This document shows positions 1 through 64,000 of a stretch of 64,000 bases of DNA, one piece after another. The stretch covers positions 248,001-312,000 of the forward strand of contig BAAIJX010000003.1 of assembly GCA_054600435.1 (NCBI GenBank), read 5' to 3'. The position numbers and the translations under genes are program-made. How positions within the stretch are numbered: the stretch's first letter is position 1; the number at the start of each line of letters is the position of its first letter. The notes beneath the pieces were generated by a model. That model searched no databases. It saw nothing but the letters and a program-made list of their open reading frames with translations, and was not told the DNA's origin. The stretch is from Neophaeotheca triangularis (Eukaryota).

Positions 1-758
1 GTATGGTACGATTCATATCTCTGCATGTCTACAAAGATTTTGAATACAATCATGGATGCCATCAACGAAATGTAGTCAGTCGTTTGCGTAGGTACTGACG
101 TACTGATATCCGTGTACCTACATAATGTTCTAGAAGGGACATTACACAGTAGATGAAGGGAGTCTCAGGTCCTAGGTTAGTACAGCACAAACGAAGGAAG
201 CGGGCCGTGCTCGCCGACCCCGCAAGAGCAGCGGCTTGGCTCGACTTATAGATGGTGTAAGGTAGGTATGTACTTATGGATGGTTCGCGACCGTGGCGGT
301 GACTGTTGTTAATAGTCCATTCAAGCCATTGCCCTCATTTCTGCTGCCTGAAAAACAGATACAGCTAGCTACCTACTCACATAACCTGCTACACACTACT
401 ACCGCCTCCTATACCATCGACATCACTTCCCCTTCCGGACAGGACAGGACAACAAGCGCAGGATCCTCGGCGGCTTGCAAGGACACGACACGACACGACA
501 CGACACGACGTTAAGCTTCAAAGTCACACGGCGGAAACTACGTCAACAGCTCTCCACAAGCAAGACGGGAGTAGTGGGTAGGCATCCCACCTCACACAGC
601 AAAGCCCGTCACCAGTAGTCAAGTAGTAACACCGACTGCAGACGACAGCGCGCCGCGACTCACTACCCATTGTACACCATCTTGTCATACCCCGTCACTA
701 CTTGCACACCCGTCTCCCTTCCTTTCTCTCTCCCTCTCCCTCTCTCTCTCTCCCACCC

Positions 759-2204
759 ATGACGCTACCGTCCGACTATTCCAACGAAATCCGTGCTCTC
801 GACCGCGAAGTCCTCAAACAGAAGCCCACCGACATACTCCAATTCTGCGCGAACCACTTCCTCCGTCGTCTTGAGAGTCAACGCGCCGAGTCGCTGCTCG
901 AACAGCAACATTCCAAAGCCCCCGGCGGTATGGCCGAAAGCACCTTCCCTGGCCAGGGCAACCCCTTTGGCGCCACATCCTCTCAACAATCCAATTCCAA
1001 TTCCGCTTCTTCCACCTCTCACTCTCCCGGTCAACAGCCGACTGCGTTTGGCGGCGGAGGCATGCATTCCGTGGCTGAAGAGGAGGAACATGACTTTCAC
1101 TCTCCCACCGCTTCCTCGTTCCCTCCCAATGTGCGAGGCAACAACAACGGCAGCAGCACCACCTCAGCCCCGAGCGATCCCACAATGAGTAGCAGCGGCG
1201 GTGGGGACAACAGCACCTTTGGCAACTTTGCCTTCACGCCCGCCTCGGGTCTTGAGAAAGCATCTGCCGGCGCAATGGAGACACCGCAGTCGTTTCCAAG
1301 CAACTACAACCTGAATCGCCGCACCTCGGTCTCCGCCGAATCGCTCGCGCCCTCATCGGCCGACGACAGCAACTGGAAAGCACCCAACCACCCCAAAACC
1401 ACCGAGCAAGAAAACCGCCTCCGTCAAGCCGTATCTCACAACTTCCTCTTCTCCCACCTCGACGACGAACAATCGGCTCAAGTGCTAGGCGCGCTGCAAG
1501 AGCGCAAAGTGCCCGCCAAAGACGTCCGTGTCATTGTGCAAGGCGATGCCGGTGATTATTTCTACGTAGTTGAAAGTGGCAACTTCGACATCTACGTCTC
1601 CAAAACGGGCAAAGTCGAGCCAGGAGTCGATGGCATGGGAAGCAAAGTCGCCTCCTCCGGCCCAGGTACCTCTTTTGGCGAGTTGGCCTTGATGTACAAC
1701 GCACCGCGCGCCGCCACCGTCGTCTCCACCGAACCCGGAACCCTCTGGCAACTCGACCGCATCACCTTCCGCCGCATCCTGATGGACTCAGCCTTCCAAC
1801 GCCGCAGGATGTACGAATCCTTCTTAGAAGAAGTCCCCCTGCTCTCCTCCCTCACGCCCTACGAACGCAGCAAAATCGCCGACGCTCTCGAGACGCACAA
1901 GTACCCGGCCGGCAGCACCATCATCCGCGAGGGCGACGTTGGCGACAAGTTCTACATTTTGGAGAGCGGCGAGGCCGAGGCCAGCAAGCGCGGCAGCGCC
2001 GAGGGACAGGCTCTCAAGACTTACAAAAAGGGCGATTACTTTGGCGAGCTCGCGTTGCTGGACGATAAGCCCCGCGCGGCTACTGTTACGAGCTCGACCG
2101 AGGCCAAGGTTGCGACTTTGGGCAAGGATGGCTTCCAGAGACTGCTGGGGCCTGTGGAGAGTATCATGCGCAGGGATGATCCGAGGAATAGTGGTGGGCG
2201 TTGA
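759..2204 (+). CDS. pkaR: cAMP-dependent protein kinase regulatory subunit (intronless)
   Basis: N-terminal RIIa dimerisation-like segment (KPTDILQFCANHF), inhibitor site RRTSVSAES, two cNMP-binding domains with FGELAL...PRAAT motifs. First ATG of ORF 702..2204 is at 759. Confidence 0.96.
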   Translation: MTLPSDYSNEIRALDREVLKQKPTDILQFCANHFLRRLESQRAESLLEQQHSKAPGGMAESTFPGQGNPFGATSSQQSNSNSASSTSHSPGQQPTAFGGGGMHSVAEEEEHDFHSPTASSFPPNVRGNNNGSSTTSAPSDPTMSSSGGGDNSTFGNFAFTPASGLEKASAGAMETPQSFPSNYNLNRRTSVSAESLAPSSADDSNWKAPNHPKTTEQENRLRQAVSHNFLFSHLDDEQSAQVLGALQERKVPAKDVRVIVQGDAGDYFYVVESGNFDIYVSKTGKVEPGVDGMGSKVASSGPGTSFGELALMYNAPRAATVVSTEPGTLWQLDRITFRRILMDSAFQRRRMYESFLEEVPLLSSLTPYERSKIADALETHKYPAGSTIIREGDVGDKFYILESGEAEASKRGSAEGQALKTYKKGDYFGELALLDDKPRAATVTSSTEAKVATLGKDGFQRLLGPVESIMRRDDPRNSGGR

Positions 2205-2855
2205 AGGGGGGGAAAACCGTCAACCGAAGGAACGCGTGAGGAGGAGGAGGAGTAGGAGTAGGAGTAGGAGTAGGAGCAGCTCCGTTGGCTCATTCTTGGC
2301 TCCGGGCGTCTCGTCGTCGTCCTTTCGATTTGTTTCGTTCATTTCCTCAATCCCCTGCTGACCCTTGAAGAAGGTCGTTTACGATAACAGAGGGGGGAGG
2401 GCTGGCATTCTCCTGCTGGCGCGTCTTCACCTACCGCTCTATTCTATCTAGATTCGAATGGGATTCAGTCTCCACTATGATTTTGCGCTTAAGTGGTTTA
2501 TATGATGGTGCCTGGCGTGTTTTTTTTTATTTTGCTCGGGGTTAGGTTGTGTAGGTAGGGCTTTGGGAGGGAGGCTGGCTGTTGGTAAAGGTGGGTTTAG
2601 CGGTCTTTCGAACACGGAGTGAGGTTCTGCTCTGTTCTTGCGCTCGATACGCTTTGCAATGGGCTGCTCTGACTGCGCAAGTTCTGTGGGGACGTTTTCT
2701 TTCTTACGTCTTTTGTACAGATCTTATTGGTACAATCTATGTATGTACATTCGTGATGACATTAGCCCCCCCGGTAGGCGTTCCCAGTGACAAACACCTT
2801 GCAGACCTCCAAAATACCTCTCACATCTTACTGTACAAGTCCCATACCATTTCAG

Positions 2856-3742
2856 CTACCCATTCCTCCCCACCTGCCCCTCCAACTCCCTCAACTTCTC
2901 CACAACCTTCGCCCTCAAAAACGGACTCAGCCCCAATATCCCATCCCGCGTACACATCCTATAAGTCCCACTAGTCTGATACCTACCATTCCCATCGACA
3001 AACCCACCCTGGCCATCCAACTCCAAACTCCCAAAGATATCCTCCGGCCAAGCGACGCGTCCAAAATCCGGCGGACTGCGCTCGTCACTCACATGCACGA
3101 AGCCGCCTCTGCCAGCGCCTCCCATGCCGCCCTGGGCCGAAGCACCACCGGCGCCATCGCCTCCCGCGCCGCCGCCGCCGCCGTAATTCTTGCCCGCGAC
3201 GCTGGCGCCTTGCGATCGCTTCGCCGCCTCGCCTTTTCGTCTCTTGCGGTCTTTTTGCGCTTGCAGTTGCCGTTGTTGCGGGAACAGCACGCCTCCCGAG
3301 CCCAGCGCGCTGCCGGCTTGCGAGGCGTACATGCTTGCTTGCTGTTGCACGTGCGGGTCGTGGGCGGCGTGCTCGGCTAGCACGGTTTGGAGGAGGGAGA
3401 GGAAGGGGGGGTTTTCGGTTAGGGAGTCCGGCGTTGGGGGGATGGTGGGTGTTGTGCCGATGGCGAGGTGTGGGTTTGGGGGCGTGGTCGGGAGGTAGGA
3501 TAGGAGGTGGGTTTGCGGTTGCGTGGGGTGGGGGTGGATGTACTGGGTTTTGGGGGTGGGGTGTTAGTGGTGGTTTGGGGGGGTTCTTTGGTAGAGGGAG
3601 GGGGATGGCTTACGATGTGTTCGTTGTTTGGGAGGGTGGAGAGAGCGCGGCGGAGGGTTTGTGGTGCTGTGCGTGATACGAGGCGGTAGCATTGGAAGGT
3701 GTGGGAGGGTCTTGTGGCCGGGGAGAGGAGTGTTGTTGCCAT
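2856..3742 (-). CDS. Hypothetical protein, probably mitochondrial; exons 3742-3614 and 3542-2856
   Basis: Arg/Ser/Thr-rich presequence-like N-terminus (MATTLLSPATRP...LRRALST). Intron GTAAGC...ACTAAC...CAG (3613-3543) joins ORF 3419..3742 in frame to ORF 2856..3383. Globular-looking C-terminus (HVSDERSPPDFGRVAWPEDIFGS). Confidence 0.8.
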
Positions 3743-4005
3743 GGTTGGTGGATTGTGTAGATGGTATGACGGCGTAACGAAGGAGATTGCCCGTGGGTAT
3801 GTATTTTATGTTTTGAGTTCATCCGTAGTTGAAGCTTTGGATGTCGACTTTCAGTGACTTCAACATGGAATGGACCGGGATGCTGGAGCTTTCCCGATTG
3901 GGTTCCAGTTGGAATTTCGAGTGACGTTTAGTGCTGACAGTCTACGGTCTGATGAGGTGCACGTGGTACACACCTGTCAAGAGGTGAAAAGATCCATGGA
4001 TGTTC

Positions 4006-4013
4006 TAATAATG

Positions 4014-4053
<40 letters not shown>

Positions 4054-4059
4054 TAATAG
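4006..4059. repeat. (ATA)n trinucleotide microsatellite
   Basis: Run of ataataata... with occasional atg interruptions, visible directly. Confidence 0.9.
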
Positions 4060-5013
4060 TCTAGATTAATATTGTACCTCTGAGATGCCTGTTCGGATAC
4101 CTAAGGTACCTACACACCTCCCCTCCTAGAGAACTACGACATTGTGCACGGATGCGGCTCAATCAGTCGAGGTGCATTCTCTCTCCACATGGCACTAAGA
4201 AAATTGACAAGGTTGAAAGTAAGTCAAGAGTGTCTTTGTATGTCGCTGTCTCTGCCTCTGCCTCTGCTGCTGCTGCTGTTGTGTGAGGTGCTCTATGCGG
4301 TGTGTGCGCCCGCTCATTTCACCTCTCCCCCGCCTGGTCCCGCCCTCTCCTCCCAACCCTCCCCTCCCCTCCCCTCCCCTTCCCCCTCCATCCATCCCTC
4401 ATATCCAACCCCATCTGCCTTGGTGAATCTACCTACCTAGCCTAGCCATAAGGTACCTCCTACCTTACCTACCTAAACTACCTACTACTACTAACCTAGC
4501 TACCTACCGGCCTCACATCCCATCCACCACTCCGCTGCCTTCCATCCCCCCTCCCAATCCCCGTGACGTCGAATTGGCCCATAGGCTTACCAGGGCAGCT
4601 TACCTATTCTCACCCAAACTGCACCACCAAAAGCTTGGCGAGCGTCACTGCTACCACAGCAGCTTCATACCTAAGCTTGACCTAAACTTCACTTCCGATA
4701 CCGCTCGCTCCAAGCGCTGCGCGAAACCTGACCTTCACCTTCAACCTCACCCCACCACGTACTTGTACCATTTCCCCAGTCTACATAGTACTTACTACGT
4801 ACTCGCCGACACTTCCGCGCCGATCCTAATCTGCACCTCGACCTTTTTGTACTTCAAGAGAGCAAACGACGCTGCCTGCGCCTACGCCCTCCTCGTACCT
4901 CGCCGTCCATCGCGCTTGCTTGCTACACCCACCGCAAACAGCTGCACGTCTCGACCTCTGACAACCACAAGCTCAAAGCACATACTGGGGTCGGACACGC
5001 CGGCCCTTGATGT

Positions 5014-7692
5014 ATGCCCGCCATGAGCGCCGCGATCGATGACGACGAACTCTCTCTCTCCATCCACAACGCCAATGCCCGTCGCGAGTCCCGCGAAAGT
5101 AGACCCGGTCCATCCACGAACCCAGACAATGGCCTTTCCCCAGCACCGGCTGTGCGCGCACCTTCAAATCAGCCACCACCACAAGCCTCTCGAGCAGTGC
5201 AAAGACTCGGACAGTACAACGTGGTCAAGACGCTGGGTGAAGGCTCTTTTGGCAAGGTCAAGCTGGCCATCCACCAGATCAGTGGACAAAAGGTGGCTCT
5301 GAAGATCATATCGCGCCGCAAGCTCGTCACACGCGACATGGCCGGCCGCATTGAGCGCGAGATCCAATACCTGCAATTGTTGCGGCATCCACACATCATC
5401 AAGCTCTACACGGTCATTACAACGCCTGGGGAGATTATCATGGTGCTGGAGTACGCCGGGGGTGAACTTTTCGATTACATTGTGCAGAATGGAAAAATGG
5501 CTGAAGACAAGGCGCGCAAGTTCTTCCAACAAATAGTATGCGCGGTTGAGTATTGTCACAGGCACAAGATTGTCCACAGAGATTTAAAACCCGAGAACCT
5601 TTTGCTGGACGAGCAACTCAATGTCAAGATTGCCGACTTTGGTTTGAGCAACATCATGACCGATGGCAATTTCCTTAAAACAAGCTGCGGTAGTCCCAAC
5701 TACGCTGCACCCGAAGTCATTAGTGGTAAGCTTTATGCTGGACCCGAGGTGGATGTCTGGAGTTGTGGTGTCATTCTCTACGTCCTGCTGTGTGGGCGAC
5801 TGCCATTCGACGACGAATACATTCCCGCGCTATTCAAGAAGATTGCCCAAGGCAACTATACCATGCCGGCATACTTATCATCAGGAGCCTCAAGGCTGAT
5901 CAAGAAGATGCTGCAAACGAACCCAGTCAACAGGATTTCGGTTGAAGAGATACGGCAAGATCCCTGGTTTCAGAAAGACTTGGCCGAGTACCTTCAGCCA
6001 CCAGTGGAAGAATTCCTTGACACTGGCGTTGTCGATCCTGAGAAGGCAATAGACCCCAAAACGCTGTCTACTAAGAGCACTCCTCTCGCTGTGCAAGAGA
6101 AGCTGCACGAAAGTGTCGTTGGCAAGCTTGGCAAGACTATGGGCTACGGCGCCGACGATGTTCAAGAGGCTCTCGCAAAGGACGAACCCAGCGCCATCAA
6201 AGATGCATACCTGATCGTGCGTGAAAACCAGCTGATGAAAACAAACCCTTCCCTAGCACATGACCAGCCAGAGTTCATGGCGCAATCACCCCCTACTTTC
6301 CAACATTCCCTGCAGTCGCCTCGCTCGCCCACAGCGAAACCGCCAGCATCGCCGATGCCAGGGGTAGACCATCCACGCCACGGTAGCACTGGGTCCTCTT
6401 CCATCATGGAAGCTCGTTCGCCCGTCTCAACCATCGGTATCCTACCATCGTCCCTCCCGGACTATCACACGGCATACATGCATGGTCATATTAACAAGTC
6501 ACAAACCCCTTCAAATGCAGAAGACGGTAGTAATTTGACCGAACCAGGCCGTCCGCGCACCAAAGAAGAGCAAGAAGAGACGGCCAAACGACTGAAACCT
6601 CACAGCAAGAGCTCCGCCAATCTTCATCGCAATGCCGAGAAGCCAGAACCGATGAGCTCGATACCGGAGAAGCAAACCAAGAAACCCCGACCAACGAAAT
6701 GGCAATTCGGTATACGCAGCCGCAACACCCCGGCCGAAGCTATGCTGGCAATTTACAAAGCCCTTCGCAAAATGGGCGCACAATGGGAAGTGTCGCAGAA
6801 GGGGGAAAACCAAGGGAGTGGTGACAGTGCCGACCGTAGTCCAGAACGCCAACAAGGCAGCAGCAGACGCGACGAGCCCAGCCCAGAATACAGCGACTCG
6901 GACCCGGAAGCCGGCACCGATCCCGAATACGCTACGCACGAAGAGCAAGAAAAGCGCCGTCGTAAGCGTGAAGATGAGCGTAATGGCTCCGGCAGCCGAC
7001 CACGAGGCCGCGACCGCCACGGCCGCTGGGACGACTACGGCTACGCCATGCCCGAAGACCCCTGGATCATCAACGCCCGCTTCACCAAAGCTGGCATGTT
7101 CCCACCCGGCATGGCACATCCCTCCTCTACCCACTCCTCCCGCGTCGACCTCCAGCACCCCCGCAGCGAAACCCCCGACAGCGCCGAAGCCGCCGCGCGC
7201 AGACGCTCGTCCACTTACTCGTCCTCGTCGACAGTGATGTCGCAACTCTCCTCCGAGCACGCCGCGGCCACGGGACCCCCGCCCGCCCCCAGCGGCACAA
7301 CAATGTCCACGAACACCTCGACGCACACCTCGTCAGCCAATTTCTGGCCCCGGCCCGAAGACAGCGTCTGGGTCTACGTCACCATCCAACTCTACGCCAT
7401 CGAAAAGGACTTCTTCCTCGTCGATTTCAAGTGCGCGGGCTACGAGCGCTTAGTCCCCAAACATCCACGTCAGAGTAGTAACGCTAGCTCTTCTTTTTCC
7501 GCCCCGGATATGCAGGGTCAGCAGAGGGAGGGTGGTGTGGAGGGGGATGGGGGTGAGGAGGTCTTGGGTCCGGATGGGGAGGTTTTGGTTGGTGAGGGCC
7601 GCAAGGAAGAGGAGAAGGATATTTCGAGCCCGTTTCCGTTTTTGGATGTCGCGAGCCGGTTGATTATTCAGTTGGCTGAGGCGAATGATTAG
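5014..7692 (+). CDS. SNF1: SNF1/AMPK catalytic alpha subunit (intronless)
   Basis: Kinase motifs GEGSFGKV, HRDLKPEN, DFGLSN, activation loop FLKTSCGSPNYAAPE; UBA-like region; C-terminal WQFGIRSR and IQLY...FLVDFKCAGYE typical of fungal Snf1. Confidence 0.97.
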   Translation: MPAMSAAIDDDELSLSIHNANARRESRESRPGPSTNPDNGLSPAPAVRAPSNQPPPQASRAVQRLGQYNVVKTLGEGSFGKVKLAIHQISGQKVALKIISRRKLVTRDMAGRIEREIQYLQLLRHPHIIKLYTVITTPGEIIMVLEYAGGELFDYIVQNGKMAEDKARKFFQQIVCAVEYCHRHKIVHRDLKPENLLLDEQLNVKIADFGLSNIMTDGNFLKTSCGSPNYAAPEVISGKLYAGPEVDVWSCGVILYVLLCGRLPFDDEYIPALFKKIAQGNYTMPAYLSSGASRLIKKMLQTNPVNRISVEEIRQDPWFQKDLAEYLQPPVEEFLDTGVVDPEKAIDPKTLSTKSTPLAVQEKLHESVVGKLGKTMGYGADDVQEALAKDEPSAIKDAYLIVRENQLMKTNPSLAHDQPEFMAQSPPTFQHSLQSPRSPTAKPPASPMPGVDHPRHGSTGSSSIMEARSPVSTIGILPSSLPDYHTAYMHGHINKSQTPSNAEDGSNLTEPGRPRTKEEQEETAKRLKPHSKSSANLHRNAEKPEPMSSIPEKQTKKPRPTKWQFGIRSRNTPAEAMLAIYKALRKMGAQWEVSQKGENQGSGDSADRSPERQQGSSRRDEPSPEYSDSDPEAGTDPEYATHEEQEKRRRKREDERNGSGSRPRGRDRHGRWDDYGYAMPEDPWIINARFTKAGMFPPGMAHPSSTHSSRVDLQHPRSETPDSAEAAARRRSSTYSSSSTVMSQLSSEHAAATGPPPAPSGTTMSTNTSTHTSSANFWPRPEDSVWVYVTIQLYAIEKDFFLVDFKCAGYERLVPKHPRQSSNASSSFSAPDMQGQQREGGVEGDGGEEVLGPDGEVLVGEGRKEEEKDISSPFPFLDVASRLIIQLAEAND

Positions 7693-9214
7693 ATGTGGTT
7701 GGTGAGTGGGCTGGGAGGGGAGGAGGGAAAGGAACGGGGTTCTCGTCTGATGGGCTTTTCCATGAATGCATGCATGCATGGAAGGAAATGGTGTGGTAGG
7801 GTGTTTTCTGTCTAAACGTGGCATGACGTGGCGTGACGTGGCGTGGCATAGTATGGGGGGTAATGGTCTTGCCCCAAACCTCAGCGGAACGAGGGAGGCA
7901 GCCTTCGTGTATCTACGAGATTTTACGTTTCCGAGCAAATGCACCCAAGGCAGCGTGCAGTTCCCGACGCACTTTCAGAGGCAAGCAAGCAAGGCATGCA
8001 TGAATGAATGCATGCTCGAGACCCATCTGTCTCTTTTCCCCACTCCATTCCTCAGGTCGGTTTCATCCAAACGTCACCACCACCATCCATCCGAGTATAT
8101 AGATAGCCAGCCATACGCCCAGAAACCTCCACAGTCAGTCCATCACTTTCACAATAATGGCAGTAAACGCAATCTACCATACCCACACTGGAGATGGAGC
8201 TCTGCCGCGTGGAGGAGGACTCGGACAGCAGCGAGTCGCGACACGCGCGAGCGAGAGACTTTCATTATTATCGTAATTCTAGCTAAATTATTGTTATTGA
8301 GTTTGGATGGTGAAACGTGGAAGAGATGCTTCTGTCCGACTTCATCTCTTTTCTTTTCTTTCTTTTCTTTTCTTTCTTTTCTTTTCTTTCTTTTCTTTTC
8401 CTTCTTTCTTTTCTCTTCTCTTCTCCCTTCCTCCTTCCATTTGGTCGTCAGAGAAGACAGACAACGGCATCGGTCGGGTTCCTTGCTCCTTGGTGATGAT
8501 GATGGTGATTGCTCACACGCAAGGCTCCCGTTTGCCGAGCGGTAGGAGATTTGAGCCGTCGGCACTCTCTACTACGTACGTTACTTACGTTACTTACATT
8601 GCCTAGGTGGGGAAGTACTTGTTCTCGGAGTCGCTTAATTAAAGCGCTGGGGATGTCGGATGCCGGATACAGGTACTACTGATAAAGAGATTAGGCGCCT
8701 ACAGTTGTAAAGGACGGAGTAGTGTCCAGCTTGGCTGGTGGTGGATTCTTATTGGTCAGTGTAGATGGACATATCTCTCTCTCCCGTCTGCTTCCAGCAC
8801 CAGCACCAAGCACCAGCACCAGCACCCTCCCCTCTCCGACGCCTCGTCTAAGTCGAGTCACTAACCTCTTATCTCGCTTCCTTCCTTCCTTCCTTCTTTC
8901 TTTACATCTTCCTTCTTTCTTCACAAACTCCTTCTCCCCCCTCTCCCTCTCACCATGTCTCCTCCGACCACGCGACCCCGCCATTGTCGTCTCACCACAC
9001 CCTGCGCGACTCGAAGCTCGGGAGTGGCTTTTGGACTGCAGCCCAGACGCTGCGGCAGCTAGGAATCCTAGCATGCTCCACGAGAGCTCGGCCAGGTCCA
9101 CGACGTCTGCTGTCCCTGTCTTGTCTTTGAAGAGTTGGCCTATCGAAATACCTACTGCAACTGCACAACAGCTGAGTCTCTACAGACTCGCTCGGCCCTT
9201 GGGTGGGCTGAGCA

Positions 9215-11008
9215 ATGCATCCCGCCATGCTCGAGTCTCGCGCGCTATGGAGCAATGCTCCGCCGGAACCCCGGACCAAATTGGCCAACAACTCTACCCT
9301 GCTCTTCAGCTGGTGGTGCACCGGCTTCAGCGCCGCCATTATTGTCGTTCGCCTGTGTGGTAGGAAGACGAGGAGTGGCCGGCTGTTTACCGAAGACTGG
9401 ATCATGTTCTTCGCCCTCTTGCCGTTGTTCATCAGAATGGCCTTCATACATGTCGTGTTGATATGGGGGACCAATAACATAGACTTGAACACGGACGGTT
9501 TCGAGCTCACGCCTCAAATGGAGTGGGAGAGAAGCATGGGCTCCAAGTTGGTGCTCGGGGCTAGGATCTTCTACGCGCTGTTTATATGGGCGTCCAAGTT
9601 CACCGTCTCCGAATTTCTCAAACGCATTACCATCAGGATCTGGAGACCGAGCTACGAGAAGACTTTACACGGCATCCGCATCTTTCTGGTCGTGACCTTT
9701 GTTGCCGTCGTCTTGGCGACTCTGCTCGAATGCAGGCCTTTTGAACACTACTGGCAGATCACGCCGGATCCGGGGCCGAGATGCCGGCAGAACTTTGTTC
9801 AACTCATCACCATGGGCACTGCGGACATTATTACCGATATCCTGCTCGTCGCTTTTCCCATTCCCATTGTCATGCGCTCCGGTCAATCATTACGGCGCAA
9901 GTTGGGGCTGGCGACTCTCTTTAGTTTAAGCTTGACTTTGATCGGCATCACCGCGACACGAGTACCCCAAGTGATATCGCAACGCGGTCGCCAGCAATAC
10001 CGCACCGTGTGGGCGAGCTGCGAGATTTTGGCTTCCACGGCTGTCTCAAACGCTGTCATTATCGGCGCCTTCTTACGCGACAAGGGTACCAAGAAGAACA
10101 AGTACAAGGCGAACAGTGTCACAGACTCGATAGATCGATCTTCCATGCGCAGACCGACGGCTAGCACGCTCCAAGGCATCGGCTCGGATGAAGATCTCTT
10201 CCGGACTTTAGGCTGCCGCATCCCCGATCATCTGCAAGACGAAGAAAAGAAGGTCGTCCGTCCGGCAGGACAAGCCCCACCACTATTTATGAGCAGTCCG
10301 TTCGCTCCCAACGCAAGCATCTCCGAAGGGCCAAACGCCTCGAACGAAGGCCAACACGTTGAAGACAGCGCTACAGAAAACCACCCAAGCGGCGAAAACT
10401 ACGATCCCCTTTACAGCCCCCGAAAACCCCCCAACGATGAAAACCCTCGCCCCCCAACCCCCGGCATCAAGAAACAAGTCTCCTTCTACGACGTAGGCGG
10501 TCTCCTCGAGCAAACCACCACCCCCTCCCCTTCCACGACCCTCATCACAACCTCCAACCCCTCAACCATCGCCCAAGACTTCGCACCTCTGACCCCGGAG
10601 CATTCGCATTCGCACTCCCACTCGCACTCCCGTCGAGGGTCACGCGCTTTCCTCCCCACCGACTCCGGCGCCCGCTTGACTCCTACGCATAGCCACAGCA
10701 GTTTTGAAAATTACAGACCTTTCCGCAGAGCCTCGCAGGGCACGCTGCCGTCGATCCCGCAGCACCGCAACGCCACGCCATCGGCTAATTTAGGCGCGAC
10801 ACCTGAGGTGCAGCACCCGCGAGCCCCGCTCGAGAATTCTCTTGCGGATGCAAGGGGCTTGCTGTCAGCGTCCCGCGAGCCCGAGACTCCCGGCCGAGTC
10901 ACGGGGGAAGTGGGGCAGACGAGGGGTAGGGAGGGCGCGGTCCCGGGTTGGGAAGACGATGACGGCGGCGTTGCTTTTGAGGATGTTGGGGGCTTGCTCT
11001 CGCGATAA
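9215..11008 (+). CDS. PTH11-like (fungal rhodopsin-domain) multi-pass membrane protein without CFEM, long cytosolic tail
   Basis: About 7 hydrophobic helices, ECRPFEHYWQ loop, ADIITDILLVAFPIP and W..CEILAS motifs characteristic of the family. Start could be 9215 or the next in-frame ATG. Confidence 0.8.
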   Translation: MHPAMLESRALWSNAPPEPRTKLANNSTLLFSWWCTGFSAAIIVVRLCGRKTRSGRLFTEDWIMFFALLPLFIRMAFIHVVLIWGTNNIDLNTDGFELTPQMEWERSMGSKLVLGARIFYALFIWASKFTVSEFLKRITIRIWRPSYEKTLHGIRIFLVVTFVAVVLATLLECRPFEHYWQITPDPGPRCRQNFVQLITMGTADIITDILLVAFPIPIVMRSGQSLRRKLGLATLFSLSLTLIGITATRVPQVISQRGRQQYRTVWASCEILASTAVSNAVIIGAFLRDKGTKKNKYKANSVTDSIDRSSMRRPTASTLQGIGSDEDLFRTLGCRIPDHLQDEEKKVVRPAGQAPPLFMSSPFAPNASISEGPNASNEGQHVEDSATENHPSGENYDPLYSPRKPPNDENPRPPTPGIKKQVSFYDVGGLLEQTTTPSPSTTLITTSNPSTIAQDFAPLTPEHSHSHSHSHSRRGSRAFLPTDSGARLTPTHSHSSFENYRPFRRASQGTLPSIPQHRNATPSANLGATPEVQHPRAPLENSLADARGLLSASREPETPGRVTGEVGQTRGREGAVPGWEDDDGGVAFEDVGGLLSR

Positions 11009-12282
11009 CGATGGGAGCTTGCTTGTTCTCGAAGCGGCGGCGTTCTTTCTTTGTTTTTTCTGGGTGGGTTAATCAATCTTGTTGGGCTCTTTTTTTTCTC
11101 GCGTGTTCGAGCGAGATTTGGTTGGTTTTGGCTTTCGAGATGATGGATTAGATACCCCCGTTTTTTGACATGGATTTGTTTTTTGGTCGTTTTTGGGGTG
11201 GATTAGTAGGAATCTTAGGGTTGAGTGTATTCGGTACGATGGCATTTATGTGAAGATTACCGACGATGGTTTGGCTGGCGTGAGCTGGGTGGGTACAGGT
11301 TCCCTTTTTTGTCTTTTCCTTTTCTTTTCTGGACGTTGGGACGCTCTATCGGGTAATCTGCTTACTTGGTATCCGGAGACTGGTTGTCGATTGCTCATTC
11401 ATTCAGCTTCTTGAGCTTGGTTCTGGTCGGCCGACGTCAAGATATCAGGTGCTTGGTTATTCCGTGCGAGTGGAGACTCACTGTGGACGAAAGTCGCGGC
11501 TCCTCGTGAGGAGGGTAGACTCGGGGCTGTGTCCTGTCTGGGCAACACCTGAATGTACCACACAAATCATATTACTTACATCGACGACACGACGACACCC
11601 TCGAGACACGCATCGACCAAACCCTGTAACGGCTAAACCAGACCTCGAAAAACGAGTCCATCCGTCCCGCCCTTGACACGTTGAGGGCTGTCCCTGAATC
11701 TCGCCAATGGCTTCTGGCTTATTCATCGTGACAAAGCTTCCCTTCCTGAGCTTTGCCGGCAATCGACTCTCGTCGTCGCGGAGCCTTCCTCACTTTGACA
11801 TCTCAACACACCAACGCTTGCACGACCCCACTTGCCAGATCCCGCTGACGCCGGTGCCAACCTTTCCCGCCGGAGCCTTTCCCCGGACGACATGGAATCT
11901 CCCCCCTCGCCCCCCCCCCCTTTGGGATAGCTGGTCGGCCATTCACGCTCTCTCCAAATCTCAAGACTACCCACCCAACCCCCAGCGAAGAAAAAAAGTC
12001 AATGCCGGCTTTTGCCTTGAAGTCCACGGTTCGCACGCCCCGGCCGGCGTTCGCAGACCCTTTCCCCTCTTCTGGCTTCCACTTCCCGCCGCACCCAGTC
12101 GCTCCCCTCTCTCCCCTGGTTTGATCGCTACGTGTCGCGATTCGCCACGATGGGACTTGCTTCGCTCGCACCGGGCGACGGGGGTTCGGTGCTCTAGTGC
12201 TGTGGTTTTGGCTGTCAGCTTGGTTAGGCTGTCGGGTTCGTTTGGCCGCTTTCTTGGGCGGGCTAAGCTATGTACCTGCCCT

Positions 12283-12807
12283 CTTGCACCGATGGGGGGA
12301 ATGTCTTTCGTTACTTGCCTGGACTTTGTGGGTGTGGAGACGCTGTTGTGGGTGGGCGTGTTGGGGAGTGCTAGCAGTCTCTCGTTGCTCCAGTGTTGGG
12401 GTTTTGACTGTCAGCTTCGTTCGACCTCTTTCTTGGGTGGCTGTCCACTTGGACCGGTGGAGGGATGTCTTTCGTTACTTGCCCGGACTTTGTGGGCGTC
12501 GAGACGCTGTCGTGGGTGGGGGTGTTGGGGAGTGCTAGCAGTCTCTCGTTGCTCCAGTGTTGGGGTTTTGACTGTCAGCTTCGTCGACTCCTTTCTTGGG
12601 TTGGCTATCCACTTGGACCGATGTCCACTTGGACCGATGGGGGGAGTCTTTCGTTACTAGCCTAGACTTTGTGGATATGGAGACGCTGTCATGGATGGGG
12701 TTGTTAGATAATGCTTTCTATCGTTGCTCCAGTGTCGGGGTTTCGACTGTCAGCTTTATCGACTGCTTTCCTGGGCAGCTATCCACTTGAACCGATGGAG
12801 GAAGTCT
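12283..12807. repeat. Degenerate tandem repeat, ~165-180 bp unit, 3 copies plus start of a 4th
   Basis: Unit cttggaccgatgg..gtctttcgttact..ggactttgtgg..gagacgctgt..tcgttgctccagtgt..gactgtcagctt recurs at ~12283, ~12448, ~12628; partial at ~12786. Confidence 0.9.
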
Positions 12808-13017
12808 CCCATCACCAGACCCCGCAGTCATGGAGATACTGTCACGTACAGAGATGTTGGGCAACTCAGACCAGGACACTGGGTCAGCACAAGCATATAA
12901 CAAACCTCAAACCGCCCTCTCAGCACCATCTCTCTCCTCTCCAAACCATTCCAACCCATCCTCCCCATCCTCTCAACCCCACACCCAACCAAACCCACCC
13001 CAACCCCCAAAGCCACC

Positions 13018-14316
13018 ATGAGGGCCGCCACACTCGCTACCCTGGCCATCGCCAGCTACGTCTCCGCCACCCCGGTGCAGATGTGCGGCGACAGCCCCTG
13101 CAACGCCAAACCCACGACCTACGCCTGCAACCCGGCGCACAGCTACCCGGGCGGCGCAACCTGCGTCTCCCACGACGGCAGCCTGACCCTCGTACAGCCA
13201 CCGGCCACGACCTACGCCTGCAACCCGGCGCACAGCTACCCGGGCGGCGCCACCTGCGTCTCCCACGGCGGCAGCCTGACTCTCATGCAGCCACCGGCCA
13301 CCAAGTCCGCCGGCTGCCCCGCCAAGACCACCGACTGCCACGACGCCCACACCACCCCTGTCGCGCCCCCCGTCGTCACCGTCCACCGCACCACTTACGT
13401 CCCGGCTCCCACTCCCCACTGCGACGGTGCTGGCAATGGCAATGGCAATGGCGGCGGTGACTGCGCCGTCCACCCGACTCCCAAGATGCCTTCCAAGTGC
13501 GGCGACGACAAGGGCTGTGCTTCCCACGTCGGTAAGCGTGATGCTGAACATGAGCCCGAGGAGGCTGATGAGTACGCCGAGGCTTACGGCGAGGATGACG
13601 ACGAGGATGACGACGACTTGTCTGGCGACGGCGAGGAGATGGACGACGGCGCCGAGTATGGCGACGACGATGGCGACGACGAGGACATGGACGATGGCGA
13701 TGACGATGGCGAGTGCGACTGCGAGGATTGCCCTTGCGACGCTGAGGTCCCTCCGCCCGCTAGATCCACTCCCCCGGCTGGAACTGCCCCTCCCGCTGAG
13801 TCCGCTCCTCCCGCTGAGACTGCCCCTCCTGCCGGCTCCGCTCCTCCCCCTGGTGCCGTCACCGTCACAAGCTGCCCCGAGGACGCGGTCGCCACCCCAC
13901 CTGCCGGCATGTCTCCCCCCGCCGAGTCCGCTCCCCCGGCCGGATCCGCTCCCCCAGGCGACATGGCACCCCCAGCCGAATCCGCGCCCCCGGCCGGCAT
14001 GGCTCCTCCCGCCGAGTCCGCGCCCCCGGCCGGATCCGCTCCCCCAGCCGACATGGCACCGCCAGCCGAGTCCGCCCCACCCGCCGAGCAGACACCCCCG
14101 GCCTACGCCAACCCGAGCCAAAGCGGCCCCTACAACGCAGGCAACAACATGCCCTCGGGCTCGATCCCGGCCGTCGTCTCGCAGACCTCCGGCGGCGCGG
14201 CGGTGCCCTCCAACAGCGCGCCCGTGGCTTACGAAGGCGCCGCGAGCAGCGTCGGCATCAACGGCGCGTTGGCGTTCGCGCTTGCCGTTGTCGGTGGTGG
14301 GGCCATGGTTTTGTAG
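13018..14316 (+). CDS. Secreted, probably GPI-anchored cell-wall protein with Cys-rich repeats, acidic tract and PPAxSA hexapeptide repeats
   Basis: Signal peptide MRAATLATLAIASYVSA; 31-aa repeat x2 (93-bp period at 13114/13207); D/E tract; C-terminal YEGAASS plus hydrophobic tail. Confidence 0.88.
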   Translation: MRAATLATLAIASYVSATPVQMCGDSPCNAKPTTYACNPAHSYPGGATCVSHDGSLTLVQPPATTYACNPAHSYPGGATCVSHGGSLTLMQPPATKSAGCPAKTTDCHDAHTTPVAPPVVTVHRTTYVPAPTPHCDGAGNGNGNGGGDCAVHPTPKMPSKCGDDKGCASHVGKRDAEHEPEEADEYAEAYGEDDDEDDDDLSGDGEEMDDGAEYGDDDGDDEDMDDGDDDGECDCEDCPCDAEVPPPARSTPPAGTAPPAESAPPAETAPPAGSAPPPGAVTVTSCPEDAVATPPAGMSPPAESAPPAGSAPPGDMAPPAESAPPAGMAPPAESAPPAGSAPPADMAPPAESAPPAEQTPPAYANPSQSGPYNAGNNMPSGSIPAVVSQTSGGAAVPSNSAPVAYEGAASSVGINGALAFALAVVGGGAMVL

Positions 14317-15053
14317 ACGATCCGCAGACCGGACTCGGCTTGCCTTGCCTTGCCTAGTGGCTTTGTGCTGATGGCTTGTGTTGATGTTGTGGTGGTGGTA
14401 ATGGGATGAGAAGATGAGTTGTGATTGTGGGATTTGGACGGAGAAGAAAATTCTAGATAGGGAAGAGTATCACTTTGACCTTTTTTGGACCGAATTTGTT
14501 TTGTTTTTTCTTTTCTCCATCCAGTGATTTCTTCCTCGGTGTCTCTACAATGACCGGTTTCGTTGGCTTCGTGGTCATGTTACTCAGTATACCGGGATTG
14601 ACTCCGTGCGCGTTGCGGTTGCACCATGGGGTGCTGGATGATTTGATCGATTGAGCGCGATGAATTTAGAGATGCTGTGCGCTACCATTCCGCTAGGCGA
14701 CGGAAGGAGCTTTGCATGTAGGTGCGCGAATGCGTTCAAATCAGAAGCCTTCCAGTAGCGTCATCAGGTGTTTGTGCAGCAAAGAGGTTCCTTACAATCT
14801 AGATGTCACAAACAGATGGGTATCTATGCTCGTAACGCACATCAAAACTCCAGAGTCCCGCCTTTTAGATCCAAAGGCAGGCCAAGGACATACTTGCCGC
14901 TGCCAAACTATGCAGACATCGAACATACGACCGGCCAATTGACGTCTTGAGAAAACCAACAACGGACTTCCGTCTTTGCTCAAGCCAGTCAAGAACCCTG
15001 CACAGAAGGCCTATACAATTCGCGTTCCACAGTAGCATTTTCCGTAATCATGT

Positions 15054-16982
15054 TCACGCGGTTCCATCCTCGTAGTCGCCAAAGAAAATCACAAGCACGG
15101 AGAGATCGTCCCTGAATTTCGCACTGTGCGGTGGACGCATGCTCATGATGCCCGTGAACAAATCGTGCCGATTGCCGCCAAGAGCGTTTCGCACGAGATG
15201 CGTACTGCAGTTGCCGTCAGCCGGGTCGACGATGAAGTGCTCGGGGCTGACGGTCCAGCGCGGGCCGTTGGGAGTTGGGTGAACGTCTGTTTCAACGGAA
15301 TGGCGGCTTAAGGGGACGGCAGCGGTTTCGTCGGGATTTCGTTTGCCGGCTCGGCGTCTAAAGGATTTGAAGATTAAATCTTCGTTGCGTATGTCGTCCC
15401 AGACGGTTTTGACCCATTTGAATGGGTTCCTGATGGAATCGAGTTTCTCGTGAATTTGACGAGCGCGTGCAAGCTCTTCGCTGGAGTAATTTTGTTGAAG
15501 CCAGAGGTCTACTAGTTTCACGGCGTCTTCGCTTTTAACGTGGTCCCAGAATTCCTTTGTAGCGATTATCAGAAAATTGGGATTTTTGGGGTCTTTTTCA
15601 TGCGGTGGCAGCTGCTGCTCGAAGACTTCAGGCTCCGCGGTCACGTAAGGGGGTGATGTAATGGCACCGTTGGGGCTGAAGGCCGAACCCCAGAATGTTT
15701 CGCTGGCGAGCCGAGTGAGGGACTCGGGCCACTTCCAGCGTGCATAGCCAAATGCACGGGTAGCGGTGTCGCTGATAAGAAGTCAGTATCAAGGCAACGG
15801 AATAGATATGAGGGACTGTTGTCGAATTGAAGCGGGTGATCGGCTGGGAATGCTGAATTCACTAAGGCCTGCGAAGACGTACCCGGGAAGCCGTCCTGTT
15901 TCTGGGTTCAGAACGTCCTCGTTGGAATGCTCCTTCTTGAAACGTGCTATTGCGTCTTTGTCGAAGGCAGTCTGGTCAGGGGACATTCGCTGCGTTTCGT
16001 AGCTACCACTCTGTGCATTCCAGCAACCGAGAACAGCTTGGCCATCTCCCAAGCGTGCTACGCGAAGCGCCCTTGTCCCAGAGTTGTACATGGCGTAGAT
16101 GGCACTTGAGCCGGTGGCAGCGTATGCCAGATCTGCTATGACATGATTACGAGTCGCAGACCTAGCTTCGATCGCTGCTTTCGCGCGCTCGAGTTCAATG
16201 GAGTCGAAGTCGACGAAAGCTTTCTTCATCAAGCCTGCGACTTCTTGGTTATTATGAGTATAAGGACGACTCGAGAGTTCGGTGGTGATAAGACGTTCAG
16301 CGATGAAGGTTGGGAAGGACCTCGAAAGAGTGTGAGCCGTCTCTGGGCCTCCGTGACCTGCGAATAACGACCAAGAAGTCCTGCAGATGAGCCATTAGCT
16401 TCCTACATCGGTGGTGTCGGACTTGTCTATACCGTACCAAGATGAGGGACCATGGAAGACGGCCATCGATGTTACATGGTGCGGGGGGTTGTTTGCGGGC
16501 AAATGACATTGATGCGTCCAGGAGAGACTGTCGGCAGCGGAGGCAGATCGATCAGCCAATTCCTGGCAGGCGGATTCCAGGGTTACCAATTCGTGTTGTA
16601 GCTGCGACGTGGATTGCGCGGCCTGGGCTGCTTGGGCTGCTTGCACGCCATTGTATACTTGGAGGCAAAAGGCACCAAAGGTGATGGCGATGCCACCCAG
16701 GACGATTTTTCTCACGGAGAAGATCCTCTTAAGGTTCCTCTTGGGGTTCCTCTTGGGGCCTTGCTGGTGGTCTTGTCGCTGCTCCGGCCTTTGAAAATAG
16801 GTCGGAAGAGGTTCGTCTTCACGCGAGTCTTTTGGGCGATACGCATAGCCACGAGTGGGACGCAGACTCGTCCGCTTTGAGACATACAGCGGTATTCCGT
16901 AATGGGAAACGATTGATAGTGACTCGTGACAGCATTGTGGGTGCCACTGGTACTGTCGAAGCATGCGAATGATACCTCCCAT
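15054..16982 (-). CDS. PP2C-family (PTC5/pyruvate dehydrogenase phosphatase-like) protein with degenerate catalytic motifs; exons ~16982-16438, 16380-15883, 15771-15054
   Basis: Introns GTACGG...GCTAAT...CAG (16437-16381) and GTACGT...CTGAC...CAG (15882-15772) join three ORFs in frame. Motifs KKAFVDFD, GDGQAVLG, TRAFG.ARWKW, PPYVTAEPEV, NCSTHLVRNALGG, FRDDLSVLVIFF. Start codon uncertain. Confidence 0.82.
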
Positions 16983-17284
16983 TCGAAGTTTATACAGTAT
17001 ATCTTATCAGTACAGTACGATCGCGCTAACGGCTTGGCGTCTAGGTCTGGGTCTGGTCAGGAGAGGCAAAAGAAAGTCTCGGATCAAGTCTACTACCCTA
17101 CTACCTCCTACACCTTTGATCTGTACTTCATAATACATCACCAGCACACTTCTTTTTCTGCTCCTCCTCCTCCTCCTCATCAGTCGCTCTTTACTACCTG
17201 TACTGTAATACTAGTCAAAAGGTTCCGGAAGTAGACGCTATCCCGCTCATTCCCCTTTTCAATCCACCTCTCTCTTCTTGAGCG

Positions 17285-19438
17285 ATGCTCAAAGCCTTTG
17301 CGAGATGTTCATCATCTCTGCCCCGATCGACCGCTCTCCTCCCCAGCTTGAACTCTACCATTCCACGCCACCTCGCTGCTAGTCGCATAGTAACTCGGAG
17401 CGCCCCTAGGATATTGGTCGCTTCCCGTGGCCTCCATCAGACTCGCGCTCGCCTTCAAGATGCCGCTGGGGCCGCGCAAGGGGAGGAGGCAGAGGCACGC
17501 ACTGTCGATGCCCCAATTACAAAATTCGAAGAGCTAGGATCAAGGGGTATCATCCATCCCAACATCGTCAACACTCTCACCAAGAATATGGGCATGGAGA
17601 CAATGACCGAGGTGCAATCGGCCACGATTAATCAAGCGCTGAAGGGCAACGACATCATTGCGCAAGCAAAGACGGGAACAGGAAAGACTTTGGCGTTCCT
17701 GCTGCCGATTCTGCAGAACATCATCTCCAGGGACCCAGAACTGGCTCAGCGGTCTTTCTCAAGGAAAGGGCCAAGGACTACCGCCGACGACATTAGAGCT
17801 CTTATTGTGTCACCAACTCGCGAGCTTGCTGAACAGATCGCCGAGGAGGCTCGTAAAATCACAAAAGGGACCAGTGTCATCGTACAGGCAGCTGTAGGCG
17901 GCACTCAGAAGAGCGCAGGTCTACGTGCCATTCAGCGCGATGGCTGTCATATCCTTGTCGGTACCCCTGGTCGCCTAAAGGATATTCTCACGGACCCATA
18001 CTCCAAGGTCCAAGCACCCGATCTTTCCGCGCTCGTCTTCGACGAAGCAGACCGTCTGCTCGACCAAGGCTTCTGGCCTGCGATTCAAGAGATCATGCAG
18101 CTCCTGCCAACAACAGCCGAAACGGACAGACAGACGATGATGTTTTCTGCCACTGTGCCTAGAGAGGTTGTCAAGATCGTCAGGTCCACCCTCAAGCCCG
18201 GCTTCGACTTCGTCCGTACAGTTCGTGAAGATGAAGAGCCTACTCACGCCCGCGTGCCCCAACGCATGGTTACTGTCAATGGCTTCGAAAACTCCATTCC
18301 TGCCATGATCGAGCTCTGCCAACGCGAGATCAAAGCCTCTCAAGAGCCTGGCGCCCGGCCCTTCAAAGCAATCGTTTACTTCAACAGCACTGCCGAAGTC
18401 GCCCTCGCCCGCTCCGCTCTCCGAAACCTCAAAACCCCCACCGACTCCGAAACCGACCCCTCAGCCTTCAGAAACCGTCCCCGTCATCCCCTAGCTCCGG
18501 CCCGCATTTACGATATTCATGCCCGTCTCTCGCAAAATCAGCGTACGAACGCTGCCGAATTCTTCCGCAAGTGCGACTCCGGTATTCTGCTTTCCTCCGA
18601 CGTCACAGCTCGCGGCATGGACTTCCCCAACGTTACTCACGTCATCCAGATGGGCCTTCCATCCAGCCGCGAACAATACATCCACCGCCTCGGCCGCACG
18701 GCACGCGCGGGCAAAGAGGGCGAAGGCTGGCTCGTGCTGTCGCAAGTCGAGGCAGCCGAAGTGCGCAACCGCCTGCCCAAGCTGCCCCTGCAGCCCGACC
18801 AATCGCTCGAGACGGCCGGTCTGGACCTCAGCCGCGCCGGCCAAATCCCGGCCAACGCCGCCGAGATCCTCAAGATGGCGCAGACGTCGATGATGGAAGT
18901 GCCTCGCGAGGAGAAGTTCAAGGTCTACCAAGCGCTACTCGGTGTCTTCGGCTGGTTCCCGCGGAAAGCTCTGCTCGTGCAGGCTATGAACGACCTGGCC
19001 ATGTATGGCTGGGGTTTGAAAGAGCCACCGATGATTGCGCGGGGGCTGGCGACGAAGCTGGGGCTCGCGCGCATTCAGGGCGTTAGGATTGGTGTGGATC
19101 CTGGCCTTATGGAGGGTAGGGATAGGGAGGATGAGGGAAGAGGCGGCATGGGGATGCGTGGTCCTCCCAGGGGTCGGGAAGATAGGTTTGCTGGAAGGAG
19201 CGGCGGCGGTGGTGGGTTTGGTGGTTCGAGAGATGCTTATGGCGGTAGTTCGAGGGGCGGCTTCGGCGGGAGAGAGAACAGGGGCGGATACGGCGGTGGA
19301 CGCGAGAGGGATGGTGGCTTTGGCGGCCGTGAGAGGGAAGGTGGGTACGGGGGTGGCCGTGGTGAGAGGGGTGGTTTCGGCGGCCGAGGAGGCGATAGGA
19401 GAGGCGGGAGGGAGCGCATCGACGACCCATTTGCTTAA
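17285..19438 (+). CDS. MSS116: Mitochondrial DEAD-box RNA helicase (MSS116/CYT-19 family)
   Basis: Presequence-like N-terminus; AKTGTGKT, PTRELA, GTPGRL, DEAD, SAT, ARGMDFPNVTHVIQ, YIHRLGRTAR; RGG-rich C-terminal tail. Confidence 0.9.
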   Translation: MLKAFARCSSSLPRSTALLPSLNSTIPRHLAASRIVTRSAPRILVASRGLHQTRARLQDAAGAAQGEEAEARTVDAPITKFEELGSRGIIHPNIVNTLTKNMGMETMTEVQSATINQALKGNDIIAQAKTGTGKTLAFLLPILQNIISRDPELAQRSFSRKGPRTTADDIRALIVSPTRELAEQIAEEARKITKGTSVIVQAAVGGTQKSAGLRAIQRDGCHILVGTPGRLKDILTDPYSKVQAPDLSALVFDEADRLLDQGFWPAIQEIMQLLPTTAETDRQTMMFSATVPREVVKIVRSTLKPGFDFVRTVREDEEPTHARVPQRMVTVNGFENSIPAMIELCQREIKASQEPGARPFKAIVYFNSTAEVALARSALRNLKTPTDSETDPSAFRNRPRHPLAPARIYDIHARLSQNQRTNAAEFFRKCDSGILLSSDVTARGMDFPNVTHVIQMGLPSSREQYIHRLGRTARAGKEGEGWLVLSQVEAAEVRNRLPKLPLQPDQSLETAGLDLSRAGQIPANAAEILKMAQTSMMEVPREEKFKVYQALLGVFGWFPRKALLVQAMNDLAMYGWGLKEPPMIARGLATKLGLARIQGVRIGVDPGLMEGRDREDEGRGGMGMRGPPRGREDRFAGRSGGGGGFGGSRDAYGGSSRGGFGGRENRGGYGGGRERDGGFGGREREGGYGGGRGERGGFGGRGGDRRGGRERIDDPFA

Positions 19439-19812
19439 AGGGTAAGGGAATCTTTGGCTTTTGAACAGCATTGCATTGCGTTGGCGTTTGTGTACTATAT
19501 CTATGGGCGACTTGAAGGGGCTGATGGTAAAAGGGCCGGCGCGCCCGACTGTTCTGATATGTACTGATACCGCTTCCCGCGACACTTGTAACGGCCTCGT
19601 GTATTCTATATAGATTCTCTACACTCTCGAGCTAGCGACGCGACGCGCATCGAGCATGTACATCGCGACCCAGAACCTGCGAGAGTGCAGACATCAAAAG
19701 CAAGCAGACATCACTTTTAACCGAACCAGCACCACCACCACCAACTTTTCGCAGAACCAGCGCGCTTCAAACGAAACAGCAAAGCGATGCCCATCTACCG
19801 GTCTCAAAAACC

Positions 19813-20572
19813 TCACTCCGCGCCCCTCTCCCCAACGATTCTAGCGACCCTCCTGACGACCCTTTCAGTCCGCTCCAAATCCGCCTCAACGCTCTCACCT
19901 TGCTCGTCCAGTCCGTTCGACGGCGCCGCTTCTCCCCCCTCGTCGGCTCCCCCGACCCCCCAAATCTCCCGCACCTGCTGCGAGTACCCCAGCGACTGAT
20001 GGGAAGAATCCACGTCGCTAGAGCTATGGTGATGATCGTGCCTGGCTGCCACAGCGTTCTTGCCGCTTTCGAGGAGGGCGGCTAGGCGGGTTTTGTCTTT
20101 GGTGAATTGGGTGCGGAGGTCGGTGGGAGTGGGGGTTGGGGCTCTTGGGTTTGAGTTTGAGGTTGAGGTTGATGTTGTTGACGGGGCGTTGGCGCTTGCG
20201 GCGTGGTTGGTGCGGTCGTAGAGTTGGAGCAGGAGGTTGGCTGTTTGGAGGATTTTGGTGGTTTTCGGGTTGGTTGATGTTGGGTTGCGGGTTTTGGTGT
20301 TGCTGCTGTCGATGGTTGAGGTTGTGTGTTGAGCTAAGAGCGCTGGGATGGGGGCTGCGAGGCTTTAGGAAGGTTAGTTGGTATGCTTGGTTTGCTGGTT
20401 GTGAGGGTGGTTTAGGGGCTTACAGTTCTTCGTGGTGCTTTTGCATCGAGGCGCGGAGCTCATCGAGAGGGAGGTTTTCGTAGTCGGAGAGCCAGGCGGG
20501 TTGCTTAGAGCGTTTGAGGGCGGCTTCGCTCTGCAGGCGGCCGGTGTCTTCGGCTGAGTCGGAGGAGGCCAT
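19813..20572 (-). CDS. Hypothetical protein; exons 20572-20424 and 20362-19813
   Basis: ATG at 20572 (MASSDSAEDTGRLQSEAALKR). Intron GTAAGC...ACTAAC...AAG (20423-20363) splices in frame with ORF 19813..20052. No recognisable domain. Confidence 0.6.
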
Positions 20573-23500
20573 TGTGGTGTTGTGCTTGGACGGAATGATT
20601 GAGACGGCCGCTAGCGGCTGACTTATCGAGTTGGGATGGAAGGGCTTGGAGTATTGGCCGGGCCGAGATGAGGTGTGCAGTCTGAAACAGTGAAGCAGAA
20701 GGAAGACGAGTTGTTCACAAAAGGTGAGGTGAGGTCGACGTCTTGCGAGATGAGGTTAAGATTAGGTTTTGAAGCCTGAACGAAGGGAAGTTGCGACTTC
20801 TAGCATTGCGCTTGCCTCGACTTGTTCCTTCCTGGTCGTGTCATGATACCAGCTATATGCACCGCATTGCGGTTCTTCCTGCCCTCCCCCCAAATCTCTA
20901 TTACTGCCATATGACCATGGATCAGTAGCATACAATTCCCAACCTCACCAGCATAACCCAGCTAAGCCGCGCCCATCTTTCGACCAGCACGCCCTGCCTA
21001 GTCAGTCGTTGAGACTCAATTAAAGATTAGGGGCAGCAAAGTCAACATGAGCAGGGAAAGCAGCGAAAAGGTACCATGACAGCGACAAAGATTTCGTGTC
21101 TCACCTTGCTGTTACAGTACCTGCAGTGCCTGTAGTATTTCCGCTACAGCGTCATTTCCCATCTTCCTGAAACTTTGGGGCATGCCATGCAGGCCGTCTC
21201 ATCGCCTTTTGCGCCTGTGGAATGGCAGCACTCGATGGCCAGACGACAATCATGATCTGCTTATTCTCCATGAGTCGAGAATCTCTGCTTCGGCTGATTC
21301 TCGTTTCCTGTGCTCTTCCCAAAGCCGCTGGTTACCAATGGGTGAACACTAAGAGTAGCGGTGCACAGAGCCGAAGTGGGGTCTGGGAAGAAGGATTGAA
21401 GGCATCTGCAGCAGTGCAGCTTGAGCTCGTGGTCTCTCGACCGTTGCACAAAGATGAACGCGAAGGGGAGATGGCGAGGTGGCTGCATTGCAAGTCCTCA
21501 ACCCAGTAGCCCAGCTATGAGCTGCACCCCGCAATGGGTTGCATTGGTAGTTGTATCGCCATGTGGTGTTTGCAGAAGCGTAGGAGGTAGTGCACTGTTC
21601 GATAGCAAGGTAGTGGGCTTTTGTGGTTGCTGTAGTGCAAGATAAGCTCCAGGTTGGCTGGTTTGATCACGCGGTGGTCTTTGTCCTGTTCACATAGCGG
21701 CGATGTTAATAGGATGGGAAATATTCGACCGGCTCGTTATCCTGTCAGCACTTCAGCGTAGCGGCAAGTATTGTCTCGGTACCCAATAGTAGAAGATCCA
21801 GGTGCCTTTCAATATTGGATGAGAGGGCGGGACGTGAGCTCCTCCTTCGAACTGCTCGCTTGTTGCCGCTTACCCCAGCCATGATAGCCGTGTAGGCGTG
21901 TAGGCGTGAGCCAACGCTTCCTTGCACTTGGCGATATGATGTAGGTAGGCCACAAGTGACCCAATGGCAGAGCTCGGAGCGTTCCTCTTACCTCGACGAA
22001 GGATTGCGGGCAGGACTAGCTTCTCCGCGTTTTTGAGTCGGTGCATGCCGGTGGCGTCTCGACTCTCAACATCTTGCGGGTCTGTGGACGTTGACCTTGT
22101 GCCTCAAGAGCGTCGGAACATGCCCTGAGGATCGGATCGGATCCCTTTAAGCTCACAAGCTGTGCCGCGAGGCCGTGGCGAAGGGTGTCACAATCGAGCC
22201 GACTGTGTCCATTCTTGTGCTTTCCACTGGGCTACCTCCTACAACATGGTGCCACGTGGGCCCGATGGGGGATCGCGCTCGCGTGGGAATATGTGGGCTT
22301 GAGTTGGCCGGCTTCCATTCTCTGCCGTGGCTTTTTACTACCTATACCTAGTCTTCGACGAAGCTATTCTTGTTATGCGCATGTGGCTAAGATGGATGCT
22401 AGGAGTCAATGGCATATACCTCCTACTACCTACCTACCTCTTGCCTAGGTCTTGCCCCGCTGTCTGCTTTGCTCATCACGGCTACCACGTGCCGTCTGGG
22501 AGGGTACCAGACTACCTAGTACCAGTGTATCACTGATCTGCATGGTGCCGGTGCGTGTTGTAGCTCTTGCGACACCTTCGTACTCGGTACAGATGGAACA
22601 AACTAGGCAGCCAGAGCTGCAGCCGGCAGGCTGAAGTCTCATGGCATCGCGCAAACACCTGTCACGGCAAGCACAGAGGGTGGCATGTCTACTTGCGTGA
22701 TTGGTTCCACGCCGACGGAACATTCAGGCATGGCAGTGCGCTCGCGTGACAGCAGCAAGCCGTTGCAGGCATTATTCATATTATTATTATTGATTGATTC
22801 GAACTGCTCCTTCTCCGCATTTCTCAAGCAGCCCCTGATCGCTGGGTCGGCCTGCCAGACGATACTACTTATGTAGCTGCTTGTCTTCGCACTGCTGCCG
22901 CTGTCGAGAGATTATCTCATTGTCCATGAAATAAATCTCAAGCTTGTCCGTCCAGCAAGAAGAGCAACCTTGGGACGTTGGACGCAACCTCCAGCCCAAC
23001 TAAGGTACCTTGTATTTGCTTGTGCCAGAAACCCCACAGAACCCGAACGCTTCGGCTTTCGGGATACCACAAAAGAAGAAAAGGCGCGAGTGAGAGTTTG
23101 GTACGCTGAAGACAGAGGAAGTTGCCAACTTTTTGCCACTGGTCTACCTAACAGTCCGAGTCTAGGCGCGCAGGCCCGATCCCCACCACCAACCGCGTTT
23201 TGAGAACCGTGCCCTAATAAGGCGTGGCTCAACTCCTACTACGGGCTAGGTACTCCCTAGACCAACGCGACTTGACGCTGTGAGCTGCATCATCATCATC
23301 CTCCCGCGACATCTCAAAAACATTCAGCGTCGACCACAACTTAGTCGCCTGCATAACCACCCATCTCAGACGAAATTTTGCCGTTGTGGAGTTATCCATC
23401 GTTGTTGACCAGACAGACTCGGACTCGGACTCGCTCGACTACTATCTACGGCTGACGTCGGAACAAGGCTGGCAGCTACACAGCAGACTTTAACCCCACA

Positions 23501-24714
23501 CCTCATCTCCTCGTCTCCGCACGCGAGAACAGGGGGCAAGACCACGGCAGACCCTCGTGGTGGCGCCAAGAGCCCGGCGAGACTCGATCCGGGAAAGCAA
23601 CTACGGAAGCGTGTCATAATTCTTGACTGCTGGACCACCTGCAGCACCTACCTACGAATGCGACTGCATCTCTCTCCGCTGCGACTACTCTACCACTCAT
23701 CACCCTCACACACCACCACCACTACTCCACCACTCCTTCATCACCATAGACGGCGCTTCTTGGATTCTCTTGCTTGGGTATAGATTAGGCCGTACTGCTG
23801 GGAGTTTGGATTGATTGATAGGTACGCTCTCACCTTGCTTTTCCCGCCTGGCAAGCTCTCGCGCCACGCGATGCGCCTCCTTTTCGACCGCTATCGCAGG
23901 TGTTGCGAGTGGCGCTCACACTTCAGATGCAAGACTGACACACAAGATGCTTCCTCTACAGACAGATACAATCATACACAAGACGCTTTACCATAACTGT
24001 CAAGAATAATCAATACTTACTGCCCGTCATATACCACAAGTACGCATGTCCCTTCCAACTCTCTTCCACCTAGTATTTGTGATACTGATCTAAACTTCTG
24101 CAGCATCTGCACGCCATATACCTCATAGAACTTGCGCGCTGCGCTTAATACGAGGAATCGATTTTTGGTATGTATAACTGTCTCTTTGTCTGTATGTTCT
24201 CTTCACACGATGCGGTTGTGGCCGTTGTAACTCTTAGTAAAGAGCTATTATCACGGAGAACGACAAACTTGCGTGCGACATGAGAGGCCACTAGCGATAT
24301 GTCGAGCACGAAGCATTGCGAGAAAGATTTCTTATTTCTCCGAGAGAGATTTCTGTCGTCTCTGGATCAACCCTCGCGCTCAGTCGGGATTCAGACGGAG
24401 ACACCTACGAGGGCCCAATGAACAACATGAATGAGACTAGCCCAAGGACCGCCTTCACGTCTTATAATGGACTATATCAGCCGAACTGCATCGCATGACA
24501 TTGGACTGGTTGGACTCTCCTCCTCTTGCAGCCACTTTTCCAGGGAAGCTGGAGCTGTTGTAACGAACGACTGTGGTGGAACGGGGCGGCGAAAGGACCG
24601 CAAGAATATACCATTTGCCTCAAAGTGAAGGACGTGAAGTCGAGCTGTAGACGCATTGCGCATGCTGGCTCCGCTACACAGCGCTCTGGCAAAGACTCGA
24701 CTTTTACGGTATTT

Positions 24715-24864
24715 TGTGTACAGCATCGGCAACCCGCTCTACAATGCAGCACTCTCGCAGAGTCTGGACAACCACGGTCTGGTCTGTGCAGCATCGGCAA
24801 CCCGCTCTGCAATGCAGCACTCTCGCAGAGTCTGGACAATCACGGCCTGGTCTGTGCAGCATCG
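24715..24864. repeat. 68-bp direct tandem duplication (2 copies plus partial)
   Basis: cagcatcggcaacccgctct(a/g)caatgcagcactctcgcagagtctggacaa(c/t)cacgg(t/c)ctggtctgtg at 24721 and 24789. Confidence 0.9.
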
Positions 24865-26171
24865 CGCAAAGGCCCGACAGCTCTGCCTGGTGTATGTAGC
24901 ATCGAAAGCCCGACCGCCTTGCTATCCACCCTGTACTGGCAATTGTGACAGTGCGTTCTTGTTGCAATCCTGGATCTTTCGCGCATAGCCATATCGCTAC
25001 GAGAAAACTGCGATCGATCTCGTGCGCTTTAAGAGCGTTCTGTCAGTCGAGGGCGGGGCCAGAACGTACCTTCAAGCTCAGCTAGAACGCTCAGCGATGA
25101 CAAGAGAGGTTACGTGGTCCTTTGATGTGAACCTCGTGCATGTCTAAGCGCGAAGCTGGCCGCATCTTCTGGCAGGTCTCGCCGGATCTTGCTGTCGTCT
25201 ACGAAAGTCATCGATCAGATCTACTACTAGCCTTTCGCGCTGCTGGCATCGCCATCGATTTCGCATTTGGGGCAGACCTCAGCTCGGCTAGTCGGTCGTC
25301 GAGACTTTGGAGTTCTTTCTGGAGCTCGTCTCCGCCCGACAATGCCGATCCCAGAAGGTGGCTCTGATCTTGACCCGCTTTACCGTTGGACTCAGCCAGA
25401 GCCATGCAGTCCATTTTGTTAATCAATGCATTGGAATGCTGCTTACGACGTCCCCGGAATTTTCTCGGCTTGAAGGAGGCACAGCCTCGAAATCTCATTT
25501 TGGCGTTCTCGGCAAACGGAAGTGCAGTTGAGTTGCTGCTCATCGCTCGCCTTTGCTCATCCAAGGGGGACGGCACGATCCTAGCAATTGCTACTGACTG
25601 CGCCGTGGCCAGTATACTTCGTGAGCGGCTGTGTTCTTGAAGAGGCATTCTCACCGCCAAAACCGTGCAATGAGCGGCTCCTGGATTGAAAGACGTACCG
25701 TAGAGGCGCTGTTTCTCTCGATGCATTCTCCCTTGGTCACCGCGAGCCAGGAGGCAGGGAAAATTGTTCCTTCCGCCGCTGAATGCACCTTTACCACACC
25801 TCGTAAACGATCAGCAATGGCGGATCGCTCTCATGTCGATTAAATTGGAGGGCGCCTGCCTTGCGGACCAAAAGAAGTTTCTTCTTGCTACTGACGCTGG
25901 AAACGCTCACTTCTGCCGGCGCTTGTCTACGGCTCTGATTTCTGGGTACTTAGACTGGAGTGCACGTTCTTGCCATTATCTTCTTGGATCTATTTGAGAG
26001 CGAATATGAAGATCTAACGCTGACAGCATATGTAGAGTATCTTTTGCGAGAGGATTGCGGACCTCTAGACCGCAGAAGACACTTAACAAGCGACACCTTA
26101 TCGTAAGTACCTGACTCGTCGGCATTTTATCCGAATTTCGTTTTCTGCTGACACGTTACAGCAATTTCGAG

Positions 26172-29100
26172 ATGATGCGCAGAGCTACACCAGACTCCGA
26201 GGCGCTCGCATCCTCAGAAGATGAGCGCCCCTGGCCATCGTCGTCGTTTGGCAGCTTGCCCAGACGGCGAGAAAGCGCTGTCCCAGGCTTGGGCGGCATC
26301 TGGGCTGCCCAGTCTCGTCCAGACTTTGCACCCTCCCACCGACTATCTGCAAGAGCTTCTACCGTCCGCAGTGTGGCCACACCATCGCCAGTCGCGAGTG
26401 ATAGCTCCGCCGCCAACCTACCTTTCTCAATACCCCTCCAACCCACAGCAAAAGCTGGCAGATCGCTATCCCACTCCCAAGGCCAGCGCGATCCGGCCGA
26501 TGTTCAAAATGCGCCCAACGAACATGCGCCAGTCCTGCCTTTGGGGCTGTTGGCTGAGGAGGTCGACACTGATCCGGATTCGGATTCTATCGAGGGCGAG
26601 CGGTTGACCCAGACAACTTCCCATCCTCCTATAGGCGCTCTCCAGCGCTCATACACCTATTCTACGCCTTACCACGAGATGTACGATAGCAATGGTCGCA
26701 ATGGCGGTTATGACTCACATCAAGATGCGGGGGATCGGTATAACGGTAACGGCGTCGGAGGACTTCACGGTAAGATGAGCCTTTCCCCTGTACAAAGATC
26801 GGAAAGGGCAAGCAAACAATACGTGTAGAAACTCTGTGACCCCTAACTCACTGTCACCGCAATCTTGCTCGCAATGCTTGTGATCTGCATCGACTTACAC
26901 ACCATTTACAGATCATCCTGCTCGTCGTACGCTTTGGCAAAGCTCCCTTGGGTGGGATGATATGCCAACGATAAACGAATCTCGCCGACACTCCCTAGCA
27001 GACATACCGACACGAAGGGGATCCCTCGCTGGCGCCGACCATCACTACAGTGACGCCAACGGCGGAGCACGTGTGCACCGATCCAGTCACGCCGCGGACA
27101 TGCATGGTGAGTTATATTTCCAGTCTTGTTTGCTCTATCGCTGTTGTCACCCACGTACCATCTCTCTGCCCTACCAGATCCGATCTCAGGGGTACAAGGC
27201 GTTCGCCCTCCTTCTTCTGCCTTACCACTTCTTCCACCATCCACCATCCTCTCAAATCACCTGACACACTCTTTTCGACACTGTCTTGCCTGCTTTGCTT
27301 GATCGCGGAAAAGGTATACGGGTCCCCATCACACGCACAGCTCCACCCTTCTCGCTGCCACTTCCTATCACTGACCCCCACACGAACAACACACCCTGCA
27401 TCCCCCGATCCCTCAGCAACGTGCTTGTGCTGTCCGTTCGGGTAATGGGGCATTTTGCTTGCTGTTTCTCCGGTCCGATCCACTTTCCCGCTGCTCTCTC
27501 AACGATCTCAACCACCCCCATTGCTTTTGCACAAACTCCCACTTCCAGCCCTCTTCGACCCTGCTCACTCCACACCCCTCAACCTTCCTTCAAGACCATC
27601 GATCTTCCCTAAGGCAAGCGCTGTCGACGATCATAGTCCTGGTTCCGCTACTTGTTTGCACACGCTTGGGGTTGTGCTGGCGCCAGCGACCGTCGACGTT
27701 GACAGCACGCCATTGATCCCGTTCTTGTTAACACCGCGCGACCAACCTCCTTTCCCCCTGCCCCAGCCGCTTATTCCACCCTCTCTCCGCCTTACCCGTC
27801 TTCTCTCTTTTATCACCCACTCACATACCTTGCTACAACACATCTCAAACACCCTACCACCGCGACTATTGGCGACAGCGTTGCTGGTCCTGCAGCGTCC
27901 AGATTGTCACAAGCTGGAGGCTTGCGGCCCTGACGCCACGTCATCGGTCTGGTGCATTCATTCTCAACTTTCCACTTGCACACTTACCACTCCACCTCCA
28001 CCACCTCCACCTCCACCTTTCTTCATACAACATCCACTCTACTACACCAAAAACAACCCCAGCAACCATACACCCTTGATAAACGTACAACAGTGCGTTG
28101 TTGAGGGTGCAAACGCCAACCTCGAGTTTTTCTGTTAGTACCTCACTTGCATTGCACTGCGGCCGCAAACAATCCCACTCTACCCAGGCCTAGCACCCCT
28201 TCCCCTATCATTGCACTTTAAAAACGCACGATTACCACAACCGCACCCTTTCTACCCTACTACCCCCTATCATCTTTCCTCGAACATACCCCCTTTCCCT
28301 GCCTCCATATCCATTCGATAACACGAATCACTTGCCATTCACATGCACCGTTCGCACGTGGTCTCGACCATGACGTCGTTGTCAACGCAACCTTCTGACT
28401 GACATAACATCTAGGCTTCGACCATTCCCCTGCTTACACCAACACGACAGACCCCAACGATCTCAACGAAGCAATGCACCGCGCCACGATCGGCGGTCGC
28501 GGAGGACGCTCTCACAGAGATGTAAGTCTTATATCTGCCTCTCGACCGGATTTCAGAGCCTTTTACCAACAGTTGCTGACAATCAGCAGCCGCAGCCTCC
28601 CCACAACACGTATGTCCCTCCAGGGGCGCGTAACGACTCCTTCATGCGCGGCCACACGGACAACCGCAGCCTCCTCTACATTGTTCAGTTCAAGTGTGCC
28701 CGTGCTGAACCATTCTACACGCTGCCCAACACAGGTCTCGACATCAAGCCAGGCGACAACGTGATTGTCGAGGCGGACCGCGGACAGGATCTCGGATACG
28801 TCACGCACGCTCGAGTCACCCACGATGAAGCTAAGATCGAGTTGCGCGCATTGTCGGAAGAGCAGTACAAGTGGCTAATGATGTTCTCGGGAAACAACGC
28901 GGCCGGTCGCAACAACCCAAACGGTGGCAATCTTGGCATGGCCATGCCTGACACCTACAATAATTTCGGGACCACACACATGCCGCGTCCCCCTCGCTCG
29001 TCTTTCGAAAACCTCCGCCCTCGCGCTATCAAACGGATGGCGTCCCCGCACGAGGTCGAGATGCTTAAAGACAAGGAGGGGAACGAGGCCAAAGCCAAGC

Positions 29101-30246
29101 GTACATGCACGCAGAAGGCACAGTCGTTGCATTTGGATATGGAGATTCTCGATGCGGAGTTTCAGTGGTAAGTAGACGCTCGAGGACACATTGACAGGCT
29201 GGCAGACCGCTGACTTTTGATTCAGGGACTTCCAGAAGTTGATTTTCTATTACTATGCCGACCATTACATCAACTTCAAGGACCTGATCACGGAGCTGTA
29301 CAAGATCTATAAGTGCCGTTTGTGGTTCTCGGCGGTCAATCCTGCGTCGTTCTCCCAAAACGCAATGGGCGAGCCTCCCAGTGGGATGGGTCCTGGTGCA
29401 ATCACCGGCCAAGCCAATGGCAACGGTACTGGCGCCAACGGCGGTTACAATGGTGGCAACGAGGTGAACAACAACTACGACATGGCCTACGGTGCCGACC
29501 CTGACCCCTACGGCGCTGTTCCTCCTTACCGCATCAGAGGATATGTGAACCCCACAAACCCTGAAGGTCAAGGCCCCTCTTCTCACCCTTCGCTAACGAC
29601 GAGTCCATACGGTGGCTTCCGCATCAATCCTGCAGGCTATGTTGCGCCCCACGCTCACATGCCGCCAGGAACCTACCCCGCCCCGTTCCAGACGCAGCCC
29701 GCAACCCCTGCGCCTACCGTCAACCACCTTCCAGGCATCGGTTTCAGCGCTGCTCCGTCTCCCATGACACAGACGCGCACTCCCTACAGTGGCTACAACG
29801 GCTACACCAGCCCCGGCGGTGCGAGCGGCCCTGCCCAGCCCGCGGCGTACACCAACACGTCCACGAGCAACTTGACTTCTGCCTACCCACAGTCCGGTTA
29901 CCCAGTCTTCGGCCAGGCTGCCGCTGCCCCAACACGTTCGTCAGCGTTCAACAACAACAACAATAATAACTATCTCGGACCAATGGGTGCTTTCAGTGGC
30001 CGCAGACTGTCGACGCAGGCTCCAATCGGCACACGTGCTCCAGCCACCGACAGCAATCGTCACACAGGCTTGGACACTTTCGGCAAAAACGGCGGACTCC
30101 CTGCTCGTTCCGGTCCAGCTGCCTCTGAATTCGTTCCAGGCGTCGTCAACGCTTTCGGTCCGGCCTCCATGTCCCCAGACTTTCACCCTCCGACCATGAG
30201 CAAGAAAAAGGACTCAGCTGCCTCCAACGGCGACGTGAACAACTGA
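26172..30246 (+). CDS. PSP1 C-terminal-domain protein; exons ~26172-26769, 26912-27106, 28415-28521, 28587-29167, 29227-30246
   Basis: LYIVQFKCARAE, VIVEADRGQDLG, IKRMASPHEVEMLKDKEGNEAKAKR, MEILDAEFQWDFQKLIFYYYADHYINFKDLITELYKIYK are PSP1-family motifs. Canonical GTRAG donors and YAG acceptors keep the frame. Confidence 0.85.
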
Positions 30247-31530
30247 CTTCTGTTCAATCACGACGCTCAGCAACCACAACACTTTCACGACTACGACCGT
30301 GATTGAGCCTCTCAGGCCTCGATCACGATACGAATATAACGACAGACTGCGGACAAGGAGTTGAAAGGTATTTCTTTCACTTGGGAGTTCAAAAGGACAC
30401 ACGGAACATCACGTGAGGCACTGGGAGGCTCTTTGGGTATAAGTTCGGCTGGCACTAACCACCAGCCGGGAAAGCTCTGCCTTTTGGGTAGCGGCGAGTA
30501 CAGCTTAGATACTTAAGATAGCCTGCCGGATTAATGATTAACGAAATTGCAGTTTCTTTTGTTCTGTGACAGTGACACATTAAATACATTGTAGATGCAG
30601 CGCACAAGGACAGTACTCGCTGGTCTCTGTTGAAACACATGTAAGTCGGACTTTCGCAGTTGGAGCTTTGACAGAAATCTATCCAACCGGATCCGAGAGC
30701 CTTTCTCATCCCTCACCACCAGCTTTTCACACGAGGAACGCAACACAGTACGGTGCTGCATCCGAGACGCATGCTTACTTACCAACTCGCTCCATATCAT
30801 CCCCCTCCCCTTGAGTGTCCGACACAGCAATCTGCCTATTACATGCCTGCAGCTCTCCCTCGGAGCCCGCTGCTCCGGCTCCTCCCTCCTCATACGCAGA
30901 TACTGGAAAATGACTGGAAAATGACTGGCGAAAGGGGGGGAAAAAAAAAAGCAAGCCACAAACCCAGCACAGTACGCGACAACAGCCAACACGTTCACCC
31001 TCACGCCAAGCTGCCAGGAGTTGTACAGACACAGCGAGGAAATGACGATCTCGTTGGAGACCGCGAGAGCGGAGAGGAGGTCTGGTGGCTCATTATAACT
31101 ATAGATATGGAAATCTGGCACACGAGGCTTCAGCCCCGTGATGGTAGAGATTGAATTCGAGTTTGTGTACGTGCCATGCTCTGTGCCAGGTTTTGGTGCC
31201 ACTGGATCGATCGTCGCACCTCTCGGGGCTGTAATGCGAGCCAAGATGTTACAACGTAGCGCCGAACGACGTCTTTGCACTCGTTCAGGCTGGGGATATA
31301 GGGTATGATAGTCCATGTCCGATGTGTTGAAGGCGTGGGTAGTCGGCTGCAGTCAGCTCAGTCAGCTGACCGCAAGCTATGCAGGCAAGACAGGCCATAA
31401 GCTGCGCATGAAAGCGTGGAGGTATCCACAGTAGCTCATGTAAAATTGCTTAAAGCATGCCATCCGCCTACAGCTGGCAGTCACCCCATCACAACTAAAA
31501 AGCAGTTCACAACTAAAACGGCCTTTAAAG

Positions 31531-32645
31531 ATGTCCCCTTCACTCCAAGAAAAACTCCCCTGGACCACCAGCCCCCTCATCATCAACGCCCCCGTAAGCC
31601 CCTAGCTCCCCTCCTCCCACTCCAACACCCCTCCCTCCCTTTCCCCCTAACACCCAATCCCCCCTTCCAGATGGCCTTCTGGGCCACATCGCCCCTAGCG
31701 ACCACGGTAACCCTGGCGGGCGGTCTCGGCCTCCTGGGCAGCGCCTTCGACATGCGCGCCCTGGACCACGAACTCCGTCTCGCCAACTCGACCCTCTCGC
31801 GCACCCCCTCGGGCAAGCTCCCGCTCGGCGTAGGCCTACTGCCAATCTTCACCACCCTACCCGCCGCCCTCGCCGTCTTGGAACCCCACCAGCCCGTAGT
31901 GGTGTGGCTCTTCGCCGCGGCAGAACTCGCAGATTACGCCGACTGGGCGCGCCGCATCCGAGACATGTGTCCCGGCACGCTGGTGTTTGTGCAGATCGGG
32001 AGCGTGGCCGCGGCTTTGGAGGTCGTGCGCTTGTGCCAGCCGGACGCGGTGTGTTTGCAGGGTTCGGACGCGGGAGGACATGGGTTTGAAAAGGGCGCGA
32101 GCGTGGTGGCGTTGGTGCCGGAAGTTGTGGATGTTTTGGCGAGAGAGGGGTATGCAGGCGTGGCTGTTTTGGCGGCGGGGGGGATTGTGGATGGCAGGGG
32201 GGTTGCGGCGGCGTTGGTATTGGGCGCTGAGGGGGTGGTTATGGGGACGAGGTTTTTGGCTGCTGAGGAGGCGGTTGTGATGCAGGGGTATAGGGAGGCG
32301 GTTTTGGGGGCGTGGGATGGAGGCAATAGCACGGTGAGGAGTCGGGTTTTTGATGAGTTGAGTGGGCCGTCGGCTTGGCCGGGGGTTTATGATGGGAGGG
32401 CGTTGGTTTCGCGGAGTGTGAAGGATTTTGAGAGAGGGGTGGGGATTGAAGAGGTTAGAAGGTTGCATGCTGAGGCTGTGGAGCGGGAGAACAAGGGGTT
32501 TGAGGTTGATGGTGAGGGAAGGGCGGCGGTTTGGGCGGGTACGGGGGTTGGGTTGGTGAAGAGGGTGCAGTCTGCGAGGGAGATTGTTGAGGAAGTAAGG
32601 ATGGATGCCGTCGCGGCGATTGAGCGCGCTAAGAGTAGACTGTGA
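31531..32645 (+). CDS. Nitronate monooxygenase / 2-nitropropane dioxygenase-like FMN enzyme; exons 31531-31593, 31671-32645
   Basis: Spliced PLIINAP|MA; AGGLGLLG; LQGSDAGGHG; LAAGGIVDGRGVAAALVLGAEGVVMGTRF; WAGTGVGLV; ends -SRL. Confidence 0.92.
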
Positions 32646-32854
32646 GGCTGGATGGGCTTTGTTAGGTCGGTCTATGCCGGAGGTCTTTATGATTTAGTCC
32701 GTAGAGAGAAAGTTTTGAAAAATATGTACTGGCATTTTCGCGTGTCAATATCCATAATCGTGATGAAACAACGGCAGTGCACGCCCAGGGGGTATATGAA
32801 AACAAACACTTGAACCAAACTCCGAAAACGCACTCGCCACTTCCATCTGCAGCT

Positions 32855-34579
32855 CTACTCCTGCCACGGTAGCTCACTCCCATCCAGCCGCGTGCACGTC
32901 AAGTAGCCCAAGCCGCCACCGCCTCCAAAAGCACTCAAATCCAACTCTAGAAAGTTTCGCATCAGCGGCCTTACAGCTTCGCGAGCAAGATCCTTCACTT
33001 CGTCCATTCGACGCTCAAAGCGCCGTAGATTGTCCCTCGTGTACAGATCCGGCTGTAGCTTGAGGAAGCGTTTAAGCTCTTCGTGGGAAAGGTAGGGGGA
33101 TGTAGAAGATGACGTTGGCGGAGACCCTAGCAAGCGGTAGACGCGTCCGGTATTGAGCGGTGGTTGTTGCTGTGGTGGTGGTGGTGGTGGTGGCGGCGCA
33201 GCAGCAGAGGGCGCCCGTTGCGAGGCGATGTTATTTGTGCTACTGCTTGCTCTGCTGGAGATGCGGTGACTCCCTCCTGCCGCTGCGGTAGAAGAGCCAT
33301 TGCCTGGTCGGGAGGTGTCCTTGAGAATGGGCGTAGGAGCTGGTGTGGTGTTCTCCGCAACCCACTGTCGAAACAGACTCATTGCTAGCCAGCTGAGGTA
33401 GTCGTTACTGGGCGTTATCCGCTCGCCTCGACTTGTTGTCAGCGTAAGTCGCCAGAGCTTGGACTCTACACGCTGCTTCATCTCGTCAAGATCTTCGACC
33501 TTGTCCTCGATAAGATCCATGACTATCTCGTCAATCTGGCCGTTGCGAAGTTGAGGTGATGCGAGCGGCCATTGACCCACAACGTGAATCATTGCCTCTG
33601 TGAAGATGGTACGCGAACGCGCAAGGTAGCCCAGTTTAAGATAGCTCGGTGGATATTTTGCAATCTGTTTGAAGAGCCTGGCGCCAAACCGGAGGAGATG
33701 GTGATCTACTCGGGTACCCACGATGTCCAACGCATCGTACATGTCTGCTAGATGCAAGAGGGCTTTGCACTCGGTATACGCTGTGGCTATATTCAAAGTA
33801 TCGAGGATAGGCGGATACTGATACATCGTTCGTAGCAAGTTGTCGTAATCCTTGAGCACTTCGTCACCAGATTCGGATGGGGCTGCCGTTGCTTGTGGCC
33901 GATCGTTCAGACTCAGCGCAGAAAAGTTCGTCACACTTCTAAAGAAGTTCTCAGACGATGTAGGCGGTTTGTTGCGAACCGGCGGTCTATCGGATTGGCC
34001 ATCGCCAAACAGGGAAGCTGGGCTGGAGTCCTTTTGCACAAGCATAGGTGTTTCATCGGGATCTGCGCCACGCCAGTCGAGCGCATATCTCCACTTCCTC
34101 TTTCCACCCTGCTCGTGCGATGACCTGCCGTCCATGCTGCTGGTTCTTGAGCTCCCTGCCCCAACCTGACTGCCGCCATCTTCCTCTATCCTAGACAGCC
34201 CATTGCCTGCCTCTATCCGCCCACGACTCCACGCGTCTCGAGTACCCGCCTCGAAGAAACCGCTACATTGACTCAAGATGAGCCTATGCAAAAGATACCG
34301 CTGCTCCCTCTTCCCGCTTGGTGTAGCGAGGACAATCTCCACATCGCCAGTATGGAAGAAGACGGGGAACTCGTTCTGTGGTAGGTGGTTGGAGCTGGAG
34401 CCGCCATTATGAGAGCGCGCGTGACGATGTCGTCGCGTATGTGAACGTCCAGAGGTCACTGAAGCCGCGCGTGTAGCTGGCGCGGTGGCTACGCTGGCTG
34501 TTGTAGGAGGTAGGTGGAGGGAAGAGGCGTGCAGGGGTTGGTGAAGGGCGTGGTGAGAGACCATCGGGGTGGATGGCAT
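32855..34579 (-). CDS. Fungal protein with BTB/POZ-like N-terminal motif
   Basis: 574-aa ORF with GDVEIVL...YLLHRLILSQCSGFFEA (BTB-like) and LLHLADMYDAL helical region. Confidence 0.75.
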   Translation of the reverse strand: MPSTPMVSHHALHQPLHASSLHLPPTTASVATAPATRAASVTSGRSHTRRHRHARSHNGGSSSNHLPQNEFPVFFHTGDVEIVLATPSGKREQRYLLHRLILSQCSGFFEAGTRDAWSRGRIEAGNGLSRIEEDGGSQVGAGSSRTSSMDGRSSHEQGGKRKWRYALDWRGADPDETPMLVQKDSSPASLFGDGQSDRPPVRNKPPTSSENFFRSVTNFSALSLNDRPQATAAPSESGDEVLKDYDNLLRTMYQYPPILDTLNIATAYTECKALLHLADMYDALDIVGTRVDHHLLRFGARLFKQIAKYPPSYLKLGYLARSRTIFTEAMIHVVGQWPLASPQLRNGQIDEIVMDLIEDKVEDLDEMKQRVESKLWRLTLTTSRGERITPSNDYLSWLAMSLFRQWVAENTTPAPTPILKDTSRPGNGSSTAAAGGSHRISSRASSSTNNIASQRAPSAAAPPPPPPPPQQQPPLNTGRVYRLLGSPPTSSSTSPYLSHEELKRFLKLQPDLYTRDNLRRFERRMDEVKDLAREAVRPLMRNFLELDLSAFGGGGGLGYLTCTRLDGSELPWQE

Positions 34580-34744
34580 GGACAGATGCCTTGTCTGGTT
34601 ATGTATGGTTGGAAAGAGTGGCCTCGAAGAGTATTACGCTGTCGTCTCATTCCCGTCCCTAGTTGTAGGTTCGTTCTGTGTGCCGTTTCGTGGCCTGCGA
34701 CTTATATGCGCATGTTGTTATTGTTTATGCTCCAAGTGTCGCGC

Positions 34745-34791
<47 letters not shown>
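34745..34791. repeat. Compound (TG)n(AG)n microsatellite
   Basis: tgtgtgtg...gagagagag visible directly, upstream of the BTB-like gene. Confidence 0.9.
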
Positions 34792-35089
34792 CGGACAGTA
34801 AGACGGCCTGTAGTCTCTGTTCACGTTCTCACCTCACAGCCAGTCGAGACATGGCAAGACGAAACAGTCTCAGACGTCGGATCATCACAGAAGACCTTCA
34901 CATTGAGAGGAGAGGGATGGGGGGTGGGTGGGTGGTATGGTGACTTCTGCGCGGTGCGTGTGGTGGCGGTGCTGAAGGAGACTTTGATTGGGTGAGGGGC
35001 TGCCATCAGAAGACACTCTCGACTACTGCACACATCACACACATCCATGGATAAGGCACCGTATGTACAGTAGGGTACCTCCCATACAT

Positions 35090-35093
<4 letters not shown>

Positions 35094-35132
<39 letters not shown>

Positions 35133-35140
35133 CACACACA
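35094..35140. repeat. (CA)n microsatellite
   Basis: About 23 CA units with one interruption. Confidence 0.92.
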
Positions 35141-35898
35141 TCTGCATCATGCAGCATGCAGCATGCTTGTAACACCCATATTGACGCCGTCTCTCGCTGT
35201 CGGCGCCGCTGTAGCCTCGCGATCTCACGCAGCAGATGTACAGTAAGCAATAAAAGAAAGAGATAGGCCGCTGGCCCCCCTTATACCATATTCCCCTCCT
35301 ACCGTTATTTGAGGACGCTTAGGTTCCGTTTCTCTCTTCTGTTCTCACTCTCCTCAGCAACATTGCCAAACACAGTCACTTAATGATTCGAATCGACAAC
35401 TTCTTGTAAAAGTCTTCCAGCCACTGCACCCTATCAGAAGCAGACGTTCACACCCGGATTCTAACAATGAAGAGTGCCCTTGTTCTCCAAGAAGGCTCCT
35501 TCCGCCATCCATACGGCTCAGCCATGTCTGTTTCCTTTCCTCATCTTCCAGCGAGACTCTGGGAATCAACCTTCAACGGACTTTACTTGCCAGACCTCTC
35601 TTCGGTAGCATTACTATGACATTGCCCGATGACTGCTCAGAATCGCTCGAGGACGTCCTCCTAAGTAGGGCGGTCCCATCGCATATTGCGCTTCGGAGTT
35701 GTGGTGACAAGCCGTGGGCTAGATGAAATGATCTATGTTTGCTGCTCGCTCATCGACTGTTGTCAAGGTAGTCCAGTCCAAACCTTGGGTGGAATCTGCA
35801 AGGGAAATTACATTCCACAGCCACTGTTGATCCCTCCGACATCATCTTCGGTCTCTCCAACAGCGGTAACGTCGCCTCCCAGAAATCCCGCACCAAAC

Positions 35899-37353
35899 AT
35901 GGCGAGGAAAAGGCTGGAAGCCCAAAGCGACTCGGACGCTGCCAGAGACCGTGCCTCTTACTACTCAACACGAGCTGAAAGCCCTCGTCGGAAAAGTAGT
36001 CGACAGGCGTCTCGCAATAGGCTTCGCTCGCTTCAAGATGAGGCCTCTGCCGTCCCTCTTCCTGATACGCCAAAGGCCGGCACAAGAACAGTCGAACACG
36101 TCGAGATCCCGCAAAAAGACGACCATGACGAGATGTCTTCCACGACTGCAGTCCCCCGAAGATCGCTGTTTGATCCGCCCCAGAAGCGTTCTACTCTGGT
36201 GCGGAAGAAGGGACGGACAGTGCCAGGAGCACAATTCAGCGATGAACCCGTGACAAGCAAGGAATTTGTTCTTCTCGTGCTACTGACGGCCATCTTGATA
36301 CCTTGGATCTACATGTACGGCGTTCCCGGTTTCCAGAGCTCGTGGCAGCCAACAGCAGAGACAAACACTGCCCAATCTTCGCTATCAGAAGACCTTAGTA
36401 TTCACAACATACTCGCCGACCCGATTGGAGCGAAGCTGTTGCCAGATCTCCCACCAGCAGCCGATCTGCAGACTCCGCTCGACAAGTACGACGGCATAGA
36501 ATCCGACACCATGCGCCTGTGGGCAGGGATCCAGACCTGGCGTACTCACCTCAAGCATGGCGACGAGCTATTTGACCGCTTCACCGAGTACGCGGACGCC
36601 ATGAGCGACATCGAAGACGTAGCCACAAGCCTCGCCAGCAAAGACACCAGCCTCCGCACCACGCTCGCCTCCTCCCTAGAAACCCTCGAAACCGACTTAC
36701 GGGTCCACGTACGCCCGGACGATGCCTCCAAAACGGCAACCGCGACCACGAAGCTCAAACTCTGGCTGCGCGAAACCCTGAAACACCCAACCCACCCAAA
36801 CAGCAACAAATCCACTCTGAGCCCCCTCCTCGACATCTTCCAATCCTTCGCCACCCTCCACCACCCTCAGGCAGACGCCCTAGCAACCCTCGCAGCCAAC
36901 ATGACAAAGTCCCTCGAAACGGCTCGCTCCGCTCAAACCAAAGTCAAGAAAACTCTCACGCCCGATTACCTCGCCTGGACCAAGACGTGCGAGGAGAACA
37001 AGTACTCGACTGAGATCTGCAAGGACTGGGATCCGTTCGGGACGATCGATACGCTAGGGAAACAGTCGGAGTGGATGGGTGTGGTTTCGGAGGTTGTGGA
37101 GGATATCGGGGCCGTGTATTATGAGGTTGCGCTCAGGTTGGGGTTGGTGCAGAGGAGTTTGAGGCGGGTTGTGGAAGAGGGGGAGGATGTGGGGATCGCG
37201 TTCGAGGAGGTTCGGAAGGAGTTGGAGGTGACTTTGACGGATGTTGGGGCTGCGAGGGTGGGGTTGAGGAAGGGGCTTGAGGCGCGCAAGGAGGGTGAAG
37301 GCGAAGGTGGGAGCGAGAAAGCGGAGGAGGCTGGTGCGGGTTTCTTCGTGTAG
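35899..37353 (+). CDS. Hypothetical single-pass membrane protein with basic N-terminus and helical/coiled-coil C-terminal region
   Basis: ATG at 35899 in good context (caaacATGG). One hydrophobic helix FVLLVLLTAILIPWIYMYGV; coding-like composition; no family recognised. Confidence 0.7.
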   Translation: MARKRLEAQSDSDAARDRASYYSTRAESPRRKSSRQASRNRLRSLQDEASAVPLPDTPKAGTRTVEHVEIPQKDDHDEMSSTTAVPRRSLFDPPQKRSTLVRKKGRTVPGAQFSDEPVTSKEFVLLVLLTAILIPWIYMYGVPGFQSSWQPTAETNTAQSSLSEDLSIHNILADPIGAKLLPDLPPAADLQTPLDKYDGIESDTMRLWAGIQTWRTHLKHGDELFDRFTEYADAMSDIEDVATSLASKDTSLRTTLASSLETLETDLRVHVRPDDASKTATATTKLKLWLRETLKHPTHPNSNKSTLSPLLDIFQSFATLHHPQADALATLAANMTKSLETARSAQTKVKKTLTPDYLAWTKTCEENKYSTEICKDWDPFGTIDTLGKQSEWMGVVSEVVEDIGAVYYEVALRLGLVQRSLRRVVEEGEDVGIAFEEVRKELEVTLTDVGAARVGLRKGLEARKEGEGEGGSEKAEEAGAGFFV

Positions 37354-38273
37354 GGTTCGTTGTTTTGTGGTTCGATCGTAATGGGTGCTGAGGCCAAGCG
37401 GCATGCCTCCCCTACGGTAGCTTGAAGTGTCCGTCTTGCGTGTTCTCTTTCCAGTCTCTTTCAGAAGCTTCGTCGTCGTGTGGAGTATCATGTTCTCTCG
37501 CGATCACCGGTGCTCCCACCTTCAGCTCTATTGTTGCCCTTGAACCAGAAACGGTCCCAGCAGCAAGTAGTCAGGGCTGCTTGGTAGCATTGGTCGCTTC
37601 TGGCGTTACCCGGTTGCATTAATGCCTGCACTGGCAGCAGTTGAAGTTCCTGCGAACATTGAGTACAGTGCGGTAGAGATAGCAACATGAAACCATCACA
37701 GTGAACAAGAAGGCAGAGCAAGTTCATCCTCATTTCGTTCCATTCGCAATTAATATACAAAAAAAGAAGCGCGTTGCAGAGGCGGCGCCTTGCCCTCCAC
37801 CGCACCGCAGGCTCTCGGTTATCACTCCGAGCCCTTAGGACGGCACAGCGAAGGAGACCCTCCAATTATAAACTAGAGAGTGCTTGCCCTGAAACTCTCA
37901 CACCACCGCATCGTAGCCCAAAGGACATACGATAGGTGATGGTATTGAAGATCAGGGGCGCTCCACCTCTTCTGCGTCAACTCAAAGAGAAAAAAAAAGA
38001 AAGCAAGCAAGAAACGCACGCTCCCAACTCCCGCAACCATGCAAGCTCTTGATCGTCTGGCTTCCCTCAGCCTCGATCGTGCCCGCTGCAAAAATGCCCA
38101 AAATCCCACAAACATGCCAGCACTTGGTCGTTTGATCCCCGTGAATCCAACCTTGCTCGCTGCAAACTTCCAACTCCTTCGCAAATACGCAAGTTCTTGT
38201 AATGACCAATCCTCCATCTCCTCCGACCCTCCCAACCCCCAACCCTGCCTCATCGTCCCCTGCTCGTCCCCTC

Positions 38274-40593
38274 CTAGTCCTGGTTCATGTTGGCGTCGCG
38301 CTGCTTCTGCGCCTGCCACTCATTGTATTCCTTGTGACCGTGTCCCAAGCCCTTGCTCCTCTGGGACGCCACCCACTCGTTGTGCTCGCGAGCGTTGTTC
38401 ACGTCGAGCGCCCATGGGTTCTCTGCAATCCACTGCTGGTACAAGTTGCCAACGTGCTCTCCGCATTTCCTCCTGTATTCGGCACTCCACTCGACATAGT
38501 CTGGTCCCTTCTTTGGCCCACAGTCAGGGAACCCCCACTTGTTCCCGCCTGTGGGCTTCTTGCCGACGATGGGTCCCCAAGCGGTGCAAGTGGAAGTAGT
38601 TGGGTCGAAATACTCTGGAGGTCCGTCGGTCGCAGTATTGGTGTCGGTGGTAACGTCATTGGCAGAAGCAGTGGCTGTCGAGGCTTGAGCCGGTGCAGGG
38701 CTGGAGAATATGTTCTCACTGCGCTCGGCAACGTCTTCCCAGACCTCCATCTCATCGTCGTCGTCCAGGTCGGGCACACGGAAAGTTCCGGAAGACTCGC
38801 CGGGTCGGTTGTGAGGAATCTTGACAAGCCGGTCTACCTTCACATATTTGGTGCGCTTGACTGGCTTCAAGAAGTCTGAGAGATCTTCATCTTTCTCCAA
38901 CGCTGCGACCTGGCGCTGGGCGTGGCGGAGCTCACGAAGCTTGTCCAGGCCAGTGCGAGGACTCGGGGCTGGGTAAGGGGCATAGGCAGCACGAGCCATC
39001 TTGATGGTGCGGCGCCTTGCGACCGAGTTGGGAGGCACCGTCTGTTCGTTTGCGGCTGGAGTCATCTCGCTCTGCTCGTTGATCGTGCTCAGGGAGGTAT
39101 CAACCTTGTTCCTGTACTTCACACTTGGGCAGTTGAAGGTGGGGTGCGAGGCGTGCCAATCGCCGTGCTCGCGGGGCTTCCTGGTAGGCGTGTCTGGGAC
39201 GTCCGAAGTGTTGTGACGCGCTCGCTTAGTAGAGGGCTCTTGGGTCTCTTCGGGCTCCTCGACACGCAGGCGTTTGCGCTGCTCCTCACGCGGTCCGCGA
39301 GTTGGCGTATCAGTGTGAGTAGAGGTGGTTGGACGCGCGCGCTTGGTCGAGGGCTGTTCCGGCTCCTCGACGTCTTCAACACGGCGGCGCTTGTTCTGAC
39401 GCGTGGTGGTAGGTGGAGCTTGGTCGCTGGTAGTAGGCGGTGCAGTGCTGGTAGTCGGTGCCTGAATGTTGTTGGTAGGAGCTGCTGTGGCGACTGCTTG
39501 CGTGCTTGCTGGCCGAGGAGTTGCGGTCCGTTTGAATGGTGAAGAGAGCCAACTGAAAACACCGGAAAGGCGGCCTGCTGGAGTGGGCGGTGCTGCCTGG
39601 ACCGCGTTGGTGACGTCATTTGGCGTCTGTACTTGAGTGGTTGAAGCTTGCTGTGCAGAGGCTTCTGGCTGCGCCGTAGCAGTCTCTTGCTGCACGGTCG
39701 AGCCTGATGATGAGTCCGAGCCTGGGGATGGTGCGCGGAAGTCGGGGACGGAGGCACGGTTGCGTGTCTGGGCCATCATCGGTGTGGCCTGGGGGAGATC
39801 GGAAGGGAAGTCGGACATCATAGTGCCCATCATCGTGGTCTCAGCTTCAGCCGGCTGGATCGGCGTCTGGGGTGGCTTTTTGACGGCTCTGGCGCGGGCG
39901 GCCTCTTCCGTCGAGCTCGCCGGTCGCTCTACCGGGAGGGGTGTCGGGAAACTGCTGACGATAGAAGCACGGTGAAGGAGAGGGCGCTGCTGCATATAGT
40001 TGATCGCAGCCTCTTTCTGTGCGGTCTCTTCGGCAATCTCGCGCTGGTATCGGCGTTCTTCGTCGGCACGGGCTTGTAGTGACATGTCGAGGACTGCGAT
40101 GACTTGGTCATTGGTCAGTTGCGCCATGCGCGCACGGAAAGCATCCACGTCGTTCTGGTTGTGGCGAATGGCCCAGAGCTCATTGAGCTCGGTGTGGGCG
40201 TTGAAGGGGCGGGGAGGGGCCTTGGCCTTCTTGGCCACTTTGCGAGCAGGCGCAGGCTTAGGCTTGCGAGCGCGAGTGGCAGGCACAAAGGGAACTATAC
40301 CATTGTCAATAACTGACTCTGGTTTGTATTGCGCGTTTAAAAAGATTGCTGGGTGAGGGGGGTTTAAGAAATCACGGGATGGGGGATCAATAGTTACCAG
40401 TCTCTTGCTCCTTGTCCTCCTCTGGCTCTTCGGCCACGGCCGAAGGCACGCGTGCGGTCGCGCGGGACCTGGTCCTGCGTCCAATGTTGTCGTCTAACCC
40501 GGCGACCAAGGGTTCCGCAGACGCGCGCGACGAGGCGCGAGTTTTGCGGGTCGTGGGTGCTGCCGCAGCAGCAGGCGCTCTCTTGGGAGGCAT
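38274..40593 (-). CDS. Hypothetical low-complexity, probably nuclear protein; exons 40593-40398, 40348-38274
   Basis: MPPKRA start. Intron GTAACT...CAG (40397-40349) joins ORF 40387..40593 in frame to the 736-aa ORF. Repeated NLS-like KRRRVE..PSTKRAR segments. Confidence 0.75.
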
Positions 40594-42119
40594 TGTGGCG
40601 TTGTGGGAAACGGGAAGGAGGTGTGGTGGTGTTGATGATGATGATGATTATGATGATGATGATGATTATGATGACAATTGGAAAGAGCTTTGCTAATCGG
40701 CGGTGCGGTTTGGAAAGCGTGGTCGAGTGTCAAAGTGGAAGGTGGGAGAAAGTGGAAGTTGCGAAAGTAAATAGAATTGGCGCGGCCATCGGCGTTCGGA
40801 ACGGCCCGAGCTCCGCTAATCAGCCGACGTAGTATCAATGCAGCCTGCAAACACCTGCAGATTCATGGCCCGGGCTTATGCAGGCTGGCTGATTAGGAAT
40901 AGCGCTAGGCGCCAGCGGGGTGAACTCCGACCTCACACAATCAGTGAATGGTGTCAACCTCACCCCAATATCAACACAACAAAGCCGAGAGTACGTCAGA
41001 TCACAAAGAATATGCAAAAGCTATGTGTCAACAGATATCAACGGGTCAATGTGATGCATAACTCAACGCTGCATCGACCGAGCGTCGTTGTTCGAAGTCA
41101 GAAAATACCTGCTCCTGGTCCCAAACTCATATCGCACTGGGCCTACCGTGGTCGCTTCGTTGCTATTGGAACCCCGAGTGCCAAACCGCAACAGCTCCTG
41201 CTCCCTATACTACTGTCTGAATTTAGCGCCGAGAGCCAACGCGCCCCATGGCGGCAACCACAACGCTTGCTCTTCCGGATATACAATCTTGCATGCGGAG
41301 AGTCTACATTGCACTTCCTTCCAGTCTACAGCATCACTGGCTCGCTGAGAACACCAGTCTTCATGAAAGAAATGATATCAGCATCGAGCCACTATTTCCC
41401 CGGCTCGCGAATCCAATCATGCATGCTTTGTCAACCTCGTTTCTTCGGTAGGGACTTATGTCAGCTTGAGCAATGACAATGAGGTTGCCTCCAGCCCGCC
41501 ACTCTATGGACTTACCGAGAACACTTCCGCTTTTCGTCATCAACGAGTTAGTAATTCGCTCCCGGCTCTCAGCCCGATCCACACTTGCTCTCTAATGCTC
41601 CCCGTCCCGCCATCTTACGTGGCGTTCTCAAATTGCTAGGAAGGTGCTGTGGCATTGGCGCGACGATGATAAACATTGCTGGAAAGCTTTGCTGGTCGGC
41701 GGCGTGGTTAGGTTTTGAAGCCGGTACATATCGTTCCCGGCTTGCACTTCCTACGAACCTCCCCTGGTACTACAGCCTACACGCTCCAAGGTTCTGGACC
41801 TTCTCTCAAACCTCGAGCTCTCACTTTATCGAATGCCGTGCTCGATGATCGTACGGAGGCCGTCGTGATCTTACCGAGAATACTGGTTTGGTTTGGCCAG
41901 TTCAGTCTCCTAGCGTTTAAATTCTCGGTCTTTGCTTCGCCATGTCCGCTTCACAGGCAGGATTGTGCGCATTTGTGATGTTGCTAACCCTCATGACTTC
42001 CAGCATGCCAGTCTACCACGTTGCCGGGGAAGCAAGCTCTTTCGATTCTACACCAGTCCGGTCTTGCATACTTGAGAATTGGTCAGCGTGTTACGAAACG
42101 TAGATCAGGGAAGAGTGAG

Positions 42120-43200
42120 ATGGCGGCCACGGAAAGAGACGGAACCGCTCGTGAGCACAGCTATGGACCTTTCTTGGCATTTAAAGAGTCAGAGCTCTAT
42201 CGAAATTATATGGCGTCTACCATAAACGAAGGGCCAGAGAGCGAGCCTATTTACTTTTAATCCCATCCCTCGAAGAACACGCACATACCTTTGAGTCGTT
42301 TTTATTGCCACTTCAGGAAACCGGGCCACCACGACACCTACTCCAGACAACGAAAGCTCGCCTGTACAGCCACTATGTTTCCCTCCGGGTCCCTGAGGGC
42401 CCCTAGCGAGGGTGCAAACACCCACAGCGATTCGTCGGACGAACGCATTGCACCTAGCGCGGAGGTGCTATTGGATGCGGTCGAAGGAGTGACGACTCCA
42501 GACAGTGAGGAAGTACCTGGGAGTCAAAAGTCAGGATAAAGGAACTCCAACAAACTCAAAGACGGTGCGGAGGAGGAGGCTGAACAAGACGGTGAGTCCT
42601 AGTGGTAGGATACCTCGGAAGAAGAGGCGGAAGATGAAGCGGAAGACTAAGCTACCGGAACTAATAGTAGAGGTGCTCTTGCCGGTGATAATGGCGGAGA
42701 CTCTGGTCATCTCAGTGCGGCTAATCAAACTTCACCGGCCGGTCCGTCTGGAGTGGTACGTGGGTGCGTACGTGGGTTCCAACCTGCCCGCACGCCCCAC
42801 ATTCGAGGTTCCGGCAGACGCCAACAGCGGAACCCGCAAAGTCCAGATCCGCGACGATGTCGACTGGAACAATCCAGAATCCGTTGGCAAAGCGGTGCAT
42901 TCGAGGCGCATGATCGAATACCGCGCAAGGGTCAAGTACGGTCTGCCTATGAACAGGCCAATCGCTCACGCCCGCCAGTACTCGGCCTCAAACGAGGCTT
43001 GGATTATCGGGGAGCATCATCGCTATGCGGCGGCGAACAACAATCGCCGAATTTCTATGCTTAACCTGACGGCGGCGTGCAACGCCCATTTTCCCCGCGA
43101 GCAAAGGACCAACTCCAGCATCAGCAAACATGTTAAGAGAGTCTCGACGCTTAATACGGTCAGGAAGAGTTACCGCAATTGGGAGGGAATATTCTGGTGA
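42120..43200 (+). pseudogene. Probable disrupted gene (acidic linker plus C-terminal helical domain) with five in-frame stops and a frameshift
   Basis: One frame from ATG 42120 reads as protein-like (GAEEEAEQDGES*W*DTSEEEAEDEAED*) with TAA 42258, TAA 42537, TAG 42600, TAG 42606, TAA 42648. The C-terminal part continues in the +1 frame to 43200. Confidence 0.6.
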
Positions 43201-44038
43201 AACATGGAGTTAGTGCACGGTTTGTTGGTGGGATACCCGATAGTAAAAACGTTGAATAGCACAGTGGTATGACAGAGCTCGAGGAAAGAGCCTTTTAGAA
43301 GCAAGATGCACTACTTCGGTTGCAATTTCAGTCATGTTCGAATGCTGCAATACAGAAAGACCTCCCATAGATAAGTCGAGTAGCGGTAACCGCTACGTGC
43401 AAGTGTGAGAACTATTAGTCTCCAAAGTCTCAACGTTTAGGTAATTTGTCCATTGGCGAGACGGTGTCGTCGGCGGTCAGAGATATTTGATAACCCGGCG
43501 GGGTACGCTCGCTGTGTTGACGAGGACTGCATCGGCTGTGGCTACTAGGTGAAGATTCTTATGGCAAGGTCACACTCATACATGGCTTGAGGAAAGACTG
43601 AGAGTAGCCTTTGGGGTCACAGCGGTAATTTTCGGCGTCCAAGTGCTTAGTTGAGAGCTGCTCCAAGTGCCGCAAAGATTGCGATAGACCTCGAAAAGAA
43701 CGCTTATCAGAAGGGCAGCGAATCACGCGACTGAGTGCTCTTGCGGCCGGTATGAGAGCTAGATGAAACTGCTGTTCCCCCCAAAGAAAAGGAATTTTCA
43801 ATCCCTTTACCACATTGTTCGAAGGATGAAGTTAAGAAAACATTGGATGTTCCCATGCGATATTCTTGTCGAAGGCAAGGTCGAATTAAGCATCCGACGC
43901 TACTCCGCATCGAGGTCGAAGTGGGTCCTATCCCCAATCGGCTGTCACTTGTCGTGCGTGTAAGTACGGTTCATACTGGTAACATCACAGCGACCTCCTT
44001 AGGTCCGCCAACCCCTTCTGCCCGATCCTATTTCAAAG

Positions 44039-45271
44039 ATGCGCGGTTTCACGGTATTCGCGCCTCTGCTGGCGCTGCTAGCGTCGCTGGCGTTCGCAAC
44101 CCACACTTCCAACTGGGCGGTCCTAGTCAGCACCTCACGCTTCTGGTTCAACTACCGGCACATGGCCAACGTGCTAAGCATGTACCGCACAGTCAAACGG
44201 CTGGGCATCCCGGACTCGCAGATTATACTCATGCTGCCAGACGACATGGCTTGCAACCCGCGCAACAGCTTCGCCGGAAGCGTCTTCAACGACAAGTCTC
44301 GCGACTTGGATCTTTACGACAGCCATAGTAGCAAAGAAGAGCTTGAGAACAACCCCGGGTCTGATGCGGGTATGGGTGGTATCGAGGTTGACTATAGGGG
44401 AAACGAGGTCACAGTGGAAAACTTCATCCGCTTGCTTACTGATCGCTGGCCTGCTTCGCAACCGCATAGTAAACGGCTCATGACGGATGACCGGTCCAAC
44501 ATCCTCATCTACATGACTGGGCACGGCGGGAACGAATTCTTGAAGTTCCAAGACGCGGAGGAGATCTCCAGCTTCGACCTGGCGGATGCGTTTGAGCAGA
44601 TGTGGGAGAAGAAGAGGTACCACGAGATGCTGTTCATGATCGATACGTGCCAGGCGAACACCATGTACAACCAATTTTACACGCCCAATATCATCGGTAC
44701 GGGCAGCAGTGCGAAAGACCAGAGCAGCTACAGCCATCATGCTGACCAGGATGTTGGCGTTGCCGTGATCGATCGATGGACATACTTCAACCTGGAATTT
44801 CTGGAGACGAGACTCAACAGCACAAGCTCGGATGTTGGGCTAGGCGAGCTCTTCGACTTTTACACTTTTGATCGCGTGCACTCTGATGCTGGCATACGGT
44901 ACGATCTCTTTCCTGGAGGCGAGGAGACCGCGCGCAACCGCAGGGTATTGGACTTCTTTGGTAATGTGCAAGGCGTGGAGGTTGATGGAGGTCAAGGTCA
45001 GCAGATGCTGGGGAATTGGAAAGACGATGTGGCCGCTCTGAAGAGAATCTACGAAAGACAACGGGCTGCGTTGGCTGCGAACCAGACGCAGAGTGCGCAG
45101 CAAGATGATATTGAGCAAGGAGAGGTGCAAACTAGACGGCCTGGCAACGTAAAAGGTGCGCAGGACATGGCAGAAGGCGGCGACAGATGGATCAAAAGAA
45201 TGATTGGTGCAGGCTCGCTGGCAGTCTTGGGTGGGTTTTGGATTGCAAGCAATAGCTTTGGCAAAGGCTGA
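44039..45271 (+). CDS. GPI8: GPI-anchor transamidase catalytic subunit (peptidase C13)
   Basis: Signal peptide; HTSNWAVLVSTSRFWFNYRH; YMTGHGG (His) and IDTCQA (Cys) catalytic dyad; C-terminal TM. Confidence 0.97.
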   Translation: MRGFTVFAPLLALLASLAFATHTSNWAVLVSTSRFWFNYRHMANVLSMYRTVKRLGIPDSQIILMLPDDMACNPRNSFAGSVFNDKSRDLDLYDSHSSKEELENNPGSDAGMGGIEVDYRGNEVTVENFIRLLTDRWPASQPHSKRLMTDDRSNILIYMTGHGGNEFLKFQDAEEISSFDLADAFEQMWEKKRYHEMLFMIDTCQANTMYNQFYTPNIIGTGSSAKDQSSYSHHADQDVGVAVIDRWTYFNLEFLETRLNSTSSDVGLGELFDFYTFDRVHSDAGIRYDLFPGGEETARNRRVLDFFGNVQGVEVDGGQGQQMLGNWKDDVAALKRIYERQRAALAANQTQSAQQDDIEQGEVQTRRPGNVKGAQDMAEGGDRWIKRMIGAGSLAVLGGFWIASNSFGKG

Positions 45272-45636
45272 AGGAGGTGTGGTCGTGGAAAGGACGCAAA
45301 TGCGTTATGAATCGTCTGCTAGTGCTTGTGGCGGGCTTTGAGGGCCCTTGTGTCTGCAGTAGACACGTCATTCCCCCCATCATATCTGGCACGCACGAGT
45401 GCCAGCAAATGTCGCGGAGAAGGAGGGTGTCCTGCCACGTTTGCTGGCAAAGAAAAGTGGCACGCCACCGACTTCCGGGCGCGCGAGTGCGAGGATGATC
45501 AAGCTGACAGGGGATGTAGCCGCTTGTGGCAACGCAGAACCGTAAAAGGTGTATGGGAGGAAGATAAGCGCGTGAGCTTTAGGTTGGATTAGCAGTAAAC
45601 GAGCATAAGCTCAAGGCTGCCTATGCTAGCATGCCA

Positions 45637-46802
45637 CTAAAGCTTCGACGTGGCGATCGGCTTGACGACAAACCCAGTCTTCGGAAAATGCAATCTTACG
45701 TCGATAGCAGGCTTCTCCTCGCCACTCTCAGCTGGCTTGATGACGACCTCTTCTGGCGACATGGCTGCAAGGGTGCCAAAGGTAGGACTGCAAGATAATT
45801 AGCTTACTTGTTCTTTTCACTTTTCAACATCAGAACTTACTCGTTTCTCCCGGTGTCATCCGGCGCTACCGATACCTCCACGCCTTCCCTCAGCCCAGTC
45901 TTCTCGCTCAACTCTTTCAAATTCCCCCTAGGTGTCCGCAAAAGCAGTGACCTCTTTCCCAACGCCGGAGCTTCCCTCATCCGCCTCAGCACCCCTTCAA
46001 CTTCAGGATCCCTCTCTTCCACCTCGGGCAAATCCTCAAAATACCTCTCCATCCTCCGAAACCACCTCCAAACCCTCGGATATCTCTCAGCGTTGAACAC
46101 GCCATCCACCCCCTGGTCATCCGAATTCTCAGCGCCGCCCCCACTCAAGTCTTTCACCAACCTCCCAGCCGCGATCTCCCTCCCCCAATGCAATTGGTAA
46201 AAAACAGCCACATCAGCCAAACCCGGCTTGCCAGTCGAGAAAACCCAGAGCGCCCTATGCTCCCCCTCCCCAGCCTCCTCAAACATCCCCTCCAACAAGC
46301 TCAATTGCGAATCCAGCCTGGCCAAGTTCTCCGGCACTTTCCGTTCCAACTTGTCAGCATCCAGCGTATGCCCGATCAACGCCGCCCGATCCTCTCCAAA
46401 CCGCGTCCTCCAAACCCTCGCCGGAATAAGCCCCGTTGTAATCCGAAACAACGGGCGATCCGTCCAGAAACTTGCCATCCCCCGGACTACACTCCTGTAC
46501 CGCCTTCCATCGGCACAAACAGGATAGAGCGTCCCGTACCCTTCCTCGGGTGGAAAGAAATGCTCCAGAGCTTCTAGGATCAGCGAGGTGTCGCAGTAGA
46601 TTTCCCGGCCTAGGGCAAGGATGGGGATTTTGCGGTATGAAAGTCGCAGTGTTTCGGTTATCAGGGGACGAGGGAGCATGGAGGGCACGGTGATGTAGGT
46701 ATGGGGAATTTGTTTGAGTTTGAGGCTTAGGCGGACTTTTTGGGTGAACGGGGAGGAGTGATAGCCGAAGAGGACTACGGGGAGGTCTTGGGCGGAGGCC
46801 AT
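45637..46802 (-). CDS. Glutathione S-transferase N-terminal-domain protein; exons 46802-45841, 45787-45637; ends -SKL
   Basis: LFGYHSSPFTQKV, YRKIPILALGREIYCDTSLILEALE. Intron GTAAGT...GCTAAT...CAG; exon 2 gives DPTFGTL...RLHFPKTGFVVKPIATSKL*. Confidence 0.88.
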
Positions 46803-47524
46803 GGTTTTAGAAGAGGCCGTGACTGGCACTGATTGATTGGGTGGGAATGAATGTTGTGTCCTCCTGTGGCGAGACTGGTCTTTGTGTAGGCAGACAGATG
46901 AGGCTCGCTTGTGGACTTTGTTCCTGTCCGCAGAACGCAATCGAACGCTCACTCAGGCATTCAGTGTTAGTATTTGAGTCGGCTGCTTCGTTGCGGTTTT
47001 GTCGCGTTATTCATATCAAAGGAACGCTTCTACACGGAAATATCTCACCTAAGTATGATGTTCCCCCGCCAGCAGCATTCGACCTCGGCTTCCTCTTTCG
47101 ATTGACATGGCAGTCAATCACGGTCAACACTTCCAATTCGAGGGTAGAACTGGAGGAACGTCAAGGTATTTGACACGCATACTGTATGAACGGTGGAATC
47201 ATACGAATACAACGCAAGACTTCCGAATATGCAGGCAGGACCATGTACCGGCCATCTGAGCACGCTGCCGTTTCGAATTCGACCTCTAACCAAACTCTAA
47301 CCCTCACTAAGCCGGCAGACTTCTACGCGACGCGCGACAAAAAGTCGCAGCTTCACAAGTTGCCAAGATATCGAAACATCAAGTCTGCCATCTAACGACA
47401 AACACCCCTCCAGTCACCCGGTGTACCGCCTTCTACGACCGCTCAGACTCTCGAATCCTTCAAACTCCCTATAGGACCTACTTTTCAATTTCCCCGGCGC
47501 ACATAGCGCCCCCAAACACTCAAG

Positions 47525-49217
47525 ATGCAGGCGCCAGTAGTGGTTATGAGTACGTACAAAACTTCCGCCTTACGTCTCTAACAAACGTACTGACATACCC
47601 GCAGACACGCAGTCCGGTGAGCGACAGACCGGACGCCAGGCTCAGCTCTCCAACATTACTGCTGCAAAGACCGTCGCCGACATCATCCGATCATGTCTTG
47701 GACCCAAAGCCATGTTGAAGATGCTGCTGGATCCCATGGGCGGTATCGTATTGACCAACGACGGACACGCTATCCTTCGTGAGATTGAGGTTGCGCACCC
47801 CGCGGCTAAATCCATGATTGAGCTGGCGAGGACACAGGATGAAGAGGTGGGCGATGGCACAACGACAGTGATCATATTGGCGGGCGAGATTTTGGCGCTG
47901 AGTATGCCGCAATTGGAGAGGCGGATACACCCAGTTGTCATCATCAGTGCCTTCAAGCGAGCTTTGGCAGATGCTCTCGAGATTATCCAGGACATCAGTA
48001 TCCCTGTGGACATCAACGACACCGAGACCATGCGCCAACTCATCAGCTCTTCGATTGGCACAAAATTCACCTCTAGATGGAGCAATCTCATGTGCGATCT
48101 TGCCTTGACTGCTGTTCGTACGGTATCCCACAACATTGGGGCTGGGAAGATGGAAGTGGACATCAAGCGCTACGCGAGGGTGGAGAAGATTCCTGGCGGT
48201 GAGATCGAGGAGAGCAGGGTATTGGACGGCGTCATGTTGAACAAGGACATCACACACCCCAAGATGAGGAGACGTATCGAGAACCCCCGCATCATCCTCC
48301 TTGACTGCACGCTCGAGTACAAAAAGGGAGAGTCGCAAACCAACATCGAAATCAGCAAAGAAGAAGACTGGAACCGTATCCTGCAAATCGAAGAGGAGCA
48401 GGTCAAGGCCATGTGCGAAGCCATCTTGGCCGTGAAGCCCGACCTCGTAATTACCGAAAAGGGTGTCTCAGACCTCGCTCAACACTACTTGGTCAAGAAC
48501 AACATCACCGCCCTCCGCCGCGTGCGCAAGACCGACAACAACCGCATCGCTCGCGCGACCGGCGCCACAATCGTCAACTCCGTCTTCGACCTCACGGAAG
48601 CCGATGTTGGCACGCAATGCGGCCTCTTCGATATTTCCAAGATTGGCGACGAATACTTCTCCTTCCTGACGCAGTGCAAGACCCCCAAAGCCTGCACCAT
48701 CTTGCTGCGTGGCCCCAGCAAAGACATCCTCAACGAAATCGATCGCAACCTCCTCGACGCCATGTCCGTCGCCCGCAACGTCATATTCCACCCCTACCTC
48801 TCCCCTGGTGGAGGCGCGACCGAAATGGCAGTTGCAACCCGCCTTTCGCAAAAAGCGAAATCCATCGAGGGTGTGGCCCAGTGGCCCTACCGTGTCATTG
48901 CAGACGCCATGGAAGTCATTCCCCGCACGCTGATCCAAAACTCCGGCAACTCTCCCGTGCGTGTGCTAACGCAATTGCGAGCCAAGCACGCTGAGAGCTT
49001 GAGCGGCAAGGACGGCGCGACTTGGGGTATCGACGGCGATGCGGGCAAGGTCGTCGACATGAAGAATTTCGCAGTCTGGGAACCGCAGGCTGTTAAGTTG
49101 CAGAGTGTCAAGACTGCTGTTGAGAGTGCTTGCTTGTTGCTGAGAGTTGATGACATTGTTGGCGCGAAGAGTGCGAAGACTGGTGGTGGCGGCGGCGGAG
49201 GTGGGGAGGAGGATTAG
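47525..49217 (+). CDS. CCT3: T-complex protein 1 subunit gamma; exons 47525-47549, 47605-49217
   Basis: MQAPVVVM|NTQSGERQTGR start, GDGTTT, EVDIKRYARVEKIPGG, YKKGESQTNIEI motifs. Confidence 0.97.
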
Positions 49218-49846
49218 ATGTTTACGTGAACAGGGACGATGCCACTTGAAAGCAGTAGGTGAAGTATCTTTACTCGTAGGCAATCGCTCATAGGCGATTA
49301 GTTCGGTCTGTATGAAAATTACAGAGTGCTACTGCTTTCTTTCTCGTGGAGCTACCTCGATTAAACTTAGCCTTAATGGTGTACTGAAGGTAGAATCGGC
49401 TGCATTACCACAATACCCTACTATTGCAATACTATTGAAGCGATTGATATATGTTAATAAGATACTGTATCTACATATCCTCACCTCCGTCGAATCCGAA
49501 AGCGTGGGTCCAACCAACATCAGTGGGCGTCAGCGTCATGTCCAGCAAATAGCCCGCCGGGCATCTAAAGCTCCACTTGCCAAAGAAAGGCTCATTCAAT
49601 ACCTTATCCTTCACGACACCTACCTAGGTACATGAGGCTACATCCTCCCACCAACCCTGGAAACACCTAGCTCACGCCTCAGCTGCACAATCTAAACGCC
49701 TCTACGACTTTCCAGCCATATCCTCCCCACCGACCGTAACGCCTACAACTTAACCCTCAAACCCCCCCAACCCGGCCATCCGAACATCCACCCACCCACC
49801 GCCACCACCCTCCCCCCACCCCCCAATTCCCCGCCGCACTAAAACC

Positions 49847-50851
49847 ATGGCTTCCCCCTCAACAGCCAGTCCCGGCGGCCAATCTTCCTCTGCCTTACTC
49901 CTAACCCGCCAGTTCAAGCAGATGCAAACTGATAAGGATATCCCTGGGATCAGTGTTGGATTGGCTGGGGATAGCGTGTATGTCTGGGAAGTCATGTTGA
50001 TGTTGAGTGAGGAGCAGGACGAGCTGTATGGAGGTGAGTTTCCTGGGGGGGCTTTTCTTGCTTTTCTTTTCCTTTTTTGGGGGTGAAGGATAGGGAATGG
50101 GGAATGGGGAACGGGGGTGTGGTGAGGGGGAGGAAAGGGAAGGGGGCTGTGGGTAGGGGGAGGTGATGGGAAGAGGTTGGTGGGTACGGTGATAGTTGGG
50201 CTGAGAGGACGGGGAAGTCAAGGCGGCCAATGGTCTAGGGCCACATGCACGGTTGTGAAGAGTCTGGCATGGTATACGGCCTGGCTTCACGACATAGAGA
50301 GAGGACTAGGCGGAGTGGGAGCGCGGCTCGAGACTGCCGCTTGGAGGGAGAAAGGAGGACCCTTTCTGGACGGGGCGTTGCTTGCTGCTTACGTTTGGAG
50401 TGTAAACTGACACTGCTTCTTGCACCAGGTGGCTGCTTCAGAGCACGCATGACATTTCCCCCATCATACCCACACATGCCGCCAAAGCTCAAGTTCGAGA
50501 CACCGCTTTTTCACCCAAATGGTACGTTTCCGCAATCCTCCTGTCCCCATCATGAGAGCGCGACACCCCATACTAACCCATTTCACAGTCTACTCACATG
50601 GCGAGGTCTGCATATCAATCCTACACCCGCCGGAAGACGACCGCTACGGTTACGAGTCCGCCAACGAACGCTGGTCACCCGTGCAGACACCCGAGACCAT
50701 TCTGTTGAGTGTGATTAGTATGCTTAGCAGCCCGAACGATGAGAGTCCGGCGAACATTGAAGCGGGTAAGCTGTGGAGAGAAGATCGGAAGGAGTTCAAG
50801 CGGAGGGTCAGGAGGTGTGTGAGGGACAGTATGGAGAACGCCTGGGATTAG
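49847..50851 (+). CDS. Ubiquitin-conjugating enzyme E2, UBE2G/Ubc7-Cdc34 family with acidic loop; exons 49847-50033, 50429-50521, 50589-50851
   Basis: HPN|VYSHGEVCISILHPPEDDRYGYESANERWSPVQ; two canonical introns (GTGAGT...CAG, GTACGT...CTAAC...CAG). Confidence 0.93.
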
Positions 50852-51618
50852 CTGAGCCTGGATGGAGGATCGGGAGCCATAGTACCATGGTGATTGGTGA
50901 CTGAGTGAGTCGGATGTGGTTCCGGACATGACAGGATTGGACGACTACTACTGCATAGCGGGAGGATCGGGTTAAGGTGTTCCGGTTGCTTGGGCGAATA
51001 CCTGTTGATGGGCATCGATATGAGAAGAGTGCTGACGGGATAACTACTTCCAGACGTGGAGAAGGGGCGAGGCATTCTATGGACAATTTCACAAACAACC
51101 AAGCCTTCCTGGCCACTCGAGTAAGCTCACCTTTGCTGACCAGACTGTAGGCTTGCGTGGGTAGAGGTCGCAATGCGAGCATGGTGAAATATTGCATACT
51201 GCTGTCTAAATACAAATATGACATTTTGTTCGCTCTCTTTGACGGTACCCATGAGACCAAGGAAGAGGCATTAATATCGACACCGGAGACGAGTACATCC
51301 CTCAGGACATTGTTTTCTTGTTTTCTGGTAGTAGTACCTTCACTCATTCGTCAAGCATACCTACCCTACTTACTACCGCTGTTGCCAATCTCACCGACAT
51401 CGGAGACCTCGGTTTAGCCTTATCGCGAGAGGCTTATCTTCCATCTTGATACCTTGATGGCTGTCAGCTCGAGCTGCCCGAAGGGGCAATCGACAATCAG
51501 ACCACATGCCCTTGTGTCTCACACACAACGACGACGACATTTCCTCTCCTGCTTGCTCCTCCTCCTCTTTCAAGCCAGCGTCGCATTCGCCATCCATCAA
51601 CCCCTCCACGATTCAACA

Positions 51619-53272
51619 ATGGGCGTAGCACAGTCATCCGAGGAGGCACCTCGCTTGTCCTCTCAGCCAGTATACCGAGCTCGTCGCGATCGACGACAAG
51701 AAGAGCCCGCAACGACCACCTTTGACGAGAAGCTTGATGCTTTGAGGATAGACAATACTACTTCCGCGTCGAGCGCAGTCACTGGAAGTGTCTTGTCGTG
51801 CGACAACTCCAGCGTTTCCAGCGCCAAAGTCGATCAGTATGTCAAGGAAGTGCTAAAGGATCCCAAGGTACGGCAGACCATGTTTTATCGCTTACCAACA
51901 TTATACTAACAATGTTGCTTCAGAACCGCCTCGGACTCTCGGCCCTCTCTACCCAGCCCATGAACAGCATCCTCGAACGTCCATCCACCATCCTGGCTGA
52001 TACCCAAAACTTCAATGTCAAGATTCCCCACGAGGGCTCTCCCGTCACAAACCAACGCTCCTCGGGCCGGTGCTGGATATTTGCGGCATGCAATGTCTTC
52101 CGCATTTCCATCATGGACAAGTACAAAATCAAAGACTTTGAGCTGTCACAACAATACCTGTTCTTCTGGGACAAAGTAGAGAAGGCCAACTACTTCCTCG
52201 AGTCCATCCTAGACAGCCACAAAGAAGACGTCAGCGACAGACTCGTCTCGACCCTCATGTCCAGCCCGGTAGGCGACGGTGGACAATGGGACATGATCGT
52301 TAACCTTGTCTCAAAATACGGCATTGTCCCCCAAACCATCTACCCAGACACCTTCAACTCCATGAATTCCTCGCAGATGGACAAGCTGATCACGACCAAA
52401 CTCCGCGAAGACGGACTTCGCCTGCGCTCGATGAAAGCAGTGGGAGTCAGCGATAGCAGCATCGCCGAAGCAAAGGAGACTATGCTTCAGGACGTCGTAC
52501 GCATTCTGACCCTCACACTCGGCCCACCGCCCTCTGCCGACGAAAAATTCACATGGGAATTCTATGACAACTCGAGCAAGCTGCAAACAGTCTCCATGAC
52601 ACCCCTTGAGCTGGCCAAGGGCACCGATGTCCGTCAGTACATCTCCCTTGTCAACGACCCCCGCAACGACTACAATCGACTCCTAACTGTCAGCCACCTT
52701 GGCAACGTTTGGCTTGGGCGGCCCATCACCTACGTTAATGTCGACACCGACGTTTTCAAAGCCGCTTGCGTGGCGATGTTGAAGAAAGGTTTGCCAATCT
52801 TCTTCGGTAGCGATGTCGGCAAGCAGAGTGATGGCCGAAAAGGCATCATGGACACTGGACTTGTGGATTATGAGCTGGGCTTCGACATCAAGCTCGGCCT
52901 AAACAAGGCTGAGCGCTTGCTCACAGGCGAGAGTCAGATGACACACGCCATGGTTTTAACGGGTGTGCATTTGAATGGCGAGGGCAGGCCGGTCCGGTGG
53001 AGGGTGGAGAACAGCTGGAGCGAGACGGCTGGGACTGGTGAGTCCTTTCTCCGAACACCTTCTCTTTTGCTTCATTGTCTTCGTGAATTTGGTTTAAACT
53101 GACGATTGCACTTGCTACAGACGGTTACTTTGTCATGTCCGATGCTTGGATGGATGAGTTCTGCTACCAGGCTGTCGTTTGTCCTTCGATTTTGGATAGG
53201 GCTGTTAGGGATGTGCTGAAACAAGATCCAAAGGTCTTGCCGCTTTGGGATCCTATGGGTGCTTTGGCCTAG
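51619..53272 (+). CDS. LAP3: Bleomycin hydrolase / cysteine aminopeptidase (peptidase C1B); exons 51619-51867, 51924-53037, 53121-53272
   Basis: NQRSSGRCWIFA (Cys), MTHAMV (His), VENSW (Asn), C-terminal WDPMGALA. Confidence 0.95.
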
Positions 53273-54596
53273 GCAGTCATTGGATAAGTGAGTGGTGTTA
53301 TTTGCCTTGAGGAGTTTCGAAGGGTTTCTAGTCGGGTTTGTCTTCCATGCATGTCCTGGTTTCCTTTCGTCTCAACGATCTCTAACTACCACCGTCCCAT
53401 GCGATTCCAAGGAGTTATGGAAGATCGACCGTGAAAGCCCTGCTTTCCCGCAATTACCGCAGCCTCAACTACCGTAGCCATCAGCCGGGCAGACCACGCC
53501 CACGCCCCCGCCAGACTCATGCAAGGACGAGGACGTGCACATGGACGTGGTAGAGTCGTCAATTTCCCCCGCAAAACCTTCTCCAGTCCCTCCAGCCTCT
53601 CCGCACTTGGCGACCCGCTTGAGGCACGACGTGGGGACGTCGGCCGATGATGGTCAACTTCCTACCTAATCTTACCTCGTAAATTACCTTACCTATCATT
53701 TGAGCTTGTCTAGATTACGCCCAAAGTCGTCGCTTCGTTTGAGCGCAGCCATTGCCGTTGCCGGAATGCAAAATCCCTCCAACCGTGTTACTCAGGCTAG
53801 TCGAGAAGTTCCCATGTCGACCACATTACTAGGAGTGTTCGCGCACCCGACGAATTGAGTCGAACAAGCGTTGTTGCTGTAACTACGTTATGTGCTTCTT
53901 TACGCGGCTGGAAATGATGGAGCTAGTATACGACCTTGCAAAGGTAGGTGTGTGCACGTCTAGGCCCCTCCGAGCAGGACACCCGTGGTCAAGAAAGTTA
54001 AAACTTTGCAACCCCCAATCAAGGGCGTACCTCGGAAATCAAGCCCTCACAGCTTATTCTACTTATTATTGCCCGCGTGCAGCCACGTGCGGCTTGCTAC
54101 TTTCCTCCGGCATGGCCTCGAGTCTATCTACCGCTGTTTCGCTGCTGGTGCTCTCGCTGATCCCAATAAGTGCTGGAGCTCAAAACCATACCGATTGCTC
54201 CGAGTCCAATTTTCCATTTTGGTTTCTTTTCCTTCCTGCGCATGTTCCTTGGAAACTTACGCAATTGATCTGAGTCCATGTAATTGGAGGACGACAGCGT
54301 CGTAATCTTCAACGGCAGCAAGCGCAGAGATATCGGTCTTCCAAGATGGAGATGAACTACGATGAGCGGGTAAGTCTGGCTTCAAAGGCAAGCAGGCCAT
54401 CTGCTTGCTCACCATCAGTCTTTAGAGGTAGAGCGGCCGCATCTTTGCACCAACCCCCCTTGGAACATCTCAATCGATCGTAGCAAATAGTCCCCACGCT
54501 GATCATGCTTCCCTCGCTTTTAGGAACTCCGCCGCATAGAACAAGAGGTCCGTCGCAACCATCAAACTCCCGTCCCAATCTATGACCCACTAAACA

Positions 54597-56421
54597 ATGC
54601 CTCAGCTCGACGTTGAAATCCTCCCGGGCACCGAAGTCATGGCCGACGTTGGCTCCCACCACTTCGTCAAAGGCGGCTCCTCGCAAGTCCTCGTCCCGCA
54701 GCCCTCATCCGACCCCCACGATCCCCTCAACTGGAGCCGCAAGTGGAAAATCCTTTGCATAGCCGCCTCGACCGGTGTCTCTTTTACGCAAGGTTTTGGG
54801 CCTCTGGCGCTGGCCCCGCAGTTCCCGGCGTATATCGAGGCGTTCGATTCAACGCTGCCGGATGTGGTGAGGTTTACGGGGGTTGCTATCTTGGTGCTGG
54901 GGTTTAGTAATTTTATATGGTGAGATTGAAACCCTGGGACGAGTTGGAGGCAGCATGCTGACGTCTGCATTCGTTGAAGGGTTCCGATCAGCACCTCCTT
55001 TGGCCGACGTCCGGTCTACATTGCCTCGCAGGTCATCAACCTCGTCTCGTCGATATGGCGCGCTGTTGCTCCGAGCTATAACTCGTACATGGGGTGAGTG
55101 GGTGTTGTCGAGGCTGCACGTTGCCGCAAAACTCGAGATGCTGACTGCGATGTCTCAGGGCATGCATCGTGAATGGCATTGGCGCAGGCCCGGCGGAAAC
55201 CATCCAGCTAGCGGTCATTGCCGATATCTATTTCCTGCACGATCGCGGCTGGTGGAACACCTTGTACTGGGTTGCGTACATGGGCTCTCTGAGTACGTTT
55301 CATTTTTGGCCTTCGGATTACATGCCACCGCTAACACCCTCTCAGTGGTCGGTCCAGTGATCTCAGGTGCAATGACCGAACATCTCGGCTGGCGCAGCTT
55401 CTGGTGGTTCAACACGGCCCTAATCGCCGCTTCTCTCATCCAAGTCATTTTCACCTTCCCCGAAACCAAGTGGCACCGCCAGCACCCCAGCGAAGTAACG
55501 AACGCCCCACTCCCCGAAAAAAAGCCTAGCAACGACCCCATCACCACCTCAAAAGACCCCACGACCCTCACGCAAACCCCAACAAGCACCACCACCACCA
55601 CCACCGACGCCCCCTCCAAACCGCAACTAAACCCCACCACGACAACCGACCTCGCCGCCCACCTCAACAAAGGCACCCCCTCAAAACAACAATGGAAACT
55701 CTACCAACCCAACCCCGCACCCTTCCGCGCCATCGCCCTCGACCTCTGGATCCCATGGAAACTCTTCGCCTTCCCCATCGTCGAATTCTCCGCCTTCGTA
55801 GTCAGCTGGTCCTGCTCCTGCTTCCTCACCCTCAACCTCACGCAATCCCAAGCCTTCGCCGCCCCGCCCTACAACTACAACCCCCAGACCATCGGGCTCT
55901 TCAACCTAGCCGTGCTGGGCGGCGCCCTCATCGGTCTCGCGACCGCCGGCCCCCTCTCCGACTGGGTCTCCGCTCGCGCGACGCGCAGGAACCGCGGCAT
56001 CCGCGAGCCCGAGATGCGTTTGCCGGCCATGATACCCTACGTGCTGGTCATGGTTTTGGGGAACATGGTGGCGGCTTTTGGGTACGAGCAGGCGTGGCCG
56101 GCGCCGGCGATTGTCGTCGTGGGGTTTGGGTGCGCTGGCTTGCAAGTCGCTGCGTTGCCGGCCATGGCTACTACGTATGCGATTGATTCGTACAAGCCCG
56201 TGGCTGGGAGTTTGATGGTTGCCATTACGGTTAATAAGAATTTGTGGGGGTATGGGTTTGCGGAGTTTATTACCGAGTGGATTGAGCGGAGTGGGTATGT
56301 ACCGCCGATTATGACGAACATGGGGTTGACGACGCTGTGGTGTGCTTTTGGGATTGTGTTTTGGATTTGGGGGAAGACTTTCAGGAGGTGGAGTCGGAAT
56401 GATGGGGTGCATGGGATGTGA
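54597..56421 (+). CDS. Major facilitator superfamily transporter (HOL1/DHA1-like); exons 54597-54919, 54980-55093, 55159-55292, 55346-56421
   Basis: LVPQPSSDPHDPLNW, FGRRPVY, IADIYFLHDRG, LGWRSFWW, FPET, EPEMRLP motifs; three canonical introns restore one frame. Confidence 0.92.
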
Positions 56422-56797
56422 GAGGGATGAGAATGAGAGTCGTTTGGACAGGGAGGTTTCGATGTAATTGCTTTTTTCGTTGGTCATCGCTATTGAGGTA
56501 TCTATGTATGCATTCCTTCCAACGCCATGCTGGTGTTTGGTGCTGAACACGCCCCGCTCAGCCCATGATGCACCTTGTAACAGTCTCGCAATCTTGTTCC
56601 CAAACGCCTCTCAATGCTGTGTGTTGTGCTGTACTCTCCGAAGTAAATGATGCAAAGCCATCAGGGCCCAGCAAACTCCCCTTTCGCCGTCGCTGTAATC
56701 CGTGTCATGCTTGACCACCCCGCCGGCCGTAGAAGTATCGCCACCAATACTTTCCTCCATCGCCCACCTTGCAAACCACTTCCCCATTCAGCATTTC

Positions 56798-59700
56798 TTA
56801 TTTCTTCCCCGTAGCACTCTCGGGCTGCATCCCATTCGCCACCTCCTGAAACCCGGGCGGCACCTTCCACCCATGCGTCTGACATGCCCTCACACACCCA
56901 TCCGCAGCCTCGCCAGTCCCATAGTCTCCACTCGCCCTGACATCCAACTTCGCAGGCGGGTCGCTAGCGATAGCAAGTCGCACTTGCAGCAACACGCTCT
57001 CCATGCTACTCACACTGCTCCAGCCAGTGTTGGTCAAGAGCTCCATGCACATGGCGCCGCCCATGACGATATGACCGCCGCCGCCTTGAGCGAAACTTAG
57101 GAAGCGCGGACGGATGACGCGGATGTAGGGTGGCGAGAAGGGGTAGTCGGCGCCGAAGCGGATCTCGAGGACGACGCTGGTGATCTTCTTGTCTTTCATC
57201 TGTTGCACCAAAGGGAGGGGTTTGGGGTTCTTGGTGCTGCTCCCTGGGAGCGAGAGCGTGTGGAAGCTGTGGAGTTCGACGATCCATTGGTAGGCGTTCT
57301 CGATCTTGTCGACTTCGATGTACCAGCCTAGGTCCTCTGGGGCGGTGGAGTTCTGGATTTTGGCCAGATGCTGGAGCTCCTTCATCAGACGTCGAGTGGT
57401 GCTGCTGTTGGCGTAAGTGGGGACTGGCATGATGGGAAGGGTGGAATGGTCGAGAGAACCGGGCACGAAGTCGGTTCTCGCGGCTGCCTTTCTACCCTTC
57501 TTCGGCGACTTGTGGCGAAGAGTGAGGTCTTGACTAGCCCCAGCGGTAGCATCACGATTAGCAACCTCGTCGTCGCTCAACAAAATGTCAATGTCCTCCG
57601 CCTCTGTAGCTACACTAGCACCGTCATCTCCGACAGCGTCATCGCTGTCCAACACAACGGGGTCGTCAAACCCGCCTTTGCCCTTTAGTTTCTTGCTCGC
57701 GTGTACGTCGTCTGGTTGCTTCTGCTTACCGGTCTTGGTGATTGTCTTGATAGCGGAGGCCGGAATCATGATTTTGTGGCCGCTAAGACCCGACGGTGTC
57801 CTGGAAGGATCTTGAGGATGCTCGCGAATGGGCTGTCGCTCGTCTCCAGCCTTGGTGACGCTGCTCTGATCCATGGAAACGAAAAGATAGCGCTGTTGAA
57901 TCCACTCGCACTGCTTGACGACGTAGAAAGGGTTGCTGGATTGAAACTCGTCCGGAGCGTTGACGATCTCGTTGAGCGCTAGTGCAGATGTCACCTTGAG
58001 TACGCTGTTTGGCCATGGCATGCCCGAGGTTCCTCCACGATGGCCGCCGGAGTATCCAGTCGAAGTATTTGCGTCCTTCGCAAAGTACACACCGTCACCG
58101 TAAGCGCGGCCGTGGTCGACCCTGTCAAAATGGAGCCCCGAACGAACGATGGAATGCCAGTTCATAAGTGGGCTTCCATGCCAGGCAAAGATCGTCGAAA
58201 ACTTCAAGTCCTTTCGCTCGGAAACTTTGCGGACCTCTTCTCTGAAACGCTGCTCCTTATCGGGAGCCCCCATGGCAAAACGGAATTGCATGTAGCCTTT
58301 CATGCCGAAAACGCGCTCTTGCTGCTTTGGCCTTTCGAGCAACCCTTGATCGCCGTCAACTTCCATGATGCACGCACGGTTACTGGCGATGATCCAACGC
58401 AGAAGGCTCAAAGCGCTAGGCGAGATGCGTTCGACCCACTTTGCAAGGTTAGGGGGGTACGACTTTGCGAGGAACGTCTGCGTTTCCTTAACAGAGGGCA
58501 ACGTATCCAGAAGTTGGCACATTGCGGTTTGCTGGTCAGCTTCATTGAGCTTCTCGAAATCCTGTGCATAGACGCGAATCTTCGCCTCGCGCCAACCTTG
58601 CGACTCAGCTGGGGTAGACTTGGTAGCTTTGTCGGCATCTTGGGCTGTAGTGGCTGGCGCCGTCCGACCAAGGTACGTCGGGTGCGTGCCTTTGCACTGT
58701 ACCACGATCGGCTCATCGATTTGGATCGTAGGGTACAAGTTGGTGTTGCGGACCCTGCAATGCAGCTCCCTGGCTTCCTTATCATCTTTGAGGCTCATCA
58801 CGATCCACTGGCCTCTTTTCACAGGGCAACCGCCGGAGGGTCGCTTGGAGAATGTCAGCTCTCTACTACCGCTGTTGTACTGCACGGTATACGTGGGGGG
58901 CTCTTCTGCCGTTGAGGGTTGCGGGGTATTGGTGTTGCTGGCGTTGTGTAGGGGCATGCCGTAGGCGTCGACTGGGCCAGAGAATGGATCGTAACGACCG
59001 CCCTTGAGGAACGGAACGACAAGCGCCAAGCCAATGGGAAGGTCTTTGAGCCTCCTCGCACTGGCACCGGCATAGCAAAAAGACACCAACAAGTCGACCA
59101 CATAGGGCTGAGCCATGACCTCATGTTCGATGCTTGGTCCGAATCCCATTGCCATGTATTGAAAGAGGCAGAGATGGCTGTCGCAGACGTATGGCTTGAT
59201 GGCTTCGACCTCCTCGTCGAGCTTGCGGTGACAGACCAGGCAGAACTCTGTGCACCGAACGAAGTGGCGAAGGGTGAATTGCATGGCAAGTAAAGGGAAA
59301 GAATGCTTGAAGAGCTGGCCGCTCTCTGCAAAGTGATCGCCCATAACAATGGCGGGTAGGTCTGTTTTAATGTCCTCTGGCCTGAAATACTCGTCTGGTA
59401 TGTTTTCGCCGTGCTGACCGCCTCCTCCGGCCTTCGCATGCTGGTAGTTGAAGAAGTCTTCAGCGCCACGCCAGCTTAAGTGAGAGCTGCGGTAGCGGAG
59501 AATCTCCACAAGGCGCTCTTCGAGTAGATCCGCAAGTGGTTTCGAGATGAAAATGTCGTGCATCATGTCACCAAGACCGACCTCGATCGCTTCTGGGAGC
59601 TGGTTGCTTTTGAGACTGTCGCTGTCGACTTTTTTTGCCACGGTGAATGCGCTGATAGCCTCGCGGAGCGTTGGTTTGTACCTCTTGCCAGCACAGACTC

Positions 59701-60463
59701 GCATGCCGATGTTGCTGCGCACGAAGGCACTTTCGAGAGTTTGAAGGTCCTCGTTTGTCTTGTAGCCGTTCGGATACTGAATGATGAGGACAAGGTACTC
59801 GCTGGGGTCGATCTGCCAAGCTTGACAGACTTCTTCGGTCAAGCGAAGCTTTGACATGCGGATGGAGATGGACACATAACAAGTATTGCCCTGCAGAAGT
59901 TGCCCTTGATAGCCGACCTTGAAGCCGCTTGCCTTGGCGATTCTGAGATCCTCGCGTATTGCCTGACAAAAAGCATTGCTTTTGGATGTGTTGCGCGTCG
60001 AGGACTGACCATCGAGTGTCGTGAGTACATTGCCGTGATCGTCGAGATGATCATCAGCGTAGACATCGTCCTCATCGTCGTCCTCAGGTTCCGAGTCGTC
60101 AACGAAGGAATCTGCCATGTAGCTGTCTCCGTCACATGCCTGCCCAAGGGCACTTGCGACCATCTCGAGCAACTCAGAGACGGTCTTGCGGTTGGTTCCA
60201 GAAATATTTTCCAAAGCTGCGCCGATTTGAGGTGGAGCATCGTCCCCGCCGAAGATCATATACTCATGATTTTTTGGGTAATCGGAAAGCTCTGGAACCA
60301 TGGCTGTGACCTTGACCGGCTTGCTCGACTGGGAATCACTGGGAAGAGTGAAAAGAAACTCAAACTGGCCATCATCTTCGCCAGCCTTGATGTCGTGGAT
60401 GCCTTCGGGGTGGATGCCTTGGATTGCCGTTTGAAGGTCAGTGTTGTACTGACGGCGCGGCAT
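56798..60463 (-). CDS. Multidomain PARP-like ADP-ribosyltransferase fused to a C-terminal UBE2Q-type ubiquitin-conjugating domain (intronless)
   Basis: Cys cluster FCLVCH...VCDSHLC; ART motifs AWHGS..NWHSIVRSGL, AYGDGVYFA, LALNEIVN, PFYVV...QRYLFV; E2 motifs RRLMKEL, YQWIVEL, DYPFSPPYIRVIRPRF, GGAMCMELLT..GWS. First ATG at 60463. Confidence 0.9.
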   Translation of the reverse strand: MPRRQYNTDLQTAIQGIHPEGIHDIKAGEDDGQFEFLFTLPSDSQSSKPVKVTAMVPELSDYPKNHEYMIFGGDDAPPQIGAALENISGTNRKTVSELLEMVASALGQACDGDSYMADSFVDDSEPEDDDEDDVYADDHLDDHGNVLTTLDGQSSTRNTSKSNAFCQAIREDLRIAKASGFKVGYQGQLLQGNTCYVSISIRMSKLRLTEEVCQAWQIDPSEYLVLIIQYPNGYKTNEDLQTLESAFVRSNIGMRVCAGKRYKPTLREAISAFTVAKKVDSDSLKSNQLPEAIEVGLGDMMHDIFISKPLADLLEERLVEILRYRSSHLSWRGAEDFFNYQHAKAGGGGQHGENIPDEYFRPEDIKTDLPAIVMGDHFAESGQLFKHSFPLLAMQFTLRHFVRCTEFCLVCHRKLDEEVEAIKPYVCDSHLCLFQYMAMGFGPSIEHEVMAQPYVVDLLVSFCYAGASARRLKDLPIGLALVVPFLKGGRYDPFSGPVDAYGMPLHNASNTNTPQPSTAEEPPTYTVQYNSGSRELTFSKRPSGGCPVKRGQWIVMSLKDDKEARELHCRVRNTNLYPTIQIDEPIVVQCKGTHPTYLGRTAPATTAQDADKATKSTPAESQGWREAKIRVYAQDFEKLNEADQQTAMCQLLDTLPSVKETQTFLAKSYPPNLAKWVERISPSALSLLRWIIASNRACIMEVDGDQGLLERPKQQERVFGMKGYMQFRFAMGAPDKEQRFREEVRKVSERKDLKFSTIFAWHGSPLMNWHSIVRSGLHFDRVDHGRAYGDGVYFAKDANTSTGYSGGHRGGTSGMPWPNSVLKVTSALALNEIVNAPDEFQSSNPFYVVKQCEWIQQRYLFVSMDQSSVTKAGDERQPIREHPQDPSRTPSGLSGHKIMIPASAIKTITKTGKQKQPDDVHASKKLKGKGGFDDPVVLDSDDAVGDDGASVATEAEDIDILLSDDEVANRDATAGASQDLTLRHKSPKKGRKAAARTDFVPGSLDHSTLPIMPVPTYANSSTTRRLMKELQHLAKIQNSTAPEDLGWYIEVDKIENAYQWIVELHSFHTLSLPGSSTKNPKPLPLVQQMKDKKITSVVLEIRFGADYPFSPPYIRVIRPRFLSFAQGGGGHIVMGGAMCMELLTNTGWSSVSSMESVLLQVRLAIASDPPAKLDVRASGDYGTGEAADGCVRACQTHGWKVPPGFQEVANGMQPESATGKK

Positions 60464-61473
60464 GATTGTGTTGAGGTTCCGTTTGGTCGGCTCTCGGTCG
60501 AGGGGGAAGAAGAGGTTACGCAAGTGTCACTACCAGGAGCCTGCAATCCGGAGGGTGGCTGGCTCGGTAGCGCTGGGTCGGTAAAGACTGAAGAAGAAGT
60601 CGGCTGTTGAAGGAGAGGAAGATGGCTTCTTGTGGCCTGCCAAAGGTGCAAGGCCAGAAGAAGGTGTTGAAAGCGTTGAAGCGTGAGGCGAAAGGCGAAA
60701 GGTGAAAGGTGCAAGGTGCAAGGTACAAATGGAAATGTTGCAAGGTTGAGAGTGAAGGCGAGGTGAGGTTGGAGTTGGAATCCCAAAGCAGTCAAGGCCG
60801 GTGGAAAGTGCGCGTGTTGTCGATGGTTGCACAAGCCGGCATAATACTAGTAGCGCTCCAGTAATGAGTGAGATGACTGTACTCTGCGTGTGTATTATGA
60901 TTGTATGGCGGGAGCGGTGGTGGTGGTGGCTATGGTTAAGGAGTGAAGTGCTGGTAAATACAGTACAGTATGGATAGGTAAGCACAAATGGAGACCTACC
61001 TACAGTACGACGATAATGTGATTCACGATATGGTATGGTATGTAGGTGTAGTGTACCTTAGGCATCTATCGAATCGAATCAAATCGGGCTTGGCGCGAGG
61101 CTGCTGTATCTTGACTTCCAAGGCTGCCTCGAGAGGTGATTCCTACTGCTGCCTGGGCGCGTGAACAGGCAGCAGAGTCTCCCTCGCGCTTGGTGTTGGT
61201 CGTGGTAGTAGTCAGGCAAGTCAGGGCAAGAGCGCACCTGCCGGGCTGTGCCTACCTAGTGCCCCACCCTGCATATGCCAAGCTACCCGCCCCGCATTGC
61301 GCTAAGAGGAGGCACAGTTCCAGGTTAGGTACATGTCGGGTAGTATGCGGAAGCGGACGTCTTCTCCTTTGGGAAGGCATGTCGCTATACAGACAACTTC
61401 CTGGTGCCTTCCTGGTGTCTGCTTCAATCATTCCAATCTACTTGCTACGACGCTCTGGAACCAGCTTGCAGCC

Positions 61474-62514
61474 ATGGCTATGACATCCAAAGTGGAGCCC
61501 AAATCCTCCCACCTATCAGACAGCCTCCTCCAATCTTTCCTTCAACAAGAGTTCGATCCAGCAGCATATCTAAACACAACACTACCTTCGCTCTCCACCC
61601 CTTCCACTGCACGTAGTACCCATAACAACAGTGCAGTACCGCTAAGCGATCTGAGCACTCAAACACAAACCCTGCTGTCTCAACTCAACGCACAAACGGC
61701 AAGGCTGTCAACAACCCTAACCCAACTCACGGACGACATCATCCGGAGTGGCAGCAGACTAGCCTACGAAGTCGACCTACTCAAAGGCGAAGCCAGCGGC
61801 TTGACCGACGCACTGAACGATGGTCTAAGACAGGACATTGAGCTGCTAGCTTCGAACCCCAAGAGCCACGTTGACAGTGCGACCATACCCTCAGCCATCG
61901 AAGAAGCGAACGGCAAGCCCACCAACGATGACCCGCCTACAACAGACCCAGCACAAGCCGAGCTCACCCAGCTCGACCGTCTCCGTACCCTCACAGAAGC
62001 TCGCGAACGGCTAGACAGCGTGATCCAACTCTTCGGCCGCGCTATGGCCTGGCCCCTCTCCCCTTCCGAACAAGCCTCGCTAGGCTCTTCCTTCATCTCC
62101 GTTTCCGCACCGACAGGCGAAAGCGAAGCCGAGCTGCGTACTCGCGAGACCAAAGCGAAAGAGTTCACGGAGAAAGAACGCGGTGAGATCAACGAGCTCA
62201 TTGGGAATGGTAGCGATGCGAAGGGTTTGCAGGAGGCTGCGGAGAGGGTGGAGGAGTTGAGGTCCTTGTTGGCAGTATGGGAGGGTACGGCGGAGGAGAA
62301 AGCTAGACGGGGATTTGTGGAGGGATTGGCTAGGATGGTTGAGGAGAAGGAGAGGGCTGTGGCGGAGAAGGGGATTGCTGGGAGGGGTCAGCGGGCTGTG
62401 GGGGAGAGGGTGCCGGGGATGAGGTACGGGACTCAGGACGCTGGAGTTGGGCAGAGTGGGTATGGGTTTATGAGGGGACTTAGGAAGCTTGGTGATGGGG
62501 TGTATCTCGACTGA
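61474..62514 (+). CDS. Helical/coiled-coil protein, possibly a COG7-like tethering-complex subunit
   Basis: N-terminal FLQQEFDPAAYLN resembles CATCHR-subunit N-termini, followed by heptad-like LSQLNAQTARLSTTLTQLTDDIIRSGSRLAYEV. Family assignment tentative. Confidence 0.7.
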   Translation: MAMTSKVEPKSSHLSDSLLQSFLQQEFDPAAYLNTTLPSLSTPSTARSTHNNSAVPLSDLSTQTQTLLSQLNAQTARLSTTLTQLTDDIIRSGSRLAYEVDLLKGEASGLTDALNDGLRQDIELLASNPKSHVDSATIPSAIEEANGKPTNDDPPTTDPAQAELTQLDRLRTLTEARERLDSVIQLFGRAMAWPLSPSEQASLGSSFISVSAPTGESEAELRTRETKAKEFTEKERGEINELIGNGSDAKGLQEAAERVEELRSLLAVWEGTAEEKARRGFVEGLARMVEEKERAVAEKGIAGRGQRAVGERVPGMRYGTQDAGVGQSGYGFMRGLRKLGDGVYLD

Positions 62515-63267
62515 GGTATCGTCGAGGACGGCATGGGATCTGTCGAGACCAAAAGGACATTGCGAATACGACCAGTTGCGCGAGCCTCACGGGAATACCA
62601 GTCATTGCTTTGTAATGATTCAAAGGCCTGCTTTTCCTCGGCCCCGACGCCAAAACTTATGCACTCAGAACCTCGATAGCCTCAGCGAGCTGAAACCCGA
62701 CATGCAGCGTGCTGTGGACTCGGCGTCGCAGCACCATTTCTGCGATAGCTCAGCTGAGCGAGGGTGCTTACGCTTTTCATTTTGCTCCAGCTGTATGCTG
62801 GCAGTGATTCGCAGAGCGCCCTCGAACTACGATTCGCACAACGCTCGCCTCTGAAATCTATGCAGTTTGCCGACGCCGCAGCGTTGATTCCGCTTTTGTC
62901 TACTCAAATTAGACTCGGATACGTGATTGCATCACGGTCTTGGTATGTAATACCTTCCCTCTACCACATAACGTTGACGTTCCTGGTTTTGAGGAGAGCT
63001 CTAGGCGTCTTGCTGCTCTCGCCTGCAGCTCGCCGTGGCCGCTCTGGAAGCCAAGTAAGTGTAAACCATGTTATATCTGATGGATGATTGATCAAGAAAA
63101 ACAAAGAAAGCGAGAGAGGCATAATGAACATCAAGAGAGAAAGCTGACGGAACTCCCATTCAAAGTGCTCGATTGCAAATACCAAAGACAGAAGTCCAAC
63201 AGCTAGTCCCAGCAAACCGCTCGTTGAATCCTCACGCCACGCCACACCCCAAACAAACGCATCCCCC

Positions 63268-64000
63268 CTACTCCTCCGCAACCGCCGCCTCTACCGCCGC
63301 CCTCTCCGCCCTCAACCCCTGCAACAACACCCGGTGCCCCCAGGGATCACATCCCTGGCACAAGTACTCGGTCTCGTCGTCCTCAACATCCTCCTGCACC
63401 GCCTCCCCCATACACCCGACGTGCTGCCAAACCCCACATCCATCGCACCCAACCATGTGCTCCCCATCATCCTCCCCGGCCCCACAAACACATCGCACAG
63501 TCTCATCCCCCTTGTCGAAATTCACCGCGCGTGCAAACTCCGGGCGGAAGTCCGGGAAAACGTCCTTGCGCCCCTTCCTCACCGCGAGGCCCTTCCTCGG
63601 CGGGGGGAGGCTGGCGCGGAACTCCTCCGTCAAGCGCTCCAGGAGGGCCTTGCTCGCCGCGCGAGCCTCGGCAATACTCGCCGGCAGCGCCTCGCCGTCC
63701 ATGACAGCCGCAAGCACCGCAGCATCGACAGCGGCAGGCTTCTTCCTCGGCGCCTTGGTAAGTCTTGGCTTTTTGGCAGCCCTCGCCCTCGTGATGTCAC
63801 CGTCCCCCTCTTCCTCCGCAGAGGGGGAACGGCCGCGCTTCCTGGGAGAAGCAGCGGCGGCGCCCGGCACGGCCGATTCATCAGTCCTATCGTCCCCGAC
63901 TGGCTCGCCGTCCGGGCGCGCGTGCTTCTCCGCAGGAGCGGCTTTAGTGGCCTGTGGTGGTGGCGAGCTGGGCGGCGTCGTCGAGGCTCCTCCAGGCACA
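63268..64000 (-). CDS. PHD-finger protein, 3' part only (5' end outside window)
   Basis: VRCVCG...MVGCDGCGVWQHVGC...YLCQGC = C4HC3 PHD pattern; basic NLS-like segments upstream. Confidence 0.85.
   Translation of the reverse strand, partial: VPGGASTTPPSSPPPQATKAAPAEKHARPDGEPVGDDRTDESAVPGAAAASPRKRGRSPSAEEEGDGDITRARAAKKPRLTKAPRKKPAAVDAAVLAAVMDGEALPASIAEARAASKALLERLTEEFRASLPPPRKGLAVRKGRKDVFPDFRPEFARAVNFDKGDETVRCVCGAGEDDGEHMVGCDGCGVWQHVGCMGEAVQEDVEDDETEYLCQGCDPWGHRVLLQGLRAERAAVEAAVAEE

Follow-up and report, generated by a model that had tools for sequence, protein, structure and literature searches.

Pseudophosphatases of the PPM family are few, comprising TAB1, PHLPP, the Cyr1 domain and one protein from Talaromyces. 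Those established include PHLPP2, which has no activity and carries one zinc, TAB1 and ancestral Cyr1 (PMC12002173). PHLPP1/2, TAB1 and the fungal Cyr1 domain are old, widely conserved and non-mitochondrial, and two of them are multi-domain. A 2026 survey of fungal pseudophosphatases names, besides Cyr1, a single strain-specific PPM protein, EEA18836.1 of T. marneffei; "pyruvate" and "Dothideomycetes" are absent from its main text (PMC13216928). EEA18836.1 is a stand-alone fungal PPM without any of the four motif Asp residues, a pattern given as unmatched in homologs (PMC13216928). Within the literature searched (the matches listed, with subscription papers mostly outside), no pseudophosphatase of the PDP/Ptc5 family was found.

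The active relatives of interest here are the mitochondrial phosphatases PDP1 and Ptc5. Yeast Ptc5, which has both a presequence and a transmembrane segment, undergoes cleavage by IMP and has Gpd1 as a client (PMC7217942, PMC6506691). Fusarium graminearum possesses a second Ptc5-like gene encoding Ptc5R, a protein of 482 amino acids likened to the present family by description, and deletion of either ptc5 or ptc5R is reported to give no phenotype (PMC3182220). Paralogs of the Ptc5 type may accordingly be only weakly selected.

The window, the whole stretch of 64,000 nucleotides of DNA that was analysed, contains a minus-strand gene whose product has the presequence, membrane segment and PP2C layout of yeast Ptc5 (PMC7217942) and whose nearest solved structure, both by sequence (3mq3, E 8.9e-17) and by fold, is PDP1. 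It resembles PHLPP1/2, TAB1 and Cyr1 in having the PP2C fold with a degenerate metal site, but differs from them in being single-domain, mitochondrial by ancestry and found in one narrow lineage. The zinc of PHLPP2 uses the equivalent of PPM1A D60, which the present protein lacks. Compared by description, EEA18836.1 is without all four motif Asp residues, whereas the present protein retains those of the last motif and of the GD motif. The gene is a candidate lineage-restricted pseudophosphatase, moderately interesting, of a known kind and distinct from Ptc5 proper.

Gene structure

Three open reading frames, in the same frame and with stops between them, lie on the minus strand in the region 15054-17003. 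As first proposed in the initial annotation, they join through two canonical introns into a single frame running from 16982 to 15054 on the minus strand, 1761 nt long, encoding 586 amino acids plus the stop and open throughout from the ATG at 16982. The introns were picked by enumerating candidate junctions between the three frames, and both are identical to the junctions of P0004, the NCBI hypothetical protein GAB7358690.1 of Neophaeotheca triangularis, which matches exon 3 at 100% identity in a protein search and whose residue numbers are followed here.

Exon 1 (16438..16982, minus strand, read from the ATG at 16982) carries the remainder of the presequence with an RGY/A-like site, the TYFQ motif, the transmembrane helix and the start of the PP2C domain. 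It is followed by intron 1 (16381..16437, minus strand; 57 nt, GTACGG...GCTAAT...CAG), which holds an in-frame stop. AGHGG, a series of helices, the GSSA strand, GDGQ, DQT, EH and GR are all encoded by exon 2 (15883..16380, minus strand; PF00481, E 1.9e-05). Intron 2 (15772..15882, minus strand; 111 nt, GTACGT...CTGAC...CAG) has in-frame stops inside it, and exon 3 (15054..15771, minus strand; PF00481, E 8.4e-10) contributes TRAFGY, WKW, PPYVTAEP, ATKEFWD, RDD and the stop, along with the clade motifs WTVSPEHF and HLVRNALGG. Splice signals are good in both introns. A 45-nt alternative to intron 2 and GC donors were discarded; the 111-nt intron lines up with homologs. A 227-nt contig from another public run, X1 (probably DNA, depth 3.5), spans intron 1 unspliced and shows no differences from 16298-16524; it ends short of the indel described below and is uninformative as to expression and habitat.

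The GC3 of the gene (0.587) is below that of the 10 in-frame genes of the window (0.61-0.72; two of 12 comparison genes, cut off-frame, were dropped) and of the Ptc5 gene of the same genome (0.605). A signature of RIP is absent from the gene, its TpA/ApT ratio of 0.53 falling inside the range of neighbouring genes.

Fold and catalytic site

P0004 scores 75.3 bits against PF00481 (cut-off 20.3, E 7.7e-21). Its AlphaFold model (pLDDT 83.4, pTM 0.78) adopts the PP2C fold, and the best Foldseek matches are to PDP1 (E 8.6e-20), the top ranks all being PDP1 and PP2Cs. Because the alignment behind the model is made of active homologs, the model leans towards their fold. Judged by its sequence and predicted structure, the protein is a PPM pseudophosphatase as defined by a degenerate metal site within an intact fold: it lacks the bridging Asp, the M1 Asp and the motif-1 Glu-Asp of active PPM enzymes, and has the Asp of the last motif and that of the GD motif.

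The active site was mapped by alignment to bovine PDP1 (3mq3), and the corresponding residues of PPM1A, which we take to be E37, D38, D60, D239 and D282, were assigned by motif identity and established knowledge. At motif 1, H131/H132 (16476..16481, minus strand) replaces Glu-Asp (PDP1 E53/D54), and the same His-His pair is present in P0097, a partial sequence from a close relative. This placement is ungapped in alignments A1 and A2 and gapped in the 238-row alignment; the Glu-Asp pair, given as absent in the initial annotation, is more likely replaced by His-His. The metal-bridging Asp of DGH (PDP1 D73; PPM1A D60) is replaced by A152 (GCA, 16359..16361, minus strand), and X1 has identical HH and Ala codons. 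D257 (16044..16046, minus strand; PDP1 D220) is retained, followed by G258 and Q259 where Ser and Arg are expected, the GDSR motif becoming GDGQ with Q259 in the place of PDP1 R222. Y320 (TAT, 15744..15746, minus strand) replaces the Asp of AFGD. The Asp-Gly pair (PDP1 D347/G348; PPM1A D239/G240) is replaced by K383-E384 (AAG GAA, 15552..15557, minus strand), reversing the charge of the M1 ligand, and D532-D533 (15105..15110, minus strand; PDP1 D445/D446) is retained. The altered motifs AGHGG, TRAFGY and ATKEFWD and the conserved GD and RDD, all listed previously, are borne out by the sequence and by the homolog columns. Relative to PDP1, the protein is missing the equivalents of E53, D54, D73, D347 and R222.

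The replaced Asp columns hold Asp in 98-99% of filled rows among 126 homologs. A change from Glu to His takes two base changes and one from Asp to His takes one; across the eight codons of the catalytic face, at least 11 base changes have occurred within 24 nt.

The kinetic consequences of such changes are known from PPM1A, in which M1 is bound by D60, D239 and D282, the first of which also forms a bridge between the two metals (PMC3730172). The kcat/Kmetal falls from 2900 to 0.093 in D60A and 0.082 in D239K, each a loss of more than 10,000-fold, and changes at E37 and D38 have mild effects (PMC3730172). D239K is also the state found in PHLPP, which shares this change with the present protein, and overexpressed PPM1A D239K alone remained active on MAPKs (PMC3730172). 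Both severe changes, the equivalents of D60A and D239K, are combined here, and from this combination we strongly infer a loss of activity. The protein is probably catalytically dead, as had been proposed, with motif mapping to PDP1 and the PPM1A mutant kinetics (PMC3730172) in agreement. No study of PDP1 Asp mutants was found in the literature searched.

Relatives and phylogenetic position

No full-length relative above approximately 44% identity was found among 5.8 billion proteins, or among 1.8 billion representatives (best 150 of 901 matches). The ESM Atlas returned PP2C clusters only, and scans of metagenomes for the DNA of relatives gave 30 and 592 pattern matches, of which none was confirmed. 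A short-protein search returned five hits, with exons 2-3 of the P0097 relative not among them, a result of no weight in either direction. Ptc5 itself is present in the genome as an intact gene of one exon (L002). Protein and family searches of the genome found no second gene of the present type, giving two PDP-like loci, this gene and Ptc5, as lower bounds.

Trees were built from 58 chosen rows (quick) and 36 chosen rows (careful). Three clades are recovered: Ptc5 proper; a set of proteins of 470-500 amino acids from Aspergillus, Trichoderma, Cadophora and others; and a third clade, the named members of which are Dothideomycetes. The protein is grouped with the third clade at an SH-aLRT of 98 in the quick tree (22 rows) and at 100/98 in the careful tree (26-row clade), and L002 joins the other Ptc5 proteins at 100/100 in the latter. 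Its end branch measures 1.75 (quick) or 1.65 (careful), as against 0.12 and 0.085 for the Ptc5 of the same genome, and is the longest among the 58 rows; its placement inside the clade is unsure. The AU test rejects sisterhood with L002 (p-AU 6.2e-65), and the PTC5/PDP paralog suggested earlier is thus no fresh PTC5 duplicate. The 470-500 amino acid proteins are likely kin of Ptc5R and form a clade apart from that of the present gene.

Members of the Dothideomycete clade include Teratosphaeria nubilosa P0084 (KAF2773274.1), P0089, Peltaster fructicola P0099 (QIW97179.1) and Elsinoe australis P0092, at 34-43% identity. They share TYFQ, RPY, P-x-TGR, FWG..PNG..PPY, W.VSP.HF and NALGG.R.DLF with the present protein but, unlike it, have the catalytic Asp residues where covered. 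The 21 nearest members keep the DGH Asp in 20 of 20 covered cases and the D347-type Asp of DG in all 21. With both kept by the nearest members, the loss of Asp is, on the time scale of the clade, a recent event rather than a family trait. The A152 and K383 changes have so far turned up in this lineage alone. The idea that the losses might be shared among related fungi thus holds for the motif-1 Glu-Asp, also lost in P0097, and fails for these two residues across the wider clade. The genome's Ptc5 ends in AKL, whereas the present product, of the other clade, ends in DGTA with no PTS1-like signal; members of its clade likewise lack a clear SKL-type C-terminus.

All four core columns are filled in 185 of 236 homologs; 22 of these 185 lack at least one Asp and five lack at least two. 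P0176 and P0179 alone of the 185 are without both the D60 and D239 equivalents, and their substituted residues differ from those found here. A common origin of the Asp-lacking proteins is not supported by the tree, in which P0176, P0227, P0179 and P0182 are scattered and separately placed, although long branches leave this unsure. Several of the 22 Asp-lacking homologs resemble gene-model errors.

The amino terminus

Two ATG codons lie in frame with the catalytic domain upstream of the expected start: that at 16980..16982 (minus strand), used in the initial annotation, has the weak context TTCGA-ATG, and another at 16964 has the context TTCGC-ATG. CACA-ATG is a favoured start context in fungi, and it is this context that surrounds the ATG at 16935, the apparent ancestral start, which opens the presequence MLSRVTINRFPLRNTAVCL (16879..16935, minus strand). 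In the window this presequence is out of the frame of the gene, and the frame that it opens closes 38 codons on, at 16819. MLSRVTINRFPLRNTAVCL is identical at 18 of 19 residues to P0097, the frame of which runs on, and P0004 starts at the same ATG. P0097 (179 amino acids, Logan) is the exon-1 reading of the close relative; it begins MLSRVTINRLPLRNTAVCL and continues in a single frame through RPTRGY, TYFQ, the hydrophobic segment and PANNPPHH. Relative to P0097, the window has one additional base at 16872..16878 (minus strand), and the frame switches between P0097 residues 19 and 22. The indel, placed near 16875 against the protein of the relative alone, is not fixed to an exact base.

Net charge over the first 30 residues is +1 from the ATG at either 16982 or 16964 in the window, as compared with +6 in P0097 and +5 to +9 in 11 of 11 homologs, and the N-terminal form of P0097 looks ancestral. 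The approximately 35 residues from 16982 that had been taken as presequence-like are an off-frame reading of MLSRVTINRFPLRNTAVCL, and the targeting argument built upon them fails, since it rests on the wrong frame and on a charge of +1 against +5 to +9 in all 12 comparison proteins. The hydrophobic segment IVLGGIAITFGAFCL (16662..16706, minus strand), a putative inner-membrane anchor, aligns with the hydrophobic segments of clade members, its best 19-residue Kyte-Doolittle mean is 1.64 in P0097 by simple hydropathy, and the model shows a long helix at 50-91.

That the assembly behind P0004 has the same indel follows from the off-frame residues KADESASHS in that protein. Its gene model bypasses the indel by an extra 64-nt intron at 16852-16789 (GTGGCT..AAG), which is without a branch consensus and deletes the conserved TYFQ; the public model consequently masks the frameshift behind a doubtful intron. 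Among the 50 GT-AG candidates listed for a rescue intron, none has a branch consensus, and the best rescue donor, GTATGT at 16887, would cut out TYFQ. The strain named in the P0004 locus tag is haploid, with an assembly from 188.8x Illumina coverage polished with Pilon (PMC13064199), and the chance that the indel is an assembly error is reduced accordingly. A second N. triangularis strain is listed in the same paper (PMC13064199). The indel difference may come from a sequence error in the contig of P0097. Because the frame is shifted near 16872-16878, where the true presequence is interrupted, the earlier description of the gene as intact is correct solely from the upstream, weak-context ATG. 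A full-length product would need either the upstream ATGs, with their weakly charged N-terminus, or an unproven splice, and the window allele is therefore probably null, hypomorphic or mistargeted. The presequence frameshift suggests that this strain, at least, can do without the gene. The indel is a young one.

Probable retention after the predicted loss of catalysis

Conservation of the protein is graded. It keeps 57 of the 72 columns that are conserved at 90% or more in 126 homologs, 18 of 33 columns at 75-90% and 22 of 130 columns below 30%. Of the 72 columns, 99% are retained in the median homolog, and one of the 126 is as low as the present protein. Its losses concentrate on the catalytic face: metal-site acids are lost at four of six columns as against 11 of 66 others (p 0.015), and motif residues at eight of 18 as against seven of 54 non-motif columns (p 0.008), with residue sets that were based on the PPM motifs, though chosen when the losses were already known. 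The seven changes among 54 conserved non-motif columns show that the core is relaxed too.

The persistence of the frame was compared with a neutral simulation of 2000 runs, in which stops only were counted over the stretch downstream of the indel, the presequence frameshift lying outside. The 1,644-nt frame remained open in 7% of runs at 0.05 changes per site, in 0.8% at 0.1 and in 0 of 2000 at 0.2; adding an assumed frameshift rate lowers the open fraction further. As the frame has been open far longer than neutral decay would allow, the protein appears to have outlived its catalysis. A neutral phase that spared the frame would be too short for the changes at the active site, so these would mostly have arisen under retention. 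P0097 and the window differ at 10 of 113 N-terminal residues, 0 of 52 domain residues and two of 13 intron read-through codons (p 0.020 for the domain part against the part upstream, rising to 0.061 once the indel residues are dropped; the boundary was chosen post hoc and the contrast covers exon 1 of one relative only), which hints weakly at constraint once the Glu-Asp pair had been lost. Graded conservation, the simulation and the Glu-Asp loss common to P0097 agree with the initial proposal that the gene was kept after catalytic loss. The protein was probably maintained by selection long after that loss.

Possible function and alternatives

Considering the sequence evidence as a whole, we lean towards a lineage-restricted PPM pseudophosphatase that acts as a non-catalytic binder of a partner or phospho-client through its kept flap and surface motifs. 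Its ancestor would have been an active member of the Ptc5-like clade, which is mostly Dothideomycete in these searches and separate from Ptc5 proper. Along the branch leading to the black yeast, the bridging Asp would have become Ala, the M1 Asp Lys and the water-holding Glu-Asp His-His; with these residues lost, a two-metal centre would be impossible and hydrolysis of phosphoproteins is not expected. Fold, flap and the surface motifs that mark the clade would have been retained, and the protein would be imported into mitochondria by way of its presequence and membrane anchor, as is Ptc5, presumably to the inner membrane or intermembrane space in its ancestral form. There, a partner or phospho-client may sit in the pocket, where Lys and His now form the lining and where Lys383 and the histidines would stand in for the charge of the metals, and the bound client could be shielded from, or presented to, the active Ptc5 of the genome.

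Such a protein would show in compact form how an enzyme can persist beyond the loss of its catalysis, and active relatives at approximately 40% identity are available for comparison. Its function would be testable in a culturable yeast, as in-frame and frameshifted alleles both seem to exist. The reach of the example is limited by the single narrow lineage and by a real chance of simple decay.

That second course, slow decay, is possible though unlikely. The phosphatase would have been dispensable beside Ptc5, selection would have relaxed, the frameshift would be the first hard lesion and the dead enzyme would have had no function. The frameshift itself, the longest end branch of the 58 rows, the changes at seven of 54 conserved non-motif columns and the low GC3 are all consistent with decay. 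Further, the scattered Asp-lacking relatives P0176, P0227, P0179 and P0182 suggest that paralogs degrade frequently, and the Fusarium ptc5R deletion is reported to be without phenotype (PMC3182220). A purely neutral course, however, cannot yield at least 11 changes in eight catalytic codons together with 1,644 nt free of stops. The enrichment of losses on the catalytic face (p 0.008-0.015), the absence of differences from P0097 among 52 domain residues, the intact splice signals and the lack of any sign of RIP likewise speak against it.

More doubtful is an extension of the binder favoured above, in which a pseudophosphatase of the PDP/Ptc5 family, fixed genus-wide, has had its acidic metal pocket actively rebuilt, with Lys for Asp, Glu for Gly and His-His for Glu-Asp, as a metal-free reader of phospho-proteins or a His-based single-metal sensor, and would thereby govern how clients of Ptc5, Gpd1 for instance, are dephosphorylated in a halotolerant yeast. 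If this were true, the separate dead copies P0179, P0182, P0176 and P0227 would represent a repeated evolutionary route, and the frameshift of the window would be a natural knock-out allele.

It is quite improbable that the protein is instead a re-purposed enzyme or metal binder, in which H131, H132 and H154 together with the kept D257, D532 and D533 make up a new site for one metal, for example zinc, with residual or different hydrolase activity. Few base changes are needed to reach His from Glu (two) or Asp (one), the His-His pair is common to P0097, three Asp residues of the site remain, and the single Zn of PHLPP2 and single Mn of TAB1 offer precedents (PMC12002173). Against such a site are the Lys at the M1 ligand, the Ala at the bridging ligand, the dependence of the His-His position on the alignment, and the report that Zn-bearing PHLPP2 shows no detectable activity (PMC12002173).

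Least credible, and largely refuted already, is the reading of the Asp changes as errors of sequencing or gene modelling in an ordinary active PP2C: gene models do matter here, given that the extra intron of P0004 removes TYFQ, but no junction found restores the Asp residues, the altered codons lie within three different exons, and two of the changes are reproduced in X1, one in P0097 and all in P0004.

Degenerate Ptc5-like paralogs and other PP2C loci

Degenerate metal-binding motifs are also found in further Ptc5-like proteins, namely the homologs P0179, P0182, P0176, P0227 and P0015 (Coniochaeta ligniaria), among which the altered motifs read EG/NEG, NAA, RG/SAG, TAS and TVG/RND. Because these proteins occupy tree positions separate from that of the phosphatase gene studied here (in trees of chosen rows; P0015 in the 58-row tree), loss of catalysis, as judged from sequence, seems to be recurrent among Ptc5-like paralogs. 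The canonical Ptc5 of the same genome (L002:304-2184, on G000:C14) is encoded by a single exon, possesses every Asp motif and terminates in AKL, a PTS1-like sequence. Another PP2C domain (L003; G000:C49:153822-154589) lies within an open frame of 1779 aa, presumably that of the adenylate cyclase Cyr1.

Gene model and genomic neighborhood

In the public model of the phosphatase (P0004), the intron at 16852-16789 (minus strand) is doubtful; it masks the frameshift and removes the conserved TYFQ motif. The phosphatase gene is arranged head-to-head, across a gap of approximately 300 nt, with an intronless gene (17285-19438, plus strand; PF00270 and PF00271) for a DEAD-box helicase that ends in an RGG-rich tail and is presumably Mss116-like and mitochondrial. 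A promoter common to both genes could result in passive transcription of the phosphatase gene.

Elsewhere in the window, a secreted-looking protein (13018-14316, plus strand) has no Pfam match; the sequence CNPAHSYPGG occurs in it twice as a repeat, along with an acidic tract and repeats rich in Pro and Ala, and its C-terminus is hydrophobic and GPI-like. Two plus-strand ORFs lying near each other, at 630-2204 and 5011-7692, may encode a PKA regulatory subunit and Snf1 kinase, respectively. A minus-strand ORF of 1242 aa (56798-60526) may encode a PARP-type domain fused to a C-terminal UBC-like domain.
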